Positions 1-58,284 of a stretch of DNA of 58,284 nt are shown one piece after another. The stretch's first letter is position 1. Each line of letters begins with the position of its first letter. The DNA comes from Acholeplasmatales bacterium (lineage in GTDB: Bacteria; Bacillota_I; Bacilli_A; Acholeplasmatales; Anaeroplasmataceae): the NCBI GenBank assembly GCA_017462645.1, contig JAFTQR010000015.1:1-58284 (forward strand), written 5' to 3'. The notes under the pieces are model-generated. The model was not told the DNA's origin, did not search any database, and saw only the letters and a list, made by a program, of their open reading frames with translations. The position numbers and the translations under genes were made by a program.

Positions 1-1082
1 GGATTCTCAATATCTAAAACTGCTATATCAGCAATAGAACCAACACTAAAATCTCTTTTTGGTAGATTAAATACCTTAATTGGATTATAAACCATTACAT
101 CTAAGAACTTATCATAAGAAATTAATCCAGTTCTTACAAAGTTTGTATAAATTATAGGTAGCATTGTTTCTAAGCCAATAATTCCATTTGGACATTTATC
201 ATATTCTTGGCTCTTCTCCTCCTCAGTATGAGGTGCATGATCTGATGCAACCATACATGCTGTACCATCTAGTAAAGCATTAATTGTTGCTAATCTATCA
301 GCCTCATCACGTAGAGGTGGATTCATCTTGTAGTTAGCATCCTTAATCATTGTTTGATTTAAAACTAAATGATGTGGAGCAACCTCACATGTAATATTAG
401 TATAGCCTTCCTTATGAGCCTGTCTAATTGCTTCAAATGACTCCTTAGTTGACATATGACAGAAATGATATTTACAACCAATTTTTTTAGCCATTTCAAT
501 TTCTCTTCTTACAGCTACATATTCTCCTGCAGGAGCAAATTTATAAACATTATCCTCAGCATGAGATGCAATTACTAAATTATATTTTTTAGCAAGCTTC
601 ATAGCCTCCTCTAAAATCTCTAAATTATTAACTCCTCTACCATCGTCGGTGATTGCTAATACCTTATGATAAAAGCCTTCAATATCAGCTCTTATCTTAT
701 CCTCCTCATTAACTGTTACTGCACCATATGGATAACAATTAACAATTGAATCCTTATTAATAATTTCAAGCTGTAAATTTAAAGCCTCTAAATTATCTGG
801 ACAGGGCTTTAAATTAGGCATAGACATAATAGTTGTTACACCACCCTTTGCAGCAGATAGTGTTCCAGTCTTAACAGTTTCCTTTACCTCAAAGCCTGGT
901 TCTCTTAAATGCACATGCACATCAACCGCACCTGGCATTACTAAACAGCCACTTGCATCTAACGCCTCACAATCAGCTGTAATACTATTTTCTATTTTCT
1001 CAATAATTCCATTATTTATTAAAATGTCCTTTTTAACTAATTGATTATTTTCAATTATTTTACCATTCTTAATTAAAATCAT
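1..1082 (-). CDS. pyrC: Dihydroorotase (3' end runs off the window; absent from the ORF track)
   Basis: Manual translation gives MILIKNGKIIENNQL...PGAVDVHVHLREPGF...SDHAPH. The ATG overlaps the pyrB stop (TAATG). Confidence 0.95.
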   Translation of the reverse strand, partial: MILIKNGKIIENNQLVKKDILINNGIIEKIENSITADCEALDASGCLVMPGAVDVHVHLREPGFEVKETVKTGTLSAAKGGVTTIMSMPNLKPCPDNLEALNLQLEIINKDSIVNCYPYGAVTVNEEDKIRADIEGFYHKVLAITDDGRGVNNLEILEEAMKLAKKYNLVIASHAEDNVYKFAPAGEYVAVRREIEMAKKIGCKYHFCHMSTKESFEAIRQAHKEGYTNITCEVAPHHLVLNQTMIKDANYKMNPPLRDEADRLATINALLDGTACMVASDHAPHTEEEKSQEYDKCPNGIIGLETMLPIIYTNFVRTGLISYDKFLDVMVYNPIKVFNLPKRDFSVGSIADIAVLDIEN

Positions 1083-1954
1083 TATAAATTACCATCCAAT
1101 GCATCAGAAATAACTGCCATTCTAACATATACACCATTAGTCATCTGTTTATATATTCTACTCTTCTCACACTCTGCAACCTCATCAGCAATCTCAACAC
1201 CTCTATTAATAGGAGCCGGATGCATAATAATTGCATTTTGCTTCATTGATTTCATTCTTTCAACAGTCATACCATACTTATTATGATATTCCTCTACAGT
1301 CATTTGCATTTTTTCCTGATGACGCTCAAACTGAACTCTTAGAAGCATTACAACATCCATTGTCTTACATGCTTCATCTAAAGGAATCCATTCAGCACTA
1401 TTATCGTTATACTCCTCAGGACCTGATATATATACCTCCATTCCAAGTCTTCTCATAACCTCAATATTAGTATGAGCAACTCTTGAATGTAATATATCAC
1501 CAACAATACAGCATTTTAATCCTTCAAATCTACCATACTCCTCATATATAGTCATTAAATCCAATAATGACTGAGTTGGATGATTAGATTTACCATCTCC
1601 ACCATTAAAGATTGGAATTTGAATATTTTCTAATTCCTTAAAATATTCATCCTGGCTATGTCTAATTACAACACCATCAACACCTAATGCTTCAAATGTT
1701 CTAACTGTATCATAAAGTGTTTCACCCTTTGCTACACTTGATGTATGAGTATTACAATCAATAACCTTAACACCTAAATTCATTAAAGCACATTGAAATG
1801 AATAATGTGTTCTAGTAGAATTCTCAAAGAAAATTGTCGCAATCTTCTTATCAGGATAAGATATTCTAAATCCCTTCTTTAATTTCATTGCATATTTAAT
1901 TAATTCCATTATCTTGTCTGTTGACAAATCCCTTAAAGTTAATAAACCTCTCAT
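1082..1954 (-). CDS. pyrB: Aspartate carbamoyltransferase catalytic subunit
   Basis: FFENSTRT, HPTQ, RVQFER and MHPAP motifs. Confidence 0.97.
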   Translation of the reverse strand: MRGLLTLRDLSTDKIMELIKYAMKLKKGFRISYPDKKIATIFFENSTRTHYSFQCALMNLGVKVIDCNTHTSSVAKGETLYDTVRTFEALGVDGVVIRHSQDEYFKELENIQIPIFNGGDGKSNHPTQSLLDLMTIYEEYGRFEGLKCCIVGDILHSRVAHTNIEVMRRLGMEVYISGPEEYNDNSAEWIPLDEACKTMDVVMLLRVQFERHQEKMQMTVEEYHNKYGMTVERMKSMKQNAIIMHPAPINRGVEIADEVAECEKSRIYKQMTNGVYVRMAVISDALDGNL

Positions 1955-1965
1955 GACTTCACCTC

Positions 1966-2005
1966 AAAAAAAATAGTTTTCTAATCCAAAAAGACTAGAA
2001 AACTA
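1966..2005 (-). terminator. Attenuator terminator of the pyr leader
   Basis: mRNA UAGUUUUCUAGUC-loop-GAUUAGAAAACUA followed by a U8 tract, just before the pyrB RBS. Confidence 0.85.
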
Positions 2006-2044
2006 GTATCAACATAAAGTAATAGCTTATATATTAATCTGGTA

Positions 2045-2076
2045 TTCTTGTTAGCCTCTCTGGACTATCTTAAAGT
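2045..2076 (-). promoter_or_regulatory. PyrR binding loop (pyr attenuator)
   Basis: AGUCCAGAGAGGCU (2066-2053) matches the ARUCCNGNGAGGYU consensus, preceded by CUUUAA; lies upstream of pyrBC. Confidence 0.92.
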
Positions 2077-2088
2077 TTCATCTCGTTT

Positions 2089-2117
2089 ATAATATCACAA
2101 TGACGTCAAACTTTCAA
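2089..2117 (-). promoter_or_regulatory. SigA-type promoter of the pyr operon
   Basis: TTGAAA-N17-TATTAT with an extended -10 TG. Confidence 0.65.
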
Positions 2118-2134
2118 TAAAATATTATATATTT

Positions 2135-2815
2135 TTATAATTTTTTTATATCAAAAATGACTAAAGCCTTTTCATTAATATTATTTGACATAAAACTCTT
2201 AGCATATTCATATACAGTATCATATCTTAAATCATTTAATTCGATTATTTCATCAATCAAATCATCATCAAGCAGCTCAGAATGATTATCACCATTTGAT
2301 AATCCTATTACATGACATTCATTTTTCATTTTGAAATATTTTCCTAAGCCAGCTACTGCCCCACCTGTTTCAATAGGACAAATTAAATAATTAAAATCCT
2401 TAACCATATCAAATATCATCGGTCCAATTAATTTGAAATAGCTGCTAACATTTAGCTTCTCCTCATATAGGTTTAAAACAATTGAATTTTCTATTTCTAG
2501 CTTCATATCATTAGCCATATCTATCAATGCTTCAAATCCTAATGAAAATGGAGTTAAGACTATATCTATTTTGTAATTATAAAGCTCATTCAATATTTTC
2601 TCATTAGCATTGTTAGGCAATACTATTATAGATTTATACCCTTTATTATAAGCAGCCCTAGCATATGATAATGCATCATAATCTATAGCTGGGATTATTA
2701 TTGTTTTATCAATAAGCTTATTTTTCTTATAAAGCTCATTTAAAATAAATTCAATAACCATATCCTTATTTAGTTTAAATAGATATAAATTATCCTTAAT
2801 AACTAAATCGCTCAT
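2135..2815 (-). CDS. Degenerate cysteine-synthase-like (fold-type II PLP) protein, probable pseudoenzyme
   Basis: CysK-like segments GYKSIIVLP, IVLTP, GPMIF and ETGGAVAGLGKYFK. The NPxGSVK loop and TSGNT loop are missing; only 226 aa. Confidence 0.7.
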   Translation of the reverse strand: MSDLVIKDNLYLFKLNKDMVIEFILNELYKKNKLIDKTIIIPAIDYDALSYARAAYNKGYKSIIVLPNNANEKILNELYNYKIDIVLTPFSLGFEALIDMANDMKLEIENSIVLNLYEEKLNVSSYFKLIGPMIFDMVKDFNYLICPIETGGAVAGLGKYFKMKNECHVIGLSNGDNHSELLDDDLIDEIIELNDLRYDTVYEYAKSFMSNNINEKALVIFDIKKL

Positions 2816-2917
2816 AATATCTCCTTTATAATTTTACAAATTATAATGATATTATAGCATAAAAAATAGTATTTGTATTAAATAAAATATAATTGTATAA
2901 TATTTTTAGGTGATAAA

Positions 2918-4018
2918 ATGAAGATAGTTGGTATTATAGTTGAGTATAATCCATTACATAATGGACATGTGCATCATATAAATGAAATAAAAAAACAAGC
3001 AAATGCTGATGTCATTATTGCCATAATGTCATCTTCTTTTACTATGCGTGGTGATTTATCACTATTTGATAAATTTACCAAAGCTAAACAAGCACTTAAT
3101 AATGGTGTAGATCTTGTTTTAGAACTTCCACTTGTATATTCTATACAACGAGCAGATTTATTTGCATATCATTCAACAGCCTTTCTATCATTACTTAAGG
3201 TTGATGAAATATGGATAGGCAGTGAACAAAATAATGAATTAATTTATGAAGAATATTATAAGAAATATCTTGATAACATAAATAATATTAACGATTGTAT
3301 GAAAAATGGTTATTCCTACAAGGAGGCTACAGCTAGCTTTTTAGATTTAGAAAGCAATGATATATTAGGATTCAGCTATTATAAGGCTATTAAGGAAAAT
3401 AATTATAATATAAAATTAAAAACTATTAAAAGATTAAATTCTAATTATTTAGATAAGAATCCATCTAATGAAAAAATCGCCTCTGCCTTATCTATCAGAA
3501 ACGATATAAATAGAATTTATGATTATTGTCCAGCATATGTCTATAATGATTTTAATAAAATAATTGATGAAAATAAATTATTTGATTTATTAAAATATAA
3601 AATTTTATCTTCTAATATTAATGAGCTTAATCAGCTATTCTTTGTAGATGAGGGATTAGAAAACAAATTAATTGAAATAATAAATTATAATAATTTAAAT
3701 GATTTTATATCAGCACTAGCATCTAAAAGATATACTAAGACTAGAATTAAAAGAATGCTAGTATATATATTATTGAATATAAAGAAAAAGGAAATAAATG
3801 AAATATTAAATAATAAAATCGATTTTATTAGAGTATTAGGTTTTAATGAAATAGGAAGAAAATATATTTCCACATTCAAAAAGGAATTAACAATTTATAC
3901 AAATATAAAGGAAGGCTTAAATAAAGCATTAGATATAGAATTTAATGCTTCTAGATTACTAGATTCAGTTTATGATTTAAAGCTAATTAAAAATGAACAA
4001 GGGGGACCTATCAAATAG
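2918..4018 (+). CDS. tmcAL: tRNA(Met) cytidine acetate ligase (YlbM family, HIGH nucleotidyltransferase)
   Basis: GIIVEYNPLHNGH, SNDILG, SALSIR, KRYTKTRIKR, IRVLGF. Confidence 0.92.
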   Translation: MKIVGIIVEYNPLHNGHVHHINEIKKQANADVIIAIMSSSFTMRGDLSLFDKFTKAKQALNNGVDLVLELPLVYSIQRADLFAYHSTAFLSLLKVDEIWIGSEQNNELIYEEYYKKYLDNINNINDCMKNGYSYKEATASFLDLESNDILGFSYYKAIKENNYNIKLKTIKRLNSNYLDKNPSNEKIASALSIRNDINRIYDYCPAYVYNDFNKIIDENKLFDLLKYKILSSNINELNQLFFVDEGLENKLIEIINYNNLNDFISALASKRYTKTRIKRMLVYILLNIKKKEINEILNNKIDFIRVLGFNEIGRKYISTFKKELTIYTNIKEGLNKALDIEFNASRLLDSVYDLKLIKNEQGGPIK

Positions 4019-4025
4019 GTCCCCT
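4000..4025. terminator. GC-rich hairpin between convergent tmcAL and the Nudix gene
   Basis: GGGGACCTA-tcaaa-TAGGTCCCC. Confidence 0.65.
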
Positions 4026-4562
4026 CTACTTTTCATTAAGCATTAAATATCTTGAAATAGCACATATTGTTTTAGCATCCTTTATTTCACCAGATATAAT
4101 CATTTTCTTAACATCATTTAGTGGAATATAATATGATTCTATAAATTCATCACTATCAAAGTTAGTATGAGTTTTAATAACATCCTTAGCTAAATACAAA
4201 TGTATTACCTCATCAGAATAGCCACACGTTGGATATATACAGCCTAAATAATCTAATCTTGAAGCCTTTAAGCCAGCTTCTTCCTCTAATTCTCTTATTG
4301 CTGAATCATAAGGATCCTCTAACGCCTCAAGCTTACCAGCTGGAAGCTCATATATAACCTCATTATATGCATATCGATATTGTCTTATTAATAATACCTC
4401 ATCATTTTCATTTATATATAAAATTGTTGAGCCTCCCTTATGTCTTACAACCTCTCTTGTAGAGGTATTTTTATTTGGACATAAAACAGTATGCTTCTCT
4501 ACCTTAATTATTTTACCATCATATATTATTTCACCAGATAGCTTTTTTTCAATCATATCCAT
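4026..4562 (-). CDS. nudF: Nudix hydrolase, ADP-ribose pyrophosphatase type
   Basis: Intact Nudix box PAGKLEALEDPYDSAIRELEEEAG, plus REVVRH and IKDAKT. Start moved to the ATG at 4562, which follows a GGTGA SD. Confidence 0.88.
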   Translation of the reverse strand: MDMIEKKLSGEIIYDGKIIKVEKHTVLCPNKNTSTREVVRHKGGSTILYINENDEVLLIRQYRYAYNEVIYELPAGKLEALEDPYDSAIRELEEEAGLKASRLDYLGCIYPTCGYSDEVIHLYLAKDVIKTHTNFDSDEFIESYYIPLNDVKKMIISGEIKDAKTICAISRYLMLNEK

Positions 4563-4609
4563 ATTAATCACCATATTAATTATATTAAAAATAAGAATGG
4601 AGTGCAATA

Positions 4610-6178
4610 TTACACTCCATTATCATTCTCATTATTTTCAATTACTTCTTCATTTTCAACTAATTCTATCTCTTCAGTATTAGTTATATTTTTTTCATCT
4701 CTTCCATCTAAATACATTCCATCATAGCCCTTTTTCTTTATTTGGAAATAGAATATTATTAAGCAAACTATACTCATTATCATAATACCTATATTAGATA
4801 TACCCATTGAATAGCCTGCAACCTCAACACCAAGCTCAGGGAAGAATTCTAATAAAATGATTAAAACTGGAATTCTAAATATAAAGGCTCTAGCAACATT
4901 AATAAATGCTGCTATCTTTGTTTTACCAAAGCCATATAGCACACCAAGGCATGCAGCGTTTATAGCAAGTGATGGTATACTTAACGAATCCCAAGCATGA
5001 ATTCTTCTTACATATTCCATGAATTCAGCTGATTGTGATGCATCTATATCATTATCCTTAAATAGGTTTATAAGCTGAGTTTGGAAGGTGAATCTTATTA
5101 ATATCCAACCAATAGTACCTGTTATAAAACATAATATAAATGTCTTCCAGAAAGCTTGCATAGCTCTTTTTAAATTTCTATTACCTATATTTTGAGATAT
5201 AATTGTAGATTCAGTTTCTTCAAATGTATTTGTAGGTGATGTTATTATACCATTTAAATTATTAGATACAGCTAATGCACCAACAACTAAGCCTGCAGAG
5301 GCTTGAGCCTGTGCTACAGCCTCAGGATCACTCATATCTATTTGAGAAAGTAAAATTTCCTCATAGCCCTGACCAAAAATTGAATTAACAGCAACCTTAC
5401 CAAACGAGAATACAAATTTACCTATAAAGATTGGAATAGATATAGCTAAAATAGGCTTTATATATCTCCATCTTAACGTAATCATTTTTGGTGTAATTCT
5501 AAATATATTATTCTTATGTACCATTATTCCACCTAAAATAAGGAATAAGGCTAGTTGTGATAATAGGGTGGCTACTGCAATCCATATTATTTCATCAACT
5601 CCAATAACATATATGAATATCCAGTTAAGGAATAGCTTAACACCCATAGCAACAAAGTTTAAATAGAATATGCTTTTAGTATTTCCCTTAGCCTTTTGTA
5701 AAGCTATAAAAACACTATTCATTGAAACAATAACAACCTCAAGCATTTGGATTATAAAATACCCTGTTGATTTAGCTGCCTGAGCATCAGAAATACCAGA
5801 CATAGAGCATATTGGATATGCAAGAGGTATACATATAAAGGCAATAGCAATGCTTACAACTAATACTAGCGAAAAGCTAGCATTTGCATTTTTTCTTGCA
5901 TCATTAAAATCACCTGCGCCAAAGCGCCTTGCTACTATAATACCTCCACCAGCAGCAATACCTGCACCAAATGAAGTTAAAAGGCTTTTTACCTGTCCTA
6001 GTGCCGCAACAGATGAGACTGAATCTGTTGATATTTCACTTGCAAATATAGTATCAACTAAGCTATAAAAGGCATTAAATAGCTGATAGATAAATAACGG
6101 TGCGCACATTGCAATAATAGCAGTCCACATATTACCATTTAAAATCTTATGTCTTCTTTTTTCATCTACTTTTGCCAA
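4610..6178 (-). CDS. MATE family efflux transporter
   Basis: About 12 TM; YSLVDTIF, ARRFGAGD, SQNIGNRN; TTG start. Confidence 0.9.
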   Translation of the reverse strand: MAKVDEKRRHKILNGNMWTAIIAMCAPLFIYQLFNAFYSLVDTIFASEISTDSVSSVAALGQVKSLLTSFGAGIAAGGGIIVARRFGAGDFNDARKNANASFSLVLVVSIAIAFICIPLAYPICSMSGISDAQAAKSTGYFIIQMLEVVIVSMNSVFIALQKAKGNTKSIFYLNFVAMGVKLFLNWIFIYVIGVDEIIWIAVATLLSQLALFLILGGIMVHKNNIFRITPKMITLRWRYIKPILAISIPIFIGKFVFSFGKVAVNSIFGQGYEEILLSQIDMSDPEAVAQAQASAGLVVGALAVSNNLNGIITSPTNTFEETESTIISQNIGNRNLKRAMQAFWKTFILCFITGTIGWILIRFTFQTQLINLFKDNDIDASQSAEFMEYVRRIHAWDSLSIPSLAINAACLGVLYGFGKTKIAAFINVARAFIFRIPVLIILLEFFPELGVEVAGYSMGISNIGIMIMSIVCLIIFYFQIKKKGYDGMYLDGRDEKNITNTEEIELVENEEVIENNENDNGV

Positions 6179-6346
6179 AATATCACACTCCTTTTATCTA
6201 TTTTGATTATACTCTTAGATTAAATATAAAAAAGGAAAAATTCACTCAAAAAAATTTTTATTTAAGAAAACGTTTTTTTTAAACAACATCTATAAAAAAG
6301 TACTATAATTAATAATTGTTAATGATTGAAGGGATAGTGAATAAAA

Positions 6347-7654
6347 ATGTTATTAAGTAGTGATGCTAATTCGCCCTATACCTTATTACTACCATTAGCC
6401 TTAATATTAGTATTATCTAAGCTATTAAGTCTTGTGGCTAGAAAAATAGGCTTACCTCAGGTTGTAGGCTTATTATTAACAGGTATCGTATTAGGACTCA
6501 TTAAAATGATTGACAATCAAAGTATTTTTACACCATTTACGATGGAGGGAATTTCCTTTATAGCAGAAATAGGTGTAATTCTAATCATGTTTTCAGCTGG
6601 ATTAGAAACAGATATTAAGCAAATTAAAAAGACTGGTAAGGAAGCTATAATAATTACCTTATTTGGTATAATATTCCCTATGCTTCTAGGCTTTTTAGTA
6701 GCCTTTGTATTACCTGGTGGTTTATCCAAAGAAACAATGTTTAGAAATTTATTTTATGGAGTTATTTTAACTGCAACCTCAGTTTCGGTTACTATAGCTA
6801 CTCTTAAGGAATTAGGCAAGCTTAATTCAAAAATTGGTACTGCAATAGTATCAGCAGCCATTTTAGATGATATCTTAGGTGTTATAATATTATCAGTAAT
6901 AATATCACTTGAAGGCGCTATTGTCGATGGAAATGGTGGTAATGTAGGGGCTGATATTGCGTTAGTAATTGGTAAAACTGTATTATTCTTTGTTTTAGCA
7001 TTTGTTATCGGCCTTTTATTAAGAAAGCTATTTAAAATGCTATCAAATAAATATGATCACCATAGAAGAATACCAATATTTGCGGTTGCAGTAGCGTTCT
7101 TCTACGCATATGCAGCAGAAAAATGGTTTGGTATTGCAGATATTACAGGAGCCTTCTTCGCTGGTTTAATCTTATCAGGCGATAAGGATACTGAATACAT
7201 TGAAAAGAAAACAGATGTAACATCATATTTATTATTTACACCAGTATTCTTTGCAAAGGTAGGTTTAACCTCATTAGAAAGCTTTAAAGATATAGATGTA
7301 TCATTTATATTATTCGGTGTATTATTTGTTTTAGCAGGTATGGCTGGTAAGCTATTTGGCTGTGGTGCCGCTGCTAAAATTTGTAAATATAGCTTTAAGG
7401 ATTCGTTAAGATGTGGAATTGGAATGATGTGTAGGGCTGAGGTATGCCTTATTTGTGCTGATAAGGGTATAGATGCAGGTATTATATCTGAATCTATTCA
7501 ACCATTTATTTTAGCATTAATATTAATTACTTCTTTTGTTACACCGGTTATTCTTAAGAATTCCTATAGGGGCGAAATAGGACATGATATAGAGGATATT
7601 ATAGCCTATATTAATCCTGAAAAAGCAAGACAAGATAAACTAAAAGCACAATAA
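6347..7654 (+). CDS. CPA2 cation:proton antiporter (NapA/GerN-like)
   Basis: GLPQVVG, GLETD, ATSVSVT, AAILDD, GMMCRAEV. Confidence 0.92.
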   Translation: MLLSSDANSPYTLLLPLALILVLSKLLSLVARKIGLPQVVGLLLTGIVLGLIKMIDNQSIFTPFTMEGISFIAEIGVILIMFSAGLETDIKQIKKTGKEAIIITLFGIIFPMLLGFLVAFVLPGGLSKETMFRNLFYGVILTATSVSVTIATLKELGKLNSKIGTAIVSAAILDDILGVIILSVIISLEGAIVDGNGGNVGADIALVIGKTVLFFVLAFVIGLLLRKLFKMLSNKYDHHRRIPIFAVAVAFFYAYAAEKWFGIADITGAFFAGLILSGDKDTEYIEKKTDVTSYLLFTPVFFAKVGLTSLESFKDIDVSFILFGVLFVLAGMAGKLFGCGAAAKICKYSFKDSLRCGIGMMCRAEVCLICADKGIDAGIISESIQPFILALILITSFVTPVILKNSYRGEIGHDIEDIIAYINPEKARQDKLKAQ

Positions 7655-7672
7655 GAAACTGTTTGTATAAAA

Positions 7673-7706
7673 CAAAAGCTTCCATTACAAAATGGAAGCT
7701 TTTTTA
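7673..7706. terminator. Bidirectional terminator
   Basis: AAAAGCTTCCATT-loop-AATGGAAGCTTTT between convergent genes. Confidence 0.88.
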
Positions 7707-9581
7707 TTATTTTAATAATAAATCACATAAATTTTTAGCAAATTCTTGAGGATCATCTGGTAATATACCCTCTTGTAATAGGGCCTGAGTGTATAAAATA
7801 TTAGTATATTTATCTGCAAGCTCCTTATCAATATTATATGTTGCCTCTAATTTAGTAAATACAGGATGATTAGGATTTAATTCTAAAATTCTATCAGCCT
7901 TTATATCATGATGCTGAGCCTTTAATACTCTTTCCATTTCAAAGGATACATCACCATCAGCTGTTAAGCAGCATGGTGAATCTACTAATCTCTTAGATAA
8001 AACAACATCCTTTACATTAGGAAGAGCATTCTTTACATTTTCTAATAATGATTTCTTTTCTTCCTTAAGCTCATCTATCTTCTTAGATTCCTCTTCATCA
8101 ATTAAATCAAGGTCACCCTGATTAATTGATTTAAAATTAATTCCTTCATAATCCTTTAATACCTGAATCATGAATTCATCTACATCATCAGATAAAACTA
8201 AAACATCATATTCACGAGCCTTAACTAAATCCATTTGCGGTAGCTTAGAAACAGCCTCTTTTGTCTTGCCAATTGCATAATAGATTTCCTTTTGACCTTC
8301 CTTCATTGCCTCTTTATATTCAGCAAAAGTAATTAGCTTATCCGCATTATAGCTCTTTAATAATACTAAATCCTTTAATTGATCCTTCTTTTCACCATTA
8401 TTCTCATATAATCCAAATTTTAAATTAAGACCATAATCGTTAAAGAATTCAATATATTTATCTCTATCATTTCTTAAAATTCTAGATAATTCTGATAATA
8501 TTTTCTTTTCTACATTAGTAGCTATTTTCTTAATAGCTCTATCCTCCTGTAGCATTTCTCTTGAAATATTTAATGATAAATCAGCACTATCTACTAATCC
8601 CTTAACAAATCTTAAATAATCTGGAATTAGCTCCTTACACTTATCTAAAATAAATACACCCTTTGTATATAATTGTAATCCTTTTTCTGTTCTATCAGAA
8701 TACATATCATAGAATGGCTTTTTAGGTATAAATAATAATGCATTATATGTAAGCATACCCTCTACATTAATATGAATAGATGAAATAGGATCTTGGAAAT
8801 CCATAAACTTAGTCTTATAGAAACTATTTAATTCCTCTTCTGTTACCTCACTTTTATTCTTCTTCCAAATTGGTAGCATAGAATTAATTGTTTCTAGTTC
8901 TAAATATGTATTTGGTTCATTCTCATTTTCATTTTCACCATATTTAGTAATCCTAGTCTTAATTGGATATCTAACATAATCCGAATATTTTTTAATTAAT
9001 GCTTTAATTTTATATTCATCTAAATACTCATCATAATTTATATCCTCAGTATTTTCTCTTAAATATAATTTAATCACAGAACCATAAGAGTCCTTACTAG
9101 CATCCTCAATGCTGTAAGAATCTAATCCTTCAGATGAGAATAGGCTAGCATTATTGTCATTAACTGATTTAGTTAATACATCAACCCTTTTAGCAACCAT
9201 AAATGCTGAATAAAAGCCTACACCAAATTGACCAATTATATCAACCTCAGGGCTATTTTCCTTAGCTACAGCCTCCATAAAATCCTTACTTCCAGATTTA
9301 GCAATAGTACCTAAATGCTCCTCTAGCTCAGCCTTAGTCATACCAACACCATTATCAGTAATAGTGATAGTTCTTTCTTCCTTATTAGCCTCAACTAAAA
9401 TTTCATAATTATTATCTGCTATATCACTATTAGTTAATGATAAATAATGTCTTTTATCAATAGCATCACTAGCGTTAGATATTAATTCTCTTAAAAATAT
9501 TTCCTTATGTGTATAGATAGAGTTAATCATCATATCTAATAAACGTTTTGTTTCTGTTTTAAATTCCTTAGTTTCTTTCAT
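7707..9581 (-). CDS. htpG: Hsp90 chaperone HtpG
   Basis: IFLRELISNASDA, IGQFGVGFYS, SLNISRE. True start is probably the ATG at 9581 (GGAGG SD), not 9647. Confidence 0.97.
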   Translation of the reverse strand: MKETKEFKTETKRLLDMMINSIYTHKEIFLRELISNASDAIDKRHYLSLTNSDIADNNYEILVEANKEERTITITDNGVGMTKAELEEHLGTIAKSGSKDFMEAVAKENSPEVDIIGQFGVGFYSAFMVAKRVDVLTKSVNDNNASLFSSEGLDSYSIEDASKDSYGSVIKLYLRENTEDINYDEYLDEYKIKALIKKYSDYVRYPIKTRITKYGENENENEPNTYLELETINSMLPIWKKNKSEVTEEELNSFYKTKFMDFQDPISSIHINVEGMLTYNALLFIPKKPFYDMYSDRTEKGLQLYTKGVFILDKCKELIPDYLRFVKGLVDSADLSLNISREMLQEDRAIKKIATNVEKKILSELSRILRNDRDKYIEFFNDYGLNLKFGLYENNGEKKDQLKDLVLLKSYNADKLITFAEYKEAMKEGQKEIYYAIGKTKEAVSKLPQMDLVKAREYDVLVLSDDVDEFMIQVLKDYEGINFKSINQGDLDLIDEEESKKIDELKEEKKSLLENVKNALPNVKDVVLSKRLVDSPCCLTADGDVSFEMERVLKAQHHDIKADRILELNPNHPVFTKLEATYNIDKELADKYTNILYTQALLQEGILPDDPQEFAKNLCDLLLK

Positions 9582-9611
9582 AATTGCCTCCAAATATAAG
9601 ATACAATTTGT

Positions 9612-9654
9612 ATTATAATACTTATTTTTGGCACTGTCAATACACAAGTGCCAA
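9612..9654 (-). promoter_or_regulatory. htpG promoter with CIRCE (HrcA operator)
   Basis: TTGACA(9640-9635)-N17-TATAAT(9617-9612). TTGGCACTT-N9-CAGTGCCAA (9654-9628) overlaps the -35. Confidence 0.9.
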
Positions 9655-9712
9655 AAATAATTTTATTGATGATTTTTTTAAAATATAAAGTATAATAAAA
9701 TTGGTGATTAAA

Positions 9713-10447
9713 ATGGTAGAGAGCTTTAAGATTACAGCTAACAAGCTAAAGCGTATTTTAAAAATTTCTATATACCTTCCAAAGGGCTATCATTCAAGTG
9801 ATGAAGACTATCCGTTATTATTGGCTTTTGATGGACAATTATTATTTAATTTCTTAAATGAAAAGACTATGGAAATGGATATGACTGATATACTAGATGT
9901 TTTAGGTAAGGATGTTATTTGCATTTCATTACAAGCACCTAAAATTGAGGAGTGGAGAATCAGCGAGCTTAATCCATATTACAATGGTGATAACCCTACC
10001 GTTGATACGTCATTATCTAATATATTCTTCGAATATTTAGTTTATGATTTATTACCACTTCTTAAGCAAAGATATCGAATAAGCGCACAAAAATATTTAT
10101 TAGGCTTCGGAGCTTCTGCCATTGCAGCATTACATCTTGTATATAAATACCCATTATTTGATGGCGCTGGCTTATTCTCTCCAGATTTAATAAATTGTAG
10201 CGATGAAATATTTAATGATATGGAAAAGAACTTTTGTAAGGAAAAGCCTATCTATCTATATCATGGTAGTAAAGATACTGATACTAAATTTGACAACCTA
10301 TATTATAAGCTTTTTACAAATTTTCAAGAGCTTGGCTGTGAAAAATTTAAATCAGCATATGAGGCATATTTAGGAAATTCTACTGACGCATGGAACACCT
10401 ATTTAGCCGATTTTATCAGATTCATGATACCAAATATTGGAAGCTAA
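9713..10447 (+). CDS. Alpha/beta-hydrolase (putative esterase family) protein with a degenerate active site
   Basis: IYLPKGY, YPLLLAFDGQ, RISELNP, GAGLFSP. The nucleophile elbow reads GFGAS. ATG at 9713 follows GGTGA. Confidence 0.8.
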   Translation: MVESFKITANKLKRILKISIYLPKGYHSSDEDYPLLLAFDGQLLFNFLNEKTMEMDMTDILDVLGKDVICISLQAPKIEEWRISELNPYYNGDNPTVDTSLSNIFFEYLVYDLLPLLKQRYRISAQKYLLGFGASAIAALHLVYKYPLFDGAGLFSPDLINCSDEIFNDMEKNFCKEKPIYLYHGSKDTDTKFDNLYYKLFTNFQELGCEKFKSAYEAYLGNSTDAWNTYLADFIRFMIPNIGS

Positions 10448-10452
10448 ACTAA

Positions 10453-10490
10453 CACCTTGACATGTTATAGTAATGTCGAGGTGATTTTTT
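10453..10490 (+). terminator. Terminator hairpin that also covers the RBS of the next gene
   Basis: 11-bp stem CACCTTGACAT/ATGTCGAGGTG followed by a T tract. Confidence 0.7.
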
Positions 10491-11459
10491 TTGAAAAAGA
10501 AAATAATTGTTTTTATTATCTTGCTATTTGGATTTTTGACCATCTTTAGAGGTAGTAATGCAGAAGCTAGCTCCTCTTCTATAAGTGCTGGTATTGTAGA
10601 TACAGGCGGAGCCAATCTAAATGTAAGATCCCTTGCATCTACATCATCTAATGTTATAACACAAATTAAGGATGATTCATATTTAACAATCGTTAGCACT
10701 AGTGGTAATTGGTATTATGTTGAATATGCTGACTCTAAATTTGGTTATGTACATAAGGATTATGTGGATACATTATCTACAAAAGTTAGAAGGATTAACA
10801 CTGGAGGCACTAATCTAAATGTAAGAACTGGTCCTTCTACAGGCTATAGTATTAAAGATCAAATTGTCCATAATGATTATGTAGTGATTTTATCAAGCTC
10901 TACATATTGGTCTAAAGTATTATTTGAAGGAAACAAAACTGGTTATGTATATAATAACTACTTAAATTACGTAAATAATTATACATATCCAAATAAAAGC
11001 TTAAGTGTTCCTTCATATAAGCAATATGATTCAAGATGGGCTTACGAGACAATCGGTTCTAGTGGACAAACAATAAAAAAGGCAGGGTGCTTAATTACTT
11101 CTATGGCAATGACAGAATCATATAGAACAGGAACAACAATAACACCTGCAATGTTTGAAAATAAATCAAAGTTCACGAGTGATGGAAGCCTATATTGGCC
11201 AAGTAACTATAATTTTATTACCTCAAGCTCTGGCTATCTAACAAAAATATATAATCTTTTAAAACAAGGAAAGCCAGTAATCATAGGTACTAAAAATGCT
11301 AGCGGTGGCCAGCATTGGGTAGTCGTTTATGGATATAATGGTTCGAACACATTATCAGCATCTAACTTTTTAATTCGTGATCCAGGCTATACAAAAACAA
11401 CATTGCAACAGCATCTAAATAGCTATCCAACATTCTATAAAATTGCATATTACAAATAA
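10491..11459 (+). CDS. Secreted protein with two SH3b domains and a C39-like cysteine peptidase (putative cell-wall hydrolase)
   Basis: Signal peptide; NLNVR...GYV twice; YKQYDSRW, AGCLITSMAM, GQHWVVVYG, IRDPG. Confidence 0.85.
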   Translation: MKKKIIVFIILLFGFLTIFRGSNAEASSSSISAGIVDTGGANLNVRSLASTSSNVITQIKDDSYLTIVSTSGNWYYVEYADSKFGYVHKDYVDTLSTKVRRINTGGTNLNVRTGPSTGYSIKDQIVHNDYVVILSSSTYWSKVLFEGNKTGYVYNNYLNYVNNYTYPNKSLSVPSYKQYDSRWAYETIGSSGQTIKKAGCLITSMAMTESYRTGTTITPAMFENKSKFTSDGSLYWPSNYNFITSSSGYLTKIYNLLKQGKPVIIGTKNASGGQHWVVVYGYNGSNTLSASNFLIRDPGYTKTTLQQHLNSYPTFYKIAYYK

Positions 11460-11487
11460 AATAAGCGCATAAATATGCGCTTTTTTC
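11459..11487. terminator. Bidirectional terminator
   Basis: AAGCGCATA-a-TATGCGCTT-like hairpin with flanking A/T tracts. Confidence 0.8.
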
Positions 11488-11491
11488 AATA

Positions 11492-12223
11492 TTATTCTTC
11501 TAATTTTTCAATTACATTTTTTATATCATCATAAATAGCTAATGTAGCTAAATAATCATATTGTGTTTCAGTTTTATTTAATAAAACTAGCTCCTTACCT
11601 CTAAAATATCTAATAAATCCAGCGGCAGGATAAACCGTTAGAGATGTTCCTACAATTATCATTGCATCAGCATGCATAATAGAATCAATCGCCTTATTTA
11701 TCTCATTTTCATTTAAGCCCTCCTCATATAAAACAACATCAGGCTTAATTATACCTCCACAGCTACAATAAGGAACCTTACCATATTCTAAGCTATCTAG
11801 ATGATAAAATTTATGACATTTCATACAATAATTTCTTTTAACACTGCCATGAAGCTCACAAACATTTGTGCTTCCACCCTCTTGATGTAGATTATCAATA
11901 TTTTGTGTAACAACAGTTATATTTTTACCTAGCTTTTCTAATTTTGCAAAATATTTATGAGCTATATTAGGCTTAGCATCATTATATATCATCTTATCAA
12001 AATAAAACTCATAAAACATTTCTACATTTTTCATAAAAAATGAATGAGATATTATTTCCTCAGGTCTAACCATATAATTTGTTTTTTGGTTATATAATCC
12101 ATCAGCTGATCTAAAATCTGGAATACCAGAATTCGTTGATAATCCCGCCCCAGAAAATATAACTATATTTTTACTATTTTTTATAATTTCCTTTAATTTA
12201 TCTATTTTATTCATCGTCATCAC
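11492..12223 (-). CDS. cobB: NAD-dependent protein deacylase (sirtuin)
   Basis: GAGLSTNSGIPDFR, TQNIDNLH, ELHGS, zinc cysteines, GTSL. Confidence 0.95.
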   Translation of the reverse strand: MMTMNKIDKLKEIIKNSKNIVIFSGAGLSTNSGIPDFRSADGLYNQKTNYMVRPEEIISHSFFMKNVEMFYEFYFDKMIYNDAKPNIAHKYFAKLEKLGKNITVVTQNIDNLHQEGGSTNVCELHGSVKRNYCMKCHKFYHLDSLEYGKVPYCSCGGIIKPDVVLYEEGLNENEINKAIDSIMHADAMIIVGTSLTVYPAAGFIRYFRGKELVLLNKTETQYDYLATLAIYDDIKNVIEKLEE

Positions 12224-12240
12224 CAGCTCTATTATAGCAT

Positions 12241-12274
12241 AAAAAGAGGCTAGATATACTCTAACCTCAAAAAA
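12241..12274 (-). terminator. proS terminator
   Basis: GAGGTTAGA-loop-TCTAGCCTC followed by T5. Confidence 0.75.
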
Positions 12275-13981
12275 TTAAATATTATTTACAGCATTCTTAA
12301 TAATTTCTATTGCCTCTTCCTTAGTAACCTCTACTTTTTCCATAGTATGTCTATTCTTTAATTCAACAATATCCTCTTGTGCTCTTTTACCACATACTAT
12401 CATATAAGGAATACCAATTAGCTCCCAGTCCTTAAACTTAAAGCCAGGCTTTGCGTTTCTATCATCTAATACAACCTCTACATTAGTAGGCTTTAATGCT
12501 TTATAAATTTCTAATGATAATGCTTGTTGAGCCTCATCATTATAATTAATTGGAACAATAACTGCATGATATGGAGCAACATTTAATGGCCACTTAATAC
12601 CAAACTCATCATGATATTGCTCAACAATAGATTGTAATGTTCTTGTAACACCAATACCATAGCAACCCATAACCATTGGTACATTTTTACCCTGCTCATT
12701 AACATAAGTACACTTCATAGCCTCGCTATATTTAGTTTGAAGCTTAAAAATTTGACCAACCTCAATACCTCTATTTTGCTTCATTGGCTTACCACAGCAT
12801 GGACATAAATCGCCTGCAGTAGCCTTCTTTAAATCACAAACAGTCCCGTTGAAATCACGACCAAATGATGCGTTTATATAATGATAATTTAGTTTGTTAG
12901 CACCAATGACAACATTCTTCATTTGTGCTACTTCCTCATCAACATAAACCTCACATTTAATATCCTTAGGACCACAGAAGCCATGAGCACTATCTAATGA
13001 ATTAATTTCCTCATGTGTTGCAAGCTCAAGATAGTTTTCATTAGAATCAATTGCGTTAACAAGCTTAATAACGTTAAGCTCTCTATCTCCTCTAACAACA
13101 GCCGCAACAAGCTTATTATTTTGATAATCATGATAAATTAATGTCTTAGCAGTCTTCTTTGGATCAACACTTAAGAAGCTTGACACTTCCTCTATAGTTC
13201 TTTGATTTGGAGTCTCAACAAGCTTTAGCTCTAATTCCTCTTCATTGTCAGCTGATACTAGCTTAATTGTAGCCTTTTCAACGTCAGCTGCATAACCACA
13301 ATCATCACAATATACAATCTCAGATTCACCAATATCACTTAAAGCCATAAATTGATGAGATCCATTTCCACCAATATTACCTGTATCAGCAAGCACTGCT
13401 TGGAAATGAAGACCAAGTCTTGTAAATATTTTAGTATATGTTTCATACATCTTTTGATATGAAATCTCTAATCCAGCCTCATCCTTATCAAATGAATATG
13501 CATCCTTCATAATAAATTCTCTACCACGCATTAAACCAAATCTAGGACGAACCTCATCTCTATACTTTGTTTGAATTTGATATAAATTCATTGGTAGATT
13601 TTTAGGACTTTTTATTAAATCCCTTGCCATAGAGGTAAATATTTCCTCATGTGTTGGACCTAAACAAAATTCTCTTTCATGTCTATCTGTTAATCTCATT
13701 AGCTCAGGACCATATTTAGCCCATCTTCCAGATTCAACCCATAATTCCTTAGGCTGTAATGCAGAGCATAAAATTTCAACGCATTCTGCATCATCCATTT
13801 CCTCTCTGATTATATTTTCAATTTTATTTAAAACTCTTAAGCCAAACGGTAAATAGTTATAAACTCCTGCAACTAGATTTTTAATCATACCAGCTCTTAG
13901 AAGTAAAACATGTGAATCTATTTTAGCTTCATTAGGTGCTTCCTTTAATGTTGATATTAACATTCTACTAGCTTTCATCAA
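12275..13981 (-). CDS. proS: Proline--tRNA ligase (bacterial type with editing domain)
   Basis: LGPTHEE, RDEVRPRFGLMRGREF, MGCYGIGVTR. Confidence 0.98.
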   Translation of the reverse strand: MMKASRMLISTLKEAPNEAKIDSHVLLLRAGMIKNLVAGVYNYLPFGLRVLNKIENIIREEMDDAECVEILCSALQPKELWVESGRWAKYGPELMRLTDRHEREFCLGPTHEEIFTSMARDLIKSPKNLPMNLYQIQTKYRDEVRPRFGLMRGREFIMKDAYSFDKDEAGLEISYQKMYETYTKIFTRLGLHFQAVLADTGNIGGNGSHQFMALSDIGESEIVYCDDCGYAADVEKATIKLVSADNEEELELKLVETPNQRTIEEVSSFLSVDPKKTAKTLIYHDYQNNKLVAAVVRGDRELNVIKLVNAIDSNENYLELATHEEINSLDSAHGFCGPKDIKCEVYVDEEVAQMKNVVIGANKLNYHYINASFGRDFNGTVCDLKKATAGDLCPCCGKPMKQNRGIEVGQIFKLQTKYSEAMKCTYVNEQGKNVPMVMGCYGIGVTRTLQSIVEQYHDEFGIKWPLNVAPYHAVIVPINYNDEAQQALSLEIYKALKPTNVEVVLDDRNAKPGFKFKDWELIGIPYMIVCGKRAQEDIVELKNRHTMEKVEVTKEEAIEIIKNAVNNI

Positions 13982-14146
13982 AAAACTCCCCTTTATTAAT
14001 AAATTCCTTTAAATTATAGCATAATATTATATATAATTCTATTGATTTTAAATTTTTTTCAATCATTTTCATATAATAATTTGAAATCTGATTATAATTA
14101 TATTATAATAAGTATAGTAAATTTCTATTCAATATAGGAGGACAAA

Positions 14147-15838
14147 ATGGATAAGGTCAAAAATAGATCTGAGATTGGTATTTTTGCGTTAGGTGGTCTA
14201 GGTGAGGTAGGTAAGAATATGTATGTTATTGATTACCTAGAACAGCTATTTATTATTGACGCTGGTATATTATTCCCAGATGAGCATTTACTTGGTGTAG
14301 ATTATGTTATAACAGATTATAAATATTTAGAAGAAAATCAGCACAAGATTGTGGGTCTTTTTATTACTCACGGACATGAGGATCATATTGGAGGTATTCC
14401 ATTCTTATTAAAGAAGGTTAAAATACCTAAAATTTATGCTGCCGGAGTAACAGTAGATTTAATTGAAAACAAGCTTGAAGACTATCCTGATTTACTATCT
14501 AAAACACAAATTGTAGAATTTAAGAGCCATTTTATATTCAACTTTAAGGGTGTAGAGGTTTCTTTTATTAGATTGAATCACTCTATTCATGATTCATTTG
14601 CCATTTGTTTTAAAACAGATTTAGGTACAATTGTTCATACAGGAGATTTTAAAATTGATTTAACACCTGTAGGCCCTGCGGCTGAATATGAAAAGCTTGC
14701 AAATTTAGGTACTCAAGGAGTACTATGCTTATTAGCTGATTCTACTAATGCCCTAAGAGAAGGCTTTTCAGAATCAGAAAGAAAAATAGGCAAATCTATT
14801 ATGGAGCTATTCTCTAAAATAGAAAATAGAATAATTGTTGCGACATTCGCTTCAAATATGTTTAGAGTTCAACAAATCGTTGAAGCTTGTATTGCTTGTA
14901 ATCGTAAAATAGCAATTTTTGGAAGATCTATGGAAAAAACAATCGAGGTAGGTCAACAAATTGGTTATATTAAAGCACCTAAGGGTACTATAATCGAACC
15001 AACAGAAATTAATAACTACGAGCCAAATGAGCTATGCTTCCTATGTACTGGCTCTCAAGGCGAGCCTTTAGCAGCCTTATCAAGAGTAGCTGCAGGCTCT
15101 CATAAGTATATCAAGTTAATTCCAAGTGATACAATCGTATTCTCTTCTTCTCCTATTCCAGGTAACCAAGAAGGAGTAAATAGAACAATTAACCAATTAT
15201 TTAAAAAGGGTGCTAACGTAATCACTCATTCACCTTTAACAGATACACATACTACAGGACATGGTGCACAAGGTGAATTAAAGCTAATGCTAACATTATT
15301 AAAGCCTAAATACTTTATTCCTATCCATGGTGAATATCGTATGCAAAGGGTTCATGCTGATTTAGCAATTGAAACTGGTGTTAAAAATGAAAATACCTTT
15401 ATTTTAGAAAATGGCGATGTTGTAGCTATTAACGAGCATAACGCTAGAATGGCTGGACATATTCATGCTGGTGAAATTTATATTGATGGTACTGGTGTTG
15501 GTGATATTTCTTCTTCTATTATTAGAGAAAGAAAAGCCTTATCAGATGATGGTATGTTTGCGTTAGTAATTACTATTGATTCAAAAAATAAAACTATTCC
15601 AATAGATCCACAGGTTGTATCTAGAGGATTTATTTATATGAAGGATAGTGAGGAGCTAACAAAAGGCTTTGTAGAGGATGCAAAAAGCTATTTATTAAAT
15701 GAAATGTCTAAGGTTAAGCTTGTTAATTTAAATAATTTAAAATATGGCTTAACTGAGCACTTATCAAAAATAATTTATGCAAAAACAGATAGAAAGCCAA
15801 TCGTCATCCCAGTATTTATGGATATAGCAAACAAATAA
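14147..15838 (+). CDS. rnj: Ribonuclease J
   Basis: LGGLGEVGKN, HGHEDH, TGDFK, GSQGEP, PIHGE. Confidence 0.97.
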   Translation: MDKVKNRSEIGIFALGGLGEVGKNMYVIDYLEQLFIIDAGILFPDEHLLGVDYVITDYKYLEENQHKIVGLFITHGHEDHIGGIPFLLKKVKIPKIYAAGVTVDLIENKLEDYPDLLSKTQIVEFKSHFIFNFKGVEVSFIRLNHSIHDSFAICFKTDLGTIVHTGDFKIDLTPVGPAAEYEKLANLGTQGVLCLLADSTNALREGFSESERKIGKSIMELFSKIENRIIVATFASNMFRVQQIVEACIACNRKIAIFGRSMEKTIEVGQQIGYIKAPKGTIIEPTEINNYEPNELCFLCTGSQGEPLAALSRVAAGSHKYIKLIPSDTIVFSSSPIPGNQEGVNRTINQLFKKGANVITHSPLTDTHTTGHGAQGELKLMLTLLKPKYFIPIHGEYRMQRVHADLAIETGVKNENTFILENGDVVAINEHNARMAGHIHAGEIYIDGTGVGDISSSIIRERKALSDDGMFALVITIDSKNKTIPIDPQVVSRGFIYMKDSEELTKGFVEDAKSYLLNEMSKVKLVNLNNLKYGLTEHLSKIIYAKTDRKPIVIPVFMDIANK

Positions 15839-15864
15839 GAAGGCATTAAATGCCTTCTTTTTTT
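15836..15864 (+). terminator. rnj terminator
   Basis: AGAAGGCATT/AATGCCTTCT followed by a T tract. Confidence 0.85.
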
Positions 15865-15905
15865 GCAAATTAAAAGCCTTAAGATTACTTAAGGCTAATT
15901 AATAT

Positions 15906-16955
15906 TTACTTTATTAAATAATGCATACCTAAAATCTTAGATAGATATACAGCTAATGCCATATCATCATCCTGCCAAATTCTATTAATTTGACCTTCAC
16001 CTAATACAACATAACCATATACATGACCATGAACCTTAATTTTACAAATTAAGATTGATAAAATCTTTAAGCTAACGCAGAATCCATATAAATCTAATGA
16101 TGTATTCTTAATATCCTCTAATGTATTACATGAGAATACTCCTTCTTCATCTAATAATGATTCAATAGTATCTACATCAATTGCATATGCTGAATCACCA
16201 TCAGTAAGCATTCTAAAGTTGGTATCCATAATAAATGCATCAGAAATTTTTAAAGATTCCTTTGATTCAATGGCAGCTAAATTTAATTTTCTATTAAAAT
16301 CAACATTTGATTCAAAAATATTAAAAATCTTTTCAAATGTTAAATATAAAGAGCGTTTAACATTCTTTGTAATATCAATATCCTTATGCTTATAGTCAAC
16401 ATAAACGATAACGCAGTTTCTACCTTTCATCTTACCACGATATAAAGCCTTATCAGCCTTAATAAATAATTCCTCATATGATGTAGCATCTAATGGGAAT
16501 GATGCAGAACCTGTTGTTGCAGTTAAGGTTGCATTAACACCATATTTAATAGCATAGTTTGTACGTACAACCTTTCCAAAGTTATACATGTTCATATAGA
16601 ACTCATATACACTTTGATATCTATTATCGCCTAAGAATACAACTAGGAATTCGTCACCACCAAAGCGTCCTACTAAACCATTATCTCCAACATATCTCAT
16701 AACTGCATCAGCAAATCTAGCTAATACTAAATCTCCAATAGAATGACCATAGTTGTCATTAACGTTTTTAAAATTATCAAGATCAATTATACCTAAAGAA
16801 AAAGGGGTATTTGTATCAATCAAGTGCTCTACAAATCTTAGAATATACTTTCTTGAAACAGTTTTAGTTAATGAGTCTAAAACGTTCTCGAAAGCATCAA
16901 GCTCCCCGATGTTCTTAAAGAATGGAATTTTCATTAATTTTGTCTTATTATACAT
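15906..16955 (-). CDS. Diguanylate cyclase (GGDEF) with a C-terminal GAF-like domain
   Basis: DLDNFKNVNDNYGHSIGD, RFGGDEF, ADKALY...GRN. The C-terminus SILICKI..HGHVYGYVVL...RIWQDDD is GAF-like. Confidence 0.9.
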   Translation of the reverse strand: MYNKTKLMKIPFFKNIGELDAFENVLDSLTKTVSRKYILRFVEHLIDTNTPFSLGIIDLDNFKNVNDNYGHSIGDLVLARFADAVMRYVGDNGLVGRFGGDEFLVVFLGDNRYQSVYEFYMNMYNFGKVVRTNYAIKYGVNATLTATTGSASFPLDATSYEELFIKADKALYRGKMKGRNCVIVYVDYKHKDIDITKNVKRSLYLTFEKIFNIFESNVDFNRKLNLAAIESKESLKISDAFIMDTNFRMLTDGDSAYAIDVDTIESLLDEEGVFSCNTLEDIKNTSLDLYGFCVSLKILSILICKIKVHGHVYGYVVLGEGQINRIWQDDDMALAVYLSKILGMHYLIK

Positions 16956-16984
16956 AGTAATCCTCCTAATTTTGTTTAATATTC

Positions 16985-17019
16985 AAACAAAATAGCCTAT
17001 ACTGCGTAGTAAAGGCTAT
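16985..17019 (-). terminator. Expression-platform terminator of the c-di-GMP riboswitch
   Basis: AUAGCCUUUACU-acgc-AGUAUAGGCUAU followed by UUUGUUU. Confidence 0.8.
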
Positions 17020-17049
17020 GGGCGACAAAAAATAAACTAGTAACTAGTC

Positions 17050-17126
17050 TATAAGTGCAACTGGCTGCCATTTTACAGGCCCTATAGCTTTGCGTCATAG
17101 CCTTTCGACTATTTTGCCAATATTAA
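17050..17126 (-). ncRNA. c-di-GMP-I (GEMM) riboswitch aptamer
   Basis: GGCAAAAUAGUC-GAAA-GGCUAUGACGCAAAGCUAUAGGGCCUGUAAAAUGGCAGCCAGUUGCAC matches the GEMM consensus. Confidence 0.95.
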
Positions 17127-17154
17127 AATAATCGTTTTTTACAACTATATAATA

Positions 17155-18447
17155 TCATTTTTTTTCATCATATACAATACCAAATCTAAACTTTTTTACA
17201 TTTTCATTGCTTTTTTGCGTATTTTCATCATTTTTTAGTTTTTTACAATTGCTACACATATTACATTTACCATTATGCTTAAAATTAAAATATTTACATA
17301 CCATTTTATGTAAGCATTTTTTAGTTAAGCATAATGATATCATAGAATCTAATTTCTTATATCTATCCTGTTTAATTTTTCTTATTTTTGCATCACTTTT
17401 ATTATCATTATTTATATTATCAATAAAATATTCATTCATCTTAATATCATCCATATTAAAATAAACAACACTCTCTGCATATTTACCATCTCGAGAGGCT
17501 CTGCCTGATTGCTGCAAGAAATCCTCTATGCTTGATGGCATATCATACTCTATAACATATCTTATACATGGTATATCTATACCCATACCAAACGCATTAG
17601 TACATACCATTATTTTAATTTCCTTTTTAGTGAATTGCTGCTGAACCTTATTCTTATCCTCTTTACTTAATGCACCATGATAAAGTCCAACACTATAGCC
17701 TAAGGATATTAAATAATCATATACATCCTTGGCATTTTTAATAGTAAAACAATAAATAATACCTAGTATACTTCTTCTTTTATTAATATATTCACGAAGC
17801 TCCTTCTTTTTATCTTTAACCTTTACTATACTATAAAATATATTTTTTCTATCACAATTACAGGCAATAATATTAGGATTTCTTATCCCAATATAATTTA
17901 TTATTTTTTCGATTGTTTGTTTTGTGGCAGTTGCAGTTAAAGCTAATAGTCTAGGTCTAAATGGTAATCCATCTATAAATTCTGGAATTCTTCCTAATGC
18001 CTCTCTAAAATCCTCACTCCATAACAATGTATGTGCTTCATCACATACAATTAAGGATATTTTTACCTTTTTAATATTTTCTAAAAATTTTGCTGATAAT
18101 AATCTTTCGGCAGATACATATAACAGCTTTATTTTGTATTTAATTAGCTTATTATATATATTATCCTGTTCCTCCTTAGTTTGTAACGAATTAATGTATG
18201 CAGCCTTTATTTTCCTCCTTTTTAGTCCATCTACCTGATCTGCCATTAATGCGATTAATGGAGTTATTACAATCGTTATACCATCTAATATTAGGGATGG
18301 TATTTGAAATGTAATTGATTTTCCATATCCAGTAGGTAAAATACCTATTGTATCGTGACCATCTAAAATACTATCAACTATTTGATTTTGTTCTTTCTTA
18401 AGGTAATCATAACCATAATATGATTTTAATATTTCTTCTTTTCTCAT
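17155..18447 (-). CDS. recQ: RecQ family helicase (short form, ends after the Zn-binding subdomain)
   Basis: LPTGYGKS, DEAH, LTATA, TNAFGMGID, QQSGRASRDG, C-terminal Cys cluster. Confidence 0.92.
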   Translation of the reverse strand: MRKEEILKSYYGYDYLKKEQNQIVDSILDGHDTIGILPTGYGKSITFQIPSLILDGITIVITPLIALMADQVDGLKRRKIKAAYINSLQTKEEQDNIYNKLIKYKIKLLYVSAERLLSAKFLENIKKVKISLIVCDEAHTLLWSEDFREALGRIPEFIDGLPFRPRLLALTATATKQTIEKIINYIGIRNPNIIACNCDRKNIFYSIVKVKDKKKELREYINKRRSILGIIYCFTIKNAKDVYDYLISLGYSVGLYHGALSKEDKNKVQQQFTKKEIKIMVCTNAFGMGIDIPCIRYVIEYDMPSSIEDFLQQSGRASRDGKYAESVVYFNMDDIKMNEYFIDNINNDNKSDAKIRKIKQDRYKKLDSMISLCLTKKCLHKMVCKYFNFKHNGKCNMCSNCKKLKNDENTQKSNENVKKFRFGIVYDEKK

Positions 18448-18485
18448 GGCAATATTTTAACAAATTAAAAAGTTTTGTCAAATTT

Positions 18486-18512
18486 AAAAAACGGCTTAAA
18501 TAAGCCGTTTTT
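18486..18512 (-). terminator. pot operon terminator
   Basis: AAAAACGGCTTA-aa-TAAGCCGTTTTT. Confidence 0.8.
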
Positions 18513-18608
18513 CCTTACATTTCATATTTCAATTAATAATATTATGTAATTATTAAATTAATAATATCCTTTTTTAGAAATTTTATTAAAATATAGTATT
18601 TTATTTTT

Positions 18609-19940
18609 TTAAGCTCTAGCATTATTGAAGGTAGTATTAATTCTATTAATATCCTTTCTACTGAACTCAGCTAAAATACTGCCCTTAACCTCATCCTTAG
18701 GATAATATTTATTAAACGCAATACCAGTTGCTGAATCATATATTAAATAGAACAATGTTGAATCATACTCCTCTACACCATCATTAAGCTCAGCATTATG
18801 TGTTTCCTCATCTATATTAGAATATTCATATAATGATAGATCAACCATTTGATCATAGATTGTATTAAATGGTGTATTATAACACACATAATATGTATTA
18901 GCGAATGCTGGATTTATAATATTATCCTCATTTAATGACACCTCCTCAGATGTCATAAAATCTATAAATTTATGTGCTAAATCCTTATGAGCTGCATCCT
19001 TTGTAATAATTAAATTATCACTAAATGCAATTGTATCCTTTGGAATAAATATATCAAAGCCAACATCATATCTAGAGCCATCCTCTGAAATATATTCCTT
19101 ATTCTCTCCAGTTAAGGCATAAATCATTTCATCTATTTGATCTATAGAAACATCATTATTGTTATATGCATCCATAACTACATAAGAAATTTCTTCACAA
19201 TAATAATATAGGAAATCTCCAGTCCACATAAAACCTAATTCGATATTTTCATTGACAATATCCTTTTTAATATTGTCTGTACCCCAAGCATTAAAGTTTA
19301 CATTATCTATTAGATTATATACCTTATCTAAATTTGAGCTGCTAGCTGATGTATGATCTAATCCTAAGTATTTACAAGCTACATAATATGCATGCTGATG
19401 AGAATCATACATTGCTACTCTAGTGCCAGCTGGTAAGGTAGATCTATCAAATAGACAAGCCCATTCATTTTCATTAGAATAAATGCTTTCCTCTAAGCCT
19501 TCTATTTTAGTTGAGTACATAATTCCCCATGTACCTCCTAAATAAGGTACATAATAATCTGAAATACCATCGTGACGCTCTTCCATCTCATTTGCGATGT
19601 TTTCTTGATATGGTAATAAATTGTTTTTATCATATGATGGTATTTTACTAAAATCAATTTTAGATAGCATATCATTTTCATACATTTTACCAACCATATA
19701 GTCACTTGGGCAAACTACATCATATACTGTAGTACCACTACTAACCTTTGAATAAAATAATTCATTACTATCAGCTAAATCCATAATGACAGTACAATTA
19801 TATTTTTCTTCAAAGCTTTCAATTAAGCTTTCATCTATATATTCTCCCCAGTTTAAGAATAATAGAGTATTTTTATTCGTGCAGGAAGTTAATATGCTAA
19901 CTGTTAGCATAATTAATAATAAGCTAGCTATTCTTTTCAT
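18609..19940 (-). CDS. potD: Spermidine/putrescine ABC transporter substrate-binding lipoprotein
   Basis: Lipobox LTSC, NWGEYID, DSNE, PSDY, WTGD; operon context. Confidence 0.9.
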   Translation of the reverse strand: MKRIASLLLIMLTVSILTSCTNKNTLLFLNWGEYIDESLIESFEEKYNCTVIMDLADSNELFYSKVSSGTTVYDVVCPSDYMVGKMYENDMLSKIDFSKIPSYDKNNLLPYQENIANEMEERHDGISDYYVPYLGGTWGIMYSTKIEGLEESIYSNENEWACLFDRSTLPAGTRVAMYDSHQHAYYVACKYLGLDHTSASSSNLDKVYNLIDNVNFNAWGTDNIKKDIVNENIELGFMWTGDFLYYYCEEISYVVMDAYNNNDVSIDQIDEMIYALTGENKEYISEDGSRYDVGFDIFIPKDTIAFSDNLIITKDAAHKDLAHKFIDFMTSEEVSLNEDNIINPAFANTYYVCYNTPFNTIYDQMVDLSLYEYSNIDEETHNAELNDGVEEYDSTLFYLIYDSATGIAFNKYYPKDEVKGSILAEFSRKDINRINTTFNNARA

Positions 19941-20799
19941 TTTTATTTCTTCCTTTTAACAAATTGTAAATGACAACTGCTAATATCATAACAAATGTTA
20001 CTAGCGTAGAAAATGCATATACACCTGGGAATAATGATTTTCTACCAATAGATGAATAAATCCATATAGATAATGTATTATATCCATTACCCTTTGTAAA
20101 ATATCCTACAACGAAATCCTCAAAGCTTATAGTGAATGCTAAAAGCATACCACTAAATATACCACCCTTAATTGCTGGAATAATAACCTTAACAACTGAC
20201 TTTAATGGCTTTACACCTAAATCTAAGGCTGCATCTAGCATATTAGGGTCTATTTCTCTCATTTTAGGAGTAACAGATAGGATAATATATGGTAATGTAA
20301 AAAATACATGAGCTATTAAAATAGTCCAAAATCCAAATAAATATTTGTTAATAGGTAAAAAGAATGAAAATAAAACCATTAATGATATACCTGTAACAAT
20401 ATCTGCGTTTAATAATGGAATATTATTTAATAGCATTATTTTAGATTTTACCTTTGGTGGAAGGTAATGAATACCTACCGCAATAAAGGTACCTAAAACA
20501 GTTGAAATTAAGGTAGCAATAATAGATGTTTGGAAGGTATTAATAATTGAATTATTTAATGAACGCTTCTCAAACATATTTATATAATTATTAAATGTAA
20601 AGCCTACAAATTCAGTTGTTGAATCTGAAGCATTAAATGATTGTATTGCAATAATGATAATTGAAAAATAAAGCATAAATACTGAAAATGCTAATAAAAT
20701 TATTTTAGTAATTTTCCATAAGCACTTTAGTACCTTATATTCCTTATAGCCATATTCCTCTAATGTTGCATATTCATAAACCTTATTCTCATTCATCAT
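19924..20799 (-). CDS. potC: Polyamine ABC permease
   Basis: ADIVTGISL, DAALDLG, AFTISFEDF. Confidence 0.93.
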   Translation of the reverse strand: MMNENKVYEYATLEEYGYKEYKVLKCLWKITKIILLAFSVFMLYFSIIIIAIQSFNASDSTTEFVGFTFNNYINMFEKRSLNNSIINTFQTSIIATLISTVLGTFIAVGIHYLPPKVKSKIMLLNNIPLLNADIVTGISLMVLFSFFLPINKYLFGFWTILIAHVFFTLPYIILSVTPKMREIDPNMLDAALDLGVKPLKSVVKVIIPAIKGGIFSGMLLAFTISFEDFVVGYFTKGNGYNTLSIWIYSSIGRKSLFPGVYAFSTLVTFVMILAVVIYNLLKGRNKNEKNS

Positions 20800-21659
20800 A
20801 ATAAAGTCTCTCCTTCCTTATCAACCTTGCTGATTAGGATAATTGACCCTAATATAATAATTAAAATAACGATTGCTAAAACAGAACCAATATTATACGA
20901 CATATTAACGAAGCTCTGCTCAATAATATTACCAATAAGTAAAATATTACCATTACCTAATATTTTAGGTATTGCAAAGCCAGATAGGCATGGTAATAAA
21001 ACCATAATAGAGCCTGAAACCATTCCCTTACTAGCTAAGGGTACTACAACCTTCCAAAACTTTTTAAATTCGGTAAGGCCTAAATCTAAGGCTGCCTCAT
21101 GTAATAATGGATCTATTTTTTCTAATGAGGTATAAATAGGTAATACCATAAAAGGTAGATATGTAAATATCATACCTAATATTATAGCTAAATCAGTACC
21201 TATAATATCTATACCCTTAATACCTAATAAATCTGTTAATATATTATTTTCCTTAAATACAGATGCTAACGCATTGATACGTAATAATATATTAGTCCAC
21301 ATAGGTAATATTAATAATACTAAAATTAAATATTTATGCTTTAGCTTTGATTTATATAATGAATAAGCAATTAAAAATCCAAAAAAGATACAAGCTACTG
21401 TAGTAATAAATGAATACTTAATTGAATTTAAAAAAGCTATCACTGTAGATTTTTCAGTTAATGTAGAAAAATTTTGCATTGTAAATGACATTCCATCAGT
21501 TTTAATGCCTTCTGTTTCGACAAACATAAGCCCAAATAATATTAGCATTGGTAAGCATGCTAATATATATAACCAAATTAAATATGGTTTAGCTAGTCTA
21601 TCTAATCGATGAGAATGCTGATGTGTAGGAATTATTGAAGTGGCACTATTTTTTTGCAT
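20796..21659 (-). CDS. potB: Polyamine ABC permease
   Basis: LPMWTNILLR, YLPFMVLPIY, EAALDLG. Confidence 0.93.
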   Translation of the reverse strand: MQKNSATSIIPTHQHSHRLDRLAKPYLIWLYILACLPMLILFGLMFVETEGIKTDGMSFTMQNFSTLTEKSTVIAFLNSIKYSFITTVACIFFGFLIAYSLYKSKLKHKYLILVLLILPMWTNILLRINALASVFKENNILTDLLGIKGIDIIGTDLAIILGMIFTYLPFMVLPIYTSLEKIDPLLHEAALDLGLTEFKKFWKVVVPLASKGMVSGSIMVLLPCLSGFAIPKILGNGNILLIGNIIEQSFVNMSYNIGSVLAIVILIIILGSIILISKVDKEGETLL

Positions 21660-22825
21660 GAGCCATCAACCTTCATTAAGCATATTTCATATGGATCAAC
21701 ACTTAAGCCAATCTTCTCATTTGGCTTAACATCCTCATATGTGTGAACTACATATTCTACATTATCAATATCTACACAAAGCTCATAATGTACACCTTTA
21801 AAAATTGATGATGTAACAGTACCTAGTACCTTGGCCTTATCAAGTGGTACTACATCCCAATCCTCAGGTCTAATCACTACATCTACTGGCTCATTGTCAT
21901 CAAATTCATAACCATGAACCTCAAAATCAGCATCTAAAAATCTAACCATATTTTTAGATGTATAAATACCACTAATGATATTTGACTCACCAATAAAATT
22001 AGCCACATATCTATTAATAGGCTCATTATATATATCCTTAGGTGTACCCATTTGCTGAATAATACCATCCTTCATAACAACAATACGGTCAGACATAACC
22101 ATTGCTTCCTCTTGATCATGTGTTACAAATATAAAGGTAATACCTAGGTTTCTTTGCATTTCCTTAAGCTCATATTGCATATTTTGACGTAGCTTTAAAT
22201 CTAAGGCTGATAAAGGCTCATCTAATAATAAAATCTTAGGCTTTAATATAATAGCTCTTGCTATCGCAACTCTTTGCTGCTGACCACCTGATATTTTATC
22301 AATAGATCTTTCCTCATATCCAGCTAGATTAACTAGCTTTAATGCTTCTTTAACTGATTTTTCAATATGCTCGTTAAGCTTCTTCTTAATATCAAAATAG
22401 CTAGCCTTAGATGCTTTAGCCTCATCTAAGCCCTTATTAAGCTTATCCTGCTTAATTTCTTCCTTAAGCTTATCGATTCCACCATAGAAATTGATCATAA
22501 ATTTTTTGCCTTTATTCTTTAATCCAAAGGCAACATTTTCGTAAATATTTAGGTGAGGGAATAACGCATATCGTTGGAATACAGTATTAATTGGTCTTGC
22601 ATAAGAAGGCAAGTTATTAATAATCTTTCCATTTACGATTATCTCACCAGAATTAGGATGCTCAAATCCTCCAATCATTCTTAAAGTGGTAGTCTTACCA
22701 CATCCTGAAGGACCTAAAAGAGTTACAAACTCATTTTCGTAGATATCTAAATTAATATTATCTACTACACAATTTGCGCCATAGTACTTAACTAAATTAC
22801 GCAATTCGATAATTGGTTTTCTCAA
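21632..22825 (-). CDS. potA: Polyamine ABC ATPase (TTG start; insertion in the helical domain)
   Basis: GPSGCGKT, NTVFQRYALFPHL, ISGGQQQR, LLLDEP, TOBE-like C-terminus. Confidence 0.95.
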   Translation of the reverse strand: MRKPIIELRNLVKYYGANCVVDNINLDIYENEFVTLLGPSGCGKTTTLRMIGGFEHPNSGEIIVNGKIINNLPSYARPINTVFQRYALFPHLNIYENVAFGLKNKGKKFMINFYGGIDKLKEEIKQDKLNKGLDEAKASKASYFDIKKKLNEHIEKSVKEALKLVNLAGYEERSIDKISGGQQQRVAIARAIILKPKILLLDEPLSALDLKLRQNMQYELKEMQRNLGITFIFVTHDQEEAMVMSDRIVVMKDGIIQQMGTPKDIYNEPINRYVANFIGESNIISGIYTSKNMVRFLDADFEVHGYEFDDNEPVDVVIRPEDWDVVPLDKAKVLGTVTSSIFKGVHYELCVDIDNVEYVVHTYEDVKPNEKIGLSVDPYEICLMKVDGSCKKIVPLQ

Positions 22826-22840
22826 CGCAGTTTACCGAAT

Positions 22841-22868
22841 TAAAAGCTATTTCTTGGTATAGCTTTTA
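22841..22868 (-). promoter_or_regulatory. Hairpin in the potA leader (possible attenuator or translational element)
   Basis: 10-bp stem TAAAAGCTAT/ATAGCTTTTA located 15 nt upstream of the TTG. Confidence 0.55.
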
Positions 22869-23064
22869 TTTTTTTCCTTTCCCAAAAATTTTCGTTTGAC
22901 TTGTAACTGGTTAAAATTAACTTTAACTCCCCAAATGATCAAACCTTATGGTTATTATGTTTGACAAAATAATTATATATATTTTTTATAAATATTCAAT
23001 ATAAAATTTAATATTTTTTTAAATATATAAAATAAAAAAGGTACCAAAGGTACCTTTCGACAAA

Positions 23065-23808
23065 TTAATCTAAAATATGATATAAAAAATGTGGTGTTTG
23101 TTCTTGCCAGCTTGGCCAATCATGGCTCTTATCATATCCCCAATAATCAAACCATGCAGGAATCTCTAATCTCTTCATATGGAAATCTAAGGTTCTTGTA
23201 TCATTTAAGCAATCATGCTCCCAATCACCTTGTCCAACACATATAATAAATCTTGATTTTTTATATAAATCAACATATCTATGTGATAATGGCATATTAG
23301 CTAATGAATCAATAGGTGAATTAAGGAAAGTTAAATCATCTGCATATTGCTTAACAAAATATGAAGAATGATATATACCTGATAATGCTAAGACTGAATC
23401 AAAGATATCAGGCTTTCTTAAAATAAAATTAACCGCATGGAATGCGCCCATAGCACAGCCATATGTCATAATTCCATTATCCAATGAATTATTTAATTCA
23501 TATATTCTTGGAACCATTTCCTCTATTATATATTTATAATAAGCCTCTTGAGTCCTCATTCTATCTCTTGGATTTTTCCAATCAGCACACCATGATTCAG
23601 AGTCTATTGAATCTACACAAAATACTTGTATTCTACCTTGCTCAATATACCATGACATTGATTCAATAATTCCTCTATCCTCATAATCAAAAAATCTACC
23701 ATTTAAGGTTGGAAAGGCAATACAAGGCTTTCCAGCATGGCCAAAAACCTTAAATTCCATATCTTTGTCTAAAATACGGCTATATTCCTTATAATATTCA
23801 ACCTTCAT
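23065..23808 (-). CDS. Putative esterase family alpha/beta hydrolase (Ser-to-Ala at the nucleophile elbow)
   Basis: FGHAGKP, DSIDSESW, GCAMGAFHA, ALSG, VGQGDWE, HDWPSW. Confidence 0.85.
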   Translation of the reverse strand: MKVEYYKEYSRILDKDMEFKVFGHAGKPCIAFPTLNGRFFDYEDRGIIESMSWYIEQGRIQVFCVDSIDSESWCADWKNPRDRMRTQEAYYKYIIEEMVPRIYELNNSLDNGIMTYGCAMGAFHAVNFILRKPDIFDSVLALSGIYHSSYFVKQYADDLTFLNSPIDSLANMPLSHRYVDLYKKSRFIICVGQGDWEHDCLNDTRTLDFHMKRLEIPAWFDYWGYDKSHDWPSWQEQTPHFLYHILD

Positions 23809-23820
23809 AGTATCACACCC

Positions 23821-24669
23821 CTAGTTATGCTTTTTCTTATGATCTATAGTTACAATCATATCATCCTCAACACTAGATGTTATAAATGTAGAGCTACCAA
23901 TAGTAGTATTCTTACCAATAATTGTCTCTCCACCAAAAATTGAAGCCCCAGAATAAATAGTAACATTATCCATAATTGTTGGATGACGTCTACTTCCTCT
24001 TAGCTTTTGGCCGCCTCTTAATGATAACGCTCCTAAGGTTACACCTTGATAAATTTTCACATGCTTTCCAATTACACATGTTTCACCTATTACTGTACCA
24101 GTACCATGGTCAATAAAGAAATATGATGAAATATTAGCACCCGGATGTATATCAATACCTGTTTTACTATGTGCATATTCTGATAAGCATCTAGGTAAAA
24201 TAGGTACATTTAGCTCATATAAAACATGCGCAACTCTATATGTAAATATTGCCTCTAAGCCTGGATAACATAAAATAATTTCAGTTTCTGATTTAGCTGC
24301 AGGGTCACCCTCATATAGTGCCTCTAAATCAGTTTTTAAAAGCTCATCTACACTTGGAATCGCTTCAAAGAATTTATTCTTAATTAATTCAGTATCTAAC
24401 CTTACATGCTCAATCTTTTCAACAGCACTTAATAACCCATCTAATAAATTAGATATATTTCTTACCTTTTTATCGAGATAGTTATCTAAATTCATTATCT
24501 CCTCTGTGAAGCCAGGAAATAATAATGATTTAACCTCACTAAGAAATGATATTAAATCATCCTGTTGAATAACATCATTTTGAACCTTTTTATTCTTTTT
24601 TACTTTTAACCATTCATTAAACTTCTCATTCATACAAAATCCCTCTATCCTATTTATATTATATTCCAT
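23821..24669 (-). CDS. cysE: Serine O-acetyltransferase (EpsC/CysE type)
   Basis: GDPAA, YPG, DIHPGA, FIDHGTG, YQGVTLG, RHPT. Likely start is the ATG at 24633. Confidence 0.93.
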   Translation of the reverse strand: MEYNINRIEGFCMNEKFNEWLKVKKNKKVQNDVIQQDDLISFLSEVKSLLFPGFTEEIMNLDNYLDKKVRNISNLLDGLLSAVEKIEHVRLDTELIKNKFFEAIPSVDELLKTDLEALYEGDPAAKSETEIILCYPGLEAIFTYRVAHVLYELNVPILPRCLSEYAHSKTGIDIHPGANISSYFFIDHGTGTVIGETCVIGKHVKIYQGVTLGALSLRGGQKLRGSRRHPTIMDNVTIYSGASIFGGETIIGKNTTIGSSTFITSSVEDDMIVTIDHKKKHN

Positions 24670-24753
24670 TTTTTATTATTTTTAAACAATATTATTTAAT
24701 ATTATTTAAATTTAACAAAATAAATAGTATAATTCCTAATGAGGTTTTGAAAT

Positions 24754-25590
24754 ATGAAAACAATAGATACTAATATAATAACTAATGAAGTAAAAAGATT
24801 ATGTATTGAGGCTGCAAATATAATTGATAAAAAGGTACTATGCTCAATCAAAAACGCAATGAAGATCGAGCAAGGCCTATCAAAAAATATTTTAGCTCAA
24901 ATTATAGAAAATGATGAAATAGCTAGTAATGAAAATGTTCCTATGTGTCAAGATACTGGAATAACAGTAGTCTTTGTCGAAATAGGAAACGAGGTATTTA
25001 TTAATGGCAGCCTTGAGGATGCGATTAACAAGGGTGTTTCATTAGGATATACTGAGGGATACTTAAGAAAAAGTGTTGTTAAATCGCCACTTAATAGAGT
25101 AAATACAAAGGATAATACTCCTGCAATTATTCATATTAAGCACACATTGGGTGACAAATTAAAAATTACAATTTGTCCTAAGGGTGCAGGAAGTGAAAAC
25201 ATGAGTAGAGTTAAAATGCTTGTTCCTGCTGATGGTATAAAGGGTATTAAGAATTTTGTAAAGGAAACTGTTAGTCTTGCTGGTGGTAGAGCTTGTCCTC
25301 CTCTTGTTGTTGGTGTTGGTATTGGTGGTAATTTAGAAAAATCAGCCTTACTTGCAAAGGAAGCTTTATTAAGAAATATTGATGATGAAGCTATAGATTT
25401 AGATGCTAATAAATTAGAAAAAGAGCTTTTAGCTGAAATCAATAGCTTAAATATTGGACCAATGGGGTTAGGTGGTAAAACTACTGCCTTAGCAGTGAAG
25501 GTTAATATATATCCATGTCACATTGCATCCTTACCTGTAGCTGTCAATTTACAATGCCATGCATCAAGACATAAGGTGGTGATACTATGA
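24754..25590 (+). CDS. Class I fumarate hydratase (or tartrate dehydratase-like) alpha subunit
   Basis: PMCQDTG, PKGAGSEN, ACPP, CHASR. Confidence 0.92.
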   Translation: MKTIDTNIITNEVKRLCIEAANIIDKKVLCSIKNAMKIEQGLSKNILAQIIENDEIASNENVPMCQDTGITVVFVEIGNEVFINGSLEDAINKGVSLGYTEGYLRKSVVKSPLNRVNTKDNTPAIIHIKHTLGDKLKITICPKGAGSENMSRVKMLVPADGIKGIKNFVKETVSLAGGRACPPLVVGVGIGGNLEKSALLAKEALLRNIDDEAIDLDANKLEKELLAEINSLNIGPMGLGGKTTALAVKVNIYPCHIASLPVAVNLQCHASRHKVVIL

Positions 25591-26111
25591 TAATTAGATA
25601 TCCTATGGACAAGCATCTATTAAATAGTATTAAGGCTGGAGATGTAATAGAATTTACAGGTACTATTTATACTGCAAGAGATGCAGCCCATATGAGAATA
25701 AAGGAATATTTAGATAAGGGTCTAGAAATACCTGTTGATTTTAACGATTCCTTTATATATTACGCAGGTCCAACTCCAACAAAGCCTGGCAATGTAATTG
25801 GCTCTATAGGTCCAACAACCTCTTCACGTATGGATAAATTTGCAGATATGATGACTACATTAAGGGTTACTGCTACTATCGGAAAAGGACCTAGAGATAA
25901 GGAATGTAGTGATTATTATATTAATAATAAAATTCTATATTTTATTACTACAGGTGGCTGTGGTGCTCTTCTTGCTAAATCAGTTAAGGAGGCTAAGGAA
26001 ATAGCATTCCTAGATTTAGGCCCTGAATCAATTAAGGAGCTATATGTAGAAGGCTTTAAAATGATTTGTGCAATAGACTATTTTGGAAACAATATTTTTA
26101 AGGGAGAATAA
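25587..26111 (+). CDS. Fumarate hydratase beta subunit
   Basis: TARDAAH, GPTTSSRM, IGKG, DLGPE. Confidence 0.92.
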   Translation: MIIRYPMDKHLLNSIKAGDVIEFTGTIYTARDAAHMRIKEYLDKGLEIPVDFNDSFIYYAGPTPTKPGNVIGSIGPTTSSRMDKFADMMTTLRVTATIGKGPRDKECSDYYINNKILYFITTGGCGALLAKSVKEAKEIAFLDLGPESIKELYVEGFKMICAIDYFGNNIFKGE

Positions 26112-26113
26112 AA

Positions 26114-27298
26114 ATGAGTATTAAGGAAGATGCTTTAGCCCTTCATAAGGAATATAAGGGTAAGCTTGAAATAAAATCAAAGGTTAAAATTGAAGATATG
26201 CATGATTTATCATTAGCCTATACCCCAGGTGTAGCATACGCCTGCAAGGAAATTGAGGCTGATATAAATAATGCATATGTATATACATCAAAGGCTAATA
26301 TGGTTGCGGTTATTACTGATGGCTCTGCTGTTTTAGGATTAGGTAATATAGGACCTCATGCAGCTATTCCTGTAATGGAGGGTAAATCTATTTTACTAAA
26401 GGAATTAGCCGGGGTTGATTCTATTCCATTATGCCTTGCAACTCAAGATGTCGAGGAAATAATTAAAACATGTAAAATATTAGAGCCCACATTAGGTGCT
26501 ATTAATCTAGAGGATATATCAGCACCTAGATGTGTAACAATTGAACGTAGATTAATCGAAGAAATGAATATACCAGTATTCCATGATGATCAGCATGGTA
26601 CTTCTATTATTGTAGCTGCAGCCTTTATTAATATCGCAAGATTTACAAAAAGAAAGCTTTCTGATATGACAGTAGTTTTATCAGGAACAGGTGCTGCAGG
26701 ATCAATGGTAGCCAAAATGCTAAAAAATATTGGAATAGGTAAAATATATGCCTATAACGTTAATGGTGTTGTTGATAAGAGTAAATATGATAGCTATAAT
26801 TTCCTAATCAAGGAATTAATAGATACAAATGTTTTTGATACTCCTATTAATCATGATAATACCCTTGCTTCTATTATGAAGGGTGCAGATGCCTTTGTTG
26901 GTGTTTCAGCTGCTAACCTAGTTTCTAAAGAAATGGTTAAGTCAATGAATGATAATCCTATTATTTTCGCAATGGCTAATCCTACTCCTGAAATATCATA
27001 TACTGATGCTAAAGATGCAGGAGCATATATTGTAGGATCTGGTAGATCAGATTATCCAAATCAAATTAATAATGTATTAGCATTTCCTGGTATCTTTAAA
27101 GGTGCATTAAGCGTTAGAGCTAGTAAAATTAATGAGGAAATGAAATTAGCTGCTGCATACGCAATAGCTAATATCATTAGTGATGATGAGCTATCAACAG
27201 ATTATATTGTACCTACAGCATTTGATAAAAGAGTTGTTAAAGCTGTAAGTGAGGCTGTAGCTAAAGCTGCAATTGAAACTAAAGTTAATAAAATATAA
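26114..27298 (+). CDS. NAD(P)-dependent malic enzyme
   Basis: AYTPGV, TDGSAVLGLG, NLEDI, FHDDQHGT, AMANP, QINNVLAFPG. Confidence 0.95.
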   Translation: MSIKEDALALHKEYKGKLEIKSKVKIEDMHDLSLAYTPGVAYACKEIEADINNAYVYTSKANMVAVITDGSAVLGLGNIGPHAAIPVMEGKSILLKELAGVDSIPLCLATQDVEEIIKTCKILEPTLGAINLEDISAPRCVTIERRLIEEMNIPVFHDDQHGTSIIVAAAFINIARFTKRKLSDMTVVLSGTGAAGSMVAKMLKNIGIGKIYAYNVNGVVDKSKYDSYNFLIKELIDTNVFDTPINHDNTLASIMKGADAFVGVSAANLVSKEMVKSMNDNPIIFAMANPTPEISYTDAKDAGAYIVGSGRSDYPNQINNVLAFPGIFKGALSVRASKINEEMKLAAAYAIANIISDDELSTDYIVPTAFDKRVVKAVSEAVAKAAIETKVNKI

Positions 27299-27305
27299 TA
27301 AAATT

Positions 27306-27346
27306 AAAAAGAGGTGATCAAACAGTTTCGATTCACCTCTTTTTTA
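27306..27346. terminator. Bidirectional terminator
   Basis: AAAAAGAGGTGA...TCACCTCTTTTTT. Confidence 0.85.
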
Positions 27347-29947
27347 TTATCTAACAATTTTAATAGCTGTACAATTAGTACATAGCATCATCTTTAATGC
27401 ATCATCATCGAATGTTTCTGCATAAACAATCAGCTTACGGTCTAGTGTACCTCTAGCTTTTATTCTTAGAGTATTACCCTTTGCTACAATTTTTAATTCT
27501 TTAAGCTTTTCAATAGTTACCTCATCACCATTTTCAAAGTGATTGCTTAAAGTATCTAAATATACCGTAGCCTCTATTTCTTCTCCCTCAATTTCCTCAC
27601 CCATAATTACAGGAATATAATTTTGTAATCCAAATGGCATATTCTTAGGAATATTTCTAACATTTAAGGAACTAAATAAGTAATCAGTACTTAATCCTAA
27701 TGTAGCTAATATAGCTTCACCATTTGGAATTAATGATGGTAAGAAATTAGTAGGAATATAATTCTTCTTTGGCTTAACTAATCTATTAGCCATCATAATA
27801 TCAACTAATTCCTTAAAGTACTTTAAGCCTCTTTGAGAGCGTACCTTTATCATTACCGGTACTTCAGCATATTGCTTTTTACTTGATACATCCTTATATT
27901 TATACTTACTATTTTCTAATGATGCAGGATCTAATGCAAGACATACCTTAACAGATTTACCACCTAATGATACCTTAGCAACTAAGCCCTTATATCTAAA
28001 TGTTTCACATCTAGATGAGAATCTACCTTTAGCACGGTATTGTAATAAATAATTCTTTATTTCATTATAATATTCCTTTGTCTCATAATCAGCAAACATC
28101 ATTCTTGTATTAAAATTACGTTTAATACGTTTAGGAACTCCATCCTCATCTACAACCTTGAAAATTGGAGAAACAACAGTTCTTTCTCTTGCAAAAGATG
28201 CCTTAACTACATCAACCTCTTCCTCCTCAAGATCATCTTCTATATCGTCATCATCTTCTTCAGATTGATCATCTTCCTCAGATTCCTCTTCGCCCTCTTC
28301 AACTACCTCTTCTATATTTTCAGGTGAAATTTCATTACCATTTTCATCAACATAAACAACAACCTCAACTGTTTCTTCATCAGCTTCTTCAGGTTGAGCT
28401 TCAGTTTCTAAAACAGGCTCTTGTTGTTCCTCTACAGGTTCTTGTTGTTCCTCTACTTGTGCTTCATCAAGCTCAAGAGATAATTGCTCATATCCAATAT
28501 TAGGATCATCATCTATTTCTAATACTCCACCATTTTCTAAAGCCTCTAATTCTCTAACAAGTCTTTCATATTCCTCTTCAGATAATTGCTCTAATTCGGT
28601 AGGCTCTAATTCCTCATCTGATGGCATTTCATCAGCTAATGGTTGTTGTAATGACATAGGAGTATATTCAAAATCTAAGAAGCCCTTTTCATACTTCTTA
28701 TAGCGAACTAATTGTAAAATAATATTTATTACACCAAAGACTATAAAGGCTATTGTTGCAACCATTACAGGTGTTTCTTCAAATAAATATTTAATTTTTA
28801 CCTCCTCAACTAATAGGAAGCAAATAAATCCTATAAAAAATAATGTAATAATCATATTAAGATTAATTAGCTTATCAATAAATTTAATCTTTGCATAAGT
28901 AATCTTTCTTACGAATAAAGGTAAAATTAATAATAATCCTAAAATACCTGCGATTATATAGTAATAATAATCCTCCATTGGTAAAACTTCAAGCTCAAAC
29001 TTATCCATTAAATGATTTAAAGGATTTAAGTCTATCATAGCAAAATAATAAAATGTTATTAATAAGGTAGCAATAATAATTGGCATTACTAAACCATTTT
29101 TAGCAAATGATTCCTTATAATATCTATTAATTTTAATCTTAGAATTCTTTTCCTCTACTCTATTAAATGTTACACCTCTAATTATCAAGGCTAAAGCTAC
29201 TAATGTACCACCTAAAATGACATATTCATATACATTATTATTTAATATTGTTGCCAAACCAAATAAATATGTATATCCAAATGTAACAATAACAATAATT
29301 GCGATTAATAATGAATATGCAATCGCATCCATAAAGTTAGCTCTTTTTGTATCTGAGCCTAAGCCAGCAATAATTGTTGTAATAAATATTCCACCACAAA
29401 CTAGAATATACATTTCAATTAAATTATTAAATTTATCAAATAAATCATTAAGCTCATGAATAGCATAAATACCAATTCCAAAGCCTAAAATTGTTAATAA
29501 AATATAATTATATTTTCCAAATAATGATGCAGTAAAGCCTTTAATTCCTGTAGAATTTCCGTCAAACCTACCAGCAATTAATCTAATTAGCACCTCTATA
29601 GCTAATATACTACATACTGCAATATAATAAATCATACTAGCAAATGGTATATCTCCATCCACTAATAGCATAATAAATCTACCTACAATAGATAATAATC
29701 CTACGACTCTTAAAAAATCTATGCCTGACATTTGTCTAGTTCCTAAGCTTGATAAACCAGCAAGTGCTATACCAATATACAATGCATAAAAGGTATAATC
29801 GACTGCTGAGACAAAACCACTGCTTACTCCGAAATTTGTTAAAAGCTCACCTATAGAGTTCCAAACAAATATCATAGCTAATGAAACTAATAATATAGTA
29901 AAAATACCATATAAATTAGACAAGCCACGGATAAAACCCTTCTTCAT
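27347..29947 (-). CDS. Multi-pass membrane protein with an acidic linker, a DUF5655-like domain and a C-terminal ribosomal uL15-like domain
   Basis: About 12 hydrophobic helices (aa 1-415) and an E/D-rich stretch (aa ~438-580). The last 75 aa (VYLDTL..FENGDEVTIEKLKELKIV...LRIKARGTLDRKLIVYAETFDDDALKMM) align by eye with the uL15 globular domain. Confidence 0.8.
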   Translation of the reverse strand: MKKGFIRGLSNLYGIFTILLVSLAMIFVWNSIGELLTNFGVSSGFVSAVDYTFYALYIGIALAGLSSLGTRQMSGIDFLRVVGLLSIVGRFIMLLVDGDIPFASMIYYIAVCSILAIEVLIRLIAGRFDGNSTGIKGFTASLFGKYNYILLTILGFGIGIYAIHELNDLFDKFNNLIEMYILVCGGIFITTIIAGLGSDTKRANFMDAIAYSLLIAIIVIVTFGYTYLFGLATILNNNVYEYVILGGTLVALALIIRGVTFNRVEEKNSKIKINRYYKESFAKNGLVMPIIIATLLITFYYFAMIDLNPLNHLMDKFELEVLPMEDYYYYIIAGILGLLLILPLFVRKITYAKIKFIDKLINLNMIITLFFIGFICFLLVEEVKIKYLFEETPVMVATIAFIVFGVINIILQLVRYKKYEKGFLDFEYTPMSLQQPLADEMPSDEELEPTELEQLSEEEYERLVRELEALENGGVLEIDDDPNIGYEQLSLELDEAQVEEQQEPVEEQQEPVLETEAQPEEADEETVEVVVYVDENGNEISPENIEEVVEEGEEESEEDDQSEEDDDDIEDDLEEEEVDVVKASFARERTVVSPIFKVVDEDGVPKRIKRNFNTRMMFADYETKEYYNEIKNYLLQYRAKGRFSSRCETFRYKGLVAKVSLGGKSVKVCLALDPASLENSKYKYKDVSSKKQYAEVPVMIKVRSQRGLKYFKELVDIMMANRLVKPKKNYIPTNFLPSLIPNGEAILATLGLSTDYLFSSLNVRNIPKNMPFGLQNYIPVIMGEEIEGEEIEATVYLDTLSNHFENGDEVTIEKLKELKIVAKGNTLRIKARGTLDRKLIVYAETFDDDALKMMLCTNCTAIKIVR
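28413..28456. repeat. 21-nt tandem repeat (2 copies) encoding VEEQQEP
   Basis: acaggctcttgttgttcctct / acaggttcttgttgttcctct. Confidence 0.9.
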
Positions 29948-30070
29948 AAAATTATCGCTCCTTTAAACAAAAAAATCATACATTTTAATTGTAATATTTT
30001 TATTAGTCAAATTCAATCAAAATGATAATATAATTTACAATTTTAGACATTTTTTTATTTTTATAACAAA

Positions 30071-30107
30071 ATAAAGCTCGAATTGTTAAATTAAATTCGA
30101 GTTTTAT
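30071..30107 (-). terminator. phoH operon terminator
   Basis: CTCGAATT...AATTCGAG inverted repeat with flanking A/T tracts. Confidence 0.7.
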
Positions 30108-30109
30108 TA

Positions 30110-31063
30110 TTAATTATTTGTTTTTTCAAATTTTTCAATTATCTTAGCTACTAAAGGATGTCTTACTACATCACATTTATCAAATACTATTAAGCCTACC
30201 TCATCTAAATCAGATAATAGTTCTGCACTTATTTTTAAACCTGATTTCTTAGAATTAGGTAAATCTATTTGAGAGATATCTCCAGTAACAAGCATTTTAG
30301 AATTAAAGCCTAATCTTGTTAAAAACATTTTTAATTGATCTATAGTTGCATTTTGTGCCTCATCTAATATAATAAACGCCTTTTCTAAAGTTCTGCCTCT
30401 CATATAAGCTAATGGTGCTATTTCTATAACCTGCTTTTCTATAAGCATAGATACCTGTTCAACACCAAGCATATCATATAAGGCATCATATAATGGTCTT
30501 AAATAAGGATCTACCTTTTCCTTTAAATCACCTGGCAAGAAGCCTAATGACTCACCAGCCTCTACTGCTGGTCTTGTTAAAATGATTTTATCAATATTTC
30601 CCTTTTTTAATTCAGCTACAGCATAGCATACTGCTAAATAGGTTTTACCTGTACCTGCAGCACCTATCGAAAATACTAAATCATGCTTAATCATTTCCTT
30701 AATATATTCATCCTGTTTTAAGGTTTTAGCATATATAGGCTTATTATGTATTGTATGAGCTATAGGCTTTCTTTTAGATAAAAAGCTTAAATACTTTTCC
30801 TTTTTACCATCATTTACAATACTATTAGCATAAATTACATCTCTAGGAGAAATATTAAATGATAATTTAGACATTTCTAATAATATTTCAAATAGCTCAT
30901 TTAGCTTATCATAAGAATCTAAATTATCACTACATAAAATATCATTTCCATGAATAGCAATATGACAATTATATAAATTCTCTATAACCTTGATGTTTGC
31001 GTTATTAATACCAGACATGTTTTTAGCATCTAAAGCATTATTAACATAGATATTAAGCTTCAT
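30110..31063 (-). CDS. phoH: PhoH family protein
   Basis: GAAGTGKT, RPAVEAGESLGFLPG, YMRGRT, LDEAQN, VVRHPLV. Confidence 0.96.
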   Translation of the reverse strand: MKLNIYVNNALDAKNMSGINNANIKVIENLYNCHIAIHGNDILCSDNLDSYDKLNELFEILLEMSKLSFNISPRDVIYANSIVNDGKKEKYLSFLSKRKPIAHTIHNKPIYAKTLKQDEYIKEMIKHDLVFSIGAAGTGKTYLAVCYAVAELKKGNIDKIILTRPAVEAGESLGFLPGDLKEKVDPYLRPLYDALYDMLGVEQVSMLIEKQVIEIAPLAYMRGRTLEKAFIILDEAQNATIDQLKMFLTRLGFNSKMLVTGDISQIDLPNSKKSGLKISAELLSDLDEVGLIVFDKCDVVRHPLVAKIIEKFEKTNN

Positions 31064-31077
31064 TCAATCAATCCCTT

Positions 31078-32163
31078 CTAGTAATGCGAAAATTCACCTA
31101 TCGATTCTATTTTTTTGACTATAAAAGTAAAACAATATAAATCATCCGTTTCATTATAGTTATATTCTACTATATCAGTAATCTTTTCTAATTCATATAT
31201 TCTTTTATTATTAAAATCATTAATAATTCTATTTTGAGCCTCTAATACTGCCTCATCACGAGTATACCTTTTAATTATATCATTTTTTTCATGTTCTTCA
31301 ATTTTTTTAATAGAAAAAAAGTCAAATAGATTAAATATATTATTACTATTCTTGTCCGATATTAAATAATTATTATTTTTATTAATATCAAAGCTATTAT
31401 CAAACAATGATAATTGGTAATAGCTTTGATACTCTCCCTCCTCTAATATACTTTCTTCCTTTTTAATTTCGATATAGACCTTATCATAAACATAGCCTAA
31501 TACTAATCCTTGAGAGCCTGTTAATTGATTATTAAGTGTTTTACCACTTATTAATACATCTCCCTTTTTTACGAATTTATTTTTATATATGTTACTTGTT
31601 CCACTATAAATATAATATTCATCTACAATACTATCTCTTGTGGCTATAATATCACCATTTTTATCTATATTATTAGATGGATAATCTATATCATGACAAT
31701 ATATATTTACATATATATCATTATTTTTAGCATATACATCAATATATGGATATTCAGAATATTCTCTTTGAAGATTATAAGATAATTGATCATAATTTAT
31801 ATTAGAAAAATTAAACCATAATAAGTTTTTAAATTGTTTTTGAATTTTGTTTTTAATTGTATTATTTATTGGTTTTTCTTTATTTTATTTTTTTTCATCT
31901 AATCTATATGAATTTATATATAATAGTGAAAAGAAAAATAATAATCCTATAATTAATAGATGATATTTTTTCATAAAATAATTAAACTTAATTTTAAATG
32001 AATCCTCTAAATAATATTTATATCCACTATCCTTAATAATATTATAAGAGCCTAATTCAACCTTAAAGGAAACCTCATCCTTTAAAACATTTACATCATT
32101 TGCCGCAATTCTATTATGAATCTTAAAAAAATCATCCTTCTTCATTTTTATTTTGTAGTTCAT
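31078..32163 (-). pseudogene. yqfD: Sporulation protein YqfD interrupted by one in-frame TAA (31885-31887); pseudogene or sequencing error
   Basis: Both ORF-track pieces are in the same frame. The intervening sequence is open and reads GDIIATRDSIV...KFVKKGDVLISG (YqfD motif). yqfC-yqfD-phoH synteny. Confidence 0.8.
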
Positions 32164-32353
32164 TGTCCCATTCTCCTAATGTAATATTATTTATTATTCC
32201 TTCTACTACAATCAAGTGTTGATCTAAATGCTTAATATTTAGGCTTTTACCTATTATTTTTACGTTTTGTAAAACTATTAAATCATTTTCTATTTGTTTA
32301 ATTTGCTTATAATTGTCGACTGAAATTAAATTATTATTAATTTCTATTTTCAT
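32132..32353 (-). CDS. yqfC: YabP/YqfC family sporulation protein
   Basis: ISVDNYK, VKIIGKSLNI, IVVEGII; lies upstream of yqfD. Confidence 0.8.
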   Translation of the reverse strand: MKIEINNNLISVDNYKQIKQIENDLIVLQNVKIIGKSLNIKHLDQHLIVVEGIINNITLGEWDNELQNKNEEG

Positions 32354-32381
32354 ACTATCACCAATTTATAATATTGCAAAA

Positions 32382-32408
32382 AGAAAAAAATAGTACCTAA
32401 GTACTATT
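32382..32408 (-). terminator. Terminator after the LysR-RluA-Nudix genes
   Basis: ATAGTAC-ttag-GTACTAT followed by a T tract. Confidence 0.75.
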
Positions 32409-32829
32409 CCTCTTCATGAACCTTTATAAAAATATTGTTTAATCTTTCAACTATATCATATTTAATAAATTCTTCTTTATAATAATCCTCTAAATATTCC
32501 CAAGACAATATTTCATCTAGGTCCTTCCATCTGTATTCAGAATGGTCTAATGATAATGTAATACCCTCACTAGGAGTTGTACAAATATACATTAAAACCA
32601 AATGTGTAGGCTTAGATAAGTCACCACATAGCTTAGCATATTCTAGCGATTCAATCTCTACAGCTATGCCAATGTCCTCCTTTATTCTTTTTAATAAAGA
32701 CATTTCAACATGGTCATGTGTTTCAAGCTTACCTCCTGGTACCTCCCATTTTAAATCCTCATTACGTCTAATAAATAATAATTCATTTTTATATGGATTA
32801 TATACAATTCCCTTTACATATATTTTCAT
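32404..32829 (-). CDS. Nudix-fold protein with a degenerate Nudix box
   Basis: WEVPGGKLETHDHVEMSLLKRIKEDIG, LSLDHSEYRW. ATG at 32829 follows AAGGAG. Confidence 0.8.
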   Translation of the reverse strand: MKIYVKGIVYNPYKNELLFIRRNEDLKWEVPGGKLETHDHVEMSLLKRIKEDIGIAVEIESLEYAKLCGDLSKPTHLVLMYICTTPSEGITLSLDHSEYRWKDLDEILSWEYLEDYYKEEFIKYDIVERLNNIFIKVHEEE

Positions 32830-32833
32830 AGTA

Positions 32834-33487
32834 TTACTCCTTATTTTCAAATACTAATATTTCATTTGTGGTAGGATGCGGAAATGATAAATGATATGCT
32901 TCTAAAGGCATTTCATTAGCTTTATTTTTACTTCCATATTTTATATCACCATATAAAGGATGACCAATATTAGCCATTTGACATCTTATTTGATGAAATC
33001 TACCTGTTTTTAGATTAACATCTATATCAGTAACTAATGTATTATTAAGCTTATAGCTTTTTAATGCCTTATATTCTAATATGGCCTCTTGACCAGTATC
33101 AGTAATATATGATTTTTTTTGTGCTTCATTTTTAGTAATATGATTTTTTAATAATAAATAATCATTATTATCTAATAAGCCCTCCACAGTGGCCTTATAT
33201 TTTTTTATAAATTTATGATTTTGAATTGATTCAGATAGTCTTTTAGCAGCCTTAGAGGTTTTGGCAAAAACCATAACACCGCTTGTATTAATATCTAGTC
33301 TATGAACTAATCCTAAATATACATTACCAGGCTTATTATATTTTTCCTTAATATAATTTTTAATTATAGTAAGCATATCTAGCTTATCTGATGAATCAGC
33401 CTGAGATAATATTCCCTTTTCTTTATAGCATACAATAATATGATTATCCTCATAATATATTTTTAGCATTTTAGTTCTCTGCCTCAT
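32834..33487 (-). CDS. RluA family pseudouridine synthase
   Basis: YEDNHI, VHRLD..TSG, TGRFHQIR, HPLYGD. Confidence 0.94.
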   Translation of the reverse strand: MRQRTKMLKIYYEDNHIIVCYKEKGILSQADSSDKLDMLTIIKNYIKEKYNKPGNVYLGLVHRLDINTSGVMVFAKTSKAAKRLSESIQNHKFIKKYKATVEGLLDNNDYLLLKNHITKNEAQKKSYITDTGQEAILEYKALKSYKLNNTLVTDIDVNLKTGRFHQIRCQMANIGHPLYGDIKYGSKNKANEMPLEAYHLSFPHPTTNEILVFENKE

Positions 33488-34358
33488 AGCTCTCTAGGTT
33501 ATTTAATAATGTAATTATTTTTTCATCTAAATTACTTAGTTTATTATAAATAACATATATATTTTGGGAAAATTGGAAATTTAATAATTCAATTTTCTTA
33601 AGCTTTTTAGCTTCTAATAAATGACTAACAGAATCATAATATACAAAACCAATAGCATCATTACTAATAACCTGATGATACATTATATCTATATCATTAA
33701 AATAGGTTGGTATATTATCCTTAAGCTTAATATTTTTTTGATGTAATGATGTCATTGTGCATGTGTTTAGCCCTGTTCCTTCTGTACTAATTAATAGCTC
33801 ATTTGAAATCAATTGTTCTCTAGTAACTCTTTCCTTACCAGCAAATTTACCATTAGGATCACATACTAAAATTAGCTTAGTGCTATATATATTTACACTA
33901 TCATATATAGAACCATCAAAGGAATTATCTATTATAGCAAAATCTATTTTACCCTCACCTAATAAATCTAAAATTTTATCATATGAGCATACTGATAATT
34001 CTATTTTCATGTCACTAGAAAATAGACCTTTCATAACATTATTATTATATAAAACCTTTTTAGCATCGTTAGTTATTGCTGCATTAACACCTAATTTTTC
34101 ATTTCTTTGTCTATCTAAATTATTCCTTAATAATTGAGCATGGAGGCTTCCAGCCTTTGCGTAATCAAGCAAAATTTGACCAGCCTTAGTAAGCTCAAAT
34201 TGCTTATTACTGTCAAATAAAGTTATATTATAATCCTTTTCAATCGATTTAATATGATGAGTTACGGCAGGCTGAGTTATATACAGCTTTTTGGCAGTCT
34301 TAGTGTAGCTTTTTTCTTCTAAAAGTGTCATAAAGGTTATTAATCTTACATCTATCAT
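33471..34358 (-). CDS. LysR family transcriptional regulator
   Basis: SYTKTAKKLYITQPAVTHHIKSIE HTH, LTKAG, GKIDFAI. Confidence 0.92.
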   Translation of the reverse strand: MIDVRLITFMTLLEEKSYTKTAKKLYITQPAVTHHIKSIEKDYNITLFDSNKQFELTKAGQILLDYAKAGSLHAQLLRNNLDRQRNEKLGVNAAITNDAKKVLYNNNVMKGLFSSDMKIELSVCSYDKILDLLGEGKIDFAIIDNSFDGSIYDSVNIYSTKLILVCDPNGKFAGKERVTREQLISNELLISTEGTGLNTCTMTSLHQKNIKLKDNIPTYFNDIDIMYHQVISNDAIGFVYYDSVSHLLEAKKLKKIELLNFQFSQNIYVIYNKLSNLDEKIITLLNNLESYEAEN

Positions 34359-34396
34359 CGTATCACCGCCATAAAAAATATTTATAATTTACATAT

Positions 34397-34425
34397 AGTA
34401 TATAAATTTTTTTTATAGGTGTCAA
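34397..34425 (-). promoter_or_regulatory. SigA promoter of the LysR gene
   Basis: TTGACA-N17-TATACT. Confidence 0.75.
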
Positions 34426-34436
34426 TGTAGAAAAGA

Positions 34437-34475
34437 CAAAAAGCCACAATTTATGGACAAATTGTAGCTTTTGTA
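34437..34475 (-). terminator. lon terminator
   Basis: AAAAGCTACAATTT...AAATTGTGGCTTTTTG. Confidence 0.75.
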
Positions 34476-34478
34476 TAA

Positions 34479-36794
34479 TTATTTAAATAAATGATCTAGG
34501 ATTTGAGATATATGGCTTACTGGAATAATTTCCAATACATCTCTAACCTCCTGTGGAATATCCTCGATATCTCTTTCATTATCTGACGGAATAAATATCT
34601 TAGTTAAACCACTTCTATTAGCAGCAATTGATTTTTCTCTTAAGCCACCAATAGCTAATACACTACCTCTTAATGTAATTTCACCTGTCATACCAACATG
34701 ACAATCAACAGGTCTATTTGATAAGGCAGATACTAAAGCAGTTGTTAATGTTACACCTGCAGATGGACCATCCTTAGGTACAGCACCCTCAGGTACGTGG
34801 ATATGAATATCATTTTTCTCTAAGAATTCCTTATCAATCTTATATTCCTCTGCATGAGACTTAACATATGAAAATGCTGCTTGTGCAGATTCCTTCATAA
34901 CATCTCCAAGCTTACCTGTTAATACAAGACCACCCTTGCCAGGATATGTTGTAACCTCGATATCTAATGTATCTCCACCAAATGATGTATAGGCTAAGCC
35001 AGTAACAACACCAATTTGATTTTCGCCACGGTTCTTATTATTTGTAAATTTAACCTTACCTAGGAATTCAGTTAAATTATCTACAGTTACATCAACATGA
35101 GTAACCTTATCCATTAAGATTTTTCTAACTGTTTTACGACAAATGCCGGCAACCATACGATTTAGCTCACGTACACCAGCCTCTCTAGTATAGTTTTGAA
35201 TAATTGCGTACATTGCATCATCAGTAATAGATAATTGTTCAGCCTTTAAGCCATGCTCTTCTAATTGACGTGGTAATAAATGCTTAAATCCAATATTAAA
35301 CTTTTCAATTTCAGTATAAGATGAAAGCTCAATAATTTCCATACGGTCACGAAGTGGAGCTGGAATTCCTGATAAATCATTTGCGGTAGTAATAAACATT
35401 ACCTGAGATAAATCATAAGGCTCCTCTAGATAGTTATCAGAGAAGAATTTATTTTGTTCAGGGTCTAATACCTCTAGCATTGCTGCTGCAGGATCTCCTC
35501 TATAATCAGATGTCATTTTATCAATTTCATCTAATAGGAATACAGGATTTACTGTACCAGCATCCTTCATACCCTTAATAATTCTACCAGGTAAAGCACC
35601 AATATATGTACGACGATGACCTCTTATTTCAGATTCATCTCTTACACCACCTAATGATTGCTTAACAAATTTTCTACCTAATGCTTCACTAATACTCTTT
35701 GCAAGTGACGTTTTACCAACACCTGGAGGACCTGCAAAGCATAGAATTGTAGATGGATTATGTCCAGTCATCATTTTAACTGCAAGATATTCAATAATAC
35801 GATCCTTAACCTTTTCAAGACCATAATGATTCATATCTAACTTATTAGCTACATCAGATAAGTCATTATTATCCTCGCTTGATTTTTTCCAAGGAAGATT
35901 AATAATCCAATCTAAATAGCTTCTGATAACACCTGATTCAGCCATTTGGTTATTTGTATTTGCATATTTTTGTAATTCAGCCTTAGCCTTTTCATATACA
36001 CCCTCAGGTAATCCAGCCTCATCTAAAGCCTTACGTAGCTTTTCTACGTCCTCTTCTTGTCTAGCCTTATCACCTAATTCATTTTGAATGGCCTTCATCT
36101 TTTCTCTTAGATAATATTCCTTTTGAGACTCATCAATTGATTTTTTAACATCCTTGTTAATCTTATTTTCAATTTCAACAATTTGTTTTTCTCTTTCTAA
36201 ATCCTCAAGAATCATTTCTAATCTTCTAGCAACAGTTAATTCCTCTAAATATCTATATTTAGATAAATTACCATTAAGCTTTAATTGATAAGCAATTACA
36301 TCAGATAGTGTATCAGCGTTAGTACCACTTTGTAATAGCTTAGCAACCTCCTCAGGAGCTGATAAAACATTCGTGCTCTTAGCAATTTCAGCAGCTACTG
36401 TTTTTAGTAATGATGCTTCTACATCATTATTATACATAATAGAATGAACCTTTTCATATGTACATACGAAATATGGATCAGTTGATGTATATTCATTAAT
36501 TATAATACGATTAGTAACCTTAAATTTTACCTTATAGTTATTATTAGGTAGCTTTAGCTTTAATGATACCTTAGCTAATACTGCATATTGCTCAATATCA
36601 TCCTTCGTTACATCCTTCACTGAAGAATCCTTTTGGATTAATAGGATTATATTTCCTCCATACATCTTTTCAGATGCCTCTAAAGCCTTAACAGAATTTT
36701 CTCTTCCAACCTCTATTCTAAATTCATTATTAGGAAGTGGAATTACACCTCTAATAGCTATGGCAGGTAGTACAATTTTTGTATTCTCTTCCAT
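34479..36794 (-). CDS. lon: ATP-dependent Lon protease
   Basis: GPPGVGKTS, RGHRRTY, LLDEIDK, PKDGPSAG, GGLREK. Start is probably the ATG at 36794. Confidence 0.98.
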   Translation of the reverse strand: MEENTKIVLPAIAIRGVIPLPNNEFRIEVGRENSVKALEASEKMYGGNIILLIQKDSSVKDVTKDDIEQYAVLAKVSLKLKLPNNNYKVKFKVTNRIIINEYTSTDPYFVCTYEKVHSIMYNNDVEASLLKTVAAEIAKSTNVLSAPEEVAKLLQSGTNADTLSDVIAYQLKLNGNLSKYRYLEELTVARRLEMILEDLEREKQIVEIENKINKDVKKSIDESQKEYYLREKMKAIQNELGDKARQEEDVEKLRKALDEAGLPEGVYEKAKAELQKYANTNNQMAESGVIRSYLDWIINLPWKKSSEDNNDLSDVANKLDMNHYGLEKVKDRIIEYLAVKMMTGHNPSTILCFAGPPGVGKTSLAKSISEALGRKFVKQSLGGVRDESEIRGHRRTYIGALPGRIIKGMKDAGTVNPVFLLDEIDKMTSDYRGDPAAAMLEVLDPEQNKFFSDNYLEEPYDLSQVMFITTANDLSGIPAPLRDRMEIIELSSYTEIEKFNIGFKHLLPRQLEEHGLKAEQLSITDDAMYAIIQNYTREAGVRELNRMVAGICRKTVRKILMDKVTHVDVTVDNLTEFLGKVKFTNNKNRGENQIGVVTGLAYTSFGGDTLDIEVTTYPGKGGLVLTGKLGDVMKESAQAAFSYVKSHAEEYKIDKEFLEKNDIHIHVPEGAVPKDGPSAGVTLTTALVSALSNRPVDCHVGMTGEITLRGSVLAIGGLREKSIAANRSGLTKIFIPSDNERDIEDIPQEVRDVLEIIPVSHISQILDHLFK

Positions 36795-36850
36795 AAAATC
36801 ATCCCTTTCACTGACCAAAAATCAATCAGCAATAATAATATATAACATTT

Positions 36851-36877
36851 TTGGCACTTTTGCAAGCAGATTGCCAA
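36851..36877 (-). promoter_or_regulatory. CIRCE (HrcA operator) upstream of lon
   Basis: TTGGCAATC-N9-AAGTGCCAA enclosing a TTGCAA -35. Confidence 0.85.
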
Positions 36878-36905
36878 AATTAATTAAAAATCACATAAAT
36901 TAACA

Positions 36906-36933
36906 TAAAAACCAGCTTTAAAGGCTGGTTTTA
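36906..36933 (-). terminator. tig terminator
   Basis: AAAACCAGCC-loop-AGCTGGTTTTT. Confidence 0.85.
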
Positions 36934-36941
36934 TAAGTCTA

Positions 36942-38225
36942 TTATACTTCTTTTGCGTTAGATAATAAGAATTCAGATAATGCTTGATAAGATAAATCAC
37001 TATAATATCTAGCTAAATTAGCTTGCATTAATTCCTCAACTGTCTTACCAGTCTTTTCTGCATCCTCTTTTGCTCTAGCTTCCATAGCTTCCTTAGAAGG
37101 CATTAGCTTTTCATCCTCAATAATCTTAGAAGCTACAACATTAAATAATGCTTGACGAGATGCTTGCTTAGAAGCCTCTGCATCAAATTGCTCCTTAGTA
37201 ATACCCATTAAGCTTAAGAATGTATCAAATGGAATATTATACATCTTAGCTTGTTGTTCATATTGACCCTTGAATTGAGCTACTCTTTCATCAATTAAGC
37301 TTTGAGGCATATCAACCTTAGCACCATCTAAAATCTTATTAACGATTTCATCAAATTGACGATCCTTTTCACTTACAGCCTTACGAGCTTCAATTTCAGC
37401 CTTCTTTACAGCCTTTAATTCTTCTAAATTAGAAGCACCCTCAATCTTTAAGCCTTGAACGTATTCATCAGTTAATTCAGGGAACTTTTCTTCCTTAACC
37501 TCATGTACTGTTACCTTAAATACAGCAGCTTTACCAGCTAATGAAGCCTCACCATAATTTTCAGGGAAAGTAACATTAACATCCTTAACCTCTTCAGCCT
37601 TCATACCGATCATTTGATCCTCGAAGCCTGGAATAAATTGACCTGAACCAATTTGTAATTCATAATTTTCAGCAGTACCACCTGGGAATGCAACGCCATC
37701 AACTGAACCAGCAAAATCAAATGTAGCATAATCACCCTTAGCGATAACTTGCTCTGCCTTAGTAACCATTTCTGCATCCTTCTTTGCTAATGCATTAACA
37801 GCAGCTAAAACCTCTTCCTCAGTTGCAGCTAATTGCTTAGCCTTAACCTCAACACCCTTATATTCTGGTAATTCTACCTCTGGATAAACATCAACAATTA
37901 AAGAAACCTTGAAAGGATTGCCACGTACAATCTTTTCATCTAATGCTGGCATAAATCTACCAACAATAGTTCTTGCTAATTCTTGATCCTTATAAATTTC
38001 ATCTACCTTTTCATTTAAGATTGTATTTAATGCTTCATCATATAATGATTCAACACCATATGTCTTTTCAAATACAGATCTAGGAGCCTTACCAGCTCTA
38101 AAGCCCTTAATAGTAACCTTTGCGTTTTCTACCTCGAATGCAGCATCTAATGCCTTTTCAAATTCTTCAGCAGTTACATCAAAAGTAATCTTAACTTGAC
38201 TATGTTCTAACTTTTCAACAACCAT
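36942..38225 (-). CDS. tig: Trigger factor
   Basis: GFRAGKAP ribosome-binding motif; FKBP domain GSGQFIPGFE, VTFPENY. Start is ATG 38225 or GTG 38234. Confidence 0.97.
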   Translation of the reverse strand: MVVEKLEHSQVKITFDVTAEEFEKALDAAFEVENAKVTIKGFRAGKAPRSVFEKTYGVESLYDEALNTILNEKVDEIYKDQELARTIVGRFMPALDEKIVRGNPFKVSLIVDVYPEVELPEYKGVEVKAKQLAATEEEVLAAVNALAKKDAEMVTKAEQVIAKGDYATFDFAGSVDGVAFPGGTAENYELQIGSGQFIPGFEDQMIGMKAEEVKDVNVTFPENYGEASLAGKAAVFKVTVHEVKEEKFPELTDEYVQGLKIEGASNLEELKAVKKAEIEARKAVSEKDRQFDEIVNKILDGAKVDMPQSLIDERVAQFKGQYEQQAKMYNIPFDTFLSLMGITKEQFDAEASKQASRQALFNVVASKIIEDEKLMPSKEAMEARAKEDAEKTGKTVEELMQANLARYYSDLSYQALSEFLLSNAKEV

Positions 38226-38378
38226 GATTATCACGCAGATCGAGATATTACAGGAATAATCTGCTCCTCCTAATACTTATTATATTAACTATCTCTAATT
38301 CCTTAATTTTTTATACAATTCAACATTATAATTATATCATAATTATTACTAAAGTAAAGGAACAAAATGAAATTTTAC

Positions 38379-39776
38379 CTAAACCTTAATATTTTTCCAT
38401 TTACCTTGCTTAAATCTAACCATATTACACGTAAATCTAATGCTTTGATCAATACCCATACCTATCCATGCACCAATAACACCCAAACCAATTGGATAGC
38501 ATAGTAAATATGAAATAATAGGTCTAATTGCTGTAACACTAATTAGTGATAATGTTGCAGTATATTTAGTATCACCACTACCTCTTAATATACCTGTTAT
38601 AACCCATTGTATATTTTGAGGAAGCGTTATAAATGCCGCAAGCAGCATTACATTAGACGCCATATTATATCTATATTCCATTTCTGGTACATATAAATCA
38701 ATTAAAAAGCCCTTGCAAGTGGACATAAATATACAAATCAATATAGCAAACATAAAGGATATAATCATGCTAACCTTAGCATAAACAACAGCTAAATCCT
38801 TTCTTTTTTCACCGAGCCTATGTCCAACTACGGCAGCTGTACCTATAGAAAAGCCATCTGCTAAGGTAAACATTAAGGAATTCATATCATTACATATACC
38901 ATGTATATATGTAGCATCATCACCTAAATAATTTACTATCAAGGCAAATAATATAAAGCCAATTCTTAAAAATATTTGATCAATCAGAGTAGATGGTAAT
39001 AAATTACCAACCGTTTTTAACATTTCCTTATCAATGGTAAATAAGCTTTTAAATTGTAATTTTAAATAACCATTCTTTCTCATTACAGCGATTAAGCTTA
39101 TTAGGAATGCTATAGCATTACCAAAAACTGTCGCGATAGCTGCACCCTCAATTCCTAATTTAGGAAATCCATAATTACCATTTATTAACAAATAATTAAA
39201 GCATATGTTAACAATATTAGCTATTAAATTAGTATATAACGATATCTTAGTTTTTCCTATTCCTCTTTGACATGCATTAATTGTCAATCTTAAGGCGTTA
39301 AAAATAAAGCCTGCCGATATTATAAATAAATATGAGGATGCATAATCAATTGTTGAACTTGTAGCACCCATCCAGCTACATAATGTCCTAGACATTAAAC
39401 ATACAAAAATAGTTAAAATAATAGCTATAATGGCACTAAGCTGAATACCAACATGCATAGCTCTATTAGTTTCTTCTTTATTCTTAGATCCATATCTCCT
39501 TGATACAATTGCGGTTATCGCAATATTTAAAGCAGTGATAAAGCATATCATAAAATATATAGGCTGTTTAGTTATAGTTACAGCTGCATTAGCATTATTT
39601 CCTAATGAGGAAACCATTATACCATCAAACATAGTAACTAATGCAACTAAAAAGCCTTCAAGCATTGAAGGCCATACTATTTTCATTACATCCTTTGAAA
39701 CCTTACCAAAGGCTGGAATAGGGCCTTCCTTTTCACTTTCCTTAACATACCTATCTGTATCTAACATTTTAACCAT
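38379..39776 (-). CDS. MATE family efflux transporter
   Basis: FDGIMVS, NYLLING..GFPKLGIEGAAIAT, LRGSGDTK. Confidence 0.92.
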   Translation of the reverse strand: MVKMLDTDRYVKESEKEGPIPAFGKVSKDVMKIVWPSMLEGFLVALVTMFDGIMVSSLGNNANAAVTITKQPIYFMICFITALNIAITAIVSRRYGSKNKEETNRAMHVGIQLSAIIAIILTIFVCLMSRTLCSWMGATSSTIDYASSYLFIISAGFIFNALRLTINACQRGIGKTKISLYTNLIANIVNICFNYLLINGNYGFPKLGIEGAAIATVFGNAIAFLISLIAVMRKNGYLKLQFKSLFTIDKEMLKTVGNLLPSTLIDQIFLRIGFILFALIVNYLGDDATYIHGICNDMNSLMFTLADGFSIGTAAVVGHRLGEKRKDLAVVYAKVSMIISFMFAILICIFMSTCKGFLIDLYVPEMEYRYNMASNVMLLAAFITLPQNIQWVITGILRGSGDTKYTATLSLISVTAIRPIISYLLCYPIGLGVIGAWIGMGIDQSIRFTCNMVRFKQGKWKNIKV

Positions 39777-39816
39777 AGTATCAACACCTTTAAATCAATT
39801 ATATCATAAAACAACA

Positions 39817-39846
39817 AAAAATACTCAGTATAAAACTGAGTATTAA
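39817..39846 (-). terminator. Terminator after the AEC transporter
   Basis: AATACTCAGT-loop-ACTGAGTATT followed by a T tract. Confidence 0.8.
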
Positions 39847-39849
39847 TTA

Positions 39850-40845
39850 TTAGAATATTCCAATTCCAGAGCAAATCAATATTATTATAAATAATGATAT
39901 TGCAGACAAGGCACTAGTCCAAACTACTATTTGTCCTGCAAGCTCCTCATCTTGCCCCATTTGAGCAGCCATAGGGGCACTAGATACAGCAATTGGCGTT
40001 GCAAACAACGCAATTAATATTGCAAACTCTGTAACACTATCAAAGCCTAAAAAGTAAGCAACTGTTAAAAAGACTGCTGGAGTAATAACAAGTCTTAATG
40101 AACAAGAAATTGTTAATTGCTTCCATAATGCTTTAACAGCCTTAAATTCAAATTTACCACCCAACACAATTAACGCTAATGGTGTTGCAAGATTTGCAAT
40201 ACTTGAAATAGTTTTAGGAATAAATGTCGCATCATTATTTAAAAATGCTGATACATTTCCTCCCATTTCATTAATTCCCATAGATATAAAGCAAACTAAT
40301 AATCCTGAAAATACACCGATAATTAAAGGATTAGTAGCTATCTTTTTTAATATCTTTTTAATATCAATTGCATTACCCTCTTCCTTATCATATATTGTTA
40401 GGGCAATAACAGCTAATATATTAAATAAAGGTACTGTTGCTGCTGCAACAATAGAGGCTGCAGCCTTTGCTGAATCTCCTCCTAATGACATTGCAAGAGG
40501 AATACCTATAATAGCATAATTAGATCTGAATGCTGCTTGAAGCATAACTCCCTTTTGTTTTTTATCTGGGATAAACATAACAACAACCATTCCAATAAAG
40601 AATAAAGCTAATATAGCAGCTGCTGAAAAGCCTACAAAGGCCCAATCTATAGATTTTAAATTTGCTTGATATAAATTACTAAATAATAGGATTGGAATAA
40701 AAACTCCAAATACTATTTTATTACATTCATTTAAGAAATTCTTAGATACAAAGCCAATTCTTTTTAAGAAATAACCTAAAAATACAGGTAATAAAATAGG
40801 TAAAATAGCATTTAATGTAAATTGTAAATGTTCCATACTACTCAC
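39850..40845 (-). CDS. AEC (auxin efflux carrier) family transporter
   Basis: FRSNYAIIGIP, ATNPLI, TPLALIVLG, TPIAVSS. Confidence 0.9.
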   Translation of the reverse strand: MSSMEHLQFTLNAILPILLPVFLGYFLKRIGFVSKNFLNECNKIVFGVFIPILLFSNLYQANLKSIDWAFVGFSAAAILALFFIGMVVVMFIPDKKQKGVMLQAAFRSNYAIIGIPLAMSLGGDSAKAAASIVAAATVPLFNILAVIALTIYDKEEGNAIDIKKILKKIATNPLIIGVFSGLLVCFISMGINEMGGNVSAFLNNDATFIPKTISSIANLATPLALIVLGGKFEFKAVKALWKQLTISCSLRLVITPAVFLTVAYFLGFDSVTEFAILIALFATPIAVSSAPMAAQMGQDEELAGQIVVWTSALSAISLFIIILICSGIGIF

Positions 40846-42340
40846 TATCCTTTTCTATTATATTATCTCCTATATTTCCATTAAATTCAACATTTTTAAC
40901 GGAAACATTTTCCACATTAAAACAATATAATCCAATATTCTTCATTGTAAAATTATGCTCAATCATAACAGGATAGCCTTCCTCACAAGCATTATTATAG
41001 CTAAAGCTTACATTTTCAAATTCTAAGCCTTCTATTTTAGATTCAGGTAATCCTAAAAACACTCCTGCGGCATATTCAACATTTGTGCATTTCATATTTG
41101 AAAACCTAAATTTACCAATAATAGGAGTTCTATCATCTACTGGTAGCTTCTTAGTAGTCCATACATATTCTGTATGACCACCTGCAGGACCCATATTGTA
41201 ATACATATTTATAACAAAAGGTGTTTTTACAGAATCCATAATAATATTATCAAATGATACATTATTAATTCCACCAATATTTCCTCTACCTCTTCTTGTT
41301 TTGATTCTTAGGCCTCTATCAGTATTTTTAAAAATACATTTTTCTACTATTACATTTTCTACTCCACCTGATGATTCAGACCCAAATACTACACCACCAT
41401 GACCCTGTTCCATAAAGTTATTAGAAATATATAAATTAGAGCATGATTTTTTATATTTTTTAGCTAATTCTATTGTTCCAGACTTAATCGCAATACAATC
41501 ATCACCTACATTAAAATAGCATCCTAATATCTTAACATCGAAGCAACAATCAGGATCAATTCCATCAGTTGTTGGCATAGAAGGCTTATTTTCTACCCTC
41601 ATATTTATAAAAGAAAGCTTATTACTAAAATATGGATGAATCGCCCAGCTTTGTGTATCATGAACATATAATCCTATAAAATTAATATTATCACTTCTAT
41701 TAGTAAATATCGCATGTCCTCTCCATGCTATATTCATAACTCTATGATTAATATACCAATCACCATTTTCAGCCTGACAATCAATTTCACCCTGACCACA
41801 AATATCTACGTTCTTAACATTAACACAGTTAATAATAGATGCGAAATTATTAACCTCAGAGCCCTCCCATACACCAAAATTATAACCATCAACTAAACCA
41901 GGAAAAATTGGATAATCCATTCTATCTGTTTTAGCTAATAGCTTAGCTCCTTGTTCAAAATATAGAGTCATATTTGATTTTAAAAATAATGATGAAACTA
42001 AATAAGTTCCCTTATTTATATAAACACAGCCATCCTCTGGACAGCACATAATAGCAGCTTGGATTTTAGCTGTATCATCATTAATTCCATAACCTATTGC
42101 GTTAAAATCCTTAACATATAGACAAGCTGACTCATTTTTTGTTTTAACAACAACGCTTTTGTCTAATATAGAAATATTATATTCAGTATTTGGATTTAAA
42201 TCATAAATAGTAAAAACATTTCTATTTTCATTAAAGCATAAATCATTAACATAAACATTAAAATCCTTATCATTATAATATGGATAATTATTAACAAGCT
42301 CAATTGTAATTGTTCTAGATGTAATATTTATAACCTTCAT
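40838..42340 (-). CDS. GH28 polygalacturonase-like enzyme with an N-terminal Fn3-like domain and no signal peptide
   Basis: DDTAKIQAAI, TTDGIDP, GDDCIAIKSG, GHGG, LRIKT. ATG at 42340 follows GAGGGTGA. Confidence 0.92.
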   Translation of the reverse strand: MKVINITSRTITIELVNNYPYYNDKDFNVYVNDLCFNENRNVFTIYDLNPNTEYNISILDKSVVVKTKNESACLYVKDFNAIGYGINDDTAKIQAAIMCCPEDGCVYINKGTYLVSSLFLKSNMTLYFEQGAKLLAKTDRMDYPIFPGLVDGYNFGVWEGSEVNNFASIINCVNVKNVDICGQGEIDCQAENGDWYINHRVMNIAWRGHAIFTNRSDNINFIGLYVHDTQSWAIHPYFSNKLSFINMRVENKPSMPTTDGIDPDCCFDVKILGCYFNVGDDCIAIKSGTIELAKKYKKSCSNLYISNNFMEQGHGGVVFGSESSGGVENVIVEKCIFKNTDRGLRIKTRRGRGNIGGINNVSFDNIIMDSVKTPFVINMYYNMGPAGGHTEYVWTTKKLPVDDRTPIIGKFRFSNMKCTNVEYAAGVFLGLPESKIEGLEFENVSFSYNNACEEGYPVMIEHNFTMKNIGLYCFNVENVSVKNVEFNGNIGDNIIEKDSE

Positions 42341-42466
42341 TTTATCACCCTCTATTTTGATTTTAACACGACAAATAAGCATTTATGGAAAAACTAACAC
42401 AAAAATAATTTTATTAATTGCTAAAATATTTATTTCATATATAATGAAATTAACTGGAGGTATTTT

Positions 42467-43216
42467 ATGCACGATTTATTTGGTTATAAGCACATTATTT
42501 TAATGATAGTATCATTTACTGCTATCATAGTTGGTTTTATTCTTACAAGAAAGCTTAGCTATAGCAAAATGCTAAAGGGAATGCTTATTATAGGGGTCAT
42601 ATCTGAAATTATAAAGGTATTTTATTATATTATTCAAAATGAGAATACACTTGGTGGATATCTTCCAAAGGCTGATTTACCATTTCACCTATGCTCAATA
42701 CAAATAATATTCCTATTTGTTCTATTCTTGGCTAAAAGTGATAAAATTAAAAGGATTATAATGTCCTTTATGATTCCTTCTTGCTTATTTGGTGGTATAT
42801 TTGCTATATTAATAGCTACATATACATCAAGAAATGGACTTTGGATATTAACATTACAATATTTTGGATATCATGCAGCTATATCAGTATTTGCATTATA
42901 TTTATTTAGAAATTTAAAGCTTACTATTAGGGACTATATTAATTGTCTTATTTTCCTTGGTGTAATTGGTATGCTGTCAATTTATTTAAATAGTGTGTTA
43001 TATGATGGTACAAATAATGTTAATTTTATGTATACCGTTTCTCCACCTGAGGATAATTTACCGTATTTAAATAAAGACGATGGTTGGTTTGCATATATTT
43101 TAAGGTATGCATCACTTGCAGTATTATTAATTACTCTATTATATATCAAGCCTATTATTAATAACTTTAGAAAGCCTAAGGTTATAATTAAAGAGGAAAC
43201 AGATTACGTATCATAA
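42467..43216 (+). CDS. YwaF/TMEM164-like integral membrane protein
   Basis: LPFHLCS, YFGYH, NVNFMY; hydrophobic. Confidence 0.8.
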   Translation: MHDLFGYKHIILMIVSFTAIIVGFILTRKLSYSKMLKGMLIIGVISEIIKVFYYIIQNENTLGGYLPKADLPFHLCSIQIIFLFVLFLAKSDKIKRIIMSFMIPSCLFGGIFAILIATYTSRNGLWILTLQYFGYHAAISVFALYLFRNLKLTIRDYINCLIFLGVIGMLSIYLNSVLYDGTNNVNFMYTVSPPEDNLPYLNKDDGWFAYILRYASLAVLLITLLYIKPIINNFRKPKVIIKEETDYVS

Positions 43217-43220
43217 AAAG

Positions 43221-43256
43221 AAAAAAATGTGAGATTCAATCTCACATTTTATTTTT
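43221..43256. terminator. Bidirectional terminator
   Basis: AAAATGTGAGATT-c-AATCTCACATTTT. Confidence 0.88.
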
Positions 43257-44560
43257 TAAGCAATTAAGCTTTCATATAATGAAGATAATGTTTTATCATA
43301 ATCTCCACCAGCTACACCAATAATAATATTTAATTCAGATGGTCCTTGTGCTAAAAGCTTAACATTAATCTTTTCAGTACCTAATGTTTGGAAAACCTTA
43401 GCGCAAACACCACTTCTCTTAGCCATATTTCTACCTACAACTGCAACTAAGGCAATATCCTTTTCTACAGTAACATTACAGTTTAATTGTGTCTTTAATT
43501 CAGTTACAAGCTCATATTGACACTTTTCAACTGAAGATTGTGCAACAACAACTGAGAATGAATCAATTCCTGAAGGTACATGCTCAATTGAAACATTGTA
43601 TTTTTCAAAAATAGCTAAAGTCTTACACATAAAGCCTATTTCATTAGACATATGATCCTTTGAAATATTGAAAGAAATGAAATCCTTTCTACCAGCAATA
43701 CCAGTAACAATATTTTCATTATCAGTACATACATTTCTAATAATTGTTCCTGGATTTTGAGGATCATTTGTATTCTTTAAATTAATAGGAATATTTAATT
43801 GTTGAACTGGGAATACAGTTTCCTCATGTAATACAGAGAAGCCCATATAAGATAATTCTCTTAATTCTGCATAAGTAATTTCCTTAATAGATTTAGGATT
43901 CTTAATAATACGAGGGTCAGCTGCTAAAATACCAGATACATCTGTCCAGTTTTCATATAATGAAACATTTAAGCATTTAGCTAAGATAGAGCCTGTTACA
44001 TCAGAGCCACCTCTAGATAATAGCTTAACAGAACCATTTGGATAAGAGCCATAGAAGCCTGGAACAACAATAGTACCATACTTAGAGAATGCAAGCTTTA
44101 CATTCTTTTCTGTTTGAGCATCATCTAAAACACCATCATAATTATAAATTAATAGGTCTTTAGCATCAACAAATGTATAACCTAGATATTTACTCATAAG
44201 CTTAGCAGTTAAATATTCTCCTCTTGAAACTAAATAATCCTGAGAAATATTTTTATTAAGCTCTTCCTTTAGAGCATCTAAATCCTTTGTGATATCATAA
44301 TCAATACCTAATTCCTTTTCAACACCAACAAATCTATCATATAGCATTTGCCAAATATCCTCATAAGGAACAGAATATTTTAAATGTGCATGTAAAATAA
44401 ATAAAAGGTCAGTAATTTTTGTATCACTACTTTGTCTTTTACCTAATGCAGAAACTACAACAATCTTTCTTTTAGGGTCAGATGTTACAATATTTTTTAC
44501 TTTTTCGAATTGGGTAGCACATGATAACGAACTGCCACCAAATTTTGTCACTACTAACAT
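43256..44560 (-). CDS. lysC: Aspartate kinase
   Basis: KFGGSS, SRGE, RGGSD, WTDV, ADPR, two ACT domains. Confidence 0.95.
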   Translation of the reverse strand: MLVVTKFGGSSLSCATQFEKVKNIVTSDPKRKIVVVSALGKRQSSDTKITDLLFILHAHLKYSVPYEDIWQMLYDRFVGVEKELGIDYDITKDLDALKEELNKNISQDYLVSRGEYLTAKLMSKYLGYTFVDAKDLLIYNYDGVLDDAQTEKNVKLAFSKYGTIVVPGFYGSYPNGSVKLLSRGGSDVTGSILAKCLNVSLYENWTDVSGILAADPRIIKNPKSIKEITYAELRELSYMGFSVLHEETVFPVQQLNIPINLKNTNDPQNPGTIIRNVCTDNENIVTGIAGRKDFISFNISKDHMSNEIGFMCKTLAIFEKYNVSIEHVPSGIDSFSVVVAQSSVEKCQYELVTELKTQLNCNVTVEKDIALVAVVGRNMAKRSGVCAKVFQTLGTEKINVKLLAQGPSELNIIIGVAGGDYDKTLSSLYESLIA

Positions 44561-44568
44561 ACAACCTC

Positions 44569-45582
44569 CTACATTTCATCAAGATGTGCTAGCTTCATTG
44601 CGATTTGTACAGCATTAGTTGCTGCACCCTTTCTAACTTGGTCACCACAGCACCATAATGTAATACCTTTTTCATTTAATAAATCTTGACGTACTCTACC
44701 TACATATACTAAATCCTGATTTGAAGTTACTAAAGGCATTGGATAAATCTTATTTTCTGGATCATCATATAGCTTACAGCCCTTTTCATTAGCTATAGCA
44801 GCCTTTACAGCTTCAATATCAAGCTTATCCTCTGTTACTACAGTTACAGAAATTGAATGAGAACGAACTACAGGAACACGTACACAAGTACAAGTAACTA
44901 ATAATTCAGGTAAATGCATAATCTTACGACCTTCATTTTGCATTTTCATTTCCTCTGTTGTATAGCCATTATCTAAGAATGAACCAATTTGTGGAATTAG
45001 GTTTTCAGCAATTTGATATTGGAATACCTCATTAGTAATTTCACCACCATTAATAATAGCCTTCATTTGGTTTTCAAGCTCTAATGGTCCACCTACACCA
45101 GCACCAGATGTTGCTTGATAAGTAGATGCGTTCATACCTTTAATTTTAGATAATTTATTAATAGCATTAACAGCTACTAATGTAATAATAGTTGAGCAGT
45201 TTGGATTTGCGATAATACCCTTGTTTAGGAATGCATCATCACCATTAATCTCAGGTACAACTAGAGGTACATCATCACACATACGGAATGCGCTTGAATT
45301 ATCAATAAATACAGCACCAGATTCAACGATATCACTAGCAAATTCCTTAGCAATAGCGTTAGTAGCAGCACCTAATACGAAATCTAAGCCCTTAAATGCA
45401 CCCTTTTGTGCTAATTGACACTTTACTGCTTCGCCTCTAAACATAATTTCCTTACCAACGCTTCTTGAGCTAGCTAATAATCTAAGCTCGTTTATAGGGA
45501 AATTTCTTTCTTCTAATATATTTAACATTTCACGACCTACAGCACCTGTAGCACCTAAAATACCAACATTATATTTCTTCAT
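44569..45582 (-). CDS. asd: Aspartate-semialdehyde dehydrogenase
   Basis: GATGAVG, DNSSAFR, ANPNCST, RVPVVRSH, KGAATNA. Confidence 0.97.
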   Translation of the reverse strand: MKKYNVGILGATGAVGREMLNILEERNFPINELRLLASSRSVGKEIMFRGEAVKCQLAQKGAFKGLDFVLGAATNAIAKEFASDIVESGAVFIDNSSAFRMCDDVPLVVPEINGDDAFLNKGIIANPNCSTIITLVAVNAINKLSKIKGMNASTYQATSGAGVGGPLELENQMKAIINGGEITNEVFQYQIAENLIPQIGSFLDNGYTTEEMKMQNEGRKIMHLPELLVTCTCVRVPVVRSHSISVTVVTEDKLDIEAVKAAIANEKGCKLYDDPENKIYPMPLVTSNQDLVYVGRVRQDLLNEKGITLWCCGDQVRKGAATNAVQIAMKLAHLDEM

Positions 45583-45624
45583 AATAAATCTCTCTCCTTT
45601 TATGCCAATTTAAGCATATAAACA

Positions 45625-45653
45625 ATTATAAACCTTAATGAAATGAATTTCAA
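45625..45653 (-). promoter_or_regulatory. SigA promoter of asd-lysC
   Basis: TTGAAA-N17-TATAAT. Confidence 0.75.
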
Positions 45654-45789
45654 CAAAAATAAACATTTTCACGTACATTTTTTAATTTTGTTCGTGCAAC
45701 GCAAACACTGATTAAAAAACTGTTTAATTATTATTCTTGCTTCATATTATTAAATGTATTTTTGTATTATTTGTATATTGTAAATATCA

Positions 45790-46497
45790 TTATCCAAATA
45801 ATACATTTTCCATATCATAATAGCCGATACTCTTATCAACAAGCCATTTTGCAGCTTTTATAGCACCAACAGCAAATATTTTCTTAGATTGAGCTAAATG
45901 ACGAACACTAATTATTTCATCCTCGCCACAATACATTACCTCGTGCTCACCAACAATAGATCCACCTCTAATAGCATGAACCCCAACCTCATTAGGTTTA
46001 CGTGGTGAATAACCATCTCTACCATATACTGGTTCAAAGCCTGTAGCATCTACTACTGACTTTAAAAGCATCTTAGCAGTACCACTAGGTGCATCTACCT
46101 TATGATGGTGATGAGCCTCAGTAATCTCAATATCAAATGAATCCTTTAGGATTGGAGTAATTTCCTTTACTAATCTATTCATTAGAATAACACCTAATGA
46201 AAAATTAGCACTTCTTAATACTGGACAATAATTAGATAGATCCTTAATCTTAGCTAATTGCTCATTAGTATAGCCTGTTGTAGCAAATACTACAGGCTTT
46301 TTATTTATTTTACAATAATCATAAATCATATCTAAATTAGCAGGATTTGAAAAATCAATTATTACATCAAATGAATCCTTAACATCAAATAGTGATTTAT
46401 ATTCACATTCTAAAGCAACATTACAAGCTAGTTCTGCCCCAAGCATTTCACTTATAATTTTACCCATTGCGCCGTAACCAACTACACAAGCCTTCAT
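45790..46497 (-). CDS. dapB: 4-hydroxy-tetrahydrodipicolinate reductase
   Basis: GYGAMG, IDFS, ATTG, EAHHHHKVDAPSGTA, RGGSIVGEH. Confidence 0.97.
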   Translation of the reverse strand: MKACVVGYGAMGKIISEMLGAELACNVALECEYKSLFDVKDSFDVIIDFSNPANLDMIYDYCKINKKPVVFATTGYTNEQLAKIKDLSNYCPVLRSANFSLGVILMNRLVKEITPILKDSFDIEITEAHHHHKVDAPSGTAKMLLKSVVDATGFEPVYGRDGYSPRKPNEVGVHAIRGGSIVGEHEVMYCGEDEIISVRHLAQSKKIFAVGAIKAAKWLVDKSIGYYDMENVLFG

Positions 46498-47378
46498 TAG
46501 TAAATCAACTCCTTAATTCTATCGATTTCATTCGTTAAAATCTTCTTATTTCCTTCACTCATATAATCTAGTGGCATTCTATATCCACCAACATTCATAC
46601 CTAAATAATTCATAGCCTCCTTAACAGGAATTGGATTTACCTCAATAAATAAATCATTAATTAAATCTAATAAATCCTGTTGTAGCTTATTAGCCTCAAC
46701 ATATTCACCCTCTAAGCATAAATCAACAATCTTAGCTGTTTGCTTTGGTGCAATATTTGCAACAACTGAAATAACACCCATAGCACCAATAGACATCATA
46801 GGAACAATAATATCATCATTACCAGAATACATAGCAAAATCATTACTTAATAGCTTTGCAACCTTAGATGAATAGCTAATATTTCCTGATGCTTCCTTAA
46901 TTCCACAAATATTTGGATGCTTAGATAATACCTCTAAAGCATGAATAGACATTGACATACCTGTTCTACCAGGAACATTATACATAATTACAGGACATAA
47001 TGATGCATCAGCAACAGCTTGGAAATGCTTAATAAGCCCACTTTCATTTGTTTTATTATAATAAGGAGTAATAACTAATACATAATCAGCTCCCATTTCA
47101 GAATATTTCTTAGACATTCTTACTGCCTTTTCTGTTTCATTTGAACCAGAACCAACAATTAATGGAACTCTCTTATTTATCTTTTTAACACTATATTCAA
47201 CAATTTCAGCTTCCTCTTCAAAAGATAAAGTTGAAGCCTCACCTGTTGTTCCTAATATAACAATACCACCACTATTATTAGCAATATGGTATTCTAACAA
47301 ATTACCTAATTCCTCAAAATTAACACTACCATCATTATTAAATGGTGTAACTAAAGCTACTATACTTCCCTTTAACAT
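46497..47378 (-). CDS. dapA: 4-hydroxy-tetrahydrodipicolinate synthase
   Basis: GTTGE, TPYYNK, YNVPGRT, IKEASG, NPIPVK. Confidence 0.97.
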   Translation of the reverse strand: MLKGSIVALVTPFNNDGSVNFEELGNLLEYHIANNSGGIVILGTTGEASTLSFEEEAEIVEYSVKKINKRVPLIVGSGSNETEKAVRMSKKYSEMGADYVLVITPYYNKTNESGLIKHFQAVADASLCPVIMYNVPGRTGMSMSIHALEVLSKHPNICGIKEASGNISYSSKVAKLLSNDFAMYSGNDDIIVPMMSIGAMGVISVVANIAPKQTAKIVDLCLEGEYVEANKLQQDLLDLINDLFIEVNPIPVKEAMNYLGMNVGGYRMPLDYMSEGNKKILTNEIDRIKELIY

Positions 47379-47380
47379 AA

Positions 47381-48187
47381 TTAATCCTCCATATACTCAC
47401 ATCTAAATACCTCTTTAGCAGAGCCTGTTAATGTGACATTTTCCTTTTTATCTACTTTAATTTCTAATTCTCCTAATTCTAAAATAGCCTTAACACTATT
47501 CTTTACAAAGCCTAATCTTTTAGCCGCAACAGCTCCTGCAGCACAGCCTAGACCACTAGCTGAGGTAAAGCCTATTTTATATTCATAGGTTTTTACCTCC
47601 ATAGTATTTTTATCTACTATCTTAACAAAGCTAACATTTGTTCCTCTTGTAAATATTTTATATTCACTTATTTCACAAGCTAGCTTAATAACCTCATCAT
47701 CGAAGCTATCAACAAATACAATTGTTTGAGCTGCACCTAAGCTTAATGAATAGGTCATAACATTATAGCTACCTATTTTTAAGACTCTACCAAATGAATC
47801 TAAGCCATCACTAATAAATAGCATTTGATTATTATAAAATGGTGTTCCAATATTTACAGTACATAAAAACGGGTCCTCCGATTCTATAACTACACTTAAT
47901 CTTCCAACCTGAGTTAAGCATTCAACCATATTTCTTCTTTTATAGCCCTTTTCATAGCAATACTTAGAAAAGCATCTAATGCCATTTCCATTCATTTGCT
48001 CTTTAATTCCTTGAGAGCTATAAAATATAACCTCTAAAGGATTTGTCTTAACTATAATTAAGCCATCAGCACCGATACCAAGCTTTCTATTACATATTTT
48101 CTGTGAAAATTCTTTATAATTAATATTGCTATTATATTCAACTAAGCAAAAATCATTTCCACAGCATTGCATTTTAATTACTTGCAT
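47381..48187 (-). CDS. dapF: Diaminopimelate epimerase homolog lacking both catalytic cysteines
   Basis: KM..GNDF, GIGADG, MNGNGIRC, GTNV, SASGLG; lies between lysA and dapA. Confidence 0.85.
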   Translation of the reverse strand: MQVIKMQCCGNDFCLVEYNSNINYKEFSQKICNRKLGIGADGLIIVKTNPLEVIFYSSQGIKEQMNGNGIRCFSKYCYEKGYKRRNMVECLTQVGRLSVVIESEDPFLCTVNIGTPFYNNQMLFISDGLDSFGRVLKIGSYNVMTYSLSLGAAQTIVFVDSFDDEVIKLACEISEYKIFTRGTNVSFVKIVDKNTMEVKTYEYKIGFTSASGLGCAAGAVAAKRLGFVKNSVKAILELGELEIKVDKKENVTLTGSAKEVFRCEYMED

Positions 48188-49422
48188 TAGATTTCTCTTT
48201 CTAATAGCTCATCATAAGTTTGTCTTTTACAAACAAGCTTATCATGTCCATCCTCTACAAAAACAACAGCTGGCGTTAATGCTTTATTATAATTACTACT
48301 CATAGAATATCCATATGCACCTGTTGTATAGGTAATTAATAAATCACCCTTTTCAGCATCAGGTAATGGACAATTTTCAATAATTAGGTCACCACTTTCA
48401 CAGCACTTACCTGCGATAGTAACAACATTCTTCTTAAACTCGTTTTCCTTACCTACAATATCACAAGCATATTGTGCTTGATATAAGGCAGGTCTAATAT
48501 TATCAGTCATACCACCATCAATAAAGTAGTATTGCTTGTTAGGTGTTTTCTTAATATAACCTATTGTATATAAAGTATATCCTGCTTCAGCAACAATGCT
48601 TCTACCAGGTTCTATACATAGCTTTTCAATTTTAACACCATTTTGATTTAAGGCATCCTCGCACGTCTTAATTAATGTTTCACTTACAATATTAAATGGA
48701 ATTGGCTTGTCCTCATCTGTATATCTTACTCCAAAGCCTCCACCAATATCTAATACTAATGGCTCATTAAAGTCCTTACAAATGCCTACAAGCTTTTCTA
48801 CTGCGGCAGTAAAAGCGTTTAAATCAAAGATTTGAGAGCCAATATGAGAATGGAAGCCCTTAAATCTAACCTTACTTGACTTACTTAAAATATCCATCAT
48901 TTGATTATAATCTGATGAATTATATAAAACACCAAACTTAGAATCAACATGTGCTGTAACAATAAACTTATGTGTATGTGCCTCAACACCTACATTTAAT
49001 CTAATTAAAATATTTACATTCTTATTTAAATTATTACATAATTCCTCTAACGTCTCTAATTCCATTAGATTATCAACAACAATATATCCAATATTATGAT
49101 TTAATGCATATTCTAATTCATTAATTGATTTATTATTTCCATGATAATAAATATTAGAAGGATTAAAGCCAACGCTTAATGCAGTATATAATTCACCCTG
49201 TGATACTACATCTAATGACATATCATATTCCATTAATAATCTAAGCATTTCCTTAATACAAAATGCTTTAGATGCATATATAACCTCTGTTTTAAAGCTA
49301 TTAGATTTAAAATAATTCTTAAACCCTAATATATTACTTCTCAAATGTGCTTGGTCGTATATATAAAGTGGGGTTCCATATTTTGCCTTTAAATCCTTTA
49401 CATCTACATTACTAATCTTCAT
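48187..49422 (-). CDS. lysA: Diaminopimelate decarboxylase
   Basis: YGTPLY, YASKA, HSHIGSQ, DIGGG, EPGRS, CCESGD. Confidence 0.97.
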   Translation of the reverse strand: MKISNVDVKDLKAKYGTPLYIYDQAHLRSNILGFKNYFKSNSFKTEVIYASKAFCIKEMLRLLMEYDMSLDVVSQGELYTALSVGFNPSNIYYHGNNKSINELEYALNHNIGYIVVDNLMELETLEELCNNLNKNVNILIRLNVGVEAHTHKFIVTAHVDSKFGVLYNSSDYNQMMDILSKSSKVRFKGFHSHIGSQIFDLNAFTAAVEKLVGICKDFNEPLVLDIGGGFGVRYTDEDKPIPFNIVSETLIKTCEDALNQNGVKIEKLCIEPGRSIVAEAGYTLYTIGYIKKTPNKQYYFIDGGMTDNIRPALYQAQYACDIVGKENEFKKNVVTIAGKCCESGDLIIENCPLPDAEKGDLLITYTTGAYGYSMSSNYNKALTPAVVFVEDGHDKLVCKRQTYDELLEREI

Positions 49423-49440
49423 AAAATCCCTCCTAAAACT

Positions 49441-49464
49441 AAAAAAATGGACCTAGCGCCCATT
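49441..49464 (-). terminator. Lysine riboswitch terminator
   Basis: AUGGGC-gcuag-GUCCAU followed by a U tract. Confidence 0.75.
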
Positions 49465-49467
49465 ACC

Positions 49468-49640
49468 CTTAATATATTTTAGCGCCACTACAAAATGTAG
49501 GAGTGATATAAGTATTTCCTATATCCCCATAGGTCTAATATGCCTATTAGCCTATTCGGCAATGGTTACCTTTCATATATTTCATTGAATGCCTTCTCTA
49601 TATATTACTCATTTGCATTGCTACCTCTAAATATTAATAT
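49468..49640 (-). ncRNA. Lysine riboswitch (L-box)
   Basis: AGAGGUAGC...AUGAGUA...GAAAGG...GCCGAA...UGGG...GAAAUA...ACU...GCGCUA pattern directly upstream of lysA. Confidence 0.92.
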
Positions 49641-49724
49641 AGTTTATTCTAACACGATTATTTGAATTTGTCTATATTTTTGTTAATATTTATGTTATAA
49701 TTATTCATAGTTTGGAGGTGTACC

Positions 49725-51173
49725 ATGCTTAATTACATAAAAAATAATAAAGAACAAATAGCTCATAGCTATTGGTATATGGGTATAATAGCTGCATTCT
49801 GCTTGTTAGGATGGTCAATTAACTCTATTGAGCTTTCATATACAGCTTTAGCCGTATTTATAATTTTAACACCAATATTAACTTATGATATTAAAACTAT
49901 TTTAATCTTTATACCATTTTGTATGACCTGTTTTAGAGAATTCTTCTACTTTAGCAACATACCATTTGCGATGTATATATTTATAATAGCCGTATTAATA
50001 TCAATAGGAATATATGTATATAGAAATATTAAGGAAAATAAAAATATTAAGCTTAGATTTAATATAATGAGTATAAGCTTTAGTGTATTAACAGCTGTAT
50101 CATTTTTATCTACGTTAGTTAGAAATATATTCTTTAATGAGCCAGCCTTCTTTACCTATGAAACGGAAAGCGGACTATCCTTCTTAGTCCAATTTAAGGA
50201 TGCTTATAATATTTTATATGGATATGCATTCTCATTTGTATTATTACTTATTACCTTATTGAGTATAGCATTTAGTTCATTTAAAAATAATTTGAAATAT
50301 AATTTATTTGAAAAAATATTTTATGTTTTTGCATTATATTTAGCATTACAATATATAATAGCATTCTTTGCTACTAATCCTAATTTATTTAAGGAATTTA
50401 AAATTACAATTTATAGGCCATACAATGAAACCTTTATTGGATGGGCAGATAAAAATGCATTTATAATTTCTATTGAGATGTGCTTACCATTCTTATGTGG
50501 TATTCTAAGAAAAACATTAAAAAGAATAGATGTTATTGCTATTCTTTGTGTGTTTGCAGTAATTGTATTAATAAGTGATTCTAGAGGAGGTCAATTAACA
50601 GTTGCGTTAATGGCACCACTTCTTCTTTATATTATTATGATGGATAAAAAGAATAAATGGATATGGTATTTTTCATTTATTGGAGCTGCAATTGTTGCTG
50701 TAGTTTTAGCATATTTTGTTGTTGATCCAATTAGAATAAGCTTAAATAGAATCTTTGATCAGGGATTATATTTAACAGGTAGAGATAAATTTTGGTTATC
50801 TACCCTAGAATATACATTTGATGATCCAGCCCATATGGCATTTGGACCATCACCTGCTTATTTATTTGAGCTATATAGAGATTTCCATCCTGATACTACT
50901 AATGTTGGCGTATGGTTATGTCATAATACATTTGTTACAGCAATAGCTATTGGTGGTGTATTTGGTTTAATTACTATGATATATCATCATATTGAGGTTG
51001 GATTTGGAATAGTAAAAAGAGCTGAGGATAAGGATAAGCTTATACTTCTTGCGTTCTTCGCATTTGGTATGGTTCATGGTATTATTGATAATACTTTATT
51101 TAGTGTATTATATTTAATACCATATGTAATAATATTCTCTGACTATGATAAAAAATTTACAGAGCTAATATAA
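49725..51173 (+). CDS. O-antigen ligase/Wzy_C family membrane protein
   Basis: About 12 TM; SDSRGG, LTGR..FW, CHN..V, GGVFGL, VHGIIDN. Confidence 0.8.
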   Translation: MLNYIKNNKEQIAHSYWYMGIIAAFCLLGWSINSIELSYTALAVFIILTPILTYDIKTILIFIPFCMTCFREFFYFSNIPFAMYIFIIAVLISIGIYVYRNIKENKNIKLRFNIMSISFSVLTAVSFLSTLVRNIFFNEPAFFTYETESGLSFLVQFKDAYNILYGYAFSFVLLLITLLSIAFSSFKNNLKYNLFEKIFYVFALYLALQYIIAFFATNPNLFKEFKITIYRPYNETFIGWADKNAFIISIEMCLPFLCGILRKTLKRIDVIAILCVFAVIVLISDSRGGQLTVALMAPLLLYIIMMDKKNKWIWYFSFIGAAIVAVVLAYFVVDPIRISLNRIFDQGLYLTGRDKFWLSTLEYTFDDPAHMAFGPSPAYLFELYRDFHPDTTNVGVWLCHNTFVTAIAIGGVFGLITMIYHHIEVGFGIVKRAEDKDKLILLAFFAFGMVHGIIDNTLFSVLYLIPYVIIFSDYDKKFTELI

Positions 51174-51203
51174 AAAAATGGACCTAGGTCCATTTTATTT
51201 TTT
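51172..51203. terminator. Bidirectional terminator (perfect palindrome)
   Basis: AAAATGGACCTAGGTCCATTTT between convergent genes. Confidence 0.85.
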
Positions 51204-52052
51204 TGGTAAAATTTTAGATATATAAAAGATAGCACACGCACCAGGCCCTACATGAGCACCTACAACTGGAGAGATTTGAATTTTAGTATAATCTACCTTA
51301 ACCTCTTCTTTAGTATAGTCTATTAGCATATACATGTTTTCTTCCTTTGTAGAATAGCCATATTGAACTGGATATTTTTCATCAATAGGGAATTCCTTTA
51401 ATTGCTCAGCAATTTTTTTAAATGCATGCTTAAGCCCTCTAAGCTTAGCAATAGGAACAAGCTTTCCAATCTTTGATAGCTGTATAACAGGCTTTAGCTG
51501 TAATATATTACCTAATATTGCCGATGTCTTAGATAATCTTCCGCCCTTATATAAATATTCTAATGTATCTGGCACTGCATAGAAATTAACATGATCTACC
51601 ATATGCTTAATTTCTATTAATACATCCTCTATTTTATCATATTTAGTAGATGTTAGCTTCATAATCATTATTTTAACAGCACCTAAGGCAGTGTTAGAAT
51701 CAATGATATAAATATCATCTCTTTCAAGCATATCCTTAGCAATACGTGCTGATTGAAGTGTACCACTTAAAGAACCTGCAATAGTTAATACGATTGGTAT
51801 TTCATTATTTTCAAAGCAATCCTCGAATGCTTTTTTGAAAACTAATGGTGCTACCTGAGATGTTTTAGGGAATTCCTTACTTTTGCTGTTAAATAGCATT
51901 TCATAGAATTCATTTGTTGATATATCAATATCATCTAAATAATCTTTATTTTCATAATGCAATGTAAGAGGTAAAACAGTTACTCCAAGTGTTTTTCCCT
52001 CCTCTTGTGTTATTCCACAAGAGCTATCTGTAATAATTCTAAATTTTAACAT
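51195..52052 (-). CDS. DegV family fatty-acid-binding protein
   Basis: IITDSS, PKTSQ, LSGT, LYKGGR, LQLKPVI, GAHVGPG. ATG at 52052 follows GGAG. Confidence 0.93.
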   Translation of the reverse strand: MLKFRIITDSSCGITQEEGKTLGVTVLPLTLHYENKDYLDDIDISTNEFYEMLFNSKSKEFPKTSQVAPLVFKKAFEDCFENNEIPIVLTIAGSLSGTLQSARIAKDMLERDDIYIIDSNTALGAVKIMIMKLTSTKYDKIEDVLIEIKHMVDHVNFYAVPDTLEYLYKGGRLSKTSAILGNILQLKPVIQLSKIGKLVPIAKLRGLKHAFKKIAEQLKEFPIDEKYPVQYGYSTKEENMYMLIDYTKEEVKVDYTKIQISPVVGAHVGPGACAIFYISKILPKK

Positions 52053-52067
52053 AAAATTCTCCAATAA

Positions 52068-52307
52068 TTATTTTATATAGCTAAACAAATCATTAGAAAT
52101 ACCTTTTTCCTTAAGAATACTAATAATTCTATCCTCCATGTCAGGAGATATCTCCTTATTTGCTAGACTACAACCCTTACGTATTAAGATACGTTGGTTT
52201 TCCTCGTCTGATAAATCCATAGTGGATGCTTCTGCAATAAGCTTACTCACATCCTCACTATTAATATTAGACATCATTAATAAATCAAAAACTCTTTTAA
52301 AATCCAT
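52068..52307 (-). CDS. spoVIF: Stage VI sporulation protein F family
   Basis: DLSDEENQRILI...ANKEISPDMEDRIISIL resembles SpoVIF; located after gpsA as in Bacilli. Confidence 0.75.
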   Translation of the reverse strand: MDFKRVFDLLMMSNINSEDVSKLIAEASTMDLSDEENQRILIRKGCSLANKEISPDMEDRIISILKEKGISNDLFSYIK

Positions 52308-52323
52308 ATTAGGCCTCCTGCAG

Positions 52324-52352
52324 TATTATATGCAAAAGGCCTAATAATTGTT
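52324..52352 (-). promoter_or_regulatory. SigK-like promoter for spoVIF
   Basis: AACA-N16-CATATAATA matches mACm-N16-CATAnnnTA. Confidence 0.55.
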
Positions 52353-53353
52353 TACCAATATTTTTCTTCTTTTAAGCTTCTAGATAATAATAAATGCAAT
52401 GCTTCATTAGCAGATAATTCACCCTTAATAACCTTATATGCTGTTGTAATAATAGGTAAATCTAGTTTATATTTTTGACCAATTTCATAGCCTGCTTCTA
52501 TAGCTCTTAAGCCTTCAACAGATTGATTCATACTAGCAAGTGCTTCTTCAATAGACATTCCACTACCAATTTTTAATCCACATTGGAAATTTCTGGAATT
52601 CATTGATGATGCAGTGACAATTAAGTCACCTATACCAGATAAACCATAGGCAGTTTGCATTTTACCACCTAACGCTGTAACAATTGAAACTATTTCCTTA
52701 ACACCTCTTGAGATTAGGAATGCACGTGCGTTTTCTCCTAAGCCCATACCAGAGCAAACGCCTGAAATAATTGCAATAGCATTTTTAATTGCTCCACCTG
52801 TTTCAACGCCGATAACATCTCTTGATGTATATACTCTTAAGTATGAATCATTATTAAATATTTTTTGAACCTTTTCAGCAAGCTTTAAATCTTTAGATGC
52901 TGCAACCAAAGATGTTAATTTTCTTAAAATTAATTCCTCTGCATGAGATGGACCAGATAAAACTACATATCCACCAAATTTTTCTCTATCAATTTCATAT
53001 TTAACGATTTGACCTACTCTATATGAGGTACCTGGTTCAATTCCTTTACTAACATTAACAAATGTTTTCTTAGTGTTAATAAGGGAATTAATTTCTTTAA
53101 TAACACCTCTAATAAACTTAGTTGGAACACAAAGAACAATAATATCTGTGTAATCTACTGCTTCCTTTAAATCTAATGTAGCCTTAATATTTTCAGGTAT
53201 TACCACATCAAAGAAAGGATGCTTATGCTCATTATTGATTTTATTAACAAATTCCTCATTAATATCTCTTATTAAAACATCATGATTATTATCTGATAAT
53301 GCTTGTGCAAGTGTAGTTCCCCATGAACCTCCACCAATAATTGAAATTCTCAT
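52352..53353 (-). CDS. gpsA: NAD(P)H-dependent glycerol-3-phosphate dehydrogenase
   Basis: GGGSWGT, SKGIE, LSGPSHA, KN, GIGDLIVT, SRN. Confidence 0.97.
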   Translation of the reverse strand: MRISIIGGGSWGTTLAQALSDNNHDVLIRDINEEFVNKINNEHKHPFFDVVIPENIKATLDLKEAVDYTDIIVLCVPTKFIRGVIKEINSLINTKKTFVNVSKGIEPGTSYRVGQIVKYEIDREKFGGYVVLSGPSHAEELILRKLTSLVAASKDLKLAEKVQKIFNNDSYLRVYTSRDVIGVETGGAIKNAIAIISGVCSGMGLGENARAFLISRGVKEIVSIVTALGGKMQTAYGLSGIGDLIVTASSMNSRNFQCGLKIGSGMSIEEALASMNQSVEGLRAIEAGYEIGQKYKLDLPIITTAYKVIKGELSANEALHLLLSRSLKEEKYW

Positions 53354-53355
53354 AA

Positions 53356-54660
53356 TTAATCCCTCTTCCTAAATTCTAATTTTATAGGAGTTGCGAAGAA
53401 ATCAAAATTCTTTCTAATTTGATTTTCTAAATATCTTTGATATGAGAAATGTAGATATTTAGGCTCATTAACAAATAATGCAAATGTAGGAGGCTCTGTA
53501 CCTACCTGTGATACATAATAGAATTTAATCTTACCACCATTAAATTCACTAGGTGGAAACATAGCTGTAGCATCATTAATTACATCATTTAATACTGAGG
53601 TTTGAATTCTTCTATGATAAGCGTTATAAGCTTGTTCTATTGCTGGGAATAATGTATGAACTCTTTTGTTTTCCTTAGCAGATAGGAATACTATTGGAGC
53701 AAAGTCTAAGAACTTATAATTAGCTCTTATATCATCAGTCCACTTTTGCATTGTTTTAGAATCCTTCTCAACTAAATCCCATTTATTGACTACAATAATA
53801 CATGGCTTTTTATATTCCTGCACATATTGTCCAACATGTAAATCCTGTTCAATCATACCTGTAGATGCATCTAATACTAATACTACAACATCACTTCTAC
53901 CAATAGCATCTACACTTCTAATAACAGAATATTTTTCTACGTTTTCATAGATTTTACCACGCTTACGTAAGCCAGCAGTATCTACTACAACATATTCCTT
54001 GCCATTTGATTTAAATCTTGTATCAATAGTATCTCTTGTAGTACCACTAATAGGAGATACAATAACTCTATTATCATTTAATAAAGTATTTGTTAAAGAT
54101 GATTTTCCTACATTTGGTCTACCAATTAAACAAAATTTAATAGACTCATCCTTAACAGTATCTATTCTTGTAGGGAAATGCTCAATAATAGCATCTAATA
54201 GATTACCTGTACCTATACCATGTGAAGATGATACAGGAATTGGATCACCAAAGCCTAGTGAATAGAATTCATAAATATTATCCTTAAACTTTTGATCATC
54301 AACCTTATTTACAGCTAATAATACAGGCTTATTTGTCTTATATAATAGCTTTGCAATATAGTTATCATCATCAGTTAAGCCACTTCTACAATCAACTACA
54401 AAAACAATAACATCAGCTTCCTCCATTGCGATTTCAGCTTGTGCTTTAATTTCTGTTAAAAATGGTGCATCACCTAATTCAATACCACCTGTATCGATTA
54501 TTGAGAATTCCTTATTTAGCCAAGATGATTTAGCATAAATACGGTCTCTTGTTACACCTGGTTGATCATCAGTAATGGATAATCTCTCACCTATTATACG
54601 ATTGAATAATGTAGATTTACCAACGTTTGGTCTACCTACTATCGCTACCTTAGGTAACAT
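53356..54660 (-). CDS. der: Ribosome biogenesis GTPase Der
   Basis: Two GRPNVGKS G-domains, DTGG/DTAG, NKxD; ATG at 54660. Confidence 0.98.
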   Translation of the reverse strand: MLPKVAIVGRPNVGKSTLFNRIIGERLSITDDQPGVTRDRIYAKSSWLNKEFSIIDTGGIELGDAPFLTEIKAQAEIAMEEADVIVFVVDCRSGLTDDDNYIAKLLYKTNKPVLLAVNKVDDQKFKDNIYEFYSLGFGDPIPVSSSHGIGTGNLLDAIIEHFPTRIDTVKDESIKFCLIGRPNVGKSSLTNTLLNDNRVIVSPISGTTRDTIDTRFKSNGKEYVVVDTAGLRKRGKIYENVEKYSVIRSVDAIGRSDVVVLVLDASTGMIEQDLHVGQYVQEYKKPCIIVVNKWDLVEKDSKTMQKWTDDIRANYKFLDFAPIVFLSAKENKRVHTLFPAIEQAYNAYHRRIQTSVLNDVINDATAMFPPSEFNGGKIKFYYVSQVGTEPPTFALFVNEPKYLHFSYQRYLENQIRKNFDFFATPIKLEFRKRD

Positions 54661-54687
54661 AAAAATCACCACCAATAAATCTTTTTA

Positions 54688-56049
54688 TTACTTTAATATA
54701 TCCTTTAGCATATCTCCTAATGAAGATGAAATTTCTTCATTAGAGTCTAAGTATTTTTCATAATTTTGTCTTTCTAGGTTAACTAAGTGCTTGCGAATTG
54801 AAAGCTTTAGTCTCCATTCTCTAGGCTTAATTTCAATAATAATTGCTTGAGCCTCATCGCCCTTGGCATAATATTGAGATAATTCACCCTTTAATTGAGT
54901 TAAAGCTTCAGATTGAGGAACAAAACCATCAACACCTAATGCTTCAACTAATAAGCCATTTTCCTTAACCTCTACTACCTTAATATCTACAAGGTCTCCC
55001 TCTTTAGCATCCACTCTACTCCAAGGGTTATCAATTAATGCTTTACGAGATAATGAAATTTTTTCGTCCTTCGCATTAATATTTAAAATTGCAACCTCAA
55101 CCTCATCACCAATAACAACATGATTATTAAAGTTGTCATTAGGATTATGTGAATATTCAGAGCTATGTAATAATCCCTTCACATTTGGAGCTAATTCAAT
55201 TAATAAACCAAATGCTAGCTTATTACAAACCTTACCCTTTACAGTTTGTCCAACTGTATGGTCTTTAACATAAATATTAAATGGTGTTTCTAATAAAGCC
55301 TTACGAGATAATTCTAGTCTACCATTTTCCTTAGCAGTAACCTTTACCTCAATTTCTTGTCCAACAGATAATTCCTTATTTATATCAACAAACATATGTG
55401 ATACCTGATTAGCCTTTAATAAGCCTTGATTATATTCAAATTTAACAATAGCACCATACTTTTCAATCTTAGTAATTGTACCCTTTAATACATCACCAAC
55501 ATTAATTGCATCATATTCCTTAGATTTATTATCTTGATAAATTTCTTGTTCAATAGCTCTTCTTGAGCATACACATTTCTTACGTTCATTATCAACATCA
55601 ATAACCTTTACCTCAACAGTCTCTCCTACCTTAACAGATTCAGTAGCTTGACTCTTAGGAATAAATACTTGAATCCCTAAATATGCTCCAGTAAAGCCAT
55701 TACCATTAGCATCACCAGTAACCTTTACCTTAATTGTTTCATTATTTTCTTTAATATCATGAAGCTTATTAAGATTTTCCTCACCAATTTGGTTTAATCT
55801 TGATAATAAAATACTTTCCTCACTAACCTTAGCAACCTCACATTTAATCTTATCTCCTACCTTAACGATACCCTTAAATGATTCGATTGACTTGTCCTTA
55901 GTATAATGATCTAGGTGCATCTTACCCTCTGTAAAACATTGAATGTCTAAATAAATAGTATTATCTGTTACTAATACTACCTCACCCTCTACCTTATCAC
56001 CAGCATGAAGCTTTCTTACGTTTACATTATCTAAATTAAAATTTTCCAT
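54688..56049 (-). CDS. rpsA: 30S ribosomal protein S1 (five S1 repeats)
   Basis: Repeated VGD.V.G.V / LSRK motifs; cmk-rpsA-der synteny. Confidence 0.92.
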   Translation of the reverse strand: MENFNLDNVNVRKLHAGDKVEGEVVLVTDNTIYLDIQCFTEGKMHLDHYTKDKSIESFKGIVKVGDKIKCEVAKVSEESILLSRLNQIGEENLNKLHDIKENNETIKVKVTGDANGNGFTGAYLGIQVFIPKSQATESVKVGETVEVKVIDVDNERKKCVCSRRAIEQEIYQDNKSKEYDAINVGDVLKGTITKIEKYGAIVKFEYNQGLLKANQVSHMFVDINKELSVGQEIEVKVTAKENGRLELSRKALLETPFNIYVKDHTVGQTVKGKVCNKLAFGLLIELAPNVKGLLHSSEYSHNPNDNFNNHVVIGDEVEVAILNINAKDEKISLSRKALIDNPWSRVDAKEGDLVDIKVVEVKENGLLVEALGVDGFVPQSEALTQLKGELSQYYAKGDEAQAIIIEIKPREWRLKLSIRKHLVNLERQNYEKYLDSNEEISSSLGDMLKDILK

Positions 56050-56051
56050 AT

Positions 56052-56705
56052 CTATAACCTCGCATCTATTAAACTAATTATTTTATTACAAACCTCTTCT
56101 ATACTCATACTAGTTGTATCAACTAATATAGCATCATCTGCTTGCTTAAGAGGTGAAATTTCTCTATTAGAATCCTTATAATCTCTTTCCTTTATTTCAG
56201 CTAATATCTTTTCATAATCACTTTCAATACCAGCTAATGCATTTTCCTTACATCTTCTAATCGCTCTAATTTCCGGATCAGCTGTTAAGAAAATCTTTAA
56301 ATCAGCATTAGGAAGCACCACAGTACCTATATCTCGTCCATCCATAAGAATTAAACCCTCCTTAGCTGATTCTCTTTGAAAATCAACCATCTTATCTCTT
56401 ACAACCTTTAATTTAGCTGTAGTAGAAACATTATTTGTAACATTTCTTGTTCTTATTTGTTTAGAAACATCCTCACTATTTAAATAAGTTATACCCTCCT
56501 TATAAATAACACTAGTATTTTTTAAGAAAGTATACTCATCCTCATTAGCTAAATTTATTTTTCTTCTTAATGCCTCTAATGTAATAGCTCTATACATAGC
56601 ACCTGTATCAATATGTGTAAATCCTCTATCCTTAGCAATTCTTTTTGAAATTGAGGATTTGCCACTACCAGCAGGACCATCTATAGCAACCACAAAATTT
56701 TTCAT
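56052..56705 (-). CDS. cmk: Cytidylate kinase
   Basis: IDGPAGSGKS, DTGAMYR, MDGRDIGT, RDYKDSNR. Confidence 0.97.
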   Translation of the reverse strand: MKNFVVAIDGPAGSGKSSISKRIAKDRGFTHIDTGAMYRAITLEALRRKINLANEDEYTFLKNTSVIYKEGITYLNSEDVSKQIRTRNVTNNVSTTAKLKVVRDKMVDFQRESAKEGLILMDGRDIGTVVLPNADLKIFLTADPEIRAIRRCKENALAGIESDYEKILAEIKERDYKDSNREISPLKQADDAILVDTTSMSIEEVCNKIISLIDARL

Positions 56706-56756
56706 ATTAATCCGACCTTTATATATTTTATATATTTTAACATAAAAATATAGTTT

Positions 56757-57497
56757 TTACAAACTATATAGCTTCTTTACCTCATGAGGCTTTAGCATTC
56801 TATATTCACCAACACTTAATCCCTCAAGCGTTATACCACCAAATGCAACTCTTTTAAGCTTCTTTACCTCATAGCCAATAGCCTCGCACATTTTGCGAAC
56901 CTGTCTATTTCTACCCTCAGTTATCGTTAATAAAATTAATGATGAATTATGAACCTTATCAATATCTAAAACCTCAACCTTGCTACGCTTAGTCATAACA
57001 CCATCAATCATAACACCCTTCATTAATCTAACAACAGCATCCTGATCAATTCTACCATTAACTCTTACCTGGTATGTTTTTTCAACCTCTTTAGCTGATT
57101 TAGTTAAACGATATGATAATTCACCATCATTTGTTAATAATAGCACTCCTGATGTATCATAATCTAATCTACCAACTGGGAAAATTCTAGTTTTCTTTGT
57201 TTCGTTATCAATTAAATCCATTACGATTCTTCTACCTAATGGATCACTAACAGCAGTTAAATATCCTGTAGGCTTATTTAGAACATAGTAAACAAGATTT
57301 TGTCTTTGTAAAGGCTTATTATCAACCTCTATATAATCCTTCTTACCTACCTTTGTTCCTAATTCTGTTACAACAGCTCCATTTACTTTCACTCTACCCG
57401 ATGAAATATACTCCTCACATTTTCTTCTTGAAGCAACTCCACAGGCAGCCATTACCTTTTGTAATCTCTCTTTATTATCATCCACGACAATCACCAC
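56757..57497 (-). CDS. rluB: 23S rRNA pseudouridine synthase (RsuA/RluB family)
   Basis: S4 domain ERLQK..ASRR, GRLDYDTSG, EGRNRQVR. Start may be the GTG at 57485. Confidence 0.93.
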   Translation of the reverse strand: MVIVVDDNKERLQKVMAACGVASRRKCEEYISSGRVKVNGAVVTELGTKVGKKDYIEVDNKPLQRQNLVYYVLNKPTGYLTAVSDPLGRRIVMDLIDNETKKTRIFPVGRLDYDTSGVLLLTNDGELSYRLTKSAKEVEKTYQVRVNGRIDQDAVVRLMKGVMIDGVMTKRSKVEVLDIDKVHNSSLILLTITEGRNRQVRKMCEAIGYEVKKLKRVAFGGITLEGLSVGEYRMLKPHEVKKLYSL

Positions 57498-57545
57498 CTT
57501 ATAAAATTATACTAAAAAACACAATAAAATACAATGAAAATAATT

Positions 57546-58043
57546 TTATAATATATATAAATATATTATCAAGCATATTACAAAGCATATTATGTCACAT
57601 AATATTCCTATTTTATACGCATGCCTAGTCTTTTTTATGCCAATAACACCAAAATACAATCCCATAACATAAATTGTTGTATCACTTCCACCCTGAAGAA
57701 TAGCTGCAATAATACCCTCATTACTATCAACACCATATTCTGTTATAGTTTGCATCATAAGAGAAAGTGATGCATGTGAGGATACAGGTCTAAATATACC
57801 CTGCATATATATTTCATTGGGTATATATGATGTAGACAATAAATCATCTAATAAATAAGATGCTTTAAATACTGCAACAGCTACATACATAACCAATAAA
57901 TATGGTAAAATGGATAACCCCATTTGCATTGATTCCTTAGCACCCTCAATAAATGATGTGTAAGCATCATTCCTCTTTATCAAAGAAAAAATCATTACTA
58001 TTCCAATAAAGAAAATAATTACATAATAGCTAGCCTCTTGCAA
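57546..58043 (-). CDS. spmB: Spore maturation protein B
   Basis: YTSFIEGAKE, RPVS, GGSDTTIYVMGLYFG, KKTRHA. Confidence 0.9.
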   Translation of the reverse strand: MQEASYYVIIFFIGIVMIFSLIKRNDAYTSFIEGAKESMQMGLSILPYLLVMYVAVAVFKASYLLDDLLSTSYIPNEIYMQGIFRPVSSHASLSLMMQTITEYGVDSNEGIIAAILQGGSDTTIYVMGLYFGVIGIKKTRHAYKIGILCDIICFVICLIIYLYIL

Positions 58044-58284
58044 ATTTTCTCACTCCCATATCTAATGTAATTGCACATACCGTACATATTATTGAAACAA
58101 TTAAAATATAAGGCACAATAATAGTCGGATTACCACTTTCAAATTGTGTTCTTATAGCTAAAAGGGTTGTAGGTATTAAACAAAGCCCAGATGTATTAAT
58201 AACTAAAAAGGTAATCATTTCATCTGATGCAGTATCACTATGATTATTTATTTTATCTAGCTCCTTCATAGCTAATAATCCAAA
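58030..58284 (-). CDS. spmA: Spore maturation protein A (5' part outside the window)
   Basis: FGLLAMKEL...ASDEMITFLVINTSGL.LIPTT..AIR; the frame is open to the window edge. Confidence 0.9.
   Translation of the reverse strand, partial: FGLLAMKELDKINNHSDTASDEMITFLVINTSGLCLIPTTLLAIRTQFESGNPTIIVPYILIVSIICTVCAITLDMGVRKFARG

Follow-up and report, generated by a model that had tools for sequence, protein, structure and literature searches.

Why should a protein with a dozen membrane helices end in what looks like a piece of ribosomal protein uL15? The question is raised by a gene in a 58,284-nt contig (the window, that is, the whole stretch of DNA that was analysed) from a gut Anaeroplasma, the source genome G000. 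The first-pass annotation, made from the letters alone, read the gene as TM helices followed by an acidic linker, a basic alpha/beta domain and a uL15-like C-terminus, and proposed that this C-terminus docks ribosomes or their assembly intermediates, or else RNA or DNA, at the membrane. The open reading frame is confirmed and all of these parts were recovered (Table 1); in the following, the basic domain is called M and the C-terminal domain U.

Table 1. Features of the 866-aa gene and its flanks, in window coordinates.
Feature	Position	Strand	Remarks
Whole gene	27347..29947	-	866 aa, ATG start; 12 membrane helices, acidic linker, M, cap and U
Membrane domain, aa 5-418	28694..29935	-	hhalign of thirds, invariant columns, AlphaFold model
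Acidic linker, aa 436-580	28208..28642	-	Composition
M domain, aa 606-735	27743..28132	-	Basic alpha/beta, predicted YjbR/YdhG/MotA-CTD-like fold; conserved family core
Connector and cap, aa 736-790	27578..27742	-	Replaces uL15 N-terminal arm
U domain, aa 791-866	27350..27577	-	uL15 globular domain, derived form
Sigma-70-type promoter candidate, TTGAAT-17-TACAAT	29988..30016	-	Leader only ~35 nt
Shine-Dalgarno-like AAAGGAG	29958-29964	-	Sequence scan
Hairpin, U-runs on both strands	27300..27345	.	z -5.3 and -4.9; between the gene and a convergent malic-enzyme-like gene
Hairpin after upstream phoH	30075..30105	-	z -3.9

A misassembly or a chance fusion is ruled out: the same membrane domain is present in 117 of the 120 best homologs, a contig from a separate study bridges positions 27767-30400, and a second contig covers 27397-27795. 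The worry voiced beforehand, that the fusion might be missing in relatives or misassembled, is thus dispelled. Within Anaeroplasma, 25 of the 27 genomes encode the full module (E < 1e-110), and in the congeners the gene is single-copy and syntenic, with housekeeping-level conservation. Our literature searches found no description of the M/U tail architecture.

The idea that the 866-aa gene is the cell's only rplO is ruled out from the congeners. In G000, assembled to 64.6% completeness, no rplO, secY or rpsE is present because the spc contig is missing; a normal rplO, for which the earlier annotation had advised a search, is kept in 5/5 congeners tested, where an intact rplR-rpsE-rpmD-rplO-secY cluster lies on other contigs. 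The gene itself is located not between rpmD and secY, as in the spc operon, but between phoH and a malic-enzyme-like gene. The usual upstream neighbor is phoH (18/23 loci, two pairs of which represent the same contig), and none of the neighboring genes points to chromosome segregation. The promoter scan that gave the candidate in Table 1 was overall no richer than shuffles (18 versus 20.6); on visual inspection, most of 12 orthologs have similar hexamers and short leaders in their upstream regions. Autoregulation via an rRNA-like leader was considered and rejected, since the leaders are short and unconserved in the orthologs seen. The gene had also been credited with its own terminator. The stable hairpin past the stop codon (z -5.3) speaks for this and is likely a bidirectional terminator, although a simple terminator scan did not list it; the second hairpin likely separates phoH from the 866-aa gene.

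The last 84 aa match PF00828 with 23.4 bits (cut-off 21.5, E 8e-5), and the whole protein scores 18.3 bits. TIGR01071 gives 21.2 bits (cut-off 77.95) and aligns at profile positions 74-138 of 144 only, in agreement with the earlier remark that the N-terminal rRNA-threading tail is absent. In a search of PDB sequences, the 14 best of 17 matches were all L15 (best E 3.8e-4). By superposing the U model on uL15 (8fn2_N), a Z of 10.3 and an rmsd of 2.3 were obtained over 78 residues, and the best 49 rows of the Foldseek search were ribosomal chains. The profile and fold checks thus uphold the uL15 identity first assigned to the C-terminus, and by both measures U appears to be a captured uL15 globule; connector, cap, M and U are predicted to fold as one unit (pTM 0.84).

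Compared to RplO (PF00828, TIGR01071), the C-terminal globule is alike in sequence and fold, but the N-terminal arm is missing, the domain is part of an 866-aa membrane fusion outside the spc operon, and it coexists with a real rplO. In addition, residues kept by both rplO and a less-derived class of U are replaced in the 120 orthologs: N by Y796 (97%), L by K830 (96%) and S by D847 (97%). In the orthologs, the rplO motifs V-N, K-V-L-G-x-G and F-S read V-Y, R-I-K-A-R-G and F-D. We take the replaced positions to be those facing the 23S H31 loop. The less-derived class, 113 U domains from single-helix M-U proteins of Clostridia and Bacilli, keeps N (100%), K-V-L (100/97/100%) and F-S (96/99%) and has a median net charge of +4, whereas the Anaeroplasma-clade class is neutral (median -1). 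A new hydrophobic C-terminal helix is common to all U classes, with KM at 852-853 in 97-99% versus K-A in rplO.

These substitutions bear on the model of the first-pass annotation, in which U would dock ribosomes or uL15-free 50S intermediates at the membrane and so localize the translation of membrane and giant surface proteins. The model can draw on the true uL15 globule, on the net basic, rplO-like residues of the less-derived class, and on uL15 stabilizing the H29/H31/H88 region as reported (10.1101/2022.03.10.483802). The usual position of phoH upstream would fit as well, and so would the HeH tails described below, which swap with M and also occur on ribosomal proteins; on the other hand, a hairpin and a promoter candidate part phoH from the gene. 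Because the Asn and Ser positions are replaced, ribosome docking via U is doubtful in this clade, where the domain is neutral and lacks the arm, and the uL15 site is occupied in the mature 50S. Moreover, U is never found without M and is often absent (see below). We therefore regard docking as improbable for this protein. It may apply mainly to the less-derived class; in the derived class, the R-I-K-A-R-G loop has kept its basic charge, which would allow RNA to be bound in an altered way.

At the other end of the protein, a hydropathy scan gave 11 segments, and the AlphaFold model of the membrane part (79 sequences, pLDDT 92.5, pTM 0.91) contains 12 long helices, matching the about 12 TM helices counted at first, and 3 short helices located where the repeats begin. 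The domain is predicted to consist of three repeats (aa 5-125, 135-259 and 272-418), each a short helix plus four membrane helices (hhalign of thirds, probability 97/93/90%). Each repeat carries one invariant or near-invariant Asp (D77, D207, D358) and Arg (R122, R257, R415). This 3 x 4 organization differs from that of MFS and other known 12-helix transporters, which have 2x6- or 4x3-helix repeats. No Foldseek match was found at E <= 0.001, the best hit of a wide structure search (Z 8.1) spans one repeat only, and all Atlas matches are below 0.9; no known fold can be assigned to the model, from which novelty of fold does not follow. Homology between one repeat and the four-helix anchor of family f7 proteins is not supported (hhalign probability 1-5%). 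Lys and Arg number 26 in the N-terminus, the even loops and the C-terminal flank, and 4 in the odd loops; the tail is therefore predicted to be cytoplasmic.

Twelve helices, a three-fold repeat and one Asp and one Arg per repeat would suit a transporter, channel or sensor whose 3 x 4-helix domain moves or senses a solute, with the M-U tail regulating it or relaying the signal. Nevertheless, such a role is very unlikely, given that within the genus the membrane domain is 21-29% identical and M 71-81%, and that the tail also occurs on one-helix, four-helix and type I surface proteins, which makes it independent of the 12-helix domain.

Between anchor and tail, the linker holds 66 D+E and 2 K+R in 145 aa, close to the ~140 aa noted earlier, and judging from its composition it is probably disordered. 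In 113 orthologs, the spacer from helix 12 to M measures 138-240 aa and contains 38-49% D/E. The following stretch reverses this charge (34 K+R versus 15 D+E over aa 581-735) and includes the basic alpha/beta domain of the first reading. This domain M, which received no name then and has no family model or name, emerges from sequence comparison as the constant, best-conserved part of the protein. The closest structures are the YdhG-like 9t2w (Z 7.3, rmsd 3.7, 106 aa), DUF419 2a1v (Z 7.0), PSPTO_3016 (Z 6.8), YjbR (Z 6.6) and the DNA-bound MotA C-terminal domain 5jlt (Z 6.4, rmsd 3.1, 100 aa). These five chains (Z 6.4-7.3, 99-106 residues) have the YjbR/CyaY-like helix-sheet-helix "double-wing" fold, and M is predicted to share this YjbR/MotA-like fold at moderate Z values that leave its sub-family unassigned. 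YjbR-type domains are predicted DNA binders with electrostatics unlike those of CyaY, according to PMC7641849.

Among 323 M domains, the median net charge is +9 and 96% are net positive. Lys or Arg is conserved (72-96%) at 615, 631, 640, 642, 653, 658, 664, 701, 703, 706 and 709, mostly on or adjoining beta-strands, in contrast to the acidic, metal-binding surface of frataxin/YdhG iron-binding proteins. M thus resembles the DNA-binding members of the double-wing domains (YjbR/MmcQ PF04237, T4 MotA-CTD, YdhG/DUF1801, DUF5655), but it falls below every Pfam threshold when isolated and has a C-terminal extension, tandem arrays and a position in the tails of membrane proteins. In fact, none of 19 isolated M domains matches DUF5655 (PF18899), DUF1801 or YjbR (PF04237) at E <= 0.1, and DUF5655 is passed by 1 of 44 whole proteins (P0187, a distant multi-repeat relative). 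M has no match among PDB sequences; its top Atlas score is 0.78, and the 15% share of DUF5655 in one cluster is no more than a lead. M does align with the PADLOC PDC-S18 profiles, in their C-terminal portion (E 3e-7), as do 3/3 isolated M domains.

The tail has travelled widely. Relatives of M(+U) form 3,144 clusters, and hosts of M include GGDEF-EAL, SipW-type peptidase, DUF2357, MBG-repeat and CBM20 proteins (the SipW-type hosts L095 and L107 at E 1e-12 to 1e-14, below cut-off). All of 150 representatives contain M; U is present in 83 and missing in 67, and it is also absent from all 25 M proteins inspected in family f7 (23 genomes). Two to seven M copies occur in 105 representatives, and a membrane helix lies upstream of the first M in 108; 41 have no predicted membrane helix, 18 of them DUF2357-like, and some may be fragments. 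From these sequences, M(+U) can be described as a portable tail. Part of the original tether proposal stands, namely a uL15 globule on an acidic, cytoplasmic arm in a conserved fusion; its placement of the function in the uL15-like domain does not, since U is optional and M constant.

A portable tail may also act as a localization tag, in which M(+U), by binding to anionic lipid, to a protein scaffold or to further M domains, gathers membrane and surface proteins in one patch or pole at the inner membrane face, the proposed cargo being adhesins, SipW/CoCoPALM parts and c-di-GMP enzymes. M occurs on many parts of one type of surface-assembly locus (DUF2357-like in 18/150, SipW-type, GGDEF-EAL and giant surface proteins), and loci of this kind correspond to the CoCoPALM systems (Bell et al. 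2024, eLife, PMC11090510), whose main text and four text supplements make no mention of L15, YjbR or DUF5655. Although relatives of M are fused to DUF2357/McrC-like, SipW-type and neighboring EAL proteins of such loci, the 866-aa gene stands in a housekeeping neighborhood, apart from any membrane McrB-like GTPase, DUF2357 partner or signal peptidases; the CoCoPALM-like locus of G000 is on contig C8. DUF2357-like genes are present in 1/12 genomes of f7, where M is found in 42/42, versus 11/12 genomes of f2, where M is found in 3/30. This distribution rules out M as a dedicated CoCoPALM part and weakens the localization tag too. The near-uniform conservation of M and the hydrophobic helix of U would fit a protein partner, but the conserved surface of M is strongly basic and packing on the cap can explain the helix. 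On balance, we consider such a tag unlikely.

A different light is thrown on M by the domain that takes its place. Across one draw of ~400 genomes, families with little or no Rho_N carry M throughout (M versus Rho_N: f7, 42/42 versus 1/42; f16, 6/6 versus 0/6), and those in which Rho_N is fixed have M rarely or not at all (f2, 3/30 versus 30/30; f3, 0/7 versus 7/7; f4, 0/13 versus 13/13; f14, 0/16 versus 16/16). Both M and Rho_N/HeH occur in 7/11 genomes of f1, and neither in f5, f11, f13, f15 and f26; the pattern rests on few independent lineages. In the M-poor f2, Rho_N/HeH forms the C-terminus of two hosts, the EAL membrane protein L122 and the DUF2357-like L159. The HeH-tailed bacterial membrane proteins share the membrane anchor, the long charged spacer and the small terminal domain, HeH replacing M on orthologous hosts, whereas the fold of M/U is unrelated and tethering by M/U is putative. 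HeH domains are described as nucleic-acid-binding modules (10.64898/2026.10.19.760177). In those lineages, bL20, uS2 and trigger factor bear HeH tails as well, which makes RNA or ribosomes conceivable as the shared target instead of DNA. Analogous tethers are the LEM/HeH proteins of the inner nuclear membrane and ribosome receptors, e.g., the Oxa1/YidC2 tail and p180.

Based on the results presented above, the reading that we tentatively prefer is that the M(+U) tail tethers nucleic acid to the membrane, the likeliest target being the nucleoid, held in a sequence-nonspecific manner. The MotA-like fold, the basic conserved sheet, the PDC-S18 match, the portability and the exchange with HeH all point this way, and the fallback of the first-pass annotation, "RNA or DNA at the membrane", is a better reading than ribosome docking. 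Like the MotA C-terminal domain, M would grip the phosphate backbone across the basic sheet, and tandem copies in relatives would add avidity. The acidic linker would give reach and may be an intramolecular competitor, and the fast-evolving membrane domain would be an anchor or a partner-binding scaffold. U, once captured from rplO to serve as an accessory cap for binding RNA, would in this clade have drifted towards a new specificity or a structural function. On the other hand, the fold matches of M are tied below Z 8 and include iron-binding frataxin/YdhG proteins, and isolated M domains do not match DUF5655. The few lineages behind the M/HeH pattern, the possible RNA or ribosome target of HeH, the representatives lacking a membrane helix and the lack of a segregation-type neighbor also count against a nucleoid tether, as do the intramembrane Asp and Arg of each repeat, which exceed what a passive anchor obviously needs.

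The homology to PDC-S18, a defence candidate, the fusion of M to McrC-like DUF2357 and the M genes lying 2-5 genes from a T2SSE-type ATPase cluster in several f7 genomes would suit a sensor at the membrane for DNA that enters from phages or by uptake, working with nucleases or Tad/Com machinery. There is little to recommend this for the 866-aa protein, which has no effector domain and is single-copy and syntenic throughout nearly all of its genus, unlike patchy, fast-evolving defence genes. Scans of viral contigs for M and of metagenome contigs for P0147, whose reach is close relatives only, found nothing. Returning to tethering, a bolder version, which we put forward with considerable doubt, is that a new double-wing domain plus a captured uL15 globule forms a modular tag. 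At the inner face of the membrane, Anaeroplasmataceae of the gut, small-genome Bacilli related to them and some Clostridia would use it to attach dozens of membrane or surface proteins, ranging from adhesins of 2,400 aa to components of pilus assembly, to their nucleoid or ribosomes. The tag would be a bacterial LEM/HeH counterpart, interchangeable with HeH in sister lineages, and the 12-helix protein its core anchor in Anaeroplasma.

If these readings are true, a ribosomal-protein domain has been reused in the tail of thousands of membrane proteins, an unusual co-option whose course can be followed from U copies that resemble rplO to fully derived ones. If M tethers the nucleoid or ribosomes, the soluble M-U module of 277 aa would offer a testable handle on the interior organization of small-genome and wall-less cells; in entire families of uncultured bacteria from the gut, M belongs to the core genes (42/42, 11/11 and 6/6 genomes sampled). 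The less-derived relatives are labelled "uL15 family ribosomal protein" at NCBI, a misannotation for M-U proteins, and such fusions may contaminate marker-gene sets. Within G000, a 75%-identical tail ends a 2,365-aa surface protein (signal peptide, Ig repeats and one helix). The synonymous difference between the two tail paralogs, considered with a view to a possible recent exchange of tails, is 0.32, versus 0.31-0.53 for 11 orthologs, and a quick U tree of 77 columns groups them with an SH-aLRT of 98.

The membrane domain was modelled with high confidence (AlphaFold, 79 sequences, pLDDT 92.5, pTM 0.91) as three repeats with twelve long helices, a short helix opening each repeat, and a profile comparison of the thirds confirms the repetition (97, 93 and 90%). 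One Asp and one Arg per repeat are invariant or nearly so, and 26 basic residues lie on the termini side versus 4 on the opposite side, a bias that places the tail in the cytoplasm. The last 277 residues are modelled as one confident unit with two domains, the basic domain M and the uL15-like globule U (AlphaFold, 45 sequences, pLDDT 92.8, pTM 0.84). The first-pass annotation, which described a twelve-helix part, an acidic linker, a basic domain and a uL15-like C-terminus, was accurate according to AlphaFold, composition, Pfam and fold, and this architecture and topology are established. With its conserved Asp and Arg residues, the protein could be imagined as a transporter or sensor whose tail has a regulatory role, a reading that we consider very improbable; we tentatively prefer that the membrane domain is an anchor. 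The V-D-E-N-G motif in the linker occurs in 68 of 120 orthologs, and several orthologs have a precomputed SSSPR-51 match.

Coordinates of the gene, its domains and associated features (C8 and C32, contigs of the source genome; L numbers, loci)
Feature	Location	Strand	Description
Gene studied	27347-29947	-	866 aa
Membrane domain	aa 5-418		three repeats
Acidic linker	aa 436-580		66 acidic, 2 basic residues
V-D-E-N-G motif	28360-28330	-	short, hairpin-type, in linker; also in C32 paralog
M	aa 606-735		basic domain
U	aa 791-866		uL15-like globule
yqfD-like gene	31078-32163	-	upstream of phoH; split into 92-aa and 109-aa ORFs
C32 paralog (L002)	C32:9314-16429	+	2,365-aa type I surface protein: signal peptide, acidic helical region, Ig/MBG-like extracellular repeats, one membrane helix
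CoCoPALM-like locus (L124)	C8:3-5280	-	two SipW-substrate-like proteins, SipW-type peptidase, 605-aa four-helix AAA-type protein, DUF2357-like gene cut by contig end
CBM20 protein	L057:5634-6497		soluble, 288 aa; N-terminal M, CBM20 starch-binding domain

The gene is real and hitherto uncharacterised. A search with the module gave 526 matches of similar length, and homologs are labelled Anaeroplasma or Acholeplasmatales. The proposed fusion is real and kept in relatives, since 117 of the 120 best homologs have the same membrane domain and a contig from an independent study spans the membrane domain, linker and M. The module is found in 25/27 genomes of the genus at E < 1e-110, and some M match in 78/79 genomes of the family. 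Within the genus, identity is 71-81% for M, 56-75% for U and 21-29% for the membrane domain, compared with 66-77% for PhoH and 76-87% for Lon. A normal rplO elsewhere had been anticipated, and it stands in its operon, alongside the fusion, in all five congeners tested; the source genome, 64.6% complete, lacks rplO, secY and rpsE alike. The phoH gene usually lies just upstream (18/23 loci, two pairs duplicated). A hairpin and a promoter candidate precede the gene and a hairpin, a likely terminator as claimed earlier, follows it; judged from these elements, the gene is likely transcribed alone. Several congeners have the yqfD-like gene as one ORF of about 360 aa, and others lack it; the split form seen here is a pseudogene or an assembly error.

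M has a known fold outside every curated family: none of 19 isolated M domains matched a Pfam family, and its fold neighbours, with Z of 6.4-7.3, are YdhG, DUF419/YjbR proteins and the DNA-bound MotA C-terminal domain; these values are moderate, tied and shared with frataxins. Charge divides these fold matches, and M falls on the basic side: 96% of 323 copies carry a net positive charge, and Lys/Arg are conserved in the sheet and next to it. The C-terminal part of the PADLOC PDC-S18 profiles is matched by M as well (E 3e-7), and YjbR-type domains are predicted DNA binders according to PMC7641849 and PMC3424535. A DNA-entry sensor could be built on such a domain, and of the readings weighed here it is the least probable. 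Our preferred, still tentative reading is that the acidic arm would provide reach from the membrane anchor and M would grip nucleic acid, probably the DNA of the nucleoid, while U, acquired from rplO, would serve as an auxiliary cap; the binding we infer.

U was proposed to be uL15-like, and it passes the Pfam uL15 profile (23.4 bits, cut-off 21.5), supported by PDB sequence matches and fold (Z 10.3, rmsd 2.3); it matches the rplO model over the C-terminal half only. The product thus belongs to the uL15 domain superfamily but is no ribosomal uL15. U exists in grades: less-derived copies (113) are basic and retain the rplO residues N, K-V-L and F-S, whereas the derived copies (120 orthologs of the gene) are neutral and carry Y796, R-I-K 828-830 and F-D 846-847 at these sites, which presumably face the 23S H31 loop. 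Common to all grades are a last helix that is hydrophobic and, upstream, a cap in place of the rRNA-threading arm. Ribosome docking through U is therefore improbable in our estimate, although the R-I-K-A-R-G loop of derived U is still basic, so that an altered specificity is no less possible than loss. NCBI names membrane fusions of 370-940 aa (P0301, P0308, P0310, P0329 and others) 'uL15 family ribosomal protein'.

The tail is portable. The same 281 residues, 75% identical, end the C32 paralog, again behind an acidic linker. The full search for relatives gave 3,144 clusters at 50% identity; among the best 150, a sample biased to high scores, all contain M, in 105 as two to seven copies; in 108 the first M is preceded by a membrane helix; and 83 contain U, C-terminal in 81, never without M. 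U is thus optional in the tail. Hosts include one-helix anchors (N-terminal helix in 111/114, several labelled Clostridia or Bacilli), four-helix anchors, giant surface proteins, GGDEF-EAL proteins, SipW-type peptidases, DUF2357-like proteins and one CBM20 protein; M proteins of similar size to the last recur in family f1. Among 399 scored genomes drawn from the phylum, M occurred in families f1 (11/11), f7 (42/42), f16 (6/6), f18 (1/1), f2 (3/30) and f20 (1/7), and with the query used in none of the other 24. U is absent from the 25 f7 M proteins inspected, and canonical uL15 is the only form in five f7 and f2 genomes that carry M. In f7 (L046, L047, L053, L058), the guanylate kinase gene and a Tad/T2SSE-type ATPase cluster are close to the four-helix M gene.

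The DUF2357 fusions trace to loci encoding a membrane AAA-type protein, a DUF2357-like partner, SipW peptidases, SipW-substrate-like proteins, EAL proteins and giant surface proteins, which match the CoCoPALM surface-assembly systems named in PMC11090510 and PMC10542128. Parts of these loci carry M, yet across families M does not track them, which makes M a general tag. A tag for protein or lipid localisation is worth considering, albeit unlikely. In the M-poor family f2, one EAL protein and one DUF2357-like protein end in Rho_N/HeH instead of M, and M and Rho_N are largely complementary across the draw, with exceptions in f1 (both in 7/11) and families with neither; as related genomes are not independent, this is a lead. 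Further carriers of Rho_N/HeH tails (L129-L168, Acholeplasmatales) are bL20, uS2, trigger factor, an ABC ATPase and membrane proteins, and such tails are nearly absent in Anaeroplasma (1/8 genomes). Given those on bL20, uS2 and trigger factor, the target may instead be RNA or ribosomes. If nucleic-acid gripping by M holds, the mode of action would resemble that of membrane-nucleic acid tethers with HeH tails.

The architecture is not described in the literature searched, which covered subscription journals poorly and included four text supplements of PMC11090510. Novel elements are the three-repeat build of the membrane domain, the paralogous tail that a giant surface protein carries in the same genome, the graded decay of U and its being optional, the fusions to CoCoPALM proteins and the exchange with HeH. 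Clusters of SipW, membrane McrB-like, DUF2357, GGDEF-EAL and giant surface proteins (L114-L123, L159) are widespread in Acholeplasmatales and relatives (36/150 genomes) and imply c-di-GMP-linked surface fibres in wall-less bacteria.
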